64,000 nt of DNA from Carcharhinus amblyrhynchos (GCA_965287045.1 OZ336871.1:68138001-68202000), one strand, 5' to 3'. Positions 1 through 64,000 are shown, numbered from the stretch's first letter. Made by a program: numbers and translations. The notes: generated from the letters alone by a model not told the origin.

Positions 1-49
1 TTATAGCATCATGTTCACAACTTACCGGTGCATTGCTAGTGGAGCAGTA

Positions 50-335
50 GGATGGCACAGTGGTTAGCACTGCTGCCTCACCGTGCCAAGGACCCGAGTT
101 CAAGTCAGGCCTCGAGTCACTTGTCTGAGCGAAGTTTGCACGCTGTCGTGGGTTTCCTTTGGGTGCTCTGGTTTTCTCCTACCGTCCAAAGATGTCGAGG
201 CTAGATAGGTTAGACATACTAAATTGTCCCCTAGTGTCCCAAAATGTGTGGGTTAGGAGGATCAATAGGGTAAATACATGGGGATAACAGAAAAGATCGT
301 GGGAGACTCGATGGGCTAAATGGCCTTCTGTAATT
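50..335 (+). mobile_element. tRNA-derived SINE (HE1/V-SINE-like), CR1-type tail
   Basis: A box TGGCACAGTGG, B-box-like GAGTTCAAGTC, core GTGGGTTTCC...TCCAAAGATG, tail GACTCGATGGGCTAAATGGCC. Confidence 0.85.
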
Positions 336-449
336 CAATGTAGATTAGTGAGCGCAGGGATGATGGAGAAATGGGACTTGCTGCAAGTTAAGGCATAAGC
401 AGCAGAGTTTTAGGTCACCTCTAATTTACAGAGGATAGAAATGTGACTG

Positions 450-598
450 AAAGATGCGCGGGTGAGGTGGATCGGTCATGCAAAATTAGCAGACAGATAT
501 GTTGGTTTACGGAATAGGTCTTTGGTGGGATTGTTGTCGGTGCAGACTCGATGGGCTGAATAGCCTCCTTCTGCACTGTAGAAATTCTATAATTTCTA
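450..598 (+). mobile_element. 3' half of the same SINE family
   Basis: AAAGATGCGCGGGTGAGGTGGAT...GACTCGATGGGCTGAATAGCCTCCTTCTGCACTGTAG...TTCTA. Confidence 0.75.
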
Positions 599-3500
599 GT
601 GCGTTATTAACTTTAGAAATCTGAAACAACATCGTTTGATCACTCAAATTGAACATTGCTTCAATGTTGTGTTAGGATGGGATGACACTGACGTTTGTCA
701 GGAGGTGCCAGGCTGGCGATTGCCCCATTTGAAATTTCGTTTTTAACTGTGTCAAAGCCCAGTGTAGCAGTGTGATGCATCCACAACCAGTCCCAAACTT
801 ACTTGACATCAGTAACCAAGTAAAAGTTGCTTTGCATTGCACGTGTATTTTCCAAGTAGGTTGCAAACTTCCCAAGTTGGTGAAATTGCCTCCGCACTTG
901 TAAAGTCGATTGAGTCCATCTGGAATATCAGGTGTAAACAGAAGCCGATTTTAATCCTAACACAAGAGCGCCTCCTGCAGCACCAGTGCGGCACTTTTAT
1001 TCCTGCGCCAGTGCCGAGGTTCCCACTGCCAAAGGGAGGTTTCCGGTCCAGCAGTTTGGATGGAGTCAAATCTTGGTTAAACAAGCTGTATTCAAACATA
1101 TGTCAAGAGGTTGTCACAGCACAGGCTGGAGCGGGGGGATTAAAACCGAAAGGAGGAAGTGAATAACAGGTGAAGGTACAAAACTGACCCACAGGAAGAG
1201 ACCAATAGGGCTATCTGCTCTGTTTTAATTTTTTTCATGTAGACGTTGTAGACGTTGCCGGCAAGGCCAGCCTTTCTTGTCTTTGAACTGGATGGCTTAC
1301 TGGATTTGTGGTCAAGTCCCACAATATTTTTTTTAAAAATTAGAATGGAAAGTTAGTCTCAGTAATGGTGGCTGTAAAACTATCACCAATTGTTGTTAAA
1401 AACCCATTTAGGGAAGCGAATCTCTGTATAATTCATATCAACTAGGCGCCATATGTTCTTTTACGAGAGATAAAGGAAAATAAATCAATTAGAGTCGAAA
1501 CAACTCCAGGATGTTCCCTTTGACTCCCTTGGAAACTGAAGTTGACGTCGCATTATCCACAACTACTGTGGGAGAGATAATGGGAGTAACCAATATTACC
1601 AAACTCTGGGTCGTGTGATCTCCCCTGTGGATCTCAGCCACGCCTTAATTCGATTTCCATTTTTTAACTGAGTTGAACTTCGGCCCGTGGAATGATATTG
1701 ACGCTACCAATTTAATGGTGGTGAGGGCAATATAGAGTTGCGGGGGACTAGCAGATGTTGATCAATGCAGGTACATTTGAACCAGTTATTTTGGATAAAG
1801 CGAAAAATATAACAGAGATGATCTAAGAGATCTAAGAGTGAAGGCAAAACGAGGGAGAAATTGATATGCAAATTACTAGGGCCAGGGCAACGTGACATTT
1901 GCCCGGCGAGCGCAAGCAACATTGACTCTTTAGGGAAATCGGCGTCGTTTGCGCAGCCCCGCTCCCATGGTTATCGCAGGCTTTTGTAACTTTGACGAGA
2001 AAGTGGTGAATTAGCCAGGAGTATAGCGTAAATTACTAATTTCAGCTATTTGTACCATTTCTCCAAGGATTCTGCTGGTGCCGTGCCAAATTTATAGTGG
2101 GAAACTGGGTGAAATTTGCATGAATTTTCAGGACCAGCCATTTTTAACGGTCAGAGCGCAGGTAGAAACATTTTTAAAAAAAAGATTCTGGTAATTGTAG
2201 AAGCTTCGAATTGTAAGGAGGCAGTGCTGAATTCATCAAGACATGGGTAAGGCTATAGTTGGAAAACTGATTGCAATTCTGGATACTCTTCGAGGAAGAG
2301 ACACAAGATACAGCGAAGATTTGAATAAATTATATAAGGAATGCAAGTTATGTATAAAAACTTTTCAGATAGCAAAGAATCACAGAACCTTTACAATGGA
2401 GAAAGTGGCCATTCGGCCCACCCAGTCTGTACTGGCTCTCTGAAAGAGCATTCTACCTAATCCCACATCTCTCCCTAAACCTCTTTTCAAATAGCACTTG
2501 AAAATTGGAACAGTTAAGTTTTCATAATTTGAATAGATAAATAGTCAAACGCTATTGGTATGAGAGAGCCAAAGGCTCGACGTTATTATTCAAAGAAAAA
2601 AGTAGACGTTTCTTTTCCATTCTGGAAGTAATTCGAACATGTGAATATTTGTGGTAAAATATTTCAAGGCAGTGATCTAAGGCGGATAGTGCACTCTCAA
2701 CCCAGTAATTGCAGACCAAAGAGACATAGACCCAGGTGACTTAATTACAAGAAAACAAGCACCTCAGAAAGAAAAACACATTTTAAAATTTGGGCCTCTC
2801 CTTTGGGCCCATTGCAAGTGACAAGTGGTGTGGGTTCAAAACGCTGCTCCAGCATTCCTTTCATTTTATGAGGCTTCAGTCTGATTGGAATAGTTTTCAT
2901 AGTCTTAATTGACCAAGTGCAAAATTATGTGAAAGTTCCTGGTGCACATGGTGACCCCTGATCGAATCGGTCTAAACTGATTGGATTGGCATGGAGTGGG
3001 TCACAAGTATGCATCACTGGTTACCTGTCAGTACTGACAGCTGAAGTGTTGTCGCGTCTGAAGACATTGCATTGAATTATTTGCCTAAATACCATCATTT
3101 AAAGTGGGATTAGATAATATTTCAAACAAAAGAACATACAAATAGTTGGGGGAAAGAACAGGAAAAAATGGATTACATACACAGAACTCAAGTTAAAAAG
3201 CCTAGAACTAGCATAGCCAACATAGATTGAGAGGCTTGTTTCTATGCTGCAATTTTTACAATTCTATTTGTTAGTAAACCACACTGCACATTCATTGCAT
3301 AGCATGCTTTAAGTGAATAATACAGCACAGGAAGATATGATTTGCTCTTTGAGTTTATGGTTCTTTGGACCAGTTACCCAGTGGGACCCAATTCTTTATT
3401 TCTTTTTACCCTATATCATTCAACATTATTGATTTTCAATTATAAATCCACTTTTTAAAAAATATTTTGGATGTGCTTTCATTACTGTTGCTGCAGACAT

Positions 3501-4309
3501 GTCTAAAAAAAACTTCCAATATTTTCCTTTAATCTTTCAATGACAATCATAAAATATTGTTCTTGCATTATGACTTTTTGACCAATAGAGATCCTTCCTC
3601 TGATCAAAGCTTTACGTAACTTAATAATTCAACTACTTGTCTTTCTATGTTCCAATGCAATGAATCCTAATTGCTGCAATTACAGATTATATTTCTTTAC
3701 ATTAATCTTTTCTGATTACTCTCATTCATTCATCCCTTCCTTTTTCCTTCAGTAAAAATGTGGCAAATGATAATGCTTCAGTTTTTTGGCACAATTTCCA
3801 TATCCAGCAACATTCGAAAGACTGTGGCCAGGGCCTCTGCTATTTCCTCTCTGACATACACCAGCATTCTAGCAGCATGCTATAAATGTATCATAGTTCA
3901 TGATTATGCTACCAAACTGTCAACCCAAGGTCTTGATTTGAAATCCTATCACTGCAATTTATGGCATTCAATTTGATAAATCTATGTGTTCGTGAGCTTA
4001 TACCAGAAAAATAAGCATGGCATCTCCTTGATTGTTGCAAAGTAAAAGCTTGTTCAACAGTGTTAATAACTTTCCGAGGAAAAAACAAAAGATGAAAAAA
4101 CAATTGTTAGAACTACACGTGGAAAAAGCACCACTTTCATTGCATGTTGTAATGTTCAATTTGGAGATTGTTTTATATTATTCTATGCCAATGTGAAACC
4201 CAAATGTTGTGAATGCTCGAGAAGTTGAGAATTTAAGAATGAATTATGATAGCATTACTCAAATTTTGCCTTTCAATCTTCTTTCCTTGCTTGAAAGTAG
4301 AAATATAAA

Positions 4310-5200
4310 ATTTAGGAATATAGAAAAAGGTGTAGGCAATTTATTTGCTCAAGTCTTTCCACCATTCAGTGAAATCAGAGTTGACATCTGCTCTAACTTT
4401 ACTTCCCCACGATTTTCTCATATCCCTTAATATATTTAAGGGATATGAGAAAAATATATATTTAATTTATCATCAACAGCCTGTCCTGGTCTCCCCATGC
4501 TGACACTATAGTTAAGAAAGCCCAGCAATGCCTCTGCTTACTCAGAAGACTGAGGAAATTTGGCATGTCAGCTACAATTCACCAACTTTTACAGATGCAC
4601 CATAGAAAGCATTCTTTCTGGTTGCATCACAGCTTGGTGTAGCTCTTGCTCTGCCCAAGACCACATGGAACTACAAAAGGTCATGAATGTAGCAAACCAG
4701 CCTCCCATCCATTGATTCTGTCTACGTTTCCTGATGCCTCGGCAAAGCAGCCAGCATAATTAAGGACCCCATGCACCCTGGACATTCTCTCTTCCACATT
4801 CTTCCTTCAGGAGAAAGATACAAAAGTCTGAGGTCACGTACTAACCGACTCAAGAACAGCTTCTTCCCTGCTGCTGTCAGACTTTTGAATGGACTTACCT
4901 TGCATTAAGTTGATCTTTCTCTACATCCTAGCTATGACTGTAACATTACATTCTGCACTCCCTCATTTCCTTCTCTATGAATGGTATGTTTTGTCTGTAT
5001 AGCGCGCAAGAAGCAATACTTTTCACTGTAAGTTAATACATGTGACAATAATAAATAAAAAAATCTTGAAAATCTATCAATTTTAGCTTTTAAGTTTACA
5101 ATTGATCTCGCATAGATTGCCATTTGTGGAAGAGAGATCTAAACTTCTACTACGAATTACATGTAGCAGTGTTTCCTAATTTCACCCCTGAATATAGATT
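4310..5200 (-). mobile_element. Decayed CR1 3' fragment split by the Rex1-like insertion (4310-4430 and 5065-5200)
   Basis: The two flanks together align by eye to the contiguous CR1 tail at 9260-9510 (AAAATCTATCAAT...ACAATT...CCATTTG..GAAGAG..TCTAAACTT). Confidence 0.6.
4500..5060 (+). mobile_element. Rex1/Babar-like LINE 3' fragment
   Basis: Translates, with disruptions, to KKAQQCLCLLRRLRKFGMS...NFYRCTIESILSGCITAW...RLKNSFFPAAVRLLNG; ends TGTGACAATAATAAATAAA. Confidence 0.85.
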
Positions 5201-5856
5201 ATATTTCATTGATGCTGTTAGCCCTCCACTAGTTTGTTGAAGTGATCACTCTTCAAGTTTAAACCCAAACAGTGATTGTCAATTGACTCTGAGCACCGTC
5301 ATGACATGTCCAATCCTGATTCCATACTTATCTATATTGTCACAAATACATGCACTTCCATTCAGAGTGAATGTTCTGAGTGTTAGGAATCTGAAACAGA
5401 TACGGAAAATGCTGGAAATACTCAACAGGAACAGCAGTCTTCCTAGAGAGAGAAAAAGAAACAATGCATCAGGTCAATGACCCTTCATGGGAACTGCTGT
5501 TTTGTTTAGCTGAGAAAGACCATTGCTTCTTTTACTTCAATTCAATATGAAGTTTTATTGCTCCATGGTGATGTCAAAATTCATGTAGTCCAAGATTTTA
5601 TACCATAATTCAAGACAAAGCACAAGAATACTAAATATTGTAAAATAAAATACGCTACCTGAAGAAAAGATGATCAAACTATGTAAATCCTTATTCTGTT
5701 TCACATTTTGTAAAGGTGGTGACATTTCATTCTCTTAACTTGAATTGTTGTTTGGAAGTATATTTAGAAAATATATTCACTGAATAAACTCATATTTTAG
5801 AATGGCATTTGCACTGTTTTCAGCTGGATTGAACCACAATTGCAGAAGAACACAAT

Positions 5857-6210
5857 GCACGGTGGCATAGTGATTGGCACTGCTGTCCCACAGCAACAGG
5901 GAGCCGGATTCACTTCTGGCCTTGGATGACTCTGTGTGGAGTTTGCACATTCTCTACATGTCTGCATGGGTTTCCACTGGCTGCTCTAGCTTTCTCCCAC
6001 AGTTCAAAGATATGTACATTAGGTGGATTGGTCATGGTTAGTTGTTTCTTAGTGTCCCATAGTATGTAGGTTAGTGGGATTAGCCATGATAAGTGCGTAG
6101 GGTTACAGGATAGTGCGGGGGAGAAGACCTGAGTAAGATACTCTGTTATACAGTTGGTGCAGAGCTGATGAGCTGAATGGCCTCTTGCTGCAATGTATGG
6201 ATTTCTTTGA
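5857..6210 (+). mobile_element. tRNA-derived V-SINE-like element, CR1-type tail
   Basis: Same head, core (TGTGTGGAGTTTGCACATTCTC) and tail as the other copies. Confidence 0.85.
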
Positions 6211-6369
6211 TTGTTATACTCCTGTTTTAATGGGAAAAAATATTACAGTTTGTTCTTGGATTGGGCAGGGTACAATATATAGATTCAAGGGATGCAGTTT
6301 CTACATCACTCGTGATGATGCCCACATTTTTAAATATGTTGCCCATCCCTACTTCCCCTGACAAGATGG

Positions 6370-6657
6370 TTAAAGTTTCAACTTTATTTATTAGTATCAC
6401 GTGTAGGCTTACATTAACACTGCAATTAAGTTATTGGAAAAATACCCAAGTCGCCACATTCCGGCACCTGTTCAGGTACACTGAGGGAGAGTTTAGCATG
6501 GCCAATATTACCTAACTGTGGGAGGAAACTGGAGGGAACTCACACAGACATGGAGAGAACATGCAGGCTCTGCACAGATAGTGACCCAAGCCAGGAATTG
6601 AACCCCGGTCCCTGGTGCTGTGAGGCAGCAATGCTAACCACTGTACCAACATGCCGT
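6370..6657 (-). mobile_element. tRNA-derived V-SINE-like element with the alternative (Rex1-like) tail
   Basis: Head with B box GGTTCAATTCC and core on the minus strand; tail ...CAGTGTTAATGTAAGCCTACACGTGATACTAATAAATAAAG. Confidence 0.85.
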
Positions 6658-6659
6658 GA

Positions 6660-6945
6660 GGTGCCTTCTTGAATACAACTGCATGACTTGCCAGATAATT
6701 TCAAATGATAATTAAGAGTCCACTATATTGTATGGGTCTGGAGTCCCATGTACTGAGTGAGGAGAACAGATTTCCTTTCCTAAAGAATATTAGTGAACCA
6801 GATGAGTTGCTAGAATCACATAGTTTCATTGTCACCATTACTTACACTAGATTTTTGTTCCAGATTAAATTCATCTTCCCCAGCTACTACATTGAGATTT
6901 GAACTCTATCACTAGATCATTAGTCCACTCTCTGAATCACTATGG
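6660..6945 (-). mobile_element. SINE family B (distinct body), decayed
   Basis: Matches copies at 24530-24880, 41480-41800 and 49530-49870 (TTAAGAGTC.AC..ATTG...GTCTGGAGTC.CAT, TTTCCTT.CCTAAAG..ATTAGTGAACCAGATG). Confidence 0.7.
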
Positions 6946-7188
6946 TACTGTATCTTTTCACTGCTGAATGGTCTAGTCACATCACACATAGTCTATCAAT
7001 CATATCCTTTGCACTTTCATGAAAAATTATCAACTTGTTAGGCAGAAATTTCTTGATAAACACAATTTTATTAATATAATTATTCTGTTTTTCTTTTCTC
7101 ATTTTCAGCAACAATTTGTCTGTACACCCCCACCCCCATTTTCCTCTTCAACTCTAGCATTTGACTTGTTGGTAACAAGTTCCAAGAT

Positions 7189-7525
7189 GGGTGGCACAGT
7201 AGCACAATGGTTAGCACTGCTGCTTCACAGCTCCAGGAACCTGGGTTCGATTCCTGGCTTGGGTTACTGTCTGTGTGGAATTTGCACATTCTCCTCATGT
7301 CTGCGTGGGTTTCCTCCGAGTGTTCCGGTTTCCTCCCACAGTCCAAAGATGTGCAGGTGAGGTTGCTTGACCATGCTAAAAGTGCCCCTTAGTGTCCTGA
7401 GATGTGTGGGTTAGAGGGATTAGTGGATAAATATGTGGGGGTAGGACCTGGGTGGAATTGTGGTCGGTGCAGACTCAATGGGCAAAATGGCCTCTTTCTG
7501 CACTGCAGGGCTTATATGGCTTCTA
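7189..7525 (+). mobile_element. tRNA-derived V-SINE-like element, CR1-type tail
   Basis: B box GGGTTCGATTCC, full core and tail. Confidence 0.9.
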
Positions 7526-7639
7526 AGAGCTAGTCACCCTTTGGTTCTTCTTCCAGATGGCCATCATTCATGTTTCCTTAACATTGCGCATCAGAAAGTC
7601 ATTTGACTACAGGGCATTTTACAAATAGTGGTTAGTACT

Positions 7640-7978
7640 GGGGTAGCATAGTGGCACAGTGGTTAGCACTGCTGCCTCACAACGCCAGGAAACTTGATTC
7701 AATTCCTGGCTTGGGTCACTGGCTTTGTGGAGCTTGCACATTCTCCACGTGTCTGTGTGGGTTTCCTCTGGGTGCTTCAATTTCCTCCTACAGTCCAAAG
7801 ATTGCGGGTTAGGTTGATTGGCCATATTAAATTGCACCTTAGTGTCAGGGGGACTAGCTTGAGTAAATGCATGGGGTTACAGGGATAGGGCCTGGGTGGG
7901 ACTGTGGTCTGTGCAGACTTGATGCACCAAATGGCTTCCTTCTGCACTGTAGGATTCTATAAATGAGCATGATTCTAT
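7640..7978 (+). mobile_element. tRNA-derived V-SINE-like element, CR1-type tail
   Basis: A box TGGCACAGTGG, core, tail CCTTCTGCACTGTAGGATTCTAT. Confidence 0.9.
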
Positions 7979-9259
7979 CCTCACCTAGCATCCACATGTA
8001 AACTTCCGGAAAGGGTAAATTGGATAAAGATCAGAATAAAGAAGCTGAAACAATCATTCCCCCTATAATATAGAAATGCTATGACCATTGTTAGTCTCCA
8101 TACTGCTACTTTAGGTAAGATCAGACAAGTCTTTCAGCACTTCCCCATTTTCTTTCAAAATTTTTCATGCACCAACTGTGTGCATATTAATTTGCTCTTA
8201 TTTTCTCCCTCCCTCATCTCACTGGTCATTTTTAATATCAGTTGATAATCATTTCATGATAGAATTTGCAAATATTTTGATTAATTATCTCCCTTTTTGC
8301 ACTTGAAACATGCACTTCACCATTCTGTTTTTCCAATCTTATTAACATACCAATTTGCCTTTTAGCGATAGTCTGTCTTTTATTTTGACAGGTGATATCT
8401 TACCTGCTATGTAATTTTAGTTAAGATTTCCAACATCCATAGCTTTTTTTGCTTTTTACAAAGGTAAAGCCTAAATTTTACTTTACATGTTTGTAAATGT
8501 TTATTAATTAACCTTCAACATGTATGAGGGATTTACGGTATATGTTTGATTTTCACATGTATTTAACATGTGTCAGTTGTTTACCAAGGTTAACGGTGCA
8601 GCGATAGGTAAAGGAATGTTTAATCTGTGTCTATGTATCAATCTTCACTTTCAGGAGCTATAGGTGAAGAATGTCAGTTCCTTTGCAGAGCGCCACCTAA
8701 TGCTCCAAATAGACATTCCAATTGTATATTTGTGTTCTGTCTGTGAACTCTGAGGCCAATAGTGCTGCAACATAGTTTGGGACATTTACTGGGGCAGCTG
8801 GAAGGCAGGAAGAAACCTTTATCTCCTCTCTTTCTGTCTCTGGGATAGTTTTCAAATCTAGTCATAAAACTGAAGGATATCATTCCAATATGTAACAGCA
8901 GACTATTTGCTATGATCCTATCACACCATTCTTGCTTTATTTTAACTTACTACTTTGTATAGTAAGAAATTATGAAATCCCAATGTGATAAAATACCATT
9001 GTTTCTTTTCCCTGTTTTGCCAAAACAAAGTATGCCTATCTTCTGCTCGTGCAAATAAGTTTTGGTACGCATGGATGAATAAAAGTCAGAAAAACTCAAA
9101 CGTTCGGTCACTTATTTATGGGATGCAAAACCAAGAACATGAGACAATGTACAAGACACGGAAGTAGTCTCATGCCACATAAGAGATTGTGCTGAGTGCT
9201 GTAAAACTTCAGCCTGCTGCAAAGCCATGTTGTACAATTACCCAAATGATTTATTCATA

Positions 9260-11420
9260 AGAACATAGAAACATGAACAAGCCACTTGGCCCATCCACTC
9301 TGTTCTGGCACTTACTGAGATCATGATTGAACTATGATCTAAATTCTTATATCCACCTTTGCTCACGTCCTTGTAAACCTTTGGTAACAAAAATCTATCA
9401 ATCTCAAATTTAAAATTAACAATTAACCTACCATCAATTACTATTTGCAGAGAATTCCAAACTTATCCCATCTTTTGTATGTAAAAATGTTTTTTAATTA
9501 CAATCCCAAAAAGTCTATTTTAGACAATGTCCCTCATCCCCCTTACAAGTGGAATTAGTTTATGTCGACCCAATCTGTTCCCCTTAATATCCTGAAAACT
9601 TTGATCAATTCATCTATCAATTTTATAAATTCCAGGGAATACAACACAAGTATGTATAATTTCCCCTCCTAATTTAGCCTTTGAAATGTAGCTATCATTT
9701 GATAAATCCAATTCCCTCCATGGCCAATACATCTTTCTGAGGTGTGGTGTTCAGAGTGCTCACAGATGTGGTCTAGCCAGAGTTTTGTTTAGCTGTAATA
9801 AAATTAACCTCTTGTTCTCTAGTCCTGTAGACTTAAAGACTAGCATTCCATGAAAATAAAAGCAAAATACCATGGATGCTGGAAATCTGAAATAAAAGCA
9901 GAAAATGTTGGAAATCTCAACAGGTCTGGCAACATTTGTGCAGAGAGAAATAGAGCTAATGCTTTGAGTCTGTGAAAAATCAAAGGAACTTGAAAAGTAA
10001 ACTCTGAAGGAGAATCATACAGACTCAAAATGTTAATGCTGTTTCATTCTCCACAGATGCTGTCAGACCTGATGAGTTTTCCAGAACTTCCTGTTTTTAT
10101 TCCAGCATTCCGCTGGTCTTCTTTATTATTTTCTGCACTGATCCATAATATTTTAAATCTCTATATAAATGGACCCTGAGGTCAATTTGGATTTCCAATG
10201 GTTCTAGCTTTTCACTAACTAGAAATACTCTTCCATCTTTTTCTGGTCAAAGTAGATGACCTCACATTTTGCCTACAATGAACTTCAGTTTTACCCATTT
10301 GCTTTATTAATTAACATCGCTTTGTAAATTTACACTGTCACTTCCATAGCTCACAATATCACCTATATTTGTGTCTTCAGCAAATTTGAATATGTGACTG
10401 TTTATCCTATTACTACCTAAGTCATTAATAAATATGATGGATAGTTGAGAATCCAGCAGAGGTCTTTGCAAGACACCACTAGCCACATCTTGGCAATTAG
10501 AGCACCTTATCTCTAGTTTCTGTTTCCTGTCAAACAATTTCCAAAAAAAGTCAATAATTTTCTTCAATTCCATGAAGTTCAGCTTTGGTAATAATTTCTT
10601 ATGAGGGGCTTTATCAGATATCTTCTGGAAATCCATATAAATAACATCCATAGACATTTCCTCATCCAGTACTTTAGTCACCTCTTCACAAAATTCAACT
10701 ATGTTCTTCAGGCTGGACAGAGTTTTGACAAATTCACACTGGCGCTCTCTGATCAGCTAAAAATTTAAGGTGCTCTGTCACACTATCTTTAATCATATAT
10801 TCTAATTTCTTGACAACAGACATTGGTCAAACAAGCCTAGACTTCCATGGTTTCCCTCTATCACCTTTCTTGAACAACATGCTCAGTTTTCCAATCAAAA
10901 GGAATGCTTCTCAATCAAGATTATAGTTAGGGCATCCACAACGTTCTCAATTACTTCCCTTAAATCCTTGGGATGGAAACAATCAGGTCCTGGTGAGCTG
11001 TTGCTCTTAATTTTTTTCTTCTTTCCTGTTCTTTTGTTAATGTTAATTTTGGTGAATCGTTGTCCCCTTTCAATATTAGTTTTCTTGGATGTCCAATATG
11101 CTATCTTCTTACTCTACAGTAAATATTGACTCAAGCGAAGTACTCAACAATTCCCACCAGTTCTTTATTTTCATTTAAAACATCAATTGATCAGTTTTTA
11201 AGAGATCTCATTGTTCCTGATTATCCACTTTTTCTTACTATAATTTTAAAAGTATTTTTATTGATTTTAAAATCCTGTGTTTCTTTTCATAATCCCTTTT
11301 AAAGCATCTACGACCAGTTTTGTATATCTCTCAGTTTCCAAATCTGTGCCAGTTTGTGCATTTTTGCATGTTATTGTCTTTAAAAGTTTTATGATGCCCC
11401 TTTACCTCTTTAGGACTGGA
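9260..11420 (-). mobile_element. Old decayed CR1 LINE (ORF2 remnant and tail), interrupted at 9850-10110
   Basis: ORF 10307-10681 carries degenerate RT motifs (DVIYMDFQK..DK.PH, SGVLQ, IFINDL, KFAEDT); CR1-type tail at 9260-9350. Confidence 0.85.
9850..10110. repeat. Inverted pair of Penelope-like terminal-repeat fragments (fold-back)
   Basis: 9870-9975 (GATGCTGGAAATCTGAAAT...CAGGTCTGGCAACATTTGTG...TTGAGTCTGT) is the approximate reverse complement of 10015-10110. Confidence 0.75.
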
Positions 11421-11985
11421 ATTTCCCCGCCTGTAGTTTACAGATGGTAGAAATGTGAGTGACCAGACAGGAGTGCATTGGAATATTCAAGGGTAGAGGA
11501 AATAAAGGAATGAATGAGAGTTTCAGCAGCAGATAGCTTTTGCACCCTCTAGTTTTACAACTGGCTGAGTTCTTGGCAGTCTCATTCGTGGATTACAGGC
11601 GTGAATAAGAGTCATTAGGACAGCCAGACAGAATTGGACTAGAAAAGTTAGCTCTCTTTCACTTCCAATGTCACGTTTCTCTTTAAGACTTTTTTTTCTA
11701 GGAAATTCCGCCCTCTGTCGCTCACAGTTGGTTGGTGCAATTAGTGAACGATTAAAACTTCAACTTTATGCATTTGAAATTTTGAGTTAGTGGTGCTTAA
11801 ACTTGCTAAAAATTGAGCCGTTTGAACTGCTGGCGGGACATATTCATAGACGGAGCTTTGTTACACTCCCTTTTTGGAAAGTTAAAGAGAAAATTGATTC
11901 CTATTGCAACTCTCCAGGATATTTTTTAGACAGAAGCCGATGCAGTTACCCCGGTTACTATTAATCGATACTGTTATGTGGAGCC

Positions 11986-12004
11986 GGGGGGGGGGGGGGG
12001 GGGG
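11986..12004 (+). repeat. G19 homopolymer about 2 kb upstream of twist1
   Basis: Read directly from the sequence. Confidence 0.9.
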
Positions 12005-13779
12005 TGCGGTGGGCGACGAGCTATCACCAAGTATTCTTAATGATTAAAAATGTTCTCGAATGGAAAAGTTATGGTGTTCTTAAAGTGTGTATAGCAACAA
12101 AAAAACTATTGTTTAAATATATATTATCCAGTCAAGTTGGAAATGTATAAATAAATACTGTTAATAAATTAAACTGCATTATAAGTGCAAATACGTGTTA
12201 CCTATACAGCGTGTGTTTATGTATATCTGTGTTTATGTGTATAAAACTGATTCCATTCTCCTAATGCACCAAGGATTATTTTATTTGATTGAAACGAAGC
12301 CGTTACACAGGAGAAGTTCAATGCCCCTGGTGAACAATTACTACTGGTCATTTAGGAATACTGACAACGATTAATGGCATACCATATAGGCAACTTTAAA
12401 CGGCACCAGCTCACATTAAGCCGTTTTATGTGCTGTTCTTGGACGCTTTTCCTCTTTTTCTCTCACCAGGTAATGTTTATGTTGCGTTTGGGCCTCACAG
12501 TTTGACTGTTGCTCGGGGATCCCGCTGTGTCTGGAACTTTGCACGAAAACTCCTTGTCCCTGAAGAAATAAAGTTGATGTATCCGGCTGGGGATTTCAAG
12601 GAAAGCATTCAATGATTTTTCTTGTTGATGTTGTTGTTGCACTGCACAGGTATCCTTTCTGTATTTTAAATGGACATTATTTCGGGCCTAGCGTTTTGAA
12701 TCCACGGTGAAATAGATAATCAAATGCTGTCAACTGTTAGATTGTAATCATGTCTGCCCCTGTTTGATGTTATCTCTCCATTTGCTCTGACGAGCTCTTT
12801 TCGCCAATTCATCTTCTCGTTTCATTCATTCAGCAACGAAGCCATTTAATTTGATTCTTGTTGCGATTAATTGCACTTTACCGTTCTTTGCCTTTTTGTC
12901 AATTTATTTGTTTCCATTTTGCTTTTCAAGTTATGCGGGTCCTTATTAGACGTCCACGCAAGGCAGCAGAAACAATCGCCTCACCCTTGGGATAGATGTT
13001 TTACACTCGTGCAAGCTCGTGTCCCAATGTGCAGGACGTTTGACCTGAAGTGAGAAGCCACCCTTTCGAGGGAAAGAGTGTGTTTTGTAGGTGGAATATC
13101 TTTTTTGTTAAAAAAAACCCAAAGTACAAAAAAAATTCCTTTACAGAAAAAGGGCGGGTGAATTGTGTGTTTCCTTCTTAATTCATTGCCAAGAATTACA
13201 TGGAATATGTTATTGATACCAATATAGTGGTTGGCGGGGACGCGATAATCGTCAATGAATTAATAAAGATGGTAGAAGATGGAACAAACTATTGAGGATC
13301 TGAATTAATCTTTTATTGTATAAACCGCCAAACACGTTTCGGATCATCTTCATATCACTTTTCGGCCAAGCTTGTAGATACTTTTGCCCTAAATACGTGT
13401 GTTTTTTTGAAGTTATCAACATATGTGCAGCAATCCCGCTGGGAATGGTTTTTATCTGCCTTACACATAATTTATATATGTATAAAGAAAATGCACATCA
13501 TGCCATAAACCCACTCCAAAACAAATCAATTCACTAAAAGCAACAGGAATGAGCAATCGAGAGGTTCTGAGCATATCTGAACTGAAGCCACTAACATAAT
13601 CATTCGTTAAATTGATAAGCAAATGTCAAGTGTTTTCCCTTTTTAAAGAATATTCTGTATGGAAGGATGACGCCAGCAGTCGCTATAGAAGGCTGTGTTT
13701 AAAATATTTGCTGCAGTGAATCTGTTAACTGACGGTCTTTGCAACAAGGCTCCACCTCATTTGGTGATGAAAATTCATA

Positions 13780-13835
13780 ATAGCCAATCAGGTCCATCTT
13801 CCAAAAGATCCAGGCACCCAGAGCTATATTACCCC
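13780..13835 (+). promoter_or_regulatory. Putative twist1 core promoter (CCAAT box plus TATA-like element)
   Basis: AGCCAATCA with CCAAT at 13784-13788 and TATATTA at 13825-13831. No ATG between ~13850 and the start codon at 14000. Confidence 0.55.
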
Positions 13836-13999
13836 TTTGAAAAGTTTCCTGTAATTCAGAGCCGTCTCTCAGAAGTCATCGTTTGGATAAGTTCAGCTGC
13901 TTTTGATAATTCATTTGATTTAAGTCGACCCCTGTAACCGCGCTGCGGCTGTCAGCTGCTGGATATCCCAATATTACACCCTTTCGTTTCTTTAAACCG

Positions 14000-14500
14000 A
14001 TGTTAGAAGTCATCATGCAGGACGAAGAAAACTCCCCAGTCTCTCCAGTAGAGAGCCTGAGCAACAGTGAGGACGAAGGAGACAGGCAGCTGAAGAAAAG
14101 TGTCAGAAAGAGGCGACCGAGCAGGAAATCTGGAGAGGAAACGGACAGCCCCGCGTCAGTCAAAAGGGGCAAGAAGAGAGACGGCAGCCCCCAGTCCTTC
14201 GAAGAACTGCAAACCCAGAGGGTCATGGCCAATGTAAGGGAGCGCCAGAGGACACAATCCCTCAACGAAGCCTTCTCAGCCCTGCGCAAAATCATTCCCA
14301 CCCTACCGTCGGACAAACTGAGCAAAATCCAGACCCTCAAGCTCGCGGCGAGGTACATAGATTTCCTTTACCAGGTCTTACAAAGTGACGAGCTGGACAA
14401 CAAAATGTCGAGCTGCAGTTATGTGGCGCACGAGAGACTCAGTTACGCTTTCTCTGTGTGGAGGATGGAGGGAGCCTGGTCCATGTCCACATCACATTAG
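14000..14500 (+). CDS. twist1: Twist-related protein 1 (bHLH transcription factor), complete single coding exon, 166 aa
   Basis: b[23 protein letters not shown]...[11 protein letters not shown]; C-terminal Twist/WR box [16 protein letters not shown]; N-terminal [13 protein letters not shown]; NLS-like RKRR and KRGKK. TQRVMAN/DELD residues, a recalled TWIST1-type 3'UTR end and the adjacent hdac9 favour twist1 over twist2. Confidence 0.96.
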
Positions 14501-14520
14501 CAACCACCCTTAGGACAAAG

Positions 14521-15227
14521 GTAAGCATCAGATTGGCACACTTATTAAATGTGCTTCACCAAAACAAAAGACGTTTATTAACTGCTCAGGAAAGGGGAGG
14601 CGGTTCTTCACGTCCCCTGTGTGTCCAGGTTGGAAATATTTTGACTAAAATGACAATTCAGCGGAACATTTAATCCAAATGCAACTATTTTTAGCATGTT
14701 TGTAGATTTATTTTGGAAACGGTGTTTGCTGTTTCTCCTTCTTGCTGGTTTATTTTTGTTTTTTTAAAATCCAGGTTTCCACTTCCTCCTTCATCTTGCT
14801 TTTTTTTCTGGGGTCTGTTCCTTATTTCCTTCTCTGCCCCCGCCCCCCACACCCGCTTCCCCACTCAGACACATGTATCTCCATTTCTCATCAGGAACGA
14901 TTCCCTTCACTTCTTCACTCCTCCTAACTCCATCTGCCACTGTAAAAATTCAACAACTTTCACTTTCTGACCTTTCTAGAAGGCAGTTTCCAAACCCATG
15001 GTCCAAAACCATCACTGGGCGCAGGTATTAGTTCCAGAACGCTAAATAGGCTTTTAAAAAAGTATACCCAATCCACAATTGCGGGATGCAACACTTTACC
15101 TAAATTGAGGTCTTCCACATCTCCCGCAAACACCACCTCCACCCTCACTCCCCTGACAAATAGAGGTGCCAAAAGCAGTGGTCCCTTGGCTCGCTAATCT
15201 CAGTGTAATCCATTGCTGTTTTCCTAG
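14521..15227 (+). other. twist1: twist1 intron located in the 3'UTR
   Basis: Donor AAG|GTAAGC 20 nt after the stop codon; branch-like GCTAATC at 15193-15199; acceptor TGTTTTCCTAG|G. Matches the known two-exon TWIST1 architecture. Confidence 0.8.
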
Positions 15228-15840
15228 GTGAAAAAGATTTGTCACAAAAGGGCCAACGGCTGGACAGACAACAGAGTTTGACGTCTGGATACTTAAACAC
15301 GTTGATCTTTGCCACTGATGGATCATAAGAGGAAAGTTTTTTTTAAAAAAACACTAATGGAAAGGGCGTGGGAAGCACTTACAGAAATGGAGCCCTGGAC
15401 GTGGACCCATCCAATCGTGCGGCAATACAATCATTTGTACATCTGAGGTGTATTTTGCCATTCGCATCATTTTATCCAGACGATGAATGTTGTTGGAACT
15501 CATTCCTCCTTTACTATGCATGCCTTCAACAATCATGTCTATATCTGCTATTGAGGACGCAGGAAAGATGATTTATTTTATTTTCTTTTTTTCCCAAAAC
15601 TACTACCATGACCTGGTCTAGAGTGCCGATAAGTTTTAGAAAATGGACCGAACTGTTCTTGCAAAAAAAAATCCAGTTGGTTAGTCTTTCCTCTCTTGAA
15701 AAAAAACATTTATTTATTTATTAATGTGCCATGTCTCAATGCATAAAGATCTGGTGTCTAAATGCATTCATATTTTTTGATTGTTTTGTAAATATCTATG
15801 TATATTTTCTGCAATAAATACCTATGATCTAAACTTTAAG
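15228..15840 (+). other. twist1: twist1 exon 2 (non-coding 3'UTR)
   Basis: Follows the acceptor and ends in a block closely resembling the recalled human TWIST1 3' end (GATCTGGTGTCTAAATGCATTCATATTTTT...TTGTTTTGTAAATATCT.TGTATATTTTCTGCAATAAA). Confidence 0.8.
15813..15818 (+). terminator. twist1 polyadenylation signal AATAAA
   Basis: Canonical hexamer at the end of the conserved 3'UTR block. Confidence 0.85.
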
Positions 15841-18800
15841 GCAAAATTATATACACATACGGCTATTTTACGGTTTAATCCGGTTGTTACTTAAGGGGTA
15901 AACTTGATGATGAATAGCTGTTTGTAGTAAGTTGTAACGGCCCCCAGGGGAGAGTGGAATCTAACAAACAAACGGTGCACAAAAGACAAATAGAACCGCT
16001 ACTGACAGACAAAGACGAGTGAGCTAGAATGAGAGGGAGAAAGGGTGAACACCGTCAAACACGGGCAGATTATTGACCTTTTAACAGGCTATAATTAAAA
16101 GCATGCACAGCAATGTTATGTTGCTTTCAAGACCTGGATTCATGTCAATACTGCAGTATTTGCTTAGCCATAACTCCGGGCTGCGAAATGAAGACCAAAA
16201 GAGCGATTCGCGCCCCACCATTTGTCGATTAACTAGTTTGTGAATTCAGAAGGTATTTGCGAATTAAAGCTATATTTCACAGACTGATATTAATATTGTG
16301 CATGGACTATGGAACATAAACATCTTAAAACACGTGACATAATAACTTCTTTGGAAGGGAGTTAGGTGCAGAATTTAAGGAACCAAGTAGAGTATTTATG
16401 AAAGCACGATATAGGTTATTCTATCTAATTCCTTGGAACGAATTGTATAGTGCGAATATTTTTTACACTATCCAAAATGCAGATTAAAAAAGAATACCTT
16501 ATTTATTTCGCTGGTAATGAAATAAGATGTTTATGTGCTTCAGATGTATAATCTAAACAGCGTGTTTAAAACATTTGTCTCTCATTATGTTAAGCTGCAC
16601 ACATATATATGGCAGTTTTAAATCCTTCATATTCAAGCTGAACGGTTCGCGCAGTGGAAGGGTAGATCTGTACAAAGGCGGAAAGGTTTGGCTTTGTGAA
16701 GGGTTATTCCAAATGGTGTAATCTAACAAAACCCTAAGCTTAACAGACCAGCAAGTCATGGGGGCAGGCTCTTTGCTACTTCCTTACAGCTCTCGATTTT
16801 TCCAATAAAGAGTATGCCAATGGTAATACATAGTAGAAATGTTTTTGTAACGTTACTCTTGCGCTAGATATTACCACACAGGGTGATAGCCTTATTTGCT
16901 TTCTAATTGATGGATTGGCTGCCGAAGAATTTCATTATTTTACAGCATTCGTTCTTGGGTGTTTTGATATCAAAAGGGTTCAATTTGTTGCTCATTTTTC
17001 GCTTAAAGGGGTGTTCGTTTTCATTCGTTACCATGAAAATACGTATGGTTACCCGAATCGAGCAATTCTTTTTCGGTTCGATTCGGTGACAGCAAGGTTC
17101 AAATAGTTTGGTATTAAATGTTACATCTATAGGATAATGTATGTGCATTGCTTGTAAAGGGAGAAAGCAATGAATTAGGATCAAGTGGAGATTAAAGTAG
17201 TAGGTCTGAGTTATTGTGGATACAGTAATTCCCACATTCCTGTCGATCCTGGGAATGTGAGTTCCACAGCTCGATTTTATATGGCTTCGGCATCAATTGC
17301 TGTTCGTCTGTCTTTGACATTTCATCACACATCAAAGACCTGTCCAGAGATCTACATTCCGTCACACTTTTAAAACTACACTGAATCCTCCACCCTCCCC
17401 CGTGTGTAGGCCCAAAGTCTGATTTTCAACCCCTCTCAAAAAAACTGCCCAAAATATAACCCGCATTAAATCTCTGTCAACTCAGCACCCCCCCAAAAAA
17501 TGTACAATATGGATTGTGTTAGTGTTCATTTCAGAAAACAATTTTAAACGGCTACATTATACCGAAGGTAGATTTTATCTTCAACCGTTTTAAATAAGTA
17601 AAGGGGACATTTGATGATAGCATGTACCGCTCCACACCGCCCCCCCCCCACCCCCATCCCCAACATTGGACATTAAGTTGCACTGCATTGAACAAGGGTC
17701 ACAGAGAATTCCATATCTAGGCCTGCACAGGCTTCATTCAAAGCCTCAGAACCAGACCTCCACCACGGTTTTATTTCCTCAGAAACGTTTTAAAATCCTC
17801 ACGGATCCTCTTAAAAGTCAGCGGTCGAGGAAGTGGTGGTGGTTGGGGGGACGGGGCACGGGGGGGGGGGGGCGTGGGTGGGCTAGGGGGGTAGGGGGGT
17901 AGGGGGTGGTCTGGGCTTATCAAAATAAAAGCCAAATAATTAAAAAAAGGCTCGAAGCCTTATTTAGGAAACGAAAAGCCAATGTTTAAGCAAGGTTTTT
18001 TTTCACAAAAATGAGTGCAAGACAGTTTACAATTGAAAGTGTTATGCGTTGCTTGAAATATGAATTGCCACAGCTCTAGGTTAGAGGACGGTGGTTGTGT
18101 GGCATTTGTGGCTGCATTAATAATTCCATCCAACCCCGTTGTATACTGCATGACTTAGTATCCCTATAGATAACTCTTCAAAATTTGGATTGCATGCAAA
18201 GCCTTCCTCGGTAGTTTTTTTTTGGAGCTGTTTCTTTTAAATCCCCGTGTGATGTAATTTGTGTGTCCTGCCAAAGGAAGTTGCAGCTTTGTATTGTGGA
18301 GTAACATGTTCCAGTCATTATTTTGATAACTCTCTAGCTGAACAGTATTCGAATGGAGTATCCACATTATTGAAAAGCTCCTCCGCCCTTGCTTTCCCCC
18401 GAGGGCGAATCCATGACTTGTAGCATTTTAAATGATTCACCAAATAACTTCGACTTACAGAAATGACGAACAAACAGTTTTTGAAAAGTTGGAGTTTGCA
18501 CTTCTATTCGATCATCTGGTTAAATTGTGTCCGCGCCAAAAGCGAGCAGGATAGAGTCTACTCACTGAAGAGCTGCCCCGCCGGAATAACAGCGAGTTGT
18601 ATAACGCTCCACGTGGATGGACGTTGTTGGGTCTAGATCAGTACTATCGCTCAGGATATTACTAAAACTGTTCCTGAGAGCGTTGTTCGGCGATGACAGA
18701 ACCCTGCTGCTTTGTGGTGATCAATAAGGGTGACAACACCGCGGGGCTATGCAGCAAAAGGCTGTCAAGCCATCTTCTGTCAATGTTATTGCAATAACCT

Positions 18801-21800
18801 TCTATCTAGAAGGCAAATTATGTTATAAACCGTGAGTTGGAGTGTTAGTAAAGGCAAGTTTTTTTAACAAAATAAGTTGTGGTGTTCTGTAAGCTCTCGG
18901 CTTTGGCACATATTCTGACCTTGTACAGTATCGAATTCTTCCAAGGCTCATGATTTCACTTGAAGTGCTGCCCAGGAATCCTCTGTAGTGACCGTTTGTC
19001 CCAATAAAGTGATGTAAGATTTTTTATTCTTTCATTCCATCTCATAAACAACTTAGACACAATGTTTACCAAGGTGGGTAGGAAGTAATGGAGAGGAGTG
19101 TGTTGGGGGGGGGGGGGGTGAAAAAAGAGGGGGGAAGCATAACATTGGAGTGCTCGTTATACATTTGTAAATAGCATTCTTCACTTTGGGGGTTGTACGC
19201 AGAGGATATAGAGCCACTGAGGATTAATGTTAAAGGTTAACGTCTGCCCCCCACCCCCCCCCCCAACAATCCACAACCTACAAATACAGGTACAAAATAA
19301 ACTTAATTTCTCACGGCGCTGAGATGTTGCTACTCTATAATATTAGCTGCCCTTAATGCGACTTTGAAAATTAAAATGAAGCATGTGCAGGTGTTCGATT
19401 CGAGTTTCAAGTCATCCCAGAAGTCCATACAACCAGTAAATAAGCAGACAGCAGGAGGTCGATTTCAAATATTTCCCTACGAATAGAATTTCCAACTCGC
19501 TTCGTAAAAAAAAAGCTCGTGAAGGAGCTCCATGATTTATGGAGTGACACCCGTCTAGCATGGTTTTCTAATGACTAATTTATCATAGCGTAGCCTAATA
19601 TTGAATGAACATTTATCAGTGCCAAATTCCGTTCAAACAGGAAAGATCATTGGGTGAGGTAGTTTTGGAATAAGTGAAGAGTAACTCAAGTCATGAGATA
19701 GCCGGTAGATGACATGCATACCTGCTTCCAGGTTTGTCCTAACTGGATGAAGAACTTGTGTCTGTGTGGAGTTATTTGATCAGTTCACCTCTTCCTAGTG
19801 AAACTTTGTGTGTTCACAAAGTTGAGGGGACGTCAACCCTGATCTTAATGGGCATCCTTTCGATTCCACACCCTGCTTTAAATCGGCTGGGAACTGCTTG
19901 CCTCCTTGTTCATCAAGCCGTACGGCTGTAGGGACGGGTTAGGAGGATGCCATTTGCACAATCCGTCGCTCTTTAGCATTTATTTTAAATAGCGTTTACC
20001 ACCTGCAAACGTAGCGAGTTGAAATATTTTCCAGCGCCACATTTCGGACACGAATCCAGAAAATTAGGAAAAGTGGCTGTATCATCCCAACATGTTGGTC
20101 GATGGAATCTATCTGAACGGGGTTAAGCAGGTGTAAGATATGTCACGTGCAGCGGAGTCCAGATGTGCAGGTTTGCAAACACCACGCCTTTCCAACACAC
20201 TTTGCACACAAAATGGATTGAGATGGGACGATAATTCATTGGACAGAAATCAAGGAGAGAAAATGTGAGTTTTATTTCATCGAGTGCCGGTGGCATTAGT
20301 GCGGCCAGGTCGTATTTTCTTTTCTCTCTCTTTGCTAGAGATGGAGGCTGTTTGATCCTTGGGAAAAGTATCGGATTCGGTGCCAGAAGGCTGAGACTAA
20401 TCGATTGCTGTTTGATGGGGTTTGAGGATGATAAGACGAGAGGGAGCATCATGAAGCAGGAATGCCAGCCCTGACAGCCACACCAGCCACAAGATGCATG
20501 GATGATATGAAAGAGACAGCGGTACGCTTTATCACTGTAGCCAACAGAACCCACAACTCCAAAGGCCCGTTTGATTCACGTGCCGTGAGCAATATTTATA
20601 AGGATTACGGTCTTTGATTTTATTTTCTAATTAAATATATTCAAACCCGTGCTCCAGATTCATAACTGCTCTCCCACATAGTTTGCAGTAAATGCCATAG
20701 GTTCACATGCACCATAAGTTTATATTGCCAAATTTTGATAAGCAGAAAATAAACACAACGAATGATGATCAGCTGTAAAGGGATATTGCTTCCTCTGGTA
20801 AATACAGTTCATTGTTAACTATTGTAAATATCCCACCCAACGCTCCAAAACGAATATTATTTCATTAAGGCTCATTAGTCAGTATGTACATACTCTCCGA
20901 GTGGAAGAACTTCTCTTAATGGTACTTGTGCGAGGGGAGTTCTTTTTACGGCATTTAATTCCCCCACCCTCGCCGAATGCTTCATATTTTTCGTACGGAT
21001 TTGAATGAAGTGTACCTACTTGTACATTTTGCATTTCATTTGATAAGCGAAGGGTTTACGGGTTTGCGTTGTTAAGGAAATAGCGTTGTTTAATGAGAGA
21101 CGCAGATTGCTGAACCCGCGCCCCCCCCCCGTCCCCCCTCCCCCACCACTCTTTCTCATTTTCCTGGCACATTCTGATTTGTCGGAGTTTCTGATGTGGG
21201 ACTTCGAAGCCACGTTGTTAATATAGCCAAATGCATTAGAAAAATAACCGGGCACAAGCAAAACAGTAGAAATATGCTAATTCTGTACTTGTACAAAAAA
21301 CGTATATGAATTAATTTGACGTTTATGTACAATAAGGAATATCTATACATCAACTCTCTGTAAGCTTCGAGAGCGCGAGATTTCTCCCATCGCCCCAAGT
21401 ATCATTTCCCATCCTGCTTCTATATAAGGTTGGCAGTTTTCTTGTAAATTAAAACCCGCCCTATTCAAAATTCACAGCCCTAAATGTTGCTCTGGTATTG
21501 AAATTTGGCAAATGCTCAAGACTGCTCGGTGAATTTGCACAAATGTTCCCTGTGAGGATTCACTTTCTAATTCTCTTTTTTTAGATGAATGCAACCCACT
21601 AGTGTGCGGCATATCTAACTTGTGTTTATTTAAGGAGGCGGTATTCTTTGCGTCGTCATGTGAAATCTCTGGCACTGTTTCACTGGCAGTCTTCTTATGC
21701 TCTCATGTAAAACACAAACATGAAAAAGGACGCTTTAAAGGTGTGGTATTGTAAAGCCGCTTGATTGATCTAACCCGCCTTCTTTAATGAGAGAGAGAGA

Positions 21801-24529
21801 GGAAAAGGAATATTCTCTTAGAAATATGGAAACTTCTTCGCTAGCCTCCCTAGCGGCCAAACAGACTCCATCAATTCCATATTTTAACACCCACTCACTT
21901 TCACATCAAGATGATAAAACCGCCCAAAGATTTTGACCCAGAAACCCATGGGGACGCCCCTGTCCCACTCCCATTTTATTTAAATGACAAAAACTAGGTG
22001 ATGAATTATGATCAGGATTTATTAAAATATATCTTACTGAGGATTTTTTTTGGTGGGGAGGGGCATAAGTGGTGTTCCCTTTCTTAAATCGCCGCGAATC
22101 GAAGATAGAATTTAGATGAACAAATACATTGAATGTGGATTAAAACCTGAGCATTAAACGGAGACAGGGTAAGCATGAGCATTAAGATACACGAACAATC
22201 CAGTTTCAATCAGGCCTTTGATGCTTTATCCCCACATTATTCTGAAAGTAAATCTAATAATGACTTCAATCTATTAGTTCCAAAAAGCTTTCAAGCAGAA
22301 ATGAAATCAAATCAGGCTGTGTCTGAATAAAACTGAAGCGCAATTGTGTATGTGCGGAATTACTTTCTGTCAGGCTCATGGGAGAGGCACCATTTCTCGA
22401 AACATTAGTTTAAGGTTTTCATGTGTGTTTTGTGATGATCAGTATCAACAAAACGCCCGCATGCCTATTACTCGCTGTGACAGCGCGGAATTAACGAATA
22501 CAGCAAGAATGCTGAAGGAGGTTTCTCTTCAGCGAACCTCCGAAATCACCGTGACACCTCAATTGTCCACATGTAAAACACGCGTGCCGGTGTTCCGACC
22601 AACTTTCAAACTGTTTGCATTGCACAATTTGCTCGATCATTAGATTGCCTTTTACTTAATGTCATCACAAGTGCGGCAGCAGTCCATGTATTCATCCAGA
22701 AAACAAATGCGCTTCCCATAAACATGGAGCTGGCGATAAATAACAATGCGTGCCATGTAAACGGATAGAATAAACAGAAAAAAGACAGTGCCAATTGTGT
22801 TGACTCAGTAATTGGGGAGAAGGCAGGTTGGTTAAATGGCGCCTTCCCGTTTTGTCACAATGCAGTCTTATGGAAATGAAAGTTGTCCGCATGGGGTCAT
22901 GCAATCTTCTTCATCTATAGGACGATAATATAATCAAAGTGCAAGTTTCAGCACGATAAAAGGCCAACCGGACCGTAAAATGATGAGTTCTTCTCTTTTC
23001 GTTTGATGTCTGTTTTCTTCGCAAGCTGCTACAGTAGTGTGCTGCAATGTGTTGTTTCCACTCTCTGAAGTGAATGGCCAGGACAGATGGATTTAATAAT
23101 TCACAACTTAATTTATTATAAAACTGGATGCAAGGCTCTTTATAACCATGATGTGCGTGTTGAGCAGTAAATGGTAGTTCAGTTACTTTAATGCGTTTTC
23201 TAAGGCATGTAATATTCGTCCTCCTCCCGAGTAATAAAATTGAGTCGTCAGCAAGGTGTTACACTCACTTTGCATTTCCTCATCCTCACAGTTACCGTTT
23301 AATTCCCTGCTAAGTCCAAATGACTAAACTAAGGCAAATCGAGAGGTTTTCCAATTTGTTTTAGTTCAATCTGTGGAGGTGAACGTTAGAGATCTGATTG
23401 GTTTGAAAGCATTGATTTTCACTGTGCTGTCCGATCAAACCGGTCCGGGTGTAACTAGCACCGTGAGTTTATGGCTCAGATACACAGCCTTTGATCGTTC
23501 AGTGCCCCCCACCCCTCTCTGTTCTATATGGAAAGGCTCTCGAGACGCTCGTTTCATTTGGATTGCTGCAGGATGATTTATTGCAAACGTTTCTTTATTT
23601 GGCAGCACCAGATGTCAGACTTCAAATACTGCTATCTTCCACAGTTTAGCAGGAGAGATGGGTCTAATAGCCATGAAACCACTTCAGTGGCCTTGAAGGG
23701 ATTGGAAGGGTTAACATATGGTGTGTCTGCGCAGCTTCTTACCATTGCACGCTTAGGGCAGTACGAGTAACACACATTCCCTATGTATGCGCCACGCCGA
23801 AACAAAGCGAGGCCTGCAAAGTACTATCCTTTGCTGTTTATTATATACTAACACAACTCCAGTAGTATAAAAAACTGGTCAGATATGCAACATAAAATGA
23901 ATGTTGCATTGATGATGGCATTTCGTCATCTCGTCGACCTCACCCCCTACAACACTTCTCCCTCAAACTAAAACTGTTTATGGAGCGAGGCGTATCTATA
24001 ATTAAATCAGCAATCTATTTGGCCACATGGTGATGTACTTTAAGGTTATAATGGGTGACATACCTGTAATACGTAAATGCAACCTTTGACATGGATGTCG
24101 GAACTGAACATTTGTTTAACGAATACATTTTCCAATAAATAACAGGTCCACTACCCTGAGCATCATTAAATGGATACTTAGATTTTCCAGATGGGGACGG
24201 TGTTCAAATTATGTCATGTAGAGAATTCCATGACTGCAGCCTCCTCCACCTGGGACGGAGCAGGCACCAGTCAGTGCTAATTTCTGAGTTACTCGATTCT
24301 CCATCTGATCTGGTTAGTGTGCAACATCGCACAGAAACAAACAAGAGCCCACCTTGCAATTAAGTTGCAGTTATGCTGGATCTGCTGACCCAGGCGGTAT
24401 ATTCTGCGTAATATACTGTTACAGACCTGCTGCATTAAGTTTCGTTTCCTAGGCCACTCATTAGCAGAACGAGCAGAAAAGTGGCAGATACGAATTAATA
24501 CTGAGAAATGTGAAGTAATAGGGAAAATG

Positions 24530-24880
24530 ATGGCATGATAATAATGTCACCTGATTAATACTACCGATGTTCAGGCTAAAGCTCTGGGGCCAGGGATCCA
24601 AATCACCACGGCAGCTGGTGACGTTTAAATTCAATTAATAAATCTGGACAATAAAGCTAATCTCAGTAATAGTGACCATGAAACTGTAAAAAACTAGCCG
24701 AATCACAATTGTTTTTAGGTAGGGAAATCTGCCAACATGTCTGGCCAACATATAACTGACCACAGTTATATGTGGTTGACTGTCAATTGTACTCTGAAAT
24801 GGTCTAGCATCTCAGTTCAAGGGCAGTTAGGGGTGGGAATAATTGCACGTTGCCAGCGATGCTTACATCCCATGAAAGAA
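24530..24880 (+). mobile_element. SINE family B with an L2-like tail
   Basis: B-box-like GGATCCAAATC, body AGTAATAGTGACCATGAAAC...ATGTGGTTGACT, tail CCAGCGATGCTTACATCCCATGAA. Confidence 0.75.
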
Positions 24881-25217
24881 GTAACATTCTGGGACCAAAG
24901 CCAGGGATGCACACTCAAGGTTGAAGGGTATGAATGATCCAAGATCTGGAAGCTCAGATACCATACAGGTAATTCTGGAAATACAGGTAGATAAAGCTAT
25001 AGAGAGAGCATGGTCATACAAGGTAACAAAATCTAAAGTTGCATAAGGAGTGGTTAAGCTGTAGATAAAATATAATGTATAGTTTTCTTGCTCAGAATAG
25101 AAATTGCAGTAAAGCCATAGAAAATGGGCAGGATAAATGAATGGCCTTGGAAACAGTACTTTACAGTATTTTAAAATGATTAGAAAACAATAGTTATGAA
25201 GGAGATTAAGATGTCCA

Positions 25218-25547
25218 TTAGAGTCCCAACAGTGCAGAAGAAGGCCATTTGGCCCATTGAATCTGCAATGACTCTTCGTAGGCTTACCCCATAACCCCAT
25301 GTATTTACCCCGCTAATCCCCACAACCTACAAATCTTAGCACACTAAGGGGGAATTTAGCATGGCTAATCAACCTTTCCTGCATATCTTTTAGGCTGTGG
25401 GAGGAAACCAGAACACCTGACAGAATCCTGCGTAGAAAAGGGGAGAATGTGCAAACTCCACGCAAACAGTCACTCAAGGGCGGAATTGAACCAAGGTCCC
25501 TGGTACTATGAGGTGGAGTGCTAACCACTGTGCCCACCCTTCCGCCC
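25218..25547 (-). mobile_element. tRNA-derived V-SINE-like element, CR1-type tail
   Basis: Reverse-complement head, core and tail; embedded in decayed plus-strand CR1 sequence (~24465-25800). Confidence 0.85.
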
Positions 25548-28500
25548 AAAGATCTTTTACCACAAGAGCAATAAAGATTAACAGAATATTTAATAGGCAA
25601 TTGTAAAATTCTGGATTGGTTTGATAAGGATTGGAAGTCAGTGACAAGGAGCTATGAATTTAAAATAGTTACTAATATTAATTAAATATGTCTTCAAAAG
25701 TATTCAGGGGAGAAGTAAGGAGGAATTTCTTGATGTATAGTTGTTAGAGAACCAATTCTTTTCCCCAGGAAATAGTTTAAACTGACACTGCTGCATCTTT
25801 TCATCTCAAGCAGCACAATATGAATGAATGCCTGGGCCATCCCTTTTAACCACTCCCCCAGTATTAAAAAAACAATAAAACAGAATTTTGACTTATTTTG
25901 TGATTTTTCATAAGTTGCTGATTGATTTGCATTGATCTATCTTTAGACTCATGAAATTTAAATATGTGCTCTAATTCTTCATGATTTTTATCAAGTTGCT
26001 GTATTTGCACATTAGTTCATCACTAAATGTCATTTTCTGTGGAGATTTTAATAACTAAGAGCACAAACCGCTTCATCAACTGTTTTTGCCCCACAAAAAG
26101 TAAGCAATTTTAAATGTGAACCTCATCCCTTAACACTGTTGAATTGATTTAAGAGATTTTAAATTGTTTAATCTCGTTTTACTTTTCATTTCTCATTTTT
26201 CTGTCTCTCTTTTTTTCCATTACTTTATTTCTTTTGCTGTATCTGATTATACATTGAACTGATTTATTCTACTTCCAACTCGACCTCAATCCTTCCTCCT
26301 GATAATTTCTCAATCCATCTATCTTCCCACTTTCAACAAAGTGCACTTGCCTATTTGCCCTTGTTGCATTGATATCAGCCCAAACTTGCAGTAATAATTT
26401 GAGCAACATTTTTGAAAGGTAAATGTACACAAACATACTTAACTAATTGGGCCTCTTATGGAATTGAAAATCTGTAATCAAATCTGTTTGACATTTTAAA
26501 TGTGATTTGCAGTGGTATTATACTTATTTTTACATTCTATTGTGGTTGTCCATTCATTGTCAGAATTTCAGGAGTTAGAGCCAAATATTCCCAATGAAGT
26601 TGGTCATTTGAGAACACTTCAGTTTGGTAGTGAAATCTGGCTGCTTGAAAGTACTCATTTCTGATTGACGACTATTAAGTTGAATTGATGGCATTTCAAT
26701 GAAGACATAATGCCAGTATAATTAATGTTAAATTCAGTCCAGGTAAGCATGGTTCACAGACAATAAGCTGTCAAAACATATCATTCTGATCTTTGGGCTT
26801 TGGTAACAAAAATTCACCTTTATATTGCAAAACTAATATTTAACTGACTTGATTCAAATACTTAGGCCTTTGCTCTAAACCGTCTCCAGCTGCAGAAGAC
26901 ATTATTACCATACTGATATTTACTGCCTTTGATGTATTTACTGGAATGAAATGAGTGATACATAGAAAAAAAAATTTTAGCTACCATTTTATGAAACAGA
27001 ATCTGACAAAACTGTCTGCTAATCAGGGTTCCAGGCACCTGCTAGCAGAAGCGATTTTCTGTTGTCATGAACTGGTCAAATATGCGTGCATGCAGAAGTC
27101 AATATGTTAGTCATAAATACAAGATAGAAGAGCCGAAAGTACAAAGGAAATACCTTTTTGGACTAGCTTTTATGTGGAGTTTTCCAAGCCTCCAAGGTCT
27201 ATTCCTGTGGTAATAAAATGAATGTCAGGCAAATGTCTTAGATTGTAGACATTTGTGCTTCATCCTCATATTACAAAGAGCATTCCTTCCATTTTTTTTC
27301 CAGAAATTACTTAGCTTTGTAAACCTCCAGTCCATTTTCATTTTATGCAGAATTAATTCAAAATACTTTAAACATTGTCTGCTCTCATTGCCTGTGATTC
27401 ATCAGCCTGCATATGCATGACAAGTAGGCGAAGGTCAAGTGCTAACTCAGATTTTGCATTTTCTTTCCAGCATTACATATTTGCAAAATGAATAATGTGG
27501 TTTGGATGTAGAAATACTTGAAGTAAACAGTGACAAGAGGCACGAGACTGAATCTGGAAAGCCTTCTCACACCACCTCAATTTTAGATCCAGTGTGTAAC
27601 AACTGCAGTCATATGAAGAGAAGTTTAAAAGGTTCCTTCTGTGTTTACGCACACAAAAATTAATTCCCCTTTGCCGGACTGCTCTTAGGAACCAACATGT
27701 TAATTTTGGTCAGTCAGAGCAGGTACCAGTTTCAACTGTAACTTTGCAGTTAATTATCTTTCTCTTCTGACAGGCTGCTGATTGAGCAAGTGCATAAAAA
27801 ATTGCATACCACTAATTTTACATTATATGACTCACCAAGTAAAAGGCTCGTGGCCTCGTTTTGCATTACTTATGGCTAGTGATAATTCTGATAATGTTTT
27901 CTCCTGAAGTAAGCAGCCAATTAGGATCTGATAATGCTTTTCTATATGTCGTCAATGGGCTGGAGGAAGCTGTAACCCCAAAATGAAAGAGAACATTATT
28001 ATATTGGTTCTGTCTAAGTTTAATGTACTTGATGTCTGTGTAAGTTAGTATTTAATTCTTTATAGTTCTTTATTGCATTACACTACATTCAACTCAGCTG
28101 TATGCAATTTTGTGCCCTTTCTTTCTCTATAAGCGTATTTATAAAAACAAAAAGGAATTCAGACATTATTTCCTCCATCTAAGAATTCTAATAAATAACT
28201 GTTTCCTTTCTATTCTACAAAAATGGTAGGAACTTCCTCTTCATTTATGCACTTTCTGTAGATAAATAACTGGCATTGTTTTATGAATGAGTTCCTTACA
28301 AATTTTATAATCTTTTATCTGGAAACATTTTTTGTTACTGCTTCAAAGTTTTTCTTTATTTCTACACTAATCAAATATATTATTTTGCGAGTTCCACTAA
28401 TGATATACTGTAACTCAATCTGAACAATATTCATGAATTTCTTGAATGTGAACCAACTCAAATGGTATCCTGGGATCATGTCCAAAACAAAATACTTTTG

Positions 28501-30964
28501 AAAATAAACCCTGCACTGCCATCCTCAGTAAAAACTGAACTATGTCAATTTGTGGCCTATTACAGAAGATGTTGAAATGAAGATTCAGTAGACCATAAGA
28601 AATCCTTAAGGGTATGTTATTGACAATACATCATCAAATATTCTCATGCCATTGTATAACTTGTGATTAAATTTAATTGAGGACTGTGGAGCTTTTCTCT
28701 TGAAACTTTAGATGGCCTATTGTGATTTTGCAGGACAAATTTTACATTGATCAAGAAACTTCAATTTAATGCTTTGCACAAAATAGGTTGATCCTATTGA
28801 TCCAGTCATGTCTCATTAAGCACAAAATTATATATAGCATTTACATTTAATTATTTTCACAATTATATTAACAGAAAAAATATATATTTGGCAACATTAC
28901 TATTAACATAAAATATTCTCTAATGTAATTGTTTACGATGCTTTCATTCTTTATGACAAACACAAGCTTCAGGACTCAGATATTTTCTTGGATGCACTGG
29001 CACAACAGGAAGCAGCCTTGACCATTTGTGTTCTGAACTGTGCCTGTGCTGTTTCATATCAAATTATCTGATAACTTCCAACAGGGTATAAAATAGGACC
29101 ATCTGGTAATCTGAACTGAATGTTTTTTTTCTTCACGTGCATTTTTCCAATCATGAAGGTAGAATGTAACATTTTGTAAGACAAGGCCAGGCACCAAGCT
29201 TAGAGTGTTTAACGGTACAGTGCAATATGAAAATCAAATTCCTCTTTCTTCCCTTAGTCTCACTTCTGGCTGTGAAAATAGAATAAAATAATAAATCACC
29301 TGCCCTGTTCCTTTTACTCGTGTTGAGCTTCAGTGGAACAGTGTACCAGGTCAAGGACAGAGATGTCAGCATTCTAGAAACTGCTTCATCTGGTTTTAAA
29401 ACACATGTACAATGCCCACAACTTGTGACTTTAGAAAGAAAACTCTATAAATTTGTGCTAAAACACAATATTTAATTATAATTTAATCTATGAAAAAAAA
29501 TCAAAACCCCCAAATGTAATAACAATTTTTAGTGAAGCTCAGCAAGTTCAGCTAGAAATGTAATTTGTAATGTGAGTAAGAGTTTAAACATGTATTCCCA
29601 AACAAAGTTGTCTTATTATATGTCTTCTGGAATTCCCATTTTTATTGTTACACATTGTAACAAATAAACATCTAATATATCAATACCAGCAATGCTATCT
29701 CTTCAATGTCTACATTAAGTTTATAAACAAAACAGTATATATTGTATATTTTATCAATAGTTGCCATGATGACCAACCTTATATGTAGATATGATGAGTC
29801 TAAAAACGGATGGTCCCTAAATGGTACTTTGGTAGATTCATGATCCCTCAGCTTCGCCATTGACTTATGATCTGATAATAAATGCACTTGGATTTTTGCC
29901 TGCTGCTCAGGATTCCAAGGAGGCATCCTAAAATCAAACAGAACTCTGAAAATATACATTTTCTCCAATTTAGCCATACACTTGATGGATCATAGAACCT
30001 TCTGCTCAGGAACTTAACTCACTGGTTTGATCTGATTTGATTAAAACAATTAGGTTCTTGCATCCGATCTTCACTTGCCTCAGAAAGAAGTGCCTTTTTT
30101 CAGGATTACGTGACAATGCATCTGGTATTGAATAAAGCTTTTCCTTCAATGTTAAACTTAAAAATGAATTTCCTGAGCAGCGTAACCCATTTTGAGAAAC
30201 ATCTATTTTAGTTTCTTTTTTCCATTCACTGCTTCTAACCACAGTGAAATGATCCTTTGCACCATATGATTAAAGTATTTTCATCACCCACATCAATTCA
30301 AGACTAACATACAGAATGGCTGTGAACCTGACATAAGCATCATCTGGTGACTTGAATAATGACTTTTATCCTCCATCATACCTCAGAACATCTTTTGTTT
30401 AAACTTGTGTCATGCTGCTCTGATTTTTCTCTTCAAAATTACTATATTAAAGTCACATGTATTTAATGTAACCATCTTTTCCAAATTCTGTTTGGTCTTA
30501 TGCTTCCTATGTTCATTCATTTAGTTTATTAATTGTTTCTTTCTCTATTATTTGGTATTTTGTTTTTACACCATTCCTGGGCCTGTCACATCCAAACCAG
30601 AGAAGGTAGTAAACTTTTGAATGTGCTGTTAATCCAGTCACCGAGAATCTTCAGAGTGGCTGGCCAGTGACTCTTCCTTTGATTTTAATTTTTTTCACAT
30701 GGCAGTGCCTTGTCTCGACTTGTGCTCTGCTGATGGTATGACAGAAATCAGGGGCAGTTTGACATGAAAATTCTCACTTTGAATATGTTAAATACTCCCT
30801 AATATTTTCAGTGTTTTCAACATTCTCATTCATGTCTTGCCTATTCATACCACTTAGAGCATTTGTCTTTTTTGTTAATATTGTATGCAGTGCGATTTTT
30901 GCTGTTTTCTGATTTAAAACAGACACATGGGACTATAAATGCACCATTATTAAAGATCTTTTTG

Positions 30965-31082
30965 TTCTGAAGAAGAATCAATAGACTTAAAGCATTAACT
31001 CTGTTTCTCTCTCCACAGATGCTGCCAGACCAGATGAGTTTTCCAACATTTTCTGCTTTTATGTCAGATTTCTAGCATCTGT
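30965..31082 (+). repeat. Penelope-like terminal-repeat fragment
   Basis: CTGAAGAAG...GACTTAAAGCATTAACTCTGTTTCTCTCTCCACAGATGCTGCCAGACC; same family as 10004-10110 and 47036-47171. Confidence 0.7.
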
Positions 31083-31088
31083 GTAGTA

Positions 31089-31665
31089 CAGGCAATTGTT
31101 AGACTTAGGACACAATTAGTTCCTGAAAATCACATTGAAAGTTAAAACTGATTTTTCCATAGGAACAGTGCTATAAGTGGGGGATTGGCTCCTTAACCAA
31201 AGCTGGAAATCACTCAAGGGGGTACTTTGTGGTGTTAAATGCTCTTACTCCTTGCACTGTCAATTCGCTGAGGCAACTTGATGTCTGCACAACTTAGCAC
31301 AAGTTCCTCAGTTAATGTGGGGGAATATAATGAATCCATTCAATCACTGTTAGTTGTCTGTTTAACCTTGAACTCCTGTGAGCCTGAGTGCATCCTAAAT
31401 ACAACATAAGCATGTAAAAACATTCAAATCATAATGGTTGCATAAAAACATTTTAACGGAATAAAATATTTATTTCCAACTAACAAAGATAATTCAACCT
31501 GTTCAGTATTGCAGACAGGCAACACAGGACATTAATGCTCACATATAAACATGCTGGTGTGAAGTTGAAACCAACACTCAGATGTCAAAATGGTGTGTCC
31601 AGTCTATCAATGTTATAATTGCTGTTCGCCATAACTTGGAACATCATAAAGTCAAGGATTGCCTG
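31089..31665. mobile_element. Tigger/pogo-like (Tc1-mariner) non-autonomous element
   Basis: TA|CAGGCAATTGTTAGACTT at the left end and AAGTCAAGGATTGCCTG|TA at the right end: imperfect TIRs with a TA target-site duplication. Confidence 0.75.
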
Positions 31666-32177
31666 TATTTTACTCTTAGTCCTGTTTGTTCAGTTTCCTT
31701 TCAAACATATATTAATGTTCAGGGTCTTCTGATCATGTATTTTATGTTTTATTATAAGATCTATAATATGTGTCAATTTTGGATATGTATTATATTTGAT
31801 AATATGTTGTCAAATAATAATTGATAACATATTATCAATACAATATGTTGTATTGATAATCTTTGATAAGCTGCTGAGATTTATGTGTCAAACATAAAAG
31901 GATATGTACAAGGCACATTTTACCAGAAATAAAGTACAAATGGAAGACACATAGTTCACAAGCTGGTATGGTGATTAAGTCATTTCATAGTGACTTAATT
32001 TATGCAAACCACTTCTCCCTCTGTAATTTGTTATTGAACATACCACATACGCCAAGTAGAAATGCTTTCTTTTAATAATCTAGTTTTTGATCAACCTTTT
32101 GATTTCTCTGTCATTTCACTTAAATACAGTTGACAGACTGCCTCTGGAAAGTTTTATCCAGTTTGTTGACATTTGAG

Positions 32178-32480
32178 AGAATCCATAGAATCCTTACAAT
32201 GCAAAAGGAGACTATTCAACCCATCAAGTCAGGACCAACCACAATCCCACCCAGGCCGTATCCCCCTAACCCCACATATTTACCCTGCAAATCCTCCTGA
32301 CATTAGGTCAATTTAGCATAGCCAATCACCCGCATATCTTTGGACTGTGGGAAGAAACTGGAACACCTGGAGGACACTCATGCAGACATGGGGAGAATGT
32401 GCAAACTCCACACAGACACTGACCTGAGGCCAGAATTGAACCCGGATCCCTAGCACTGTGAGGCAGCAGTGCTTATCACT
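32178..32480 (-). mobile_element. tRNA-derived V-SINE-like element, CR1-type tail
   Basis: Reverse complement of the family; GAATCCATAGAATCC tail repeat. Confidence 0.85.
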
Positions 32481-33189
32481 GATGGATCACCCAATAAATT
32501 AAGTGTCAATCTTGTAGCATCAATGGACAAAATAACCATTATAAATAAATCAATGCTTTCTAATCCATGCATATGATGTAAAAAATCATACTTCTGATGA
32601 AAATGAACTAAAAAAACCCCAAGAATTTTGTGATTCAACATGTGCTTTTCCAATTTTGCTTTATATTGATTTTAGAGTAAAATATAAATTGCTTAATGGA
32701 AAAAGACCAGGGTCAATCTACTCCAACCTTACCAGACTTGTAGTCACATGATGCAACAATAATAGAGTTGTTGACTAATTGTAGCATTCAATCTCTTACA
32801 ATTAATCTACAACAGACCCAGACATGATATGAAGAAAGTTCAAGTGATGAAAATCTTTGAAATCATATATATTTATTGTATATATCATCAATTTGTCATT
32901 AATCATAGAAACATTGTAAGCTGTAATTTAATCTAAAATTTCAATGTTTTAAAATTTAGAATGTTTTAGAATTATTAGGCCGTGGGAGCCAATTTTAAGT
33001 TTTGGCAGGCATTGGACAAACAATGGGCAGAAATGGTCAGATCGTCTACCTGACACCACCAGCAAGAGACTGCAATTGTTGATGATAGGCTCATTTGAAT
33101 CTCATTGGCCAGCTACTCATGATTTTTCAGTGATGGCCATTTCATTGATTTGTTTAGGTCACTAAACAGGGATTTTGTCTTGTTTCAAG

Positions 33190-33502
33190 AGGGCAGCACG
33201 GTGGAAGAGTGGTTAGCACTGCTGCCTGACAGAGCCAGGGACCCAGGTTTGATTCCCGACTTGGGTCACTGTCTGCGCAGCGTCTGCACATCCTCCATAT
33301 GTCTGCATAAGTTTTCTCCATGTGCTCTGGTTTCATCCCACAGTCCAAAAGGCGTGCTGGTTAGGTACATTGACCGTGCTAAATTCTCCTTCAGTGAACC
33401 CGAACAGGTGCTGGAGTGTGGCAACTACTGGATTTTCACAATAACTTCATCGCAGTGTTAATGTAAGCTTACTTATGACTCTAGTAATAAACTTAAACTT
33501 AA
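33190..33502 (+). mobile_element. tRNA-derived V-SINE-like element with the Rex1-like tail
   Basis: Head GGCAGCACGGTGG..GTGGTTAGCACTGCTGCC, core, tail TTTTCACAATAACTTCATCGCAGTGTTAATGTAAG...AATAAACTTAAACTTAA. Confidence 0.85.
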
Positions 33503-35769
33503 GTGAAATTAGGTAATGGTAATGCAACAGCAGCTCCAAGGAAATTTAGCTCCTGTGTCTGCAGGGTGATTCTACCACGTGATACTGCAATAGCCATTGA
33601 CTTCTTGTGTCATGCTTATCAGTGTTTGGTAGGACTGGTAAGAAATGGTGTTCAGAATTCTCACTGCAGTGAAGGGGAGTACAATAAGTCAGTTGAAGTG
33701 CCGATCCTTTTTCTGTTGCTGAAAAGCTTTGATGCAGGCTGGTACTTTAATATGGGCATTACAAAATAAAATTTTGTGCCCTCTGTCTAGGTCAAACAGG
33801 TTATTGCTGCACTCCTCACAAAAGCCAATCAGAGTATACCATTATTCAACTTATTCCAAGTTTTGGAAATATAGTAGGCTGCACTCGTGATCAGTTCCAT
33901 CCATGTGACCACCACCCTGTGCTAACAACCTTTATGATCAGGAAAAGATTCCACTCAGCTGCCAAGTGATCAACACCAGCACATCGTATAGCTCTGTGCC
34001 ACTATTTTGGGGCATTCATTGCCCACTCCTGCCAGGTGGAGGCAAAAAAAAATGACCCTATTGTTCCAATAAATATTTTATATCTGGTATGTATGTTGTT
34101 GGCTAATAAATCTATTCTGAATGTGTAGCAACATTTTTTCTACATTAATATGTTTTCACATTCAATTGTGATTTTTAAAAAAGAATCCTTTGAAGAAGAT
34201 AATTGAACAGTTACCTCACAATGTGACTGATGTATTTCGACACAAGGAAATGAAAAAAATAGCAATGTCTGTAGAACATATGCGCAGAGACTGAAGCTGC
34301 CATCTGAGACTGAGGGGCAGATTGTAATCTACTCCTTACAGACTAGACTGATACTGCCGGGTGTGCATTGCTGGGCCTTGGCAGACATATGAACCAAGAG
34401 AGGACTCTACACCTGCATGCCTACATGCCTGCACGGAGTTCTGATTTTTACGTCTACAAATTTATAGTGGCTGAAAATCTGCAACCCATCTTGTACACTG
34501 CCACCATAACTGAAATTGCAGTACAACAAAAAGGCATTAATTAAATCAAGATCTATAAATTAGGGTTCCAGGCCATCTTGGAGTTTCTAGCTGGCTTCTC
34601 CAGGGCAGGGTCTCTGCATACCTCAATTAAAGTCAGTGTTATAGTCAAGAAAAGTGGGAATGTGGGGTGGGGAGGTTAGTTGGTGAGGCTGCTTCCAAGG
34701 CAGTAGACCCTGCTGCTAGATGTCTCTCTGTGGGTTAACTGATGCCTGCTTAGAAGGCATCCCTACTATGAACATACAAGGGTAAAACTGGAAGATTCTC
34801 ATACGGTGGAGGGCCCATCTGTCACTGGTAAAATGCTATGGCAGTTAGAGGCCCTTAAGCTGCCTGCTAAATGTTTGAGTTAGCCTCTATGTGGAACAGC
34901 ATCCCCACCTTTCCCACTGTCAGTAAAATACCAAAAGTATTTAGAAGTTGACCACCACCCACCACTCTCCCCCCACCCACAACACTGCACCAACACCCTG
35001 CACATCTCTTCAGTTGACCCAGCCCATTCTCTGAGACCTGGCAACATTCTGGCTTATATTTTCAAAGTTTGAGGCACTTGCACGAATATTCTTTTCCCTT
35101 TCACTGTATAACGAAGATGAGATATATTGATTTTTAATAACTTTACCAAGAGTCCCTAGTGTTTGAACTAGTGTGTTCATGCATACAACCTGGATAGGAA
35201 TTTCCAGACATAGCTGCTGGCATGTGGTGAGCAAGCTGGTTTCAGGCAGAACATCAGTGGAAGCACTACAATTAGTGTCAATATGATGCATTAGGACAGG
35301 GAAAAAGAGTATGGATTTCAATCCCAGTCCCTATTGGAAGTGCACATGTTTGTATTTCATTGGAACTTCTGTCCTCTGCACTATAGTTTTTTAATAGTTT
35401 CTTATCACTAACATCAATCTGATTTCATCTGAGAAATACGTTAGATTCTTTGCTCAAGTATTCATTGTGCAAAACATTCCACGCTTCCAAATTTTCATCC
35501 TAACGCATTTTCTAAATTTTAAGTGATGATCTCTCATCACTGACTCCCCAGCTGGGGAAGTCATTTTTCCCTATTCTCTCTATTATATTGTTCATAATTT
35601 GAAAAAAAAAATAGATCCATTAAATTTTTTAAACTACACTGCAATGGGTTCCTAACTACAGTTTTCCAACTTTGGCACTAATATTGTGAATTTAGACTGT
35701 ATATTATTTCTTTTTAATGTCCCTTCTACAATAGGGCACATGAAACTTTGCAACATTGTTAATAATTTT

Positions 35770-35900
35770 TCATAGGATCCATACAGTATAGAAGGAAGCC
35801 ATTTGGTCCATTGAGTCTGTACCGACTCTCTGATCGCGCATCTTACCCAGGCCCCATCCCAATAACCCCATGTATTTATTCTGTTAATCCTCTTAACCTA
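35770..35900 (-). mobile_element. 3' tail fragment of a SINE or CR1
   Basis: CATAGGATCCATACAGTATAGAAGGAAGCCATTTGGTCCATTGAGTCTG. Confidence 0.65.
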
Positions 35901-37819
35901 AAAAATTTATGTCCTTATTAATGATTTGCTTTAATACTCACTGCCTTTTTTTGCTATACCTCAAATGCTATTTGTCTTTTTATCACTATCAACCTACAAA
36001 CAAATGTTAAGATCGTTTGAATCTCTTGGTTGGTCTGCCTGTCTACCACTCTTGTGGAGAAGGCAAATGTTGTATGTGTTTGTCAGGATGGGTTAAATGT
36101 GATGAGCTTGATAATGTTTTCTACACTTTTTTTGTGTTTGTATGTACAATTAGTGCTCATGAGTTCTGCACCATCAGTGTCTGCACTCTTATCTGATGTT
36201 TACTAGTTCTCTCCGTTCTGAGATCCTGTTATAATTTTCCTTCTGAACAAATTGCAATTTTTTAGTGAAACAAACAATGTTCACCGGGATTTCTTTTTTT
36301 CCCTATTTCTATGAAGTAAAAGATCATCAACTTGAAATTAGTTGTCTTGTCATTCTGGGAGTGTGAGATGTTAATCCCAAACACAAGTTCATTGAAAACA
36401 GTTAGCTCGAAATTTCAATTCCTCAGGTTATAAAATAACTGTTTAAATATTAGGCAAAATTTAGGAGAAATTATGTATCTTTTATTTACATCAAGACAAT
36501 ATCAAGTTGTCAAAACATAGTACAAAATATTGGACTATAACAATTTATACAATACTTAGTGACTAACATCTAGACAAGACAGCAACTCACACAATACTAC
36601 AGTTAGATTACTGTAGACTAGCTGTCTATAGTTTAAATGTTATCTGCAACAAATGACTTTTCACTTAAGAATTCTCTGGTAATAAATGCTTGGCATGGAT
36701 CCATTAAGAGTAACCGATTTCTTCAAGATTCTATTTATACCTTAATTAAGACAAGTACTAATACTGTTAAACAAAATGATGCACATACTCTGCAGCCATC
36801 GTTCATTTCTCATTCAGAAAACAAACCATCATAGGTGAATGGCTTCCAATAATTGGAAGCAACTTCTTAGTCATACAACGTGGCCCATGTGTTTCCTGAT
36901 GACAGAGTGTGGCACTGAGTCATCCATATCAGAGAAGCCCGATCCATCTCCAATCACTAGGCTCTAGTGAATCACCTGACCTAAAACAGAGCAGTCATTA
37001 TGATTAACTGCAGAGAGTTGGGGGGGGTGGTGGTGGTGGGCAGGGGGGCGCATATTGGTGAACAGCAAAAGTGGTCTAACAGTGAGTCAACTTCAAATGA
37101 AAATAAAATTGGGAACAGTGTAAAACAGGCTGTTAATTTGCTATTAGCCTATTTAGTGTTGAAGACAATGGATAATTTCATCCCCAGTACCTCCAAACAA
37201 GGGGTCAGAATTATTATTCTACTTGTCCTTTTGAACTTGCACATGTGGGACCACAGTGGAGGACAGGGTTGGCCTTGAGAGTGATGCCCCCCATTGTCAA
37301 AAATATTTGCATTTGTTGCTTGCGTTCACATGTACTGAGTGGCCATGTTACTGAGTTACTTAGCGCTGCTAGAACCTATGCAAGCACATCCCTCATTACT
37401 GAACACATTCAGAAGAGGACAGAAGAAAATTGCAGAAAAAAATATAAATCCAGGCACTGTAAGTATGTGATACATTTTTCATTACACTGAGCTGGTTCAT
37501 AATACTTGCTCCTTTACACCTCATAATCAACTCATTGTTACACTGGAATTTTCACTACTTTGTTCCTCATAAGATAAGGATAAGTAGTGCATTGAAAATA
37601 TTTTACATTTGGTGCTACAGCTTAATACAAAATAATGATTCATCACCATTTACAGCAAGTTGAACATCAAGGATTAGATTTAATGGGACATGGGGATCTC
37701 TACACAGCTCCCCACCCCTGTCGGAGAAGAAGGGGTGTGCCCAAACCTGCTCCACCGGCTCATCCCATAGGCGTTTAACACTTGGAAGGATAGTAATTTG
37801 TTTCAGGCAGGAAAACAGT

Positions 37820-38152
37820 TTTAAGTTTGAAGTTTTAAAGATTAAGTTTAAAGTTTATTTATTAGTGTCACAAGTAGGTTCGCATTAACACTGCAATGAA
37901 GTTACTGTGAAAATCCCGTAGTTGCCACACTCCAGCGCCTGTTCGGATACACTGAGGGAGAATTTAGCATGGCCAATGCACCTAACCAGCACACCTTTTG
38001 GACCGTGGAAGGAAACCAGAGCACCCGGAGGAAATCTACGCAGATGGAGGAGAACATGCAAATTCCACACAGACAGTGACCCGAGGCTGGAATTGAACCT
38101 GGGTCCCTGGCGCTATAACGCACCAGTGCTAATCACTGTACCACCATGCCAC
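37820..38152 (-). mobile_element. tRNA-derived V-SINE-like element with the Rex1-like tail
   Basis: Best-preserved copy of this subfamily; minus-strand tail TTTTCACAGTAACTTCATTGCAGTGTTAATGCGAACCTACTTGTGACACTAATAATAAACTTTAAACTT. Confidence 0.88.
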
Positions 38153-40439
38153 CTCACTGTGCAACCGAGCCGCTACTGCATCAGAGAACTGCTAACAAAT
38201 CAAATGGCCAGTAATCCTCAGGTCCCAATAGTGCTACCGGAAGCAGTGGCCAGTGCTAGGACTGCAATAATTCTTAAGACTGAGGAGCCAGGTCTGGAGT
38301 GAAAGTAAGTCGGGAAGGGATATTGCCAGGACCAGTCTAGAAAGCAAGTTGCGGGTAAAGGACTGGGCTGGGTGGATCAGAGGGGACAGAGAAGTGGGCT
38401 CTGAGATGAAACAGGGAAATACCTGGGAGGGGGCCGTCTCATAGGTCCAGGGTCTGTCAAGGAGTCATTTCTCCTGTTCTCCCCTACCATCATTGCCTGC
38501 CACCAGCTTGGTAGTGAGAATGTGCACTTGGCATGGGCATCTTTTCCCCTCCGCTGGTTAAATACCATCCGCAGACTGATTAGCCCATAGGTGGGCCAGC
38601 CAACGAATCCTTTCCCGCTGGTAAAATTGCAACAGGGCAGGGGTGAAGGAGTAGGTGGCAACAATAGTGCCCATGACATTTTATAGGTCCCTGTCTGTTG
38701 TAGAGGTGGGGGGAAAACAATCTGTGTCACTGTATCTCTGAAAGAATACTCAGTTAAGTTGCACATTGGTAGTTTATTTTCACCAACGAGCGGAGAGGGG
38801 AATATAATTATACCCACATTGTCCATAGTTTCTAACTCCTTAACCAATGTATCCCTCTCTATTTCACATGCTGTGGTGGAGCTGAGTACCATAGACATTA
38901 GAACAAGATGGTTATGAGATTTTGTCAACAGAAAATAAGTTTGGAACATAACATGAAAGATATAACAGTGTAGGTACTGGTCAGAGCGTTCTGTAACTTT
39001 TAGCAGCTCAATACACCCAACTGTTTGACTGGAGTTCAGTTGTGACTCATTCAGAAGTCCATCAAGGTGACTTTAAAAATGCATGGTATATGAATGTCCT
39101 GGATCCTAGGGTTCCCTTTGGATCTTGTAAGGGGCAAAGCCTCTGCCATGAAGGTCCTTTAAGCAAGGATCCGGGGCTGAAGTGAAGTGAGGTTCACCAG
39201 CCTCTGATAGAGTGAAAGTGGACCCCTTTAAAGAGGAGGGAGAAGGAACTTGGACATCTGAAGGTTAGAATTAGGAGATACTGATCAGAAACATTCCCAG
39301 AAAGTAAAAGGGAAAACATGTATTGGAGTCTCCAGTGTCAGGAAATCTGGAGATACAACTGAACAGGGTTAGCTGGTTCTCTGATAATTTTGCTGATCTC
39401 CAGCTTGAGTTATTGTGAGAGATTGGAGCATCCTGATGGAAATTCAGGGTTAATATATTCTACAAAGTACATTGAAGAAGAAGGGGAAAGGTGGAGAGCC
39501 TTTAAGTTGTCGATATCTTCCAACAGAGGTATTAAAAGAGTTTGAGTATCATTTGTCACAAATGGCTGAAATTTCCGCTGGAATTTTTCCAGGGATTTGT
39601 AGGAAAATCAGTGGAAACCCTAGAGCATTGGAACAAAGGCAAACCAAGCTATTTAATTTAGAAAGGGCAATTCACTCCCAAATAGATTTTGCCACAGATT
39701 TATGGTAACACTGTCTACTACCAATTATCCATAGAGAATACAGAAACACACCAAGTGATGATTATCAGCTTCTCCAGAATACAGCTTGTCCAAGCAATAT
39801 ATAAAATAACAGACTTTGTTGTGATTAATATTAATATCAATCCTCACACACAATACATTTCAACAAATAAGCTTTTAATGATGGATGGGAGGGAGAGAGG
39901 AAGAGGGAGAGAGGGATCTTCAGTGTTTGCAGTGATCAGTACCAATATGAATGGACACGCTAAACCTTGGTCTGATTCTCATTAAAAGTAATTATATTTC
40001 AATGTTAAGTTGTTTTACAACTGCCTGCAAGAAATTTGGTAAATTTATTAACACTTCATATTTAAATAGAGTATCTGAAGCTGGAGCACAGCTCATCTGG
40101 CCTGTACTTTTAACTTCACTGCCCAAGTACATCCTGTGAGTACAATAACTGGAACTGAGATTAGTTAGACATTGTTAATTTATTGTAAATTTCAGATTAC
40201 AGATGAGTAATTGGCTTTCTCTCGTCTCTTTTTAGAAAGACTTACTTAGAAAGACCCATCAAAACGTATGACATGTGAGGACATGGTGTGTGACATATGA
40301 ATATATAAACATTTCAAAATTTTGGCTTGTGTTTTAATGATATCCTGAATTGAAGCTCTGGAAATCCCTCTCTAAATTTCTCTTCATGCCTTTCCCCCTT
40401 TGGGATGTTTCACAACATTAAATATGCTCCTTAATTGCA

Positions 40440-40635
40440 AGGTGGCTGGTTAGCTCCATTAGTTGGATGGCTACTGTATGGTTCAGAATAATGCCAATAG
40501 GGTAGGTTTGATTCTTGATCCAGCTGAAGTAGAATTGTAAGCTGCTTCCTCACTCTGCACCAGACTGTGGAAGGCAATGGCAAACCATCACTGATAAAAA
40601 CTGCCAAGACAAATGGCTCCAGATGAATCATGAGC
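40440..40635 (+). mobile_element. Short tRNA-derived SINE with an RTE/BovB-like tail
   Basis: Head GGTTAGCTCCATTAGTTGG...GGTTTGATTC; tail GGAAGGCAATGGCAAACCA...AAAACTGCCAAGA. Confidence 0.6.
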
Positions 40636-41479
40636 AGACAATGAGCCAAGGACTTCCCTTGGGGCAGAGAAGTCATGGAATGGAATAAATACAAACTGCT
40701 GATTTTGTGTATGATCCCATTCAGATACCAGATACCATCCAAGGCTAATGAAATCTAGCCTTGATATAGATTTTATAAATTTATGTCCCCATTATGGAGT
40801 TTCATGTACTGGGAATATCTGATGGAAATTCGGGCATGAGGATCAAGACAGAAATTCTTTGGGGTCAACTAATAATCTTACCTGAATTCCCAGTAAGCAT
40901 TTCCACTGCATGGAGCTCTGTATCAGGAGATGGATTCATAAATCTACTCTTATTTCTCTGAAGACGCATGACAGTTTGCCTGTTAATTTTTAAAAACTGA
41001 TGGGTGTTAATTTTTCAGTGATTTCCTTGGCTGGGTAAACCCTATGTATCTTGCATTTCAATGCGGTATCTAAAGCATGTGTAAAGGATATATGACAAAT
41101 GGGAATTTAAATATAAAATGACAAATGAAAGGAAATGAATTAATCCATGCTGGAATATATATATATAGACAAAATTCAACTCCACTGTGTTAATTCATTG
41201 CAGTTAAGTAATCACATAGAAAAAATACCTCTAAATGTCAGTCTCCATTAGCATGGAATGCTGTTTGATGCAATGGTTTCATAGCTAAACTGCCAATAAA
41301 TACTGCAACAGTGTGGCGACTGTTAGTCTTTGCATTTATTGATTTTTTTAAGGTGTGACTCCCGTTCATCTGAAAAAGATTGAAGGCTGACTGAACTCAC
41401 AATTCAAACCAGAATTCAGCATTTAGTCAACTAAGTTACCCAACCAATTTATCTAGACTCATACATAATTACAAGTGAT

Positions 41480-41800
41480 TTACTCATTCCTGGGTTGTGG
41501 GTGACACAGTTATTTATTACTTTTCCCTACTTGCCTTGGAAATATTTGATACAACCGAGAAGCTTGCTAAGACATCTTATAGATAGTTAAGAGTCAACCA
41601 CATCGGCATGGGACTGAAGTCACACATAGGTCAGACTGGGTAAGGTTTCCTTCCTTAATGAAACAATAGTTCTTTTTGACAAAAAAAACCCAACAACTTC
41701 ATGGTCACTTCTACAGATACTAGCTTTTTACTTGCAATTTTATTCTCCTTAGATTGCCATGGTGGGATTTGGACTCAAGTTCTCTGGATTATTAATTCCC
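41480..41800 (-). mobile_element. SINE family B
   Basis: GTTAAGAGTCAACCACAT...GTCACACATAGGTCAGAC...TTCATGGTCAC...GCCATGGTGGGATTTGGACTC. Confidence 0.7.
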
Positions 41801-44800
41801 TTCTGTAAGAAGGCCATCATATCTGATTGATTATTTGATCAACTCAGTTATTGTCTGCCCATTTATGCTTTAAGCGAATTTCTAACCAGACATTTACTCA
41901 GCCCTTTTTTTTAAGAAAGATCTAAGTGACAGAGTATTAATTGTTTTTACTTCATCACTTTGGACATACCATAGTGAAAATGGATACACTTTTTGAATTC
42001 AATTTAAATTCTAAAATAAAAAATACATAAGGAGGCTAAATAAGCCAACTGAGATATTGAAACTTTAAGCTAGTGCACAAACTTTCAAACAGTCTTCAAA
42101 GGCTCCACTTAATCAGCCTTAATAAACTCACTTTTATTTTTGTTGACGTTGGATCTTTCAACTCTATCTGAACTCACCCACCAAAAACTTGGGAAACATT
42201 TGACCTTTGTATTCACTCCGACCTGGTGCGAATTAAACACAACACAACCTGCAGCACCTGCAGGTAACACAGGAAAGCAAACCCAATATCTACAAGTTCA
42301 TTTCAAGTCGCAATTGCTTCTGAAGGAAAGTTACATTCTTTTTTACCTCTTCTACAAATAGATGCTGTTGTGTCAATTCAATTAAATGCAAAGAACATGA
42401 AAACTGAAGATACTTAACGACACCCGAGACATGAAGCAATGAATAAGTCAAAAACAATAGATTATCTCGATTGGATCATCGTTGTTAACTGTGCTAATTC
42501 CACTGTTTCTGGATAATGCTAACATCAGATGTTGCCGATGCATGTCCATTCATATGGTCAAGTTACACAAAGGGCAAAAATACAATGGCCAGGATCTTGC
42601 TTTGGTGTTGAGCGGGATGGTGTGACTGGAAGTGAACAGGACATTTGTTCATAGGTGGCATGGTTGACCAAATGCAATAGCGTTGCAGGTTGCCAATTAG
42701 ATATTAATTCAGGAGTTTATCAGCAAATCATGTGGTGGAGGTGGGTAGGAAGTCAACAATCCTGTCATTACTTCATGTTAAGGACTGGGCTCCATAGTTA
42801 AAGGGCACCAGGTCAGGCATTCAATCCCTGCAATCTAGTAGCAATAGTTTGGCTGTGTTTGTGGATGCCTTGAGATGACAACATCTGCTAGAATCTTCTG
42901 ACTGTTCAGCCCCAAAACCCCCCAGGGAATGTCAACTGTTGTGACCATTTGTTCATCAATCCTCTGGATAACCTGAATTGCTATTCCTCCCTCAGTTACT
43001 TTTGACCTTCTCTTCATCACACTTGACATTCTCTTGTTACTCTGGACGCTCAAGACCTCGCTATTGTTCTTACCTCAATAACCCTGGATCTTCTCACAAT
43101 CATGCTTAACCTCCTGTCCATGGCCATCAACCTTCCCTGTGCAGTCCAGCTTCCTTACTCTGTCCCCAGTGAGCCCTTGTAGGTCTGTCACAACCCACCC
43201 TCTCTCAATCTGCCATGCTCTGATCCCTTTGCACTTCGAACACCCCAATCTCAGTGCATCAATGATTTCTCTGCTATGGTAAAACTAAGTTCCCAGACAC
43301 AAAAATCAGCTCCAACTCAGTCCAAATCCACCAGGAAGACTAGCTCGACTGCTGTATGCCATCTTTAACCAGTAGTGATTCCAAAACATGTGTTTCTCAT
43401 TCACTGCAGATTTAATTACTAAAGTAGTATTTAACCTGGTGAAATAGTGTTTCAATGGACATCCATTTTATGCTAATGCATTAAAAGTAGATTCCTTTCA
43501 CATGCCATCAGGAAGCTCAATCTGCCTTCAATACACCACAAACTTAATGCCTTATTTTCATCTTGCTGTCAGGAATCTGATATTTTGCCTCCTACACAAT
43601 GAAGTTAGCACACCTTGTTTCCCGCTGTCAGGGCAGCATAAAATCATACCTATAAAGCTTATAAAATTTCAGCTAGAAGTCAGAAGGAGGCAGCGGCCAA
43701 AGCAAATAACAAGTAAGATACTATTAAATTTACTATGGATTGGGGTTACAGAATACAATAAATCTATCAAACAATGACCATGGCAAACAGTGGTGGATCT
43801 GAATGTACATTATTCTTGTGCGAGTGAATGAAAAGGCAAGCAATGGTATTCATGCTACATGAAACAGATCCGACCTAGACATGAAAGTAGGGTCATGGAT
43901 TAGAACAATAACAAATAAATGGAAAAGTAATTCATGCATGAACAATAAACATATACAAGGCTTAACACTGTAAACACTGGTGACACTAAAATTGCAGTGA
44001 CTTGAAGTAAATGTTGAGATTGTCTGGAACATTTTAAAAGAATGTTTTTTCCCCCTTGGCTGGATAGTAGTAAGAGATTTCTAAGCTATTCACAGGCTGG
44101 AGCTAAATGATGAACTCAGATCCCTATCTCAATGAATGGAGGCGCCAACATTTCCCAATGTACAAGTCACTGAGCTTTCACCATCTGAAATGTTGTTAAA
44201 TAACTTGCACCATTTGGTTAGTATGTTGTAACTTGTTCTTAAAAAGCTTAAGTGTGAGTGGGGGATGTAATTACCAAAAGAAATAGTGATTCACATTTTT
44301 TTTTTGTTTTTTTTTCGATAGAATATCAGAGGAATTCACTTGGTAGTGATGGATAGCCTGGCTGTGGTGTGAGAGATCTAATCCGACAGCCATAATTGGA
44401 AGGATTGCACATTGTTGAAACACCATCTTTGGATGATTTTGCAGCTTAGTCATTTCTCAAAGCCAGGAGTTCCCCATTAATGTCATTGTACTGATTGTTT
44501 AAATGATCCAGTCACAAAAGAAAAGAGGACTTTAGTTTTTCATCATCCATTACAATCATTTGGAACCGCTGCCCTTCAAAAGCTGGATTCCTGTGAGCTG
44601 CATATTGTTCATGTTTTTGTGCATGAGATGGATTGACTGTGTGGTATAGGATTATGGGAGAATTTTCAGATGAATGGCATCAATGCCACCTGTTTTCTCA
44701 ACAGTATGATAGCACATTCACCTTTTTCCACTGCCTTAATCTGAGCAGGCATTGTAAAAACTCAATAACAGTAATAAAAAATCAATAAACCACCAATACA

Positions 44801-46423
44801 GCATCTTTGTAAACTTTCCGGTCACACCATCCTTCAAGACATCGATGTTTATCTATTTCTGGCCTCTTGATCCACTATCATTTTATTATAATGGCCATAC
44901 TTTCAGTTATGTAGAACTTCAGCTCTGAACGTCTCTCCCTCCACATCTCAACTCCTCTACCTTGTTTTTTTGCTTGAAGGCACTGGAGTACTTTGACCAA
45001 ACTCTTGCTTATCTGACTGAATGGATGTGCTTCTCCCGTATGCACTCAAAGTGCTCCTGCCAGTGGGAAAACCATAGTGTTTCCCACTACCAATAGCAGT
45101 GCTCGTCTGATGGGATTCACCAGCTTAACCATTTAAATTTATGCATTCTGCAGAACATGTCAGCCAGCCCAGCTTTACAGAGATTTTTAAAAGGCACCCG
45201 GATCTCAGCGTTGAGAGACAGGCCTCCTCCTGTCCCCATGGATATGGCAACCCTGCTGACCATGGGAACATCCCCAATCCCTCAGCCCCAAAGGGCATCT
45301 TACCTCCCATCGCTGAAAGAATGGATCATCTACCTGCAAAATTGTACAGGTATGAGGGTGACCCAACCGACATCCTGCACCCCAATATAGCATATCAGAC
45401 TTCTCAGATGCCTGCCTTTGTTCCTAGCTACAATGTTTATAAACATTTTGCCTTTGATTGACAGATTGGATCAATTACCCACCTAGCCATGAGGTTTCAG
45501 ATCCTCTTTTCTAAACAAATATTTAGAAAGTACTTGAGTTGCATTCAACCGTGAATGGAAAGAAAAACCAACAGAGCTCTTGGCCAGTGGGTAATCGATC
45601 CAACCTGTCAATCAAACTAGTTAAAGGTAATGGAACATGAAGTTGGCTTTTGAGCTTTCCAGGAAGTCACAGAGACCTGAAGAAAATGCAGTGTTAAAGA
45701 ATGGGACTGATTGAGTAGATATGGTGGAATGAAGAGGACCATGAGACTCACTGGATTGTGCCTACAGTCGACTGTCTGATCTGCTATTCAGCTACCAATA
45801 ACAGCAGACCAAAGTTGCCAGGCTGCACCTGCTGCTCATTCAGGCTACAAAAGGGGGTCCCTCTATGAAACTGATGTCTCCTGTCAGTCTGAGGACTTCA
45901 AAGGGATCTTCTCACACCTGGAGCTTCTGAGAACAAGGGCAATCCCTTCAGCAGAATGGAGTTGTGCTGTGGTTTTGAATACTTCCAATTGTCCATGGGG
46001 CATGGATATCAAAGTGAGCTGTGCACTTCAAGCATCTCATAGTACACAGACAGGAATGAAGATTTTTAACTGAAACCTGCTTGAGATCACCATACTAAGA
46101 GTGATCTCCACTTTTTATAGGACCAAGAGGGGCAGTCCAGCCAAGAGGTACCCATCATGGGGAAGACTCCTGAGATCAACACCTTCCCCCCAGTCCTAGC
46201 CAACTAAACCCCAACTCCCGTGGGGAACTGTCCCTCTGCAGCCTGGCAATGACAGAAGGGAAAATGGCCTTAGCACTTACCTCCTTGCTTCCCCTCAGAG
46301 TTCCAGGCATGAGATCCAGCTTAGTCAGGACCTGCATCAAATCCTGGCTGGTAGACCACGTGCTGAGGAAGGGTGGTGGGGGAGGGTATGGAGGCAGCCA
46401 ACTGAGCCATATGAGTAGATATG

Positions 46424-46779
46424 AGAATAAAAGCAAAACGTTGCAGCTGCTGGAGAGCTGACATAAAAAAAGTGCTGGAAAAACTTAGCAGTTCTGTCAG
46501 CATCCGTGGAGAGAGAAACAGAGTTGACATTTCAAGTTTAATATGACTCATATTGTACTCAAATGTTAGCTTTGTTTCTCTCTCCACAGTTGTCAGACCT
46601 GCCGAAAGTACCATCTGTAGATAGAAAAACAAAGCTCATGTTTGAGTACAATATGAGTCATAGCGGACTTGAAATGTGAACTTTGCTTCTCTATCCAGAA
46701 CTGCTGACAGACCTGCTGAATTTTTCCAGCACTATTTTGTTTCATCTCTTCAGCATCTGCAGCATTTTGCTTTTATTCT
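46424..46779. repeat. ~355 bp nested palindrome built from four Penelope-like repeat fragments
   Basis: Outer arms AGAATAAAAGCAAAA... and ...TTTTGCTTTTATTCT; inner perfect 22-bp inverted repeat at 46542-46563 and 46641-46662. Confidence 0.85.
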
Positions 46780-47035
46780 AACATCTACTCATGTGGCTTA
46801 ATATCATATTTTCTTTCATAATGTGCTCGTGTAGTGCCATGGAAACTTTTATGACATTAAAGACGTTATTTAAGTATAAACATTTTAGTTTGGTTGAAGG
46901 GATCTGTGCAAAGAAAAGATTGTCCTTATCATTATATGATCAGCATAATGATTTAATGTTCCCCCTTCTTAGGCAGCTGCTATTCTCAGTGAAGTGAAAT
47001 CCCAGTTATAAGAAATTACTGGCCAATTTGACATT

Positions 47036-47171
47036 TACTCTGATGAAGGATCATCCAGACTCAAAATGTTGGCTCCATTCTCTCTCCACAGATGTTGTCA
47101 GACATGTTGAGATTTTCCAGCATTTTCTGTTTTTGTTTCAGATTCCAGCATCCACAGTATTTTGCTTTTAT
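47036..47171 (+). repeat. Penelope-like terminal-repeat fragment with a hammerhead-like core
   Basis: CTGATGAAGGATCATCCAGACTCAAAATGTT followed by the family body. Confidence 0.7.
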
Positions 47172-49014
47172 CTTAACATTTACCTTACTCTTTCTCTTAA
47201 TTTTTCATTTTGTGGCAAATATTTTCATTCTCCAGGAGTGATTAATTAGGCATTTGTAGGTTTGCACCTTTATACCCCGTTCAGCAATAAACATTCTGAG
47301 GTCAGATAAAATGTAAAGTTCCCTCATCTCTATAGTATCAATGAATGTTAACCCCATCCTCAGGAAAACAATCCTTACTGTACTAACATGAGATTTGCCT
47401 GTAGCCTCTGGTTGTATCGCAATTACTGCCATTTGGTTTTGGCTAGTTTTGCACTGTGGGGCCTTATTAGGAACAGAGTGAGACTGACAAACTCCATTAA
47501 GCCAGCAGAGAAAACAAAAAACTTCACCTCAATATTATGGGTTGGTCTCAAACAGGGTAAGGGTAAGATCCACCGAGAACCTTTTTAGTCTTATTTAATT
47601 TATAATCTTATTTGCACCTGTACAAGTTCTGCTAAGCCAGATGTCTCTTTCTATCTTTGGAAAGGGAGTATGCATTATTTCATCCACAATAAAAAAAATT
47701 AATTAATCACACTACAAAATGCAAATATTAAAACAGGTCACTTATTGGCAAAACTTGAAAAATTCTGAAGCTAAGATCATAGCCATTGTAACAAGGCATC
47801 ATGACCAGGTCTTCCAGGAGGATGATCAAATAGTAATACTGTCAATTTTTTAAACAACATGGCAAAGCTATGACTAAGATCTCAGTCCATTCAACTTTCG
47901 GTGATAAGTTTTTTTCTCATTACCCCAAGTATGTCACAATGCTATCTTGGCATTGAAGCCCAAAAGTCATCAAAAGCAGCTTCCAAACTTAGTCAAATGG
48001 GGATCATTTTACTGTCTTTTGTTAACCTTGAGTTTTGAATGATAATACATTAGCATGTATTTATATATTTTTCTTGGTTAGTACACAGGTGTTTTATAAA
48101 ATAAAACATGAAACAATAAAACAATCAGAATTATTTCTCAAATTTCTCAGAACAGAAATGTCCAAACTTAAACATTCAACAGCAACAACACGTTTAATTT
48201 GCTGTAACACAAACATTTTTAAAAATTTTTGAAAAAGGAAAAGGTCTGACCTTAAACATACCCAAATGTAAGGGGAATATTATTGCCTGACAAAAAGGAA
48301 AAATATTGTCACTCAAATAAAACTGGCTCCATTTTATCTTCTCTCATTCTTTTCACTAAAATTTACGATAAGTAAAAACATGTTAAAAAGTACAATAGAT
48401 GCTTGTTTGAAATCAAGATTTTGTTCAAATTTACAAATCAAAGAATGACATCGGATGCTCACTTATGACCTTAATCCAGTGATTGAAACCTATTTACAGC
48501 TGAAAAAGTACAAAACGAACAATGAACTTGGTCATAAAATCAATACTGATATCAAGAATGTTGTAGAGAAATAAATAATTCAAGGTATTATTGTATCACT
48601 AATCATTCTTGACATTGGAGAAGCACAAAATAAAAGTTTTTATTTTTTTACCGGTATTTGTAAGGCATTTTTATGAATGTGTTAGATTCTTTTCCCATCT
48701 TTTCCAAAGGCACGATGACAGTATCAGCCTGACCCCAGTTCTGAAGGTTTCAATGCTTTTAGAACACCCATCCTTCATGAATAAACAAAATGGTTTCAGC
48801 ATATCACTAAAAATCTACGAGTACTTCAGCCTCCAAAGAAAACAACCAGCGATAGAGTCAAATGAAAGAAATTTGTGAAAATATTTCTGACCTGTAAGAC
48901 ATTCCTCTATTTGAAAAAATAACTTTATAGATGTGTCTTTTTAAGTGTTCCAAGATCAAGAGAAATTGTCACTATTCGCAGGCTGCTCTGTCTGAAAGAT
49001 TCAGCTGATTTATA

Positions 49015-49106
49015 CTACCCAAACAGCAGACACGACATGTCTGGGAGAGTCTTAGGGGACCGACAATGATGTCATATTAAGGAAATAGCTGGATGAACTT
49101 GGCACT
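49015..49106 (-). other. hdac9: hdac9 proximal 3'UTR (distal end not defined)
   Basis: Minus strand reads AGTGCCAAGT...TATTTCCT...TGACATCATTGT...CAGACATGTCGTGTCTGCTG, resembling the recalled mammalian HDAC9 sequence after the stop codon. Confidence 0.7.
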
Positions 49107-49146
49107 TCACAAAGCTGGCTCTTCTTCCATTGGTTCATCAGACGTT
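49107..49146 (-). CDS. hdac9: Histone deacetylase 9, terminal coding exon ((R)TSDEPMEEEPAL*)
   Basis: Acceptor TTTTTCTAG|; phase fits the previous exon; EPMEEEPAL-stop is the HDAC9 C-terminus; TGA at 49109-49107. Confidence 0.94.
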
Positions 49147-49529
49147 CTAGAAAAATAAATACGCAATCAGAATGGTACACATGGACATTTACAACCTCTG
49201 CATGGGGTCACAGTTGAATTTGAATTATCCATGATGTTTATTTGTCTTAGCCAGTCACTTATACATAAAGCATCTTTTCCTGAAGCAATATTAATAGGAC
49301 AATAGCTAACAATCAAGGACTGTCTCCAAATATATTGCAATAATGACAACCTCAGAGGCTGAAAGTTAAAGTGCTCCTGAAGAAATATTCCAGGATTCTG
49401 ACTAATCTCAAGGGTTCAAAAGTATTACCAAGCCAACAATGGTTTTGGCATAAAGGACCATCCACTGATTAATTGGCCACTGAGTTTAGAAATAAGTTGG
49501 AGCCATTATTTCCTTGAAGATCATTGTTC

Positions 49530-49870
49530 TTTTTTAATTCATTCATGGAATGTGGGCATCACTAGCTGCGCCAGCATTTAGTGCCCATCCCTAAGGACAT
49601 TTAAGAGTCAACCACATTGCTGCAAGTCTGGAGTCACATTTAGGCCAGGCAAGGATGGCAAATTTCCTTCCTTAAAGGGCATTAGTGAAGCAGATGGGTT
49701 TTTATGGCTGATCAACAATAGTTTCATGGTCACTATTAGACTTTTAAAACCAGGTTTTTATTGAATTGAAATTTGAGCATCTGTTATGGTAGGATTTGAA
49801 CCTAGGTCTTTAGAGCATTACCCTGAGTCCCTGGTTTGCTAGTCCAGTGACAATATCACTATACCATCGC
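49530..49870 (-). mobile_element. SINE family B (well preserved)
   Basis: ATTCATTCATGGAATGTGGGCATCACTAGC...TTAAGAGTCAACCACATTGC...GGATTTGAACC...CTAGTCCAGTGACAAT. Confidence 0.8.
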
Positions 49871-51074
49871 TCCCTCTTTTGATGTTGTCTTTAGATCAAT
49901 GTCAAAATATATTTCAATATACTGAAAGTAACAATGATGAATATTCATTTAAAATCAATATCAGGTACAATTTGAAGCCTTTTTGCTGAGATCAAGTGTG
50001 GGGTTCTTTGCTTTGTATAATTTTTGGATGGATTTCAATGCTGCCTTCAATCTAATGCTCCAATGATATATATGTTTCACTGTTTAAGCTCAGGCTTAAC
50101 TCCAACAAAGTGCATACTCAGTGTTCCAGAGTAGCTACAATCAATGTCCCAAGCTCCAAGACAGAAGGTGAATAACACTGTCAGGGTGACCACCAAGAAA
50201 TTAGAAGAAGGCATTGCCAATGGATCAAACTTTCTTCAAGAAGAGGATCTTGTTTGACTGCAACGATTTTCAATTTGTGGATGTCTTCCACCTGTAAGGT
50301 TGTCACAACAGAAGATATTCAGATGTTTCTTTAAAAACGTTGTGGGATGCCAGGAACTTCTGAAGGTTTTCAAGGTGAAAGCAAATAGGGTGCACCTTTC
50401 AAACCTCACTTCAGAACTGCAGTTTAATCTGCCATTGCAACAAAACTGCATTGTGATGACCCATCTGTACAACTCCTATATTCCTGTTGTGGAGACTCTC
50501 ACATTCCTCACCAGGGACATTGAGGTAGCTGGAAACAGCATTGAAGTCTGTTTGGGATTTGAACCAGCAAGTGGCAGGTCAAGGTAACCTTGAAAGTGGA
50601 TGTCACAGGAACCATCCTTCACCCTCTCCTAGCATGATACAGGGGGAATTCAAGGCTACTTTGTCTACGTGGGGCTGTCCAGAATTTGTTGGACCAGTCT
50701 ACTATAAGGCAAGAGCAAATTGTTCTGTGCATGCAACAGAAGCTGAGAGGAGTATATAGCCAACGTGAAAGAGAAATTTGGCACCTGAGAGTGATATTCC
50801 TCCTCCATTGCAGGTAAAAACCCAGTCATCAGGAGTGCAGTGATCTTGGTGTTGCTGCACGTGTGCATCTCTGACCCATTCAATGCCCTGCATCACGGTC
50901 GTTACCTGAGCAATCTTCTACTTTAACAGGACACCAAAAATAGATGATGCCCACCGAGATCTCTGGATAACAGGAAGAACATCTTTCCCAATATCATCCA
51001 CTACTGATGGCTACCTCTGTGTACAACTGTAACAAGCTGTAAATATCCATTGGTATGCAAACACCCAGAGCTGG

Positions 51075-51556
51075 ATTTTGCATACAAGGCATCCGTAACC
51101 TCCTTGACACACTTTGGATGGATGGTTAGGAAATGTCAAAGGTCTCCACTGGCAGTCTGGAAGGACCTAATGACGTAAATGTTTAAGGCAGCCATCACTT
51201 GCACAGCCACTGGGAGTGGGTGCCCCCCCACCCCCTTGTCCAGAGGTGCCAGGTTCTGCAGCAAATGACACAAGTACTGCATTGTCTCCTTTTGGAGCCA
51301 AAGCTGCGGCAGCACACAATGTTCGACAGTTGCCCGAAGGACATTTGCCTGATGAACTTCTGAGGTCTCTGCTCCATTCTTCTCCTGCCACCCCCCTCGG
51401 GGCGAATGGCAGCCTCTGGTGGCCGTCTCCCTCTATTCTTGCGAGTGGTAAAGCCTCGGCCTCCTGTACCTGCTATTCATCCTCTTGCTCCTCCTCCTCA
51501 GCTCCAGCAGCAACCAAAAGAACAGTAAGATCATTGGGTTGCATTGCAAAAGCCAT
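51075..51556 (-). pseudogene. PIF/Harbinger transposase N-terminal remnant (the element probably extends to ~52475)
   Basis: With frameshifts and stops, reads ...MSFGQLS..CCR..LQKETMQYLCHLLQNL...HPLPVAVQVMAALNIYVIRSFQTASGDL*...CVKEVTDALY, matching the HARBI1-type motif LPVAVKVxxALxFYASGSFQ...GD..ISQ...CIxEVTDAL. Confidence 0.75.
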
Positions 51557-54398
51557 CTCGACAATCTAAAGAAGTTGGGGGGGGGCGTGTGTGGGGAGGA
51601 ATCTGGGGAAGGCGAGACGGATCGCGAGGTTAAGGAACTCTGCTCATCCCCAGCCCAGTGACACACACTCCCCTACACCCTCCCTCCCCCACAGATATCC
51701 AGCAACACACACTCCACATACTCCCCCTTACAGGTCCCAAAATGGCAACACAGCTCCATCCAATCCCCCACCCACTCACAAACACATAATCAGACCTATC
51801 CAATAGTGGCCACAGACAGTGCTACTTGACAAATCCCGAGGCTGCAGCACTCCCACTTTGGAGAGTTTCCAGCTTATCCCCCACCTGCAATTGTGCTTGC
51901 TGCTGCCAGCACTGGGACCCAGAGTTAGTGCTAAGACCTGAATCAGCATCCTCAGCCAGGTCTGTCCTGAGAGGCCTAAATTGGACCCCATGAATGGCAG
52001 CAGCCTCCCACACCACCAACCCCACGCCCCCCCCGGCCCCCACACACACTCGCAGGCTCCCCCAACCTGAAATGCATCATGGCCACCATGAAACATACCC
52101 CTCTGAGCAGCATGGAGCCATTTGAAAGCAGAAACTTACCCACTTGCTCACCCTCTCTGCTCAAGCGCCTGAATGCGACTTTTACACTTGAGGTGTTTTC
52201 CTGACCAATCCAGCTGCAGCGAATGAGGTGATTAAAGCAGGTGAGCTTGGAAGATTGGGAGTGAAGCTCGCTAATTATATTGAGATGAATGCAAAAAAAA
52301 ATGCAAATTGACATTTTTGCCCATAGGATGGGTCCTGATCACGCTGATATCTTTTTCTTTATAAAATGGGAATGGGTGTGAAAGCGAGCACCATTCCTGC
52401 TAATTACATCATGCCCAATTTTGCAACAATTTTCCACTGCAAAACAGGTGCGATAAGGCTGTTAAATTCTGCCCCACATCTCAGAACACTGTGGGTCAGT
52501 AAACAGAACATTATGGGGTAAACTTTCTGCCCCACTCATTGCAAGAATCATAGCATGGTGGCGGGGGCAAAAAATTTAGCAGATCATTTAAGCATCTGCT
52601 GACTTTGGGCAGGAATTTCGGGTCTTGGGCATGCTCAACTGGAAAATTCCACCTGATTGTGTGCTCAGTTTTCCTCATAGAGTGGAAATATTTATTATAT
52701 GTACTATATAGTTTACGATGAGTTTAACATTGGCATTTCAATTCCAGGAGCATCGTGGAAATGATTCAGGGAAATAAGGTTAAAAATTTGGAAACCTTCC
52801 ATTTTCTACTCACCTGGAAGCTAGATGCACTTCAGAATTTCATTGTTTGTTTCCTACCATATCAAAATAAATAAGATAGTCCTTATGCCATTATTTGTTA
52901 GGAAAGATTTGGAGTTGCTTTAAATGGGGACACTCATAGATCAGGGCCACTGCGCATGCGCAGACTCTGGCATGAATAGGCCCAAACCCCTCAGCCCCTC
53001 CTGGTTTTTAATGAGATTCACAATTGTGACCCCTGCATTGCACAAAGTGCAGAGATTCAAGTCTGAAGCTGCACTGAAGAAACAGTCATGATCTAGAAGA
53101 GTTTTCCCACCAATTTAGCACTTTTGGGAGAATCGCCCCCATTGTCCCCAATTGCACGCTTTTAAATCTGATGGTTATAAATTCAACCACAGCTGATACA
53201 TTACATGGTTAGTCATTCACTGCCAGATATGACTCAGCATTGTCATGTCATATGATACTTTGTCCTTCCTTAGTCTCCAACTAGTGAAGGATTACCTTTG
53301 AAAGCAAGGGCAACCCACCACTCATTTTCTCCTTGACTCCTGGCTTCTGTCATTTTCTTTCCTTCCACTCTTTCCACCAATCTCTTTACTCTCAGCTGTA
53401 ATACTGGATACAAACAGCTCATGGATTTCTTTGTTTCCAAACTATCCATGTAGCTGTCTCTGCCGCTACTTTTCTTTTGTGCCCTACTGCTTCAGATCTG
53501 TTCCACACACTCTAGTTTTCAGGATTCTTTGTACACAGATTTTTTTCTCATCTCTTATACTCCTCAATAGCTTCTTTGGTGAAACCCACCTTCTGCCCCT
53601 TGATTCCCTTCCCCACCCCACACCTGATATTTGACTGTCCCACTGAAACCTCCAAGTTACTGAATGTTGTTAATAGCTTCCTTTGTGTAGGTATATCCTT
53701 TTGTTTTCAAAACCACTTCCCAACTTTGCTACTTGACCCTTAACCCATTCCTCTTTCTCATTTATATGCTGCTATTTGGTGATATTATCCACAGGCAACG
53801 GATCAATTTCTTCTAGTGTGCTACATACGGCTTTATTTGTTGACTATTTATCTTGGTCACAGAGCTACCTCCATTATACAAAGAACAAAGAACAACCCAG
53901 CATGGGAAACAGGCCCTTCGGCCCAACGAGCCCGTGCCGCCGCATCACCCTACACCTATTCTACCCTGTGTGTCTACAAATGGAACCCCTAACTTGCCAG
54001 ATACAGGGGAGAATAGTGTCAATTTGGTAAAACCAATCAGCCTAAGAGCACATCTTTGGGGTGTGGGAGGAAACCGGAGCGCCCGGAGGAAACCCACGCA
54101 ACCACAGGGAGAATGCGCAAACTCCCACAGACACAGGCCCAAATCCATGTATCTGCACAGCTAGCAGTGCTAGTCACCGAGCTGTTGCGGCGTCCGTCTA
54201 CCGGTCCATGATCAAGCACACACACCGACACGAAGTACTAGGCCACTCCCAGAACCTCCAAGAGCAGCCCACGCACAACCCACCGTGTGCATGCCCCTTG
54301 TTTGACAACGAGGTGGACCTCCACCTGCGGAGTGAAAAGACAAAAACGTTAATCTTACAAGACTGCTTTTCTGGTGTCTCCCGAGGTTCTAACCTTAT

Positions 54399-57257
54399 TT
54401 AATAGCCCCTACCATAACCCTCCATCCTCGTTTCACTCATGTGCCTATCTAACTGAACCTTAAATGAGTCCAACGTTTCTGCCTCCACCACCCTACTCGG
54501 TAGCGCGTTCCATACCCCCACAACTCTCTGCGTAAAGAACCTTCCTCTCACATCCAAATTATACCTCTCCCCTCTCACCCTTAAATCATGCTCTCTCGTA
54601 TTTGTACCCAGTCTAGGGAGCAGTCTCTCACTATTAACTCTATCTATTCCCTTCAGTATCTTATATAGCTCTATCATGTCCCCCCTCAATCTCCGTCTTT
54701 CCAAGGAGAATAGTCCCAGTTTCTCCAACCTTTCCTCGTAACCCAGCCCCTCCATGCCAGGCAACATCCTGGTAAACCTCCTCTGCACCCTTTCCAGAGA
54801 CTCCACGTCCTTCCGGTAGTAAGGTGACCAGAACTGGACGCAGTACTCCAAATGCTGTCTAACCAACGTTCTATACAACTGAAGCATTAGACGGCAGCTT
54901 TTATACTCTATACCCCTTCCTATAAAGGCTAGCAATCCATAAGCCTTCCTAACAACCTTCTCCACTTGTGTCGCAACCTTCATGGATTTGTGAACCTGCA
55001 CTCCCAGGTCCCTCTGTATTTCTATACTCCTAATTTGTCTACCTTTTATCACATAGCTCCTCTCTGCATTATTCCTTCCAAAATGCATCACCTCGCATTT
55101 GTCAGGATTAAATTCCACCTGCCACTTATCTGCCCAATGCACCAACCTATCTATATCCTGTTGTATCACCTGACAATCCCCTTCAGTACCCGCCAACCCT
55201 GCCATCTTGGTGTCATCAGCAAACTTGCTGATCACACCAACTACGCTCTCTTCCAAGTCATTTATGTATACTACAAAGAGGAGAGGTCCCAGTACTGAGC
55301 CCTGCGGCACACCACTGGTCACTGGCCTCCAGCCCGACAAGGTCCCCTCTACAACTACCCTCTGTCTCCTATTACCCAGCCAGTTCTCAATCCACCTAGC
55401 TACCTGACCTCGTATCCCATGCGCCTTAACCTTTTCTACCAGCCTACCATGAGGGACTTTGTCAAACGCCTTACTGAAATCCATATAGATGACATCAACG
55501 GCTCTCCCATCGTCAACCGTTTTTGTCACCTCCTCAAAGAATTCCACAAGATTCATAAGGCAAGACCTCCCTCTAACAAAGCCATGTTGCGTATCCCTAA
55601 TCAGATCGCAGTGCTCCAAATGCTCATACATCCTACCCCTAAGTATTTTTTCCATTAATTTCCCTACCACCGATGTCAAACTCACCGGTCTATAATTTCC
55701 AGGGTTATCCCTACTACCTTTTTTGAACAGCGGTACCACATTTGCTACCCTCCAGTCTTCTGGGACCTCACCTGTGTCCAAAGAAGAGACAAAGATTTGT
55801 GCCAGAGGCCCAGCAATTTCATCTTTCACCTCCCTAAGCAGCCTGGGATAAATACCATCAGGCCCCGGAGCTTTATCCATCCTCACGCTACCTAAAAGCC
55901 CTAGCACTTCCTCCCTCGTAATAGATATTTCCTGTAACTGATCCTCAGCTCCCTCCAAGAGACCGCACGATTCCGAACCTCTCTCCTTCGTGAATACCGA
56001 CGCAAAGTATTCATTCAGGAGCTCCCCCATTCCCTCCGACTCAATACATAACTCCCCACTTTTGTCCCTAAGAGGACCAATTTTCCCTCTAACTACTCTC
56101 TTGCTCCTAATATAGGAATAAAATGCCTTTGGATTTTCCTTAATCCTACCAGCCAAAGCCATTTCATGCCCTCTCTTCGCCCTTCTAACTCCCCTTTTTA
56201 GCTCCCTCCTACTCTCTCTATATTCCTCCAGCGCACTCTCCGTACCCAGTCGTTTCGACCTAACATACGCCTCCCTCTTCTTCCTGACCAAGTCTTCAAT
56301 ACCCCCTGTAATCCACAGCTCTCTAATCCTACCTTTCCCATCCTTCCGCTTAACCGGAACATACCTCCCCTGCAACCATTTCATTTTGCCCTTAAACGCC
56401 TCCCACTTGCCAACCGTGGACTTGCCAGCTAATAGTCCCTCCCAATCAGTGTCCTGCAGCTCCCTCCTAATCCTGCTATAGCTCGCCTTTCCCCAGTTCA
56501 GCACACTCCCATTTGGCCGGCACTCGTCCCTTTCCATTTTTATCCTAAAGTAGACGGACTTGTGGTCACTATTAGCCACATGCTCGCCTACCTCTACCTC
56601 ACCCACCTGCCCCGGCTCATTACCCAACACTAAATCCAGTATAGCCCCTCCCCTAGTCGGGCTAGTTACATACTGCTCTAGAGACCCTTCCAAAACACAT
56701 TTCACAAACTCCTCTCCCTCTGTACCCCCAGCTCTAGGCCCCCTCCAATTCACTCCAGGAAGATTAAAGTCACCCACTACAACCACTCCATTCTTCCTGC
56801 ACCTGTCCAAAATGCCCCTGCAAATGCTTTCCTCCACTGACCTCGGGCTGTTGGGTGGCCTATAGTACACCCCTAGCAACGTAATCTCTCCCTTTTTATT
56901 CCTCAACTCCACCCACAGTGACTCAATCCCTGTCTCTTCCATATTGTCCTCCCTCTGCACTACTGTGATGTTTTCCTTTACTAACAGTGCCACCCCTCCA
57001 CCTCTCTTCAACCCTCCTCTGTCACGCCTAAAACACTTGTACCCAGGAACATTCAGCTGCCAGTCCTGCCCTTCCCGTAACCACGTCTCCGTTACAGCCA
57101 CCACATCTAACTGCCTCACAAACATCAAGGCCCTAAGCTCATCCGTTTTCCCTGCCACACTCCTAGCATTGAAACAGACACAGTTCAACCCACGAGTGTC
57201 CCTCAGAACCTCCTTCTCCCTGATAATTTTCCTTTCACCCGACTCTCTACCAGCCAC
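54399..57257 (-). CDS. LINE ORF2: apurinic-like endonuclease plus reverse transcriptase (952 aa counted from a GTG)
   Basis: APE motifs NARS, ETWL, VYYRPP, GDFN, LDLV, SDH; RT motifs NYRPVSLTS, QHGF, DFSKAFDKVPH, GVPQGSVLGPLLF, FADD; CR1-type C-terminus LEYCVQFWSP...FFTQRVVGVWNALP. The frame is open from 57293. Confidence 0.95.
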   Translation of the reverse strand: MAGRESGERKIIREKEVLRDTRGLNCVCFNARSVAGKTDELRALMFVRQLDVVAVTETWLREGQDWQLNVPGYKCFRRDRGGLKRGGGVALLVKENITVVQREDNMEETGIESLWVELRNKKGEITLLGVYYRPPNSPRSVEESICRGILDRCRKNGVVVVGDFNLPGVNWRGPRAGGTEGEEFVKCVLEGSLEQYVTSPTRGGAILDLVLGNEPGQVGEVEVGEHVANSDHKSVYFRIKMERDECRPNGSVLNWGKASYSRIRRELQDTDWEGLLAGKSTVGKWEAFKGKMKWLQGRYVPVKRKDGKGRIRELWITGGIEDLVRKKREAYVRSKRLGTESALEEYRESRRELKRGVRRAKRGHEMALAGRIKENPKAFYSYIRSKRVVRGKIGPLRDKSGELCIESEGMGELLNEYFASVFTKERGSESCGLLEGAEDQLQEISITREEVLGLLGSVRMDKAPGPDGIYPRLLREVKDEIAGPLAQIFVSSLDTGEVPEDWRVANVVPLFKKGSRDNPGNYRPVSLTSVVGKLMEKILRGRMYEHLEHCDLIRDTQHGFVRGRSCLMNLVEFFEEVTKTVDDGRAVDVIYMDFSKAFDKVPHGRLVEKVKAHGIRGQVARWIENWLGNRRQRVVVEGTLSGWRPVTSGVPQGSVLGPLLFVVYINDLEESVVGVISKFADDTKMAGLAGTEGDCQVIQQDIDRLVHWADKWQVEFNPDKCEVMHFGRNNAERSYVIKGRQIRSIEIQRDLGVQVHKSMKVATQVEKVVRKAYGLLAFIGRGIEYKSCRLMLQLYRTLVRQHLEYCVQFWSPYYRKDVESLERVQRRFTRMLPGMEGLGYEERLEKLGLFSLERRRLRGDMIELYKILKGIDRVNSERLLPRLGTNTREHDLRVRGERYNLDVRGRFFTQRVVGVWNALPSRVVEAETLDSFKVQLDRHMSETRMEGYGRGY

Positions 57258-57277
57258 ATCCCCACCCCCCCTCCTTA

Positions 57278-57425
57278 TTAGTTTAAACCATTCCTAAACA
57301 CCCCAGCTAACCTCCCCGCTAAGACACTAGTTCCCCTCCCGTTCAAATTCTCCCCACCCCTCCTGTACAGTTGCCCTTCTCTCCTAAACACCTCCCAGTG
57401 ATCCACAAAAGTAAAGCCCTCTGTA
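57278..57425 (-). pseudogene. 3' end of CR1 ORF1 (SGNH-esterase-like C-terminus), 5'-truncated
   Basis: Manual translation EGFTFVDHWEVFRREGQLYRRGGENLNGRGTSVLAGRLAGVFRNGLN*, matching the CR1 ORF1 pattern GFxFxDHW...LYxxDGLHLNxxG...LN*. Confidence 0.8.
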
Positions 57426-57429
57426 ACAC

Positions 57430-57760
57430 TGTCTTTCTGATATGAAGTCATGAATGAGCTAAAGTTTCTTTCAACAAAATATTGGGAAAGTGGAAGCTAT
57501 TGTTTTGACCCTGCTCCATCCTAATCAGCCTGAGATGAGATTCAAATTCCACATTGGGTTCATTGCTAACACTGCTTATTTCCAACTCTGCAGCCTTGCC
57601 ACTGCTGAAATCCTTATCTATTCTCTTGTTATCTCCATACTCAATTGTTCTAATAAAGGCCTTTATTCTTGGCCTTTTATCTTCCTTCCTCCAATACCTT
57701 ACCAGTTGTATCTTGTCCTTCACTAAATTTCGTGCATGTACCATCTTGAAGCTTGGTGAT
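57430..57760 (+). mobile_element. Decayed L2-clade LINE remnant (continues from ~53300-53870)
   Basis: ATAEILIYSLVISILNCSN resembles the L2 motif AETLIHAFVTSRLDYSN; C/T-rich plus strand on both sides of the CR1 insertion. Confidence 0.6.
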
Positions 57761-58485
57761 CTATATTGTTTCCTAGTCTACCAATACATGGTTCAATATT
57801 GTTTTATTTATTTATTTAATTCTTCTAACTGGTCCCTTAGAATGTTCTCCACACTAAAGACTATACACAAACAAATTGTTGTTAAATTGCTCACATTATG
57901 AAAAAGGACAAAGGGGAAAGAGGAAAAACCCTCCATTTGTCTTTTCCTTGTATTTCCTCTCCTCATCCTCCATGTTGTTTTTTGGGATATAAAGTAAACT
58001 TAAATAATGACTAATTCTCAAGTTGTGTAAGACCTTCACCCATACTTGAAAGAAGTCGATATTCCCATGTCATAATAGGCTTCTAGAATTATATCAATCA
58101 CAGGCTACCACACAGTAATTTTTTTCATTGCCCGATGTAAAGTTGAATTTTTAGCATATCTTCACATGTGCACTGCCTTTCCCTTTGGGGAATGGTGGGG
58201 AAAATATTGGAAAGATTCTCAAGTTGATTATCAGCCCATTGAACCACATTATGAATGTGGCCAATGAGCCATGACATCTGATTTGAATCCACAGCTTCGG
58301 ATCCAGACATATAAGTGTTATCACTGTACCACATGACCTCCTGTATGAACTGCATATATCACTATTTCAGATGATCATATTGAATTTGTGAAACAATCTT
58401 TCAGCTGAAGTTGAAACATGTGTCATCATTTATTTGATCATCAAAGCTGAATTTTATCTGCTCTGTTCTGTACATAGTTGCTGAC

Positions 58486-58639
58486 CTGTTCTCTTTCGGT
58501 GAGTGTTCCTGTTTGGTATCCACTGACAGTGATGCCATGGCAGTCACTGTTTCTGTTTCTTTTCTCTCCAGGCTCTGGGCATCTTTGAGAGACCAGTTAA
58601 CTTCTGAGGCATATTGTTGTATAGATTTCCAATATTTTC
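58486..58639 (-). CDS. hdac9: Histone deacetylase 9, penultimate coding exon ((R)KYWKSIQQYASEVNWSLKDAQSLERKETETVTAMASLSVDTKQEHSPKEN(R))
   Basis: Acceptor TTTTCAG| and donor |GTCAG; 154 nt, phase 1 to phase 2, compatible with both neighbouring exons. Contains KYWK and the class IIa nuclear-export region ETETVTAMASLSV. Confidence 0.94.
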
Positions 58640-61600
58640 CTGAAAATGAAAATGTAGATTTTTTTTATGTCCAATGATGAAAAGTGCTGTAAAACTGATT
58701 TAAAATCCCCACTCTAGATATCATAATTATCCCATCATTTTCTTCAACAATTTTCAATATTAATCAGGAAATATAGGGTGGCATTTAATGGAGGCAACCA
58801 GACTCCAGTCAGTAAAGCTCCAGTGTTACCTGTCAGGAAGTGTCAATGCCTCTCTCAGGAGTCAGTTAAATGGCACTGTATATGCGAACACATAATCACG
58901 GTGCCCTGAAGTCTAGAGTAAGCCCCATGTGCAATCAAAACTTATGCCATCTATAGGAAGGAAACAAGAAATGGGGCTACCTCTTTCCTGTGGATTAGGA
59001 AGTGTTAAAATTCTTCCTAGGGCCTCTGATAGAGTGCTGTACAATCATTTACTGGGTGTTGCCCATAGTGGCTTAGCTGGTGATGCTCCCAATTCAACAT
59101 AATTGCATTGTTGAGATCTGATGCTTACTGCAACCACAATGTATACGTTGCCCCATAACCTACCTTTCATTAGCTCAACATGTAACAACAGTGTCATGAG
59201 ATTTTATCCTAGAAATTCATAGTTCATGTTCTGCTGAATTAAGTTCTTCAAGCATTGCAATAAATCATGAAAGTTCTCAAGGATTTTGCATCTACTCATT
59301 AATCACTGATTCTGTGAAACCTCATTTGACTTGCAAAAAGGAAGTATTTTCATGGGAACTCCCAGCTAGTGTTTCAGATAACTGGTTCTAAGTTCTCAGT
59401 GAGAAGATTCAATGAATGAACCTCAAGCTAAATGATGCAGCGAGTGTACACATTCTCCTCTCACCTTGTGGGATATAGGATCCAATCTGACCCATTGATG
59501 GAATTAAGGTGTTCTTTCTTTGCTACCTTCAAGAATTCTTTGTGAGATAATTTTGATAAATTGCAGACTAGTCTATATTAGACATGGAGCTGGATTTTAA
59601 GGCTCCATAGGTCCATGCTTTTGCTTTCCTCACCTTTCCAGCCTGCACCCAACTGGGTCACCATAGTTCATGGGAGTGGGAGGTGTAGAAGGTGTGGTAG
59701 GTGAGGAGCCAACCAGCCAGCCCCACCCAGTCTTAGGTCTATTGAGGGCCTTAGATGGCCAGTTATTGCCCACTTAAGCTCCTCAATTCATCTCTACTGC
59801 CACAAAATGCTGGGTAGTAGCAGGTGGGTGAGCGTGAAGGCCATTTTTTAAACAGCTTTGTTGAAAAGGCTGGAAGAAAGGGGACACATAACACGGGGGG
59901 GAAGGGTCCCATTTATGCATCAGGTGCATTGCCCCCAAGATGTTACCCTCCATCATTTGTTCCTTCCCAGCTGGCCTCTTAAACATGCCCCAGCTCCTTT
60001 ACCCTCATCCTTACATTCTCTGTTACTTCCTTGTCCAATACCCAGATTTATGTCTCTCCAGTGGCCATGTCCTCTTCATTCCAGGATTTGATTGTGGCCC
60101 CAAAAGACCCAGCATAGAGTTCCGCAATGCTGGGATTGCTAGAGCTGCCAGCCAATCAGGTTGGCCAGTAGTTCTCAAGATGGAATTTCCTCCCATTGAG
60201 GGTTGGAAGGCAAGCCCTCAGTTTATTTTGGCTACCAGCAGCGTGTCATCATTGCAAGATAGTCTTATTTACAGTTGGTTGATTTGGAATGGACTTTCCT
60301 ACTGGGTGTGGGGAACAATGCCTCCATAAAATCCAGCCCATTGATCAATAACACAAAACTTGCATTGAACTAGCAATGCCACTCAAAGAGGTGACAGGGA
60401 TGGTTTCCGTAGGAAATGGAATCTGATGCTTTAGATTTTTATCTGGGATTGAAACTAATACACATTTTAGAGAATAGTGGGAACATTACCATTAGCTTTA
60501 CTATAATTGTCCAGTGATTGCTTGATACTGTCAAGTGCGAGTGTCTGAAATGAGAAACGGTTCCATTCCCCAGTTTTAACACCCCTTATCTCAAAAGCAC
60601 ACAGAGAAGCCAAAACATTTTAAAGAGAAAAAGGAGCAACTTACAGTATTCTATAATATCCTACTTTTTACATTTATGCAATTAGAATATGTTAAAATTG
60701 GCTTATGATGTTTGGAAATTGAAAACAAACATATCGGCATTTGGCTGAATCAAACTTTTTTTTAATAGACTATGGTAACTATAGTAACTTTATAAGTTAT
60801 GTATGATTCAAATAGCTTTTCAAGCTGTGTTATATAATGCTCCCAATAATATTTAACTAAGAAATAATAAGACTCTGATTTTAGGTGGATCATAATGGCA
60901 GGGAGCCATGTAGCGGTGTAGCTAGGTGATGGGAATGGAATACGAGGGATGATGCAGTCAAATACAGCATAATTAAAAACAAATGAGTAAACGTATTATA
61001 ATTTTTCAAAATTACATTAGATCTGATTTTGGCATGAGTTTAATGGAATTCTGCAAGATAAGGGAGAACATGTTTCTTTTTGCCAAGTCTAGCTAAACTG
61101 AACAATTTAATGCAAATATTTTAAATAAATGGATCAAATCAACCTAGTGCAATCCAAGCCACCTAATGCTGCTCCTTCTCACTCACATGGTCACGTAATT
61201 CTGGACAACATTTCAATTGTTTCACTGAATCGTTTCAACTTCCACAGCAAATGGTTCTGTGTAAAGCAATGGGATACACTCAGCAAGGTGAAGAGAGGAG
61301 CAGACTACAACTTTTAATCAAGTCTTATGTCCTTTAGAATATTTCAGTCCCACCGTTTGAGATTGGGATATCTCTATTAACATAGTGGTAGCAGGATTTG
61401 GGGTAAAGTCAAGAGCAATTGGAGCGAACGGAGTAGGGTGGAATCATTAACCGCACTGATTGCTTCCCGTCCAATTGGTTTAAAGAGTAGTGGAAACTTT
61501 GTGCATGAGTGGAAGACTGATAATATAAATTCAAATTTGCCAGGATAGCAGAAACTGCTTCAATGGCAAGAGGGAGCTGCAGTATTACCTTCTGGGATGT

Positions 61601-62272
61601 GTTCTTGGCAACACATTTTTGCAGTCCCATTCATTTTGTACAATTTTTGATAATTTTACAAGATATATATTAAAAGTTGAAAGAGGTTGTGGTGGAAAAT
61701 ATTCCAGTTCTCATAACTGTAAAGTAAATTTAACATGCCAAGAGTTAATGGACCATTCATTCTCACCATAGAGTTCTGTTGCCAATATCATGAGATTATT
61801 TGTTATTCATTTGAAGAAAAGGCTGCCAGTTTTGCTTCACTATTGAATTTTGGATTTCATAAGTAAAGAATGGAAGATTTTAATTTCTGGACTTCTATTA
61901 TCAATGCAAATACAAATCATAGTTTATATTGGAGAGGTTCCAGGATTTTTTCTCTTTTGGAATAGACAAAGCAAAGCATTTATACTCTGAAGGAATAGAC
62001 CTCCAGCTTGAAGCTTAGTTTGTTTTAAGAAAGATTGCTGAGTAAATCATTATCTTCAGTTATTTTATAACCTTACATAAAAGCTTTTTTCATTGTGTTT
62101 TTGCAATTTATTTATGTAAACGTAGTATTGTTTCTTCTTTGAATATGAGCCCGTGTGCAATCAGCAAACTGACATATTGGTTTAGAAGACCGGTAAACAG
62201 AAACCTTCCTGGCACTTGCTAGATAATAAATCATTTTTGTGTAATTAAACAAATGTTACCCAAACGACTTAC

Positions 62273-62357
62273 TTTGAATTTCAATTGTTTTTTCCAGAGA
62301 GGCTACAGCATTGGCGTTTGGCTTCTGAAGCTGAACTTCTTGAGGAAGAGGCTCCAG
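62273..62357 (-). CDS. hdac9: Histone deacetylase 9, third-from-last coding exon (LEPLPQEVQLQKPNANAVASLEKTIEIQ)
   Basis: Manual translation; acceptor TTACAG| and donor |GTAAGT; 85 nt, phase 0 to phase 1. Resembles the class IIa HDAC segment LEPLxxxxLxQxPNxNAVxSLxKxIEIQ. Confidence 0.92.
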
Positions 62358-63029
62358 CTGTAATGATTCAAACAACTTAGTGATAAGATGAGTCAATTTG
62401 CTGTTTAAAAATGAACTCCCCCTCAAACATTTTCCTGCGACTTTCTAACCCTTTTCCAACCTGCAACCTTTTTGAAGAAGAGTTCCAGTGTAGCCTAGTG
62501 GAGATCACTTGAGTAATTTTCAGTTAATTTTATTAACTGTTTAACTGTCTGCAGAGGCTTGAAGTGTATGAATATTTTACTGAACTATGCTCATTTATCA
62601 CAAAACTATCTAAATTACTTGTCTTTCTATTTGTAATGTTTGGTTAAGCAAAGGCCAAATGTTTTTTGTTGAATTATTAATCTTCATTTAAAGAAATTTG
62701 ATGAATAGATTTTTTCTCCTTTGCCACCTTTTTCTGAACGGATGGTAACATTTTCTCTCCCTAGTCTTTAGTAGAATAGAGAGCTGCAGTGTTGTTTTTT
62801 CAGCTTAACATAGAACCTAACTGATTAATCCCCATATACCTTACAGGGTGTTTTCTTCCAGGGAAACAACAATGAGTCCTTTAATCACCTTGGAATTCAT
62901 TGGACAACTTCAGTTTTGACGTTATCACACTATATTGTTAAAGTAACTTCACAGTGTGTTATTTACACACTATACATAACTAAACTGAAGTGAAACTACT
63001 TCTTCCAGTGACTAAAGTATTTGAAATGA

Positions 63030-63680
63030 TCAGCTAAACATCAGATACATTGAAGCCATTGTGCCTGCCCCCACCACAAACTCTGTTCCCTCACCAGCAA
63101 TTCCACCCCCTCCCTGACTACATTCTCAGCTTTTTAAATCAGACTGTTTGCAACCTCAGCATCCTGTTTAACTCAGATGAGTTTCTGACCACATACCCTC
63201 TCCAACGTAATAATTCCCTGCTGCCCAAACCCTATTCTGCATCAAGTCCTGTTCACCCATCCTTCCTGTCCACCAATACCTCCAATTAATAATTTTCAAA
63301 GTCCCAAAGGCATTTAGAGATAGGCAATAAATGTTGACCCAGCTAATGATGCCCACATCCTGTAAATGAACAAAACAATTCTTCAAAGCCTTTTACAGCA
63401 TTTTCTCCACCAGCACAAACAACTCCTCACCCCAACTCCTCCCATATCTCTGCACCCTCCCCAAGCCCTACAAACTGTTCAAGAGTTCCTCCTAATTCTG
63501 GCCTGTTATGCATCTTCCAATCCCATCATCCACATTCAGCAGCCATATCTTCAGCTAGACCCTAAACTTGGAAATTACACTCTTAAATCTTTTCATCTCT
63601 CTCACTCTCAAACTTGAAGATCTTCCTTGAAACTTTGACGAATTTTTAATCAATCCTCTGCTTCTTCTTTATTGGCTTCA
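63030..63680 (+). mobile_element. Decayed L2-clade LINE remnant
   Basis: LNQTVCNLSILF resembles the L2 motif xxxVRNLGVxFD; C/T-rich; contains a family-B-type tail piece at ~63305-63375. Confidence 0.5.
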
Positions 63681-63693
63681 TGTCAATTATTTT

Positions 63694-63835
63694 AAAAGCA
63701 AGTTACTGTGGATGCTGGAATTTGAAACCAAAAGGGAAAATGCTGGAAAATCTCAGCAGGGCTGGCAGCATCTGTAAGGAGAGAAAAGAGCTGACATTTT
63801 GACTCCAGATGACCCTTTGTCAAAGCTTTGTCAAA
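63694..63835 (-). repeat. Penelope-like terminal-repeat fragment
   Basis: AAAAGCAAGTTACTGTGGATGCTGGAA...AAAATGCTGGAAAATCTCAGCAGG.CTGGCAGCATCTGT...GATGACCCTTTGTCAAAG. Confidence 0.7.
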
Positions 63836-64000
63836 TTTTGATTGCAAAACACATAAGTTACCTGAGTAAAATGGAAAAATAAACTGCTGGATACTCGAAT
63901 CAAAATTGAAAATGTTAGATTTTTACCTCATTTACTCTCTTCATATCTACTGCTTAATCTATTGTTTAAATTTTTCAGAATGTCAGCTTTGTTTCAAAAT

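Follow-up and report, generated by a model that had tools for sequence, protein, structure and literature searches.

A candidate −1 ribosomal frameshift signal conserved at the ORF1–ORF2 junction of CR1 LINEs

Introduction

How the second open reading frame (ORF2) of LINE retrotransposons is translated has been described as a long-open question (PMC3894237), and LINE ORF1 and ORF2 are usually regarded as unfused (PMC3708506). In most vertebrates, the retrotransposons that dominate are CR1-group elements (PMC13343379). A copy from Carcharhinus amblyrhynchos poses the question in a specific form. It lies in a 64,000-nt stretch of DNA (GCA_965287045.1, OZ336871.1:68138001-68202000), termed here the window, whose first letter is position 1. 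ORF1 of this copy ends in the heptamer T_TTA_AAC, directly followed by a stop codon, and ORF2 occupies the −1 frame. Is ORF2 reached by a ribosomal frameshift that would give a Gag-Pol-like ORF1–ORF2 fusion, as proposed in the initial annotation, or does it have a start of its own?

The CR1 copy in the window

The element is found on the minus strand at positions 53878–57422, as are all features described below. It is a 5′-truncated copy of a young family and displays 96% identity over 3547 nt with a second genomic copy. The 40 best copies, scored from 1621 candidates in the 2.9 Gb host genome, are 98–100% identical over the junction. No target-site duplication was found for the window copy. 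On sequence grounds the element is a CR1-type LINE: ORF2 has an APE endonuclease domain and a reverse transcriptase (RT) domain, ORF1 has an esterase domain, and the junction is, by eye, that of published CR1 consensus sequences.

The ORF1 remnant (57278–57422) consists of the final ∼47 codons of the SGNH/OSK esterase domain and terminates in G-L-N-stop. The frame with this ...FRNGLN* end is the C-terminus of the CR1 SGNH/OSK esterase ORF1. A longer copy, L019, has a full ORF1 of 297 amino acids, with a Cys/His-rich N-terminus and the SGNH/OSK esterase domain; it matches OSK (PF17182) above the cut-off and Lipase_GDSL_2 (PF13472) below it. ORF1 is 41–63% identical to ORF1-type proteins of sharks and rays, and the relatives that bear names come from these two groups. 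As the window copy is truncated at 57422, the proposed frameshift concerns the family and not the translation of this copy.

The heptamer (57281–57287) is in the X_XXY_YYZ phase of ORF1. It is adjoined by the stop codon TAA and a second TAA (57275–57280), the latter of which reads TAG in part of the family. ORF2 comprises 964 codons from stop to stop (54399–57293) and has matches to PF03372, PF14529 and PF00078, with the APE endonuclease at residues 41–244 and RT at residues 526–745. A domain search of ORF2 revealed no protease domain. The 3′ UTR (53878–54398), which has short TTCTTTG repeats at its end, is common to copy L184 up to 53878. The coordinates given in the initial annotation for the heptamer, its phase and its place before the ORF1 stop (57287–57281) are all correct, and the ORF2 frame is indeed the −1 frame from the heptamer, open for 964 codons (57293–54399). 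The GTG that was taken as the annotated ORF2 start (57257–57255) is the start given by an ORF finder; it corresponds to no annotation.

Reading frame and start codons

In the window family, 26 of the 29 copies analysed can be read in the −1 frame without a stop from the heptamer on into the endonuclease; the other three are out of phase, each by one extra base. The linker between heptamer and endonuclease (57189–57280) is free of AUG, and none of the 26 open-frame copies has a Met before the NARS motif of the endonuclease. The first in-frame ATG of the window copy (57125–57123) lies past the NARS codons (57170–57159), as had been claimed, and translation from this AUG would therefore remove the NARS strand. 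From work on the L1 endonuclease, this strand reportedly carries an essential Asn. The position of the first AUG is not kept in other CR1 groups. Upstream of the heptamer, the TAG at 57296–57294 that was thought to mark the opening of the ORF2 frame is present in the window copy, but it is a family variant, found two codons before the heptamer in 9/29 copies; in the other 20/29 the frame opens earlier, 13 codons upstream, and there too an ATG is lacking.

The linker differs in length and sequence between families, and the −1 phase is nevertheless kept in seven of eight multi-copy families. By column count, the distance from heptamer to NARS is 117, 144, 144, 153, 162, 162 and 192 nt in these seven, all in frame. 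The eighth family, F6, is represented by four degraded copies and has 188 nt, which is out of phase. Of 122 individual copies, 80 keep the phase and 42 do not; 19 of these 42 belong to one old family with a variable G-run length. Loss of the heptamer or of the phase among family copies, named in the initial annotation as grounds for refutation, was not observed: the phase is kept within the family (26/29) and between families (7/8).

Of 68 open copies, 37 lack an AUG ahead of NARS, among them all 26 of the window family. The other 31 have some Met before NARS, at 12 different positions, and in one family an in-frame AUG stands 25 codons past the heptamer in every copy (14/14). The part of the −1 frame that leads from the preceding stop to the heptamer is AUG-free in 16 of 17 groups, as judged from the commonest class, F4 having one class tied. 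A conserved non-AUG start at the GTG at 57257, or at a Leu before NARS, was also considered, and neither codon is kept across groups. Copies in which the two frames are fused in frame (L066/L187, L186 and P0019) are single copies with an indel at the junction and were excluded as support.

Occurrence of the heptamer in other CR1 elements

TTTAAAC is present in all of the 30 best window-family copies (the best 30 of the 40 scored), one of which has a mutated stop codon. For a broader sample, loci were fetched with ORF1 proteins and by a metagenome scan so as not to select on the motif, and ORF1 ends were placed with an esterase HMM whose last position lies nine codons ahead of the terminal Leu-Asn (LN). 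Of 176 loci fetched, 161 reach the esterase end and 15 do not; seven locus pairs among the former are identical at the junction. The 158 loci with enough sequence show the exact heptamer in 125 cases, one mismatch in 24 (nine of which are nearly identical and lie on a single contig) and neither in nine (two of them weak distant hits). The 29 window-family loci came from a DNA query that contained the motif, and without them the exact heptamer is found in 96/129. A later search, with a protein query that does not end in LN, yielded 14 new loci, 13 of which have the exact heptamer. In 147,000 nt of ORF2 sequence further downstream, TTTAAAC occurs four times, as against 125/158 loci in a 42-nt window at the ORF1 end; its frequency at this site is thus far above chance.

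DNA identity between groups within the genome is 62–79%, and blastn of the genome groups against the metagenome loci gave no match. The groups share ancestry, and counts across them are therefore not independent. A search of genome contig and viral contig collections gave no related loci. In four contig sets the junction showed no joint, and a heptamer variant was absent among the matches listed; these are contigs only and were kept out of the evidence.

Published consensus sequences (supplement of PMC13343379) have, by eye, at least 17 of 23 TTTAAACTA matches at the ORF1 end, in rows that were selected by motif, with cells 400 nt long and species taken from abbreviations. Groups with this junction include crocodilian, frog, coelacanth, bowfin, chimaera, shark and ray elements and one fish Crack consensus (PMC13343379). 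A lizard CR1 consensus has the same junction in its TGA form.

The junction can also be followed at the level of protein ends. A set of 104 cluster representatives (<50% identity, reaching the esterase end, out of 150 listed) has C-termini LN in 52, GN in nine and neither in 43, and this last number shows that esterase ORF1s do not all have the signal. The residue before LN has a codon able to end in U in 51/52. Residues whose codons cannot end in U (K, E, Q, M and W) precede LN once in 52 as against 17% at nearby positions (nominal P = 7e-4, for proteins that are not independent). All 32 GN-ending proteins have Q (30), K or S before GN, residues that can end in G, and a residue unable to end in G was found in 0/32. 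These protein ends, Q-G-N, are what would be predicted from a switch of U_UUA_AAC to G_GGA_AAC. Named members of the GN group are crabs (decapods), and named LN members are a lizard, turtles and an eel.

Codon and third-base conservation

The codon before TTA varies by group and is GGT, GAT, ACT, GCT, AGT, TAT, TGT or CGT. The residue may thus be Gly, Asp, Thr, Ala, Ser, Tyr, Cys or Arg, and the third base is T throughout. Part of the CGT/TGT/CAT variation stems from CpG decay and is hence not independent. The stop codon that follows the heptamer also differs by group (TAA, TAG or TGA), so the conserved word is not a fixed TAA or TAG word.

Within the heptamer, Leu is encoded by TTA in 13/13 representatives and Asn by AAC in 12/12, codons that make up 15% of Leu and 41% of Asn codons in these elements. 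Among 14 representatives, which were picked with the motif present and of which six have broken endonuclease frames, two of 36 columns are codon-invariant, and these are the heptamer Leu and Asn only. Elsewhere, in representatives chosen blind to the motif, one codon is kept in 1 of 55 near-invariant degenerate columns, and a single third base in none of 170 columns with at least four amino acids. Median protein identity of the groups compared is 34–42%. The heptamer is held by constraint at the nucleotide level beyond coding need, and the conservation for which the initial annotation proposed a test is found both in the family (30/30) and at synonymous positions across divergent CR1 groups.

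Proposed frameshifting and alternatives to it

A slippery heptamer that is conserved, together with the lack of a start codon ahead of the endonuclease, suggests that ORF2 is likely made by a slip back of one base. We put the probability that programmed −1 ribosomal frameshifting at U_UUA_AAC yields a CR1 ORF1–ORF2 fusion at about 0.85. Such frameshifting would explain why the heptamer is present and in phase, why the wobble base is T and why the stop codon is free to vary, and also the variable but in-phase linker, the lack of an AUG and the GN ends. The Gag-Pol-like fusion originally proposed is thereby supported by motif, phase, missing AUG and nucleotide conservation. Most ribosomes would terminate and free ORF1p. 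A minority, with UUA in the P site and AAC in the A site, would slip back one base, bypass the stop, which is now read as CUA or CUG, and read on along the variable linker to reach the endonuclease and RT. Slippage would set a low ORF2:ORF1 ratio, as in Gag-Pol.

The alternative that survives best, improbable as we judge it to be, is an AUG-independent termination–reinitiation near the ORF1 stop, in the −1 frame and at a non-AUG codon, which would release a free ORF2p and make the conserved words a reinitiation signal. Reinitiation would explain why the −1 phase is fixed, why the linker is open and why the stop codon adjoins the motif, and it has precedents among LINEs: in mammalian L1, ORF2 is believed to start without need of its AUG (PMC5009743), and SART1 uses UAAUG coupling (PMC3894237; PMC10275272). 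It leaves unexplained, however, why an X_XXY_YYZ arrangement precedes the stop, why the wobble base is invariably T and why the switch to Q-G-N occurs, and the −1 codon after the stop differs across groups (ATA, GTT, GAT, GAA, ATT or GGT). TAATG, its ATG being in frame with ORF2, is found at a few CR1 junctions (L047 and a catshark consensus). Coupling of the SART1 type was rejected, as an AUG at the ORF1 stop is sporadic only and is absent from the window family and most groups.

The conserved words could also act at the DNA or RNA level, as a TATA-like element with a GC box, as a splice, packaging or ORF1p-binding signal, or through slippage of RNA polymerase or RT, with ORF2 made from a shorter or spliced RNA that has a downstream AUG. 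TTTAAA followed by a G-run does resemble promoter words, and an AUG is present in the linker of some groups. A DNA signal would, on the other hand, need neither the ORF1 codon phase nor the −1 phase of the linker; the first AUG of the window family, past the NARS strand and not kept in other groups, is poorly suited to this role; and polymerase slippage would probably need longer runs than three T and three A. We regard this explanation as very improbable. Least probable is that a Leu-Asn C-terminus is kept for ORF1 function, with codons fixed by descent or codon bias: LN does end 52 of 104 esterase representatives in groups that share ancestry, but this reading is largely refuted, as synonymous sites elsewhere are saturated (1/55 codons and 0/170 third bases kept) and TTA is a minor Leu codon (15%).

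Relation to known systems

Frameshifting at the CR1 junction would have its closest parallels in retroviral gag-pol and coronavirus ORF1a/1b. The coronavirus slippery heptamer is itself U_UUA_AAC. In these viruses, as in CR1, an X_XXY_YYZ heptamer closes the upstream ORF, and the downstream polymerase ORF is in the −1 frame without its own start; the ratio of structural to enzymatic products is set by slippage (PMC5009743), which may also hold for CR1. CR1 differs in that it is a non-LTR element, no protease was found in ORF2, plain folding gives no conserved pseudoknot or hairpin, and the stop codon adjoins the heptamer.

L1 and SART1 resemble CR1 in having a bicistronic LINE RNA and low ORF2 output (PMC3894237). 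They make a separate ORF2p after termination, whereas the CR1 junction has a slippery heptamer and no conserved AUG. Among LINEs, a −1 frameshift has already been stated for the Dictyostelium TRE elements: ORF2 of TRE5-A and TRE3-A, which are APE-type LINEs, is said in the legend of a review figure to require it (PMC5911963). These belong to another clade and another kingdom, and the passage concerned gives neither a slippery site nor an experiment.

A literature search returned no report of frameshifting in CR1; an earlier mention may exist in Haas 1997 or Kajikawa 1997 (the original chicken and turtle CR1 papers), Kapitonov 2003, Alisch 2006, Kojima 2005 or Repbase. CR1 goes unmentioned in the accessible text of a 2016 review on frameshifting, and the main text of a 2026 survey of vertebrate CR1, in its accessible part, mentions neither a frameshift nor an overlap. 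The sole paper found that joins non-LTR elements, ribosomal frameshifting and CR1 refers, in the section available, to the frameshift of retroviruses. The present analysis adds a G motif that is fixed at +11 and for which the quadruplex reading fails, the use of three different stop codons, and the covariation seen in Q-G-N. If frameshifting is correct, CR1 ORF2p would be an esterase–endonuclease–RT fusion, contrary to the usual unfused view. The annotation of CR1 and its expression in assays would change, and −1 frameshifting would gain a large class of cellular-genome elements, possibly with a new type of stimulator.

The G-rich sequence downstream of the heptamer

The constant feature 3′ of the heptamer is GGGGG-RN-GG, which begins at +11. 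In the window copy it is GGGGG-RN-GG(G), from +11 to +20 (57260–57270), and constitutes a candidate 3′ stimulator. Over 17 groups, the frequency of G is 0.91–0.95 at +11 to +15 and 0.78–0.89 at +18 to +20, compared with a background of 0.37. Position +11 is the third base of codons for varying residues and +14 is a Gly wobble position; the G motif therefore also exceeds coding need.

The initial annotation saw in this tract a possible G-quadruplex. The G-tract is indeed conserved at a fixed place, but a stable quadruplex is not: a three-tier quadruplex can form in two of 17 junctions, a two-tier one in seven and none in eight, and the window copy has a two-tier form only (z 0.1). Other structures were also sought in the 17 junctions. 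Plain folding revealed no conserved hairpin or pseudoknot, with z values from −1.9 to +1.5, and no fold had z below −2, including in a test for stable structure 5–9 nt downstream. Rfam gave no match at the junction.

UUUAAAC served as the shift site in reporters in which U_UUA_AAC with a 3′ quadruplex 6–8 nt on gave a −1 shift of ∼7% (PMC3919603), so a quadruplex could be a weak stimulator in some groups. The most likely stimulus would be a pause caused by the +11 G motif, either protein-bound or as a weak quadruplex, together with the adjacent stop codon. An analogous arrangement is found in nsp2 of the arterivirus PRRSV, where an unstructured conserved motif, CCCANCUCC, starts 11 nt 3′ of the shift site (PMC5009743), as does GGGGG-RN-GG at +11 in CR1. 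The PRRSV motif is C-rich and protein-bound and the shift is mainly −2, whereas the CR1 motif is G-rich and its binder putative.

A bolder proposal, which we hold only tentatively and think doubtful as a whole, is that CR1 elements from crabs to birds make their Gag-Pol-like fusion through an ancient −1 cassette whose stimulator is a protein on the single-stranded +11 G motif and not an RNA fold, which would make it a G-rich counterpart of the arterivirus signal. Candidate binders would be a host G-run protein or ORF1p itself. If the motif is protein-bound, the binder would be a switch on CR1 mobility. A long-range RNA partner for the G-tract was sought in nine elements, and the best duplex energies were within the shuffle range in eight; in L184, the duplex energy lay below all 20 shuffles.

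The ORF1 esterase of the young CR1 family represented in the window has lost its SGNH catalytic words. At the sequence level, the ORF1 esterase of L019 (750–1643), a copy with a full-length ORF1, shows GDG in place of GDS, GEGD in place of GTND, and RGGEN in place of DGLH. Because these words are lost, yet the family has spread recently, esterase activity seems dispensable for it.

Among the esterase ORF1 proteins compared, six (P0072, P0096, P0104, P0185, P0131 and P0152) have the C-terminal residues F-F-R/H, K-N or E-N. These ends, known from protein sequences alone, could represent further types of slippery heptamer.

Two comparison loci display ORF1 and ORF2 in one frame, with an indel near the ORF1/ORF2 junction: L187 (789–3281, 831 open codons) and L186 (910–3612, 901 open codons). 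P0019 is likewise a single copy whose two reading frames have been joined by an indel close to the junction. The fused arrangement in L187, L186 and P0019 is that of isolated single copies, and no family of such copies was seen. Contig C32 has at least nine near-identical dead CR1 copies (L070, L073, L080, L084, L085 and L087–L090), which have two stops in common and a mutated heptamer, and which probably multiplied by segmental duplication.

Within the window, part of the family's 3′ UTR (54040–54150) is 75–83% similar to positions 7268–7354, 7711–7834 and 37973–38075; the 3′ UTR stretch resembles a shark SINE core (V-SINE/HE1). Short matches (78–87%) to the region 5′ of ORF1 in CR1 locus L177, at 10048–10111, 47077–47173 and 63693–63790, are other repeat fragments. 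On the minus strand, an open stretch of 87 codons (58401–58664), preceded by a pyrimidine-rich AG, is possibly a host exon; if so, the window's CR1 copy would sit in an intron in sense orientation.
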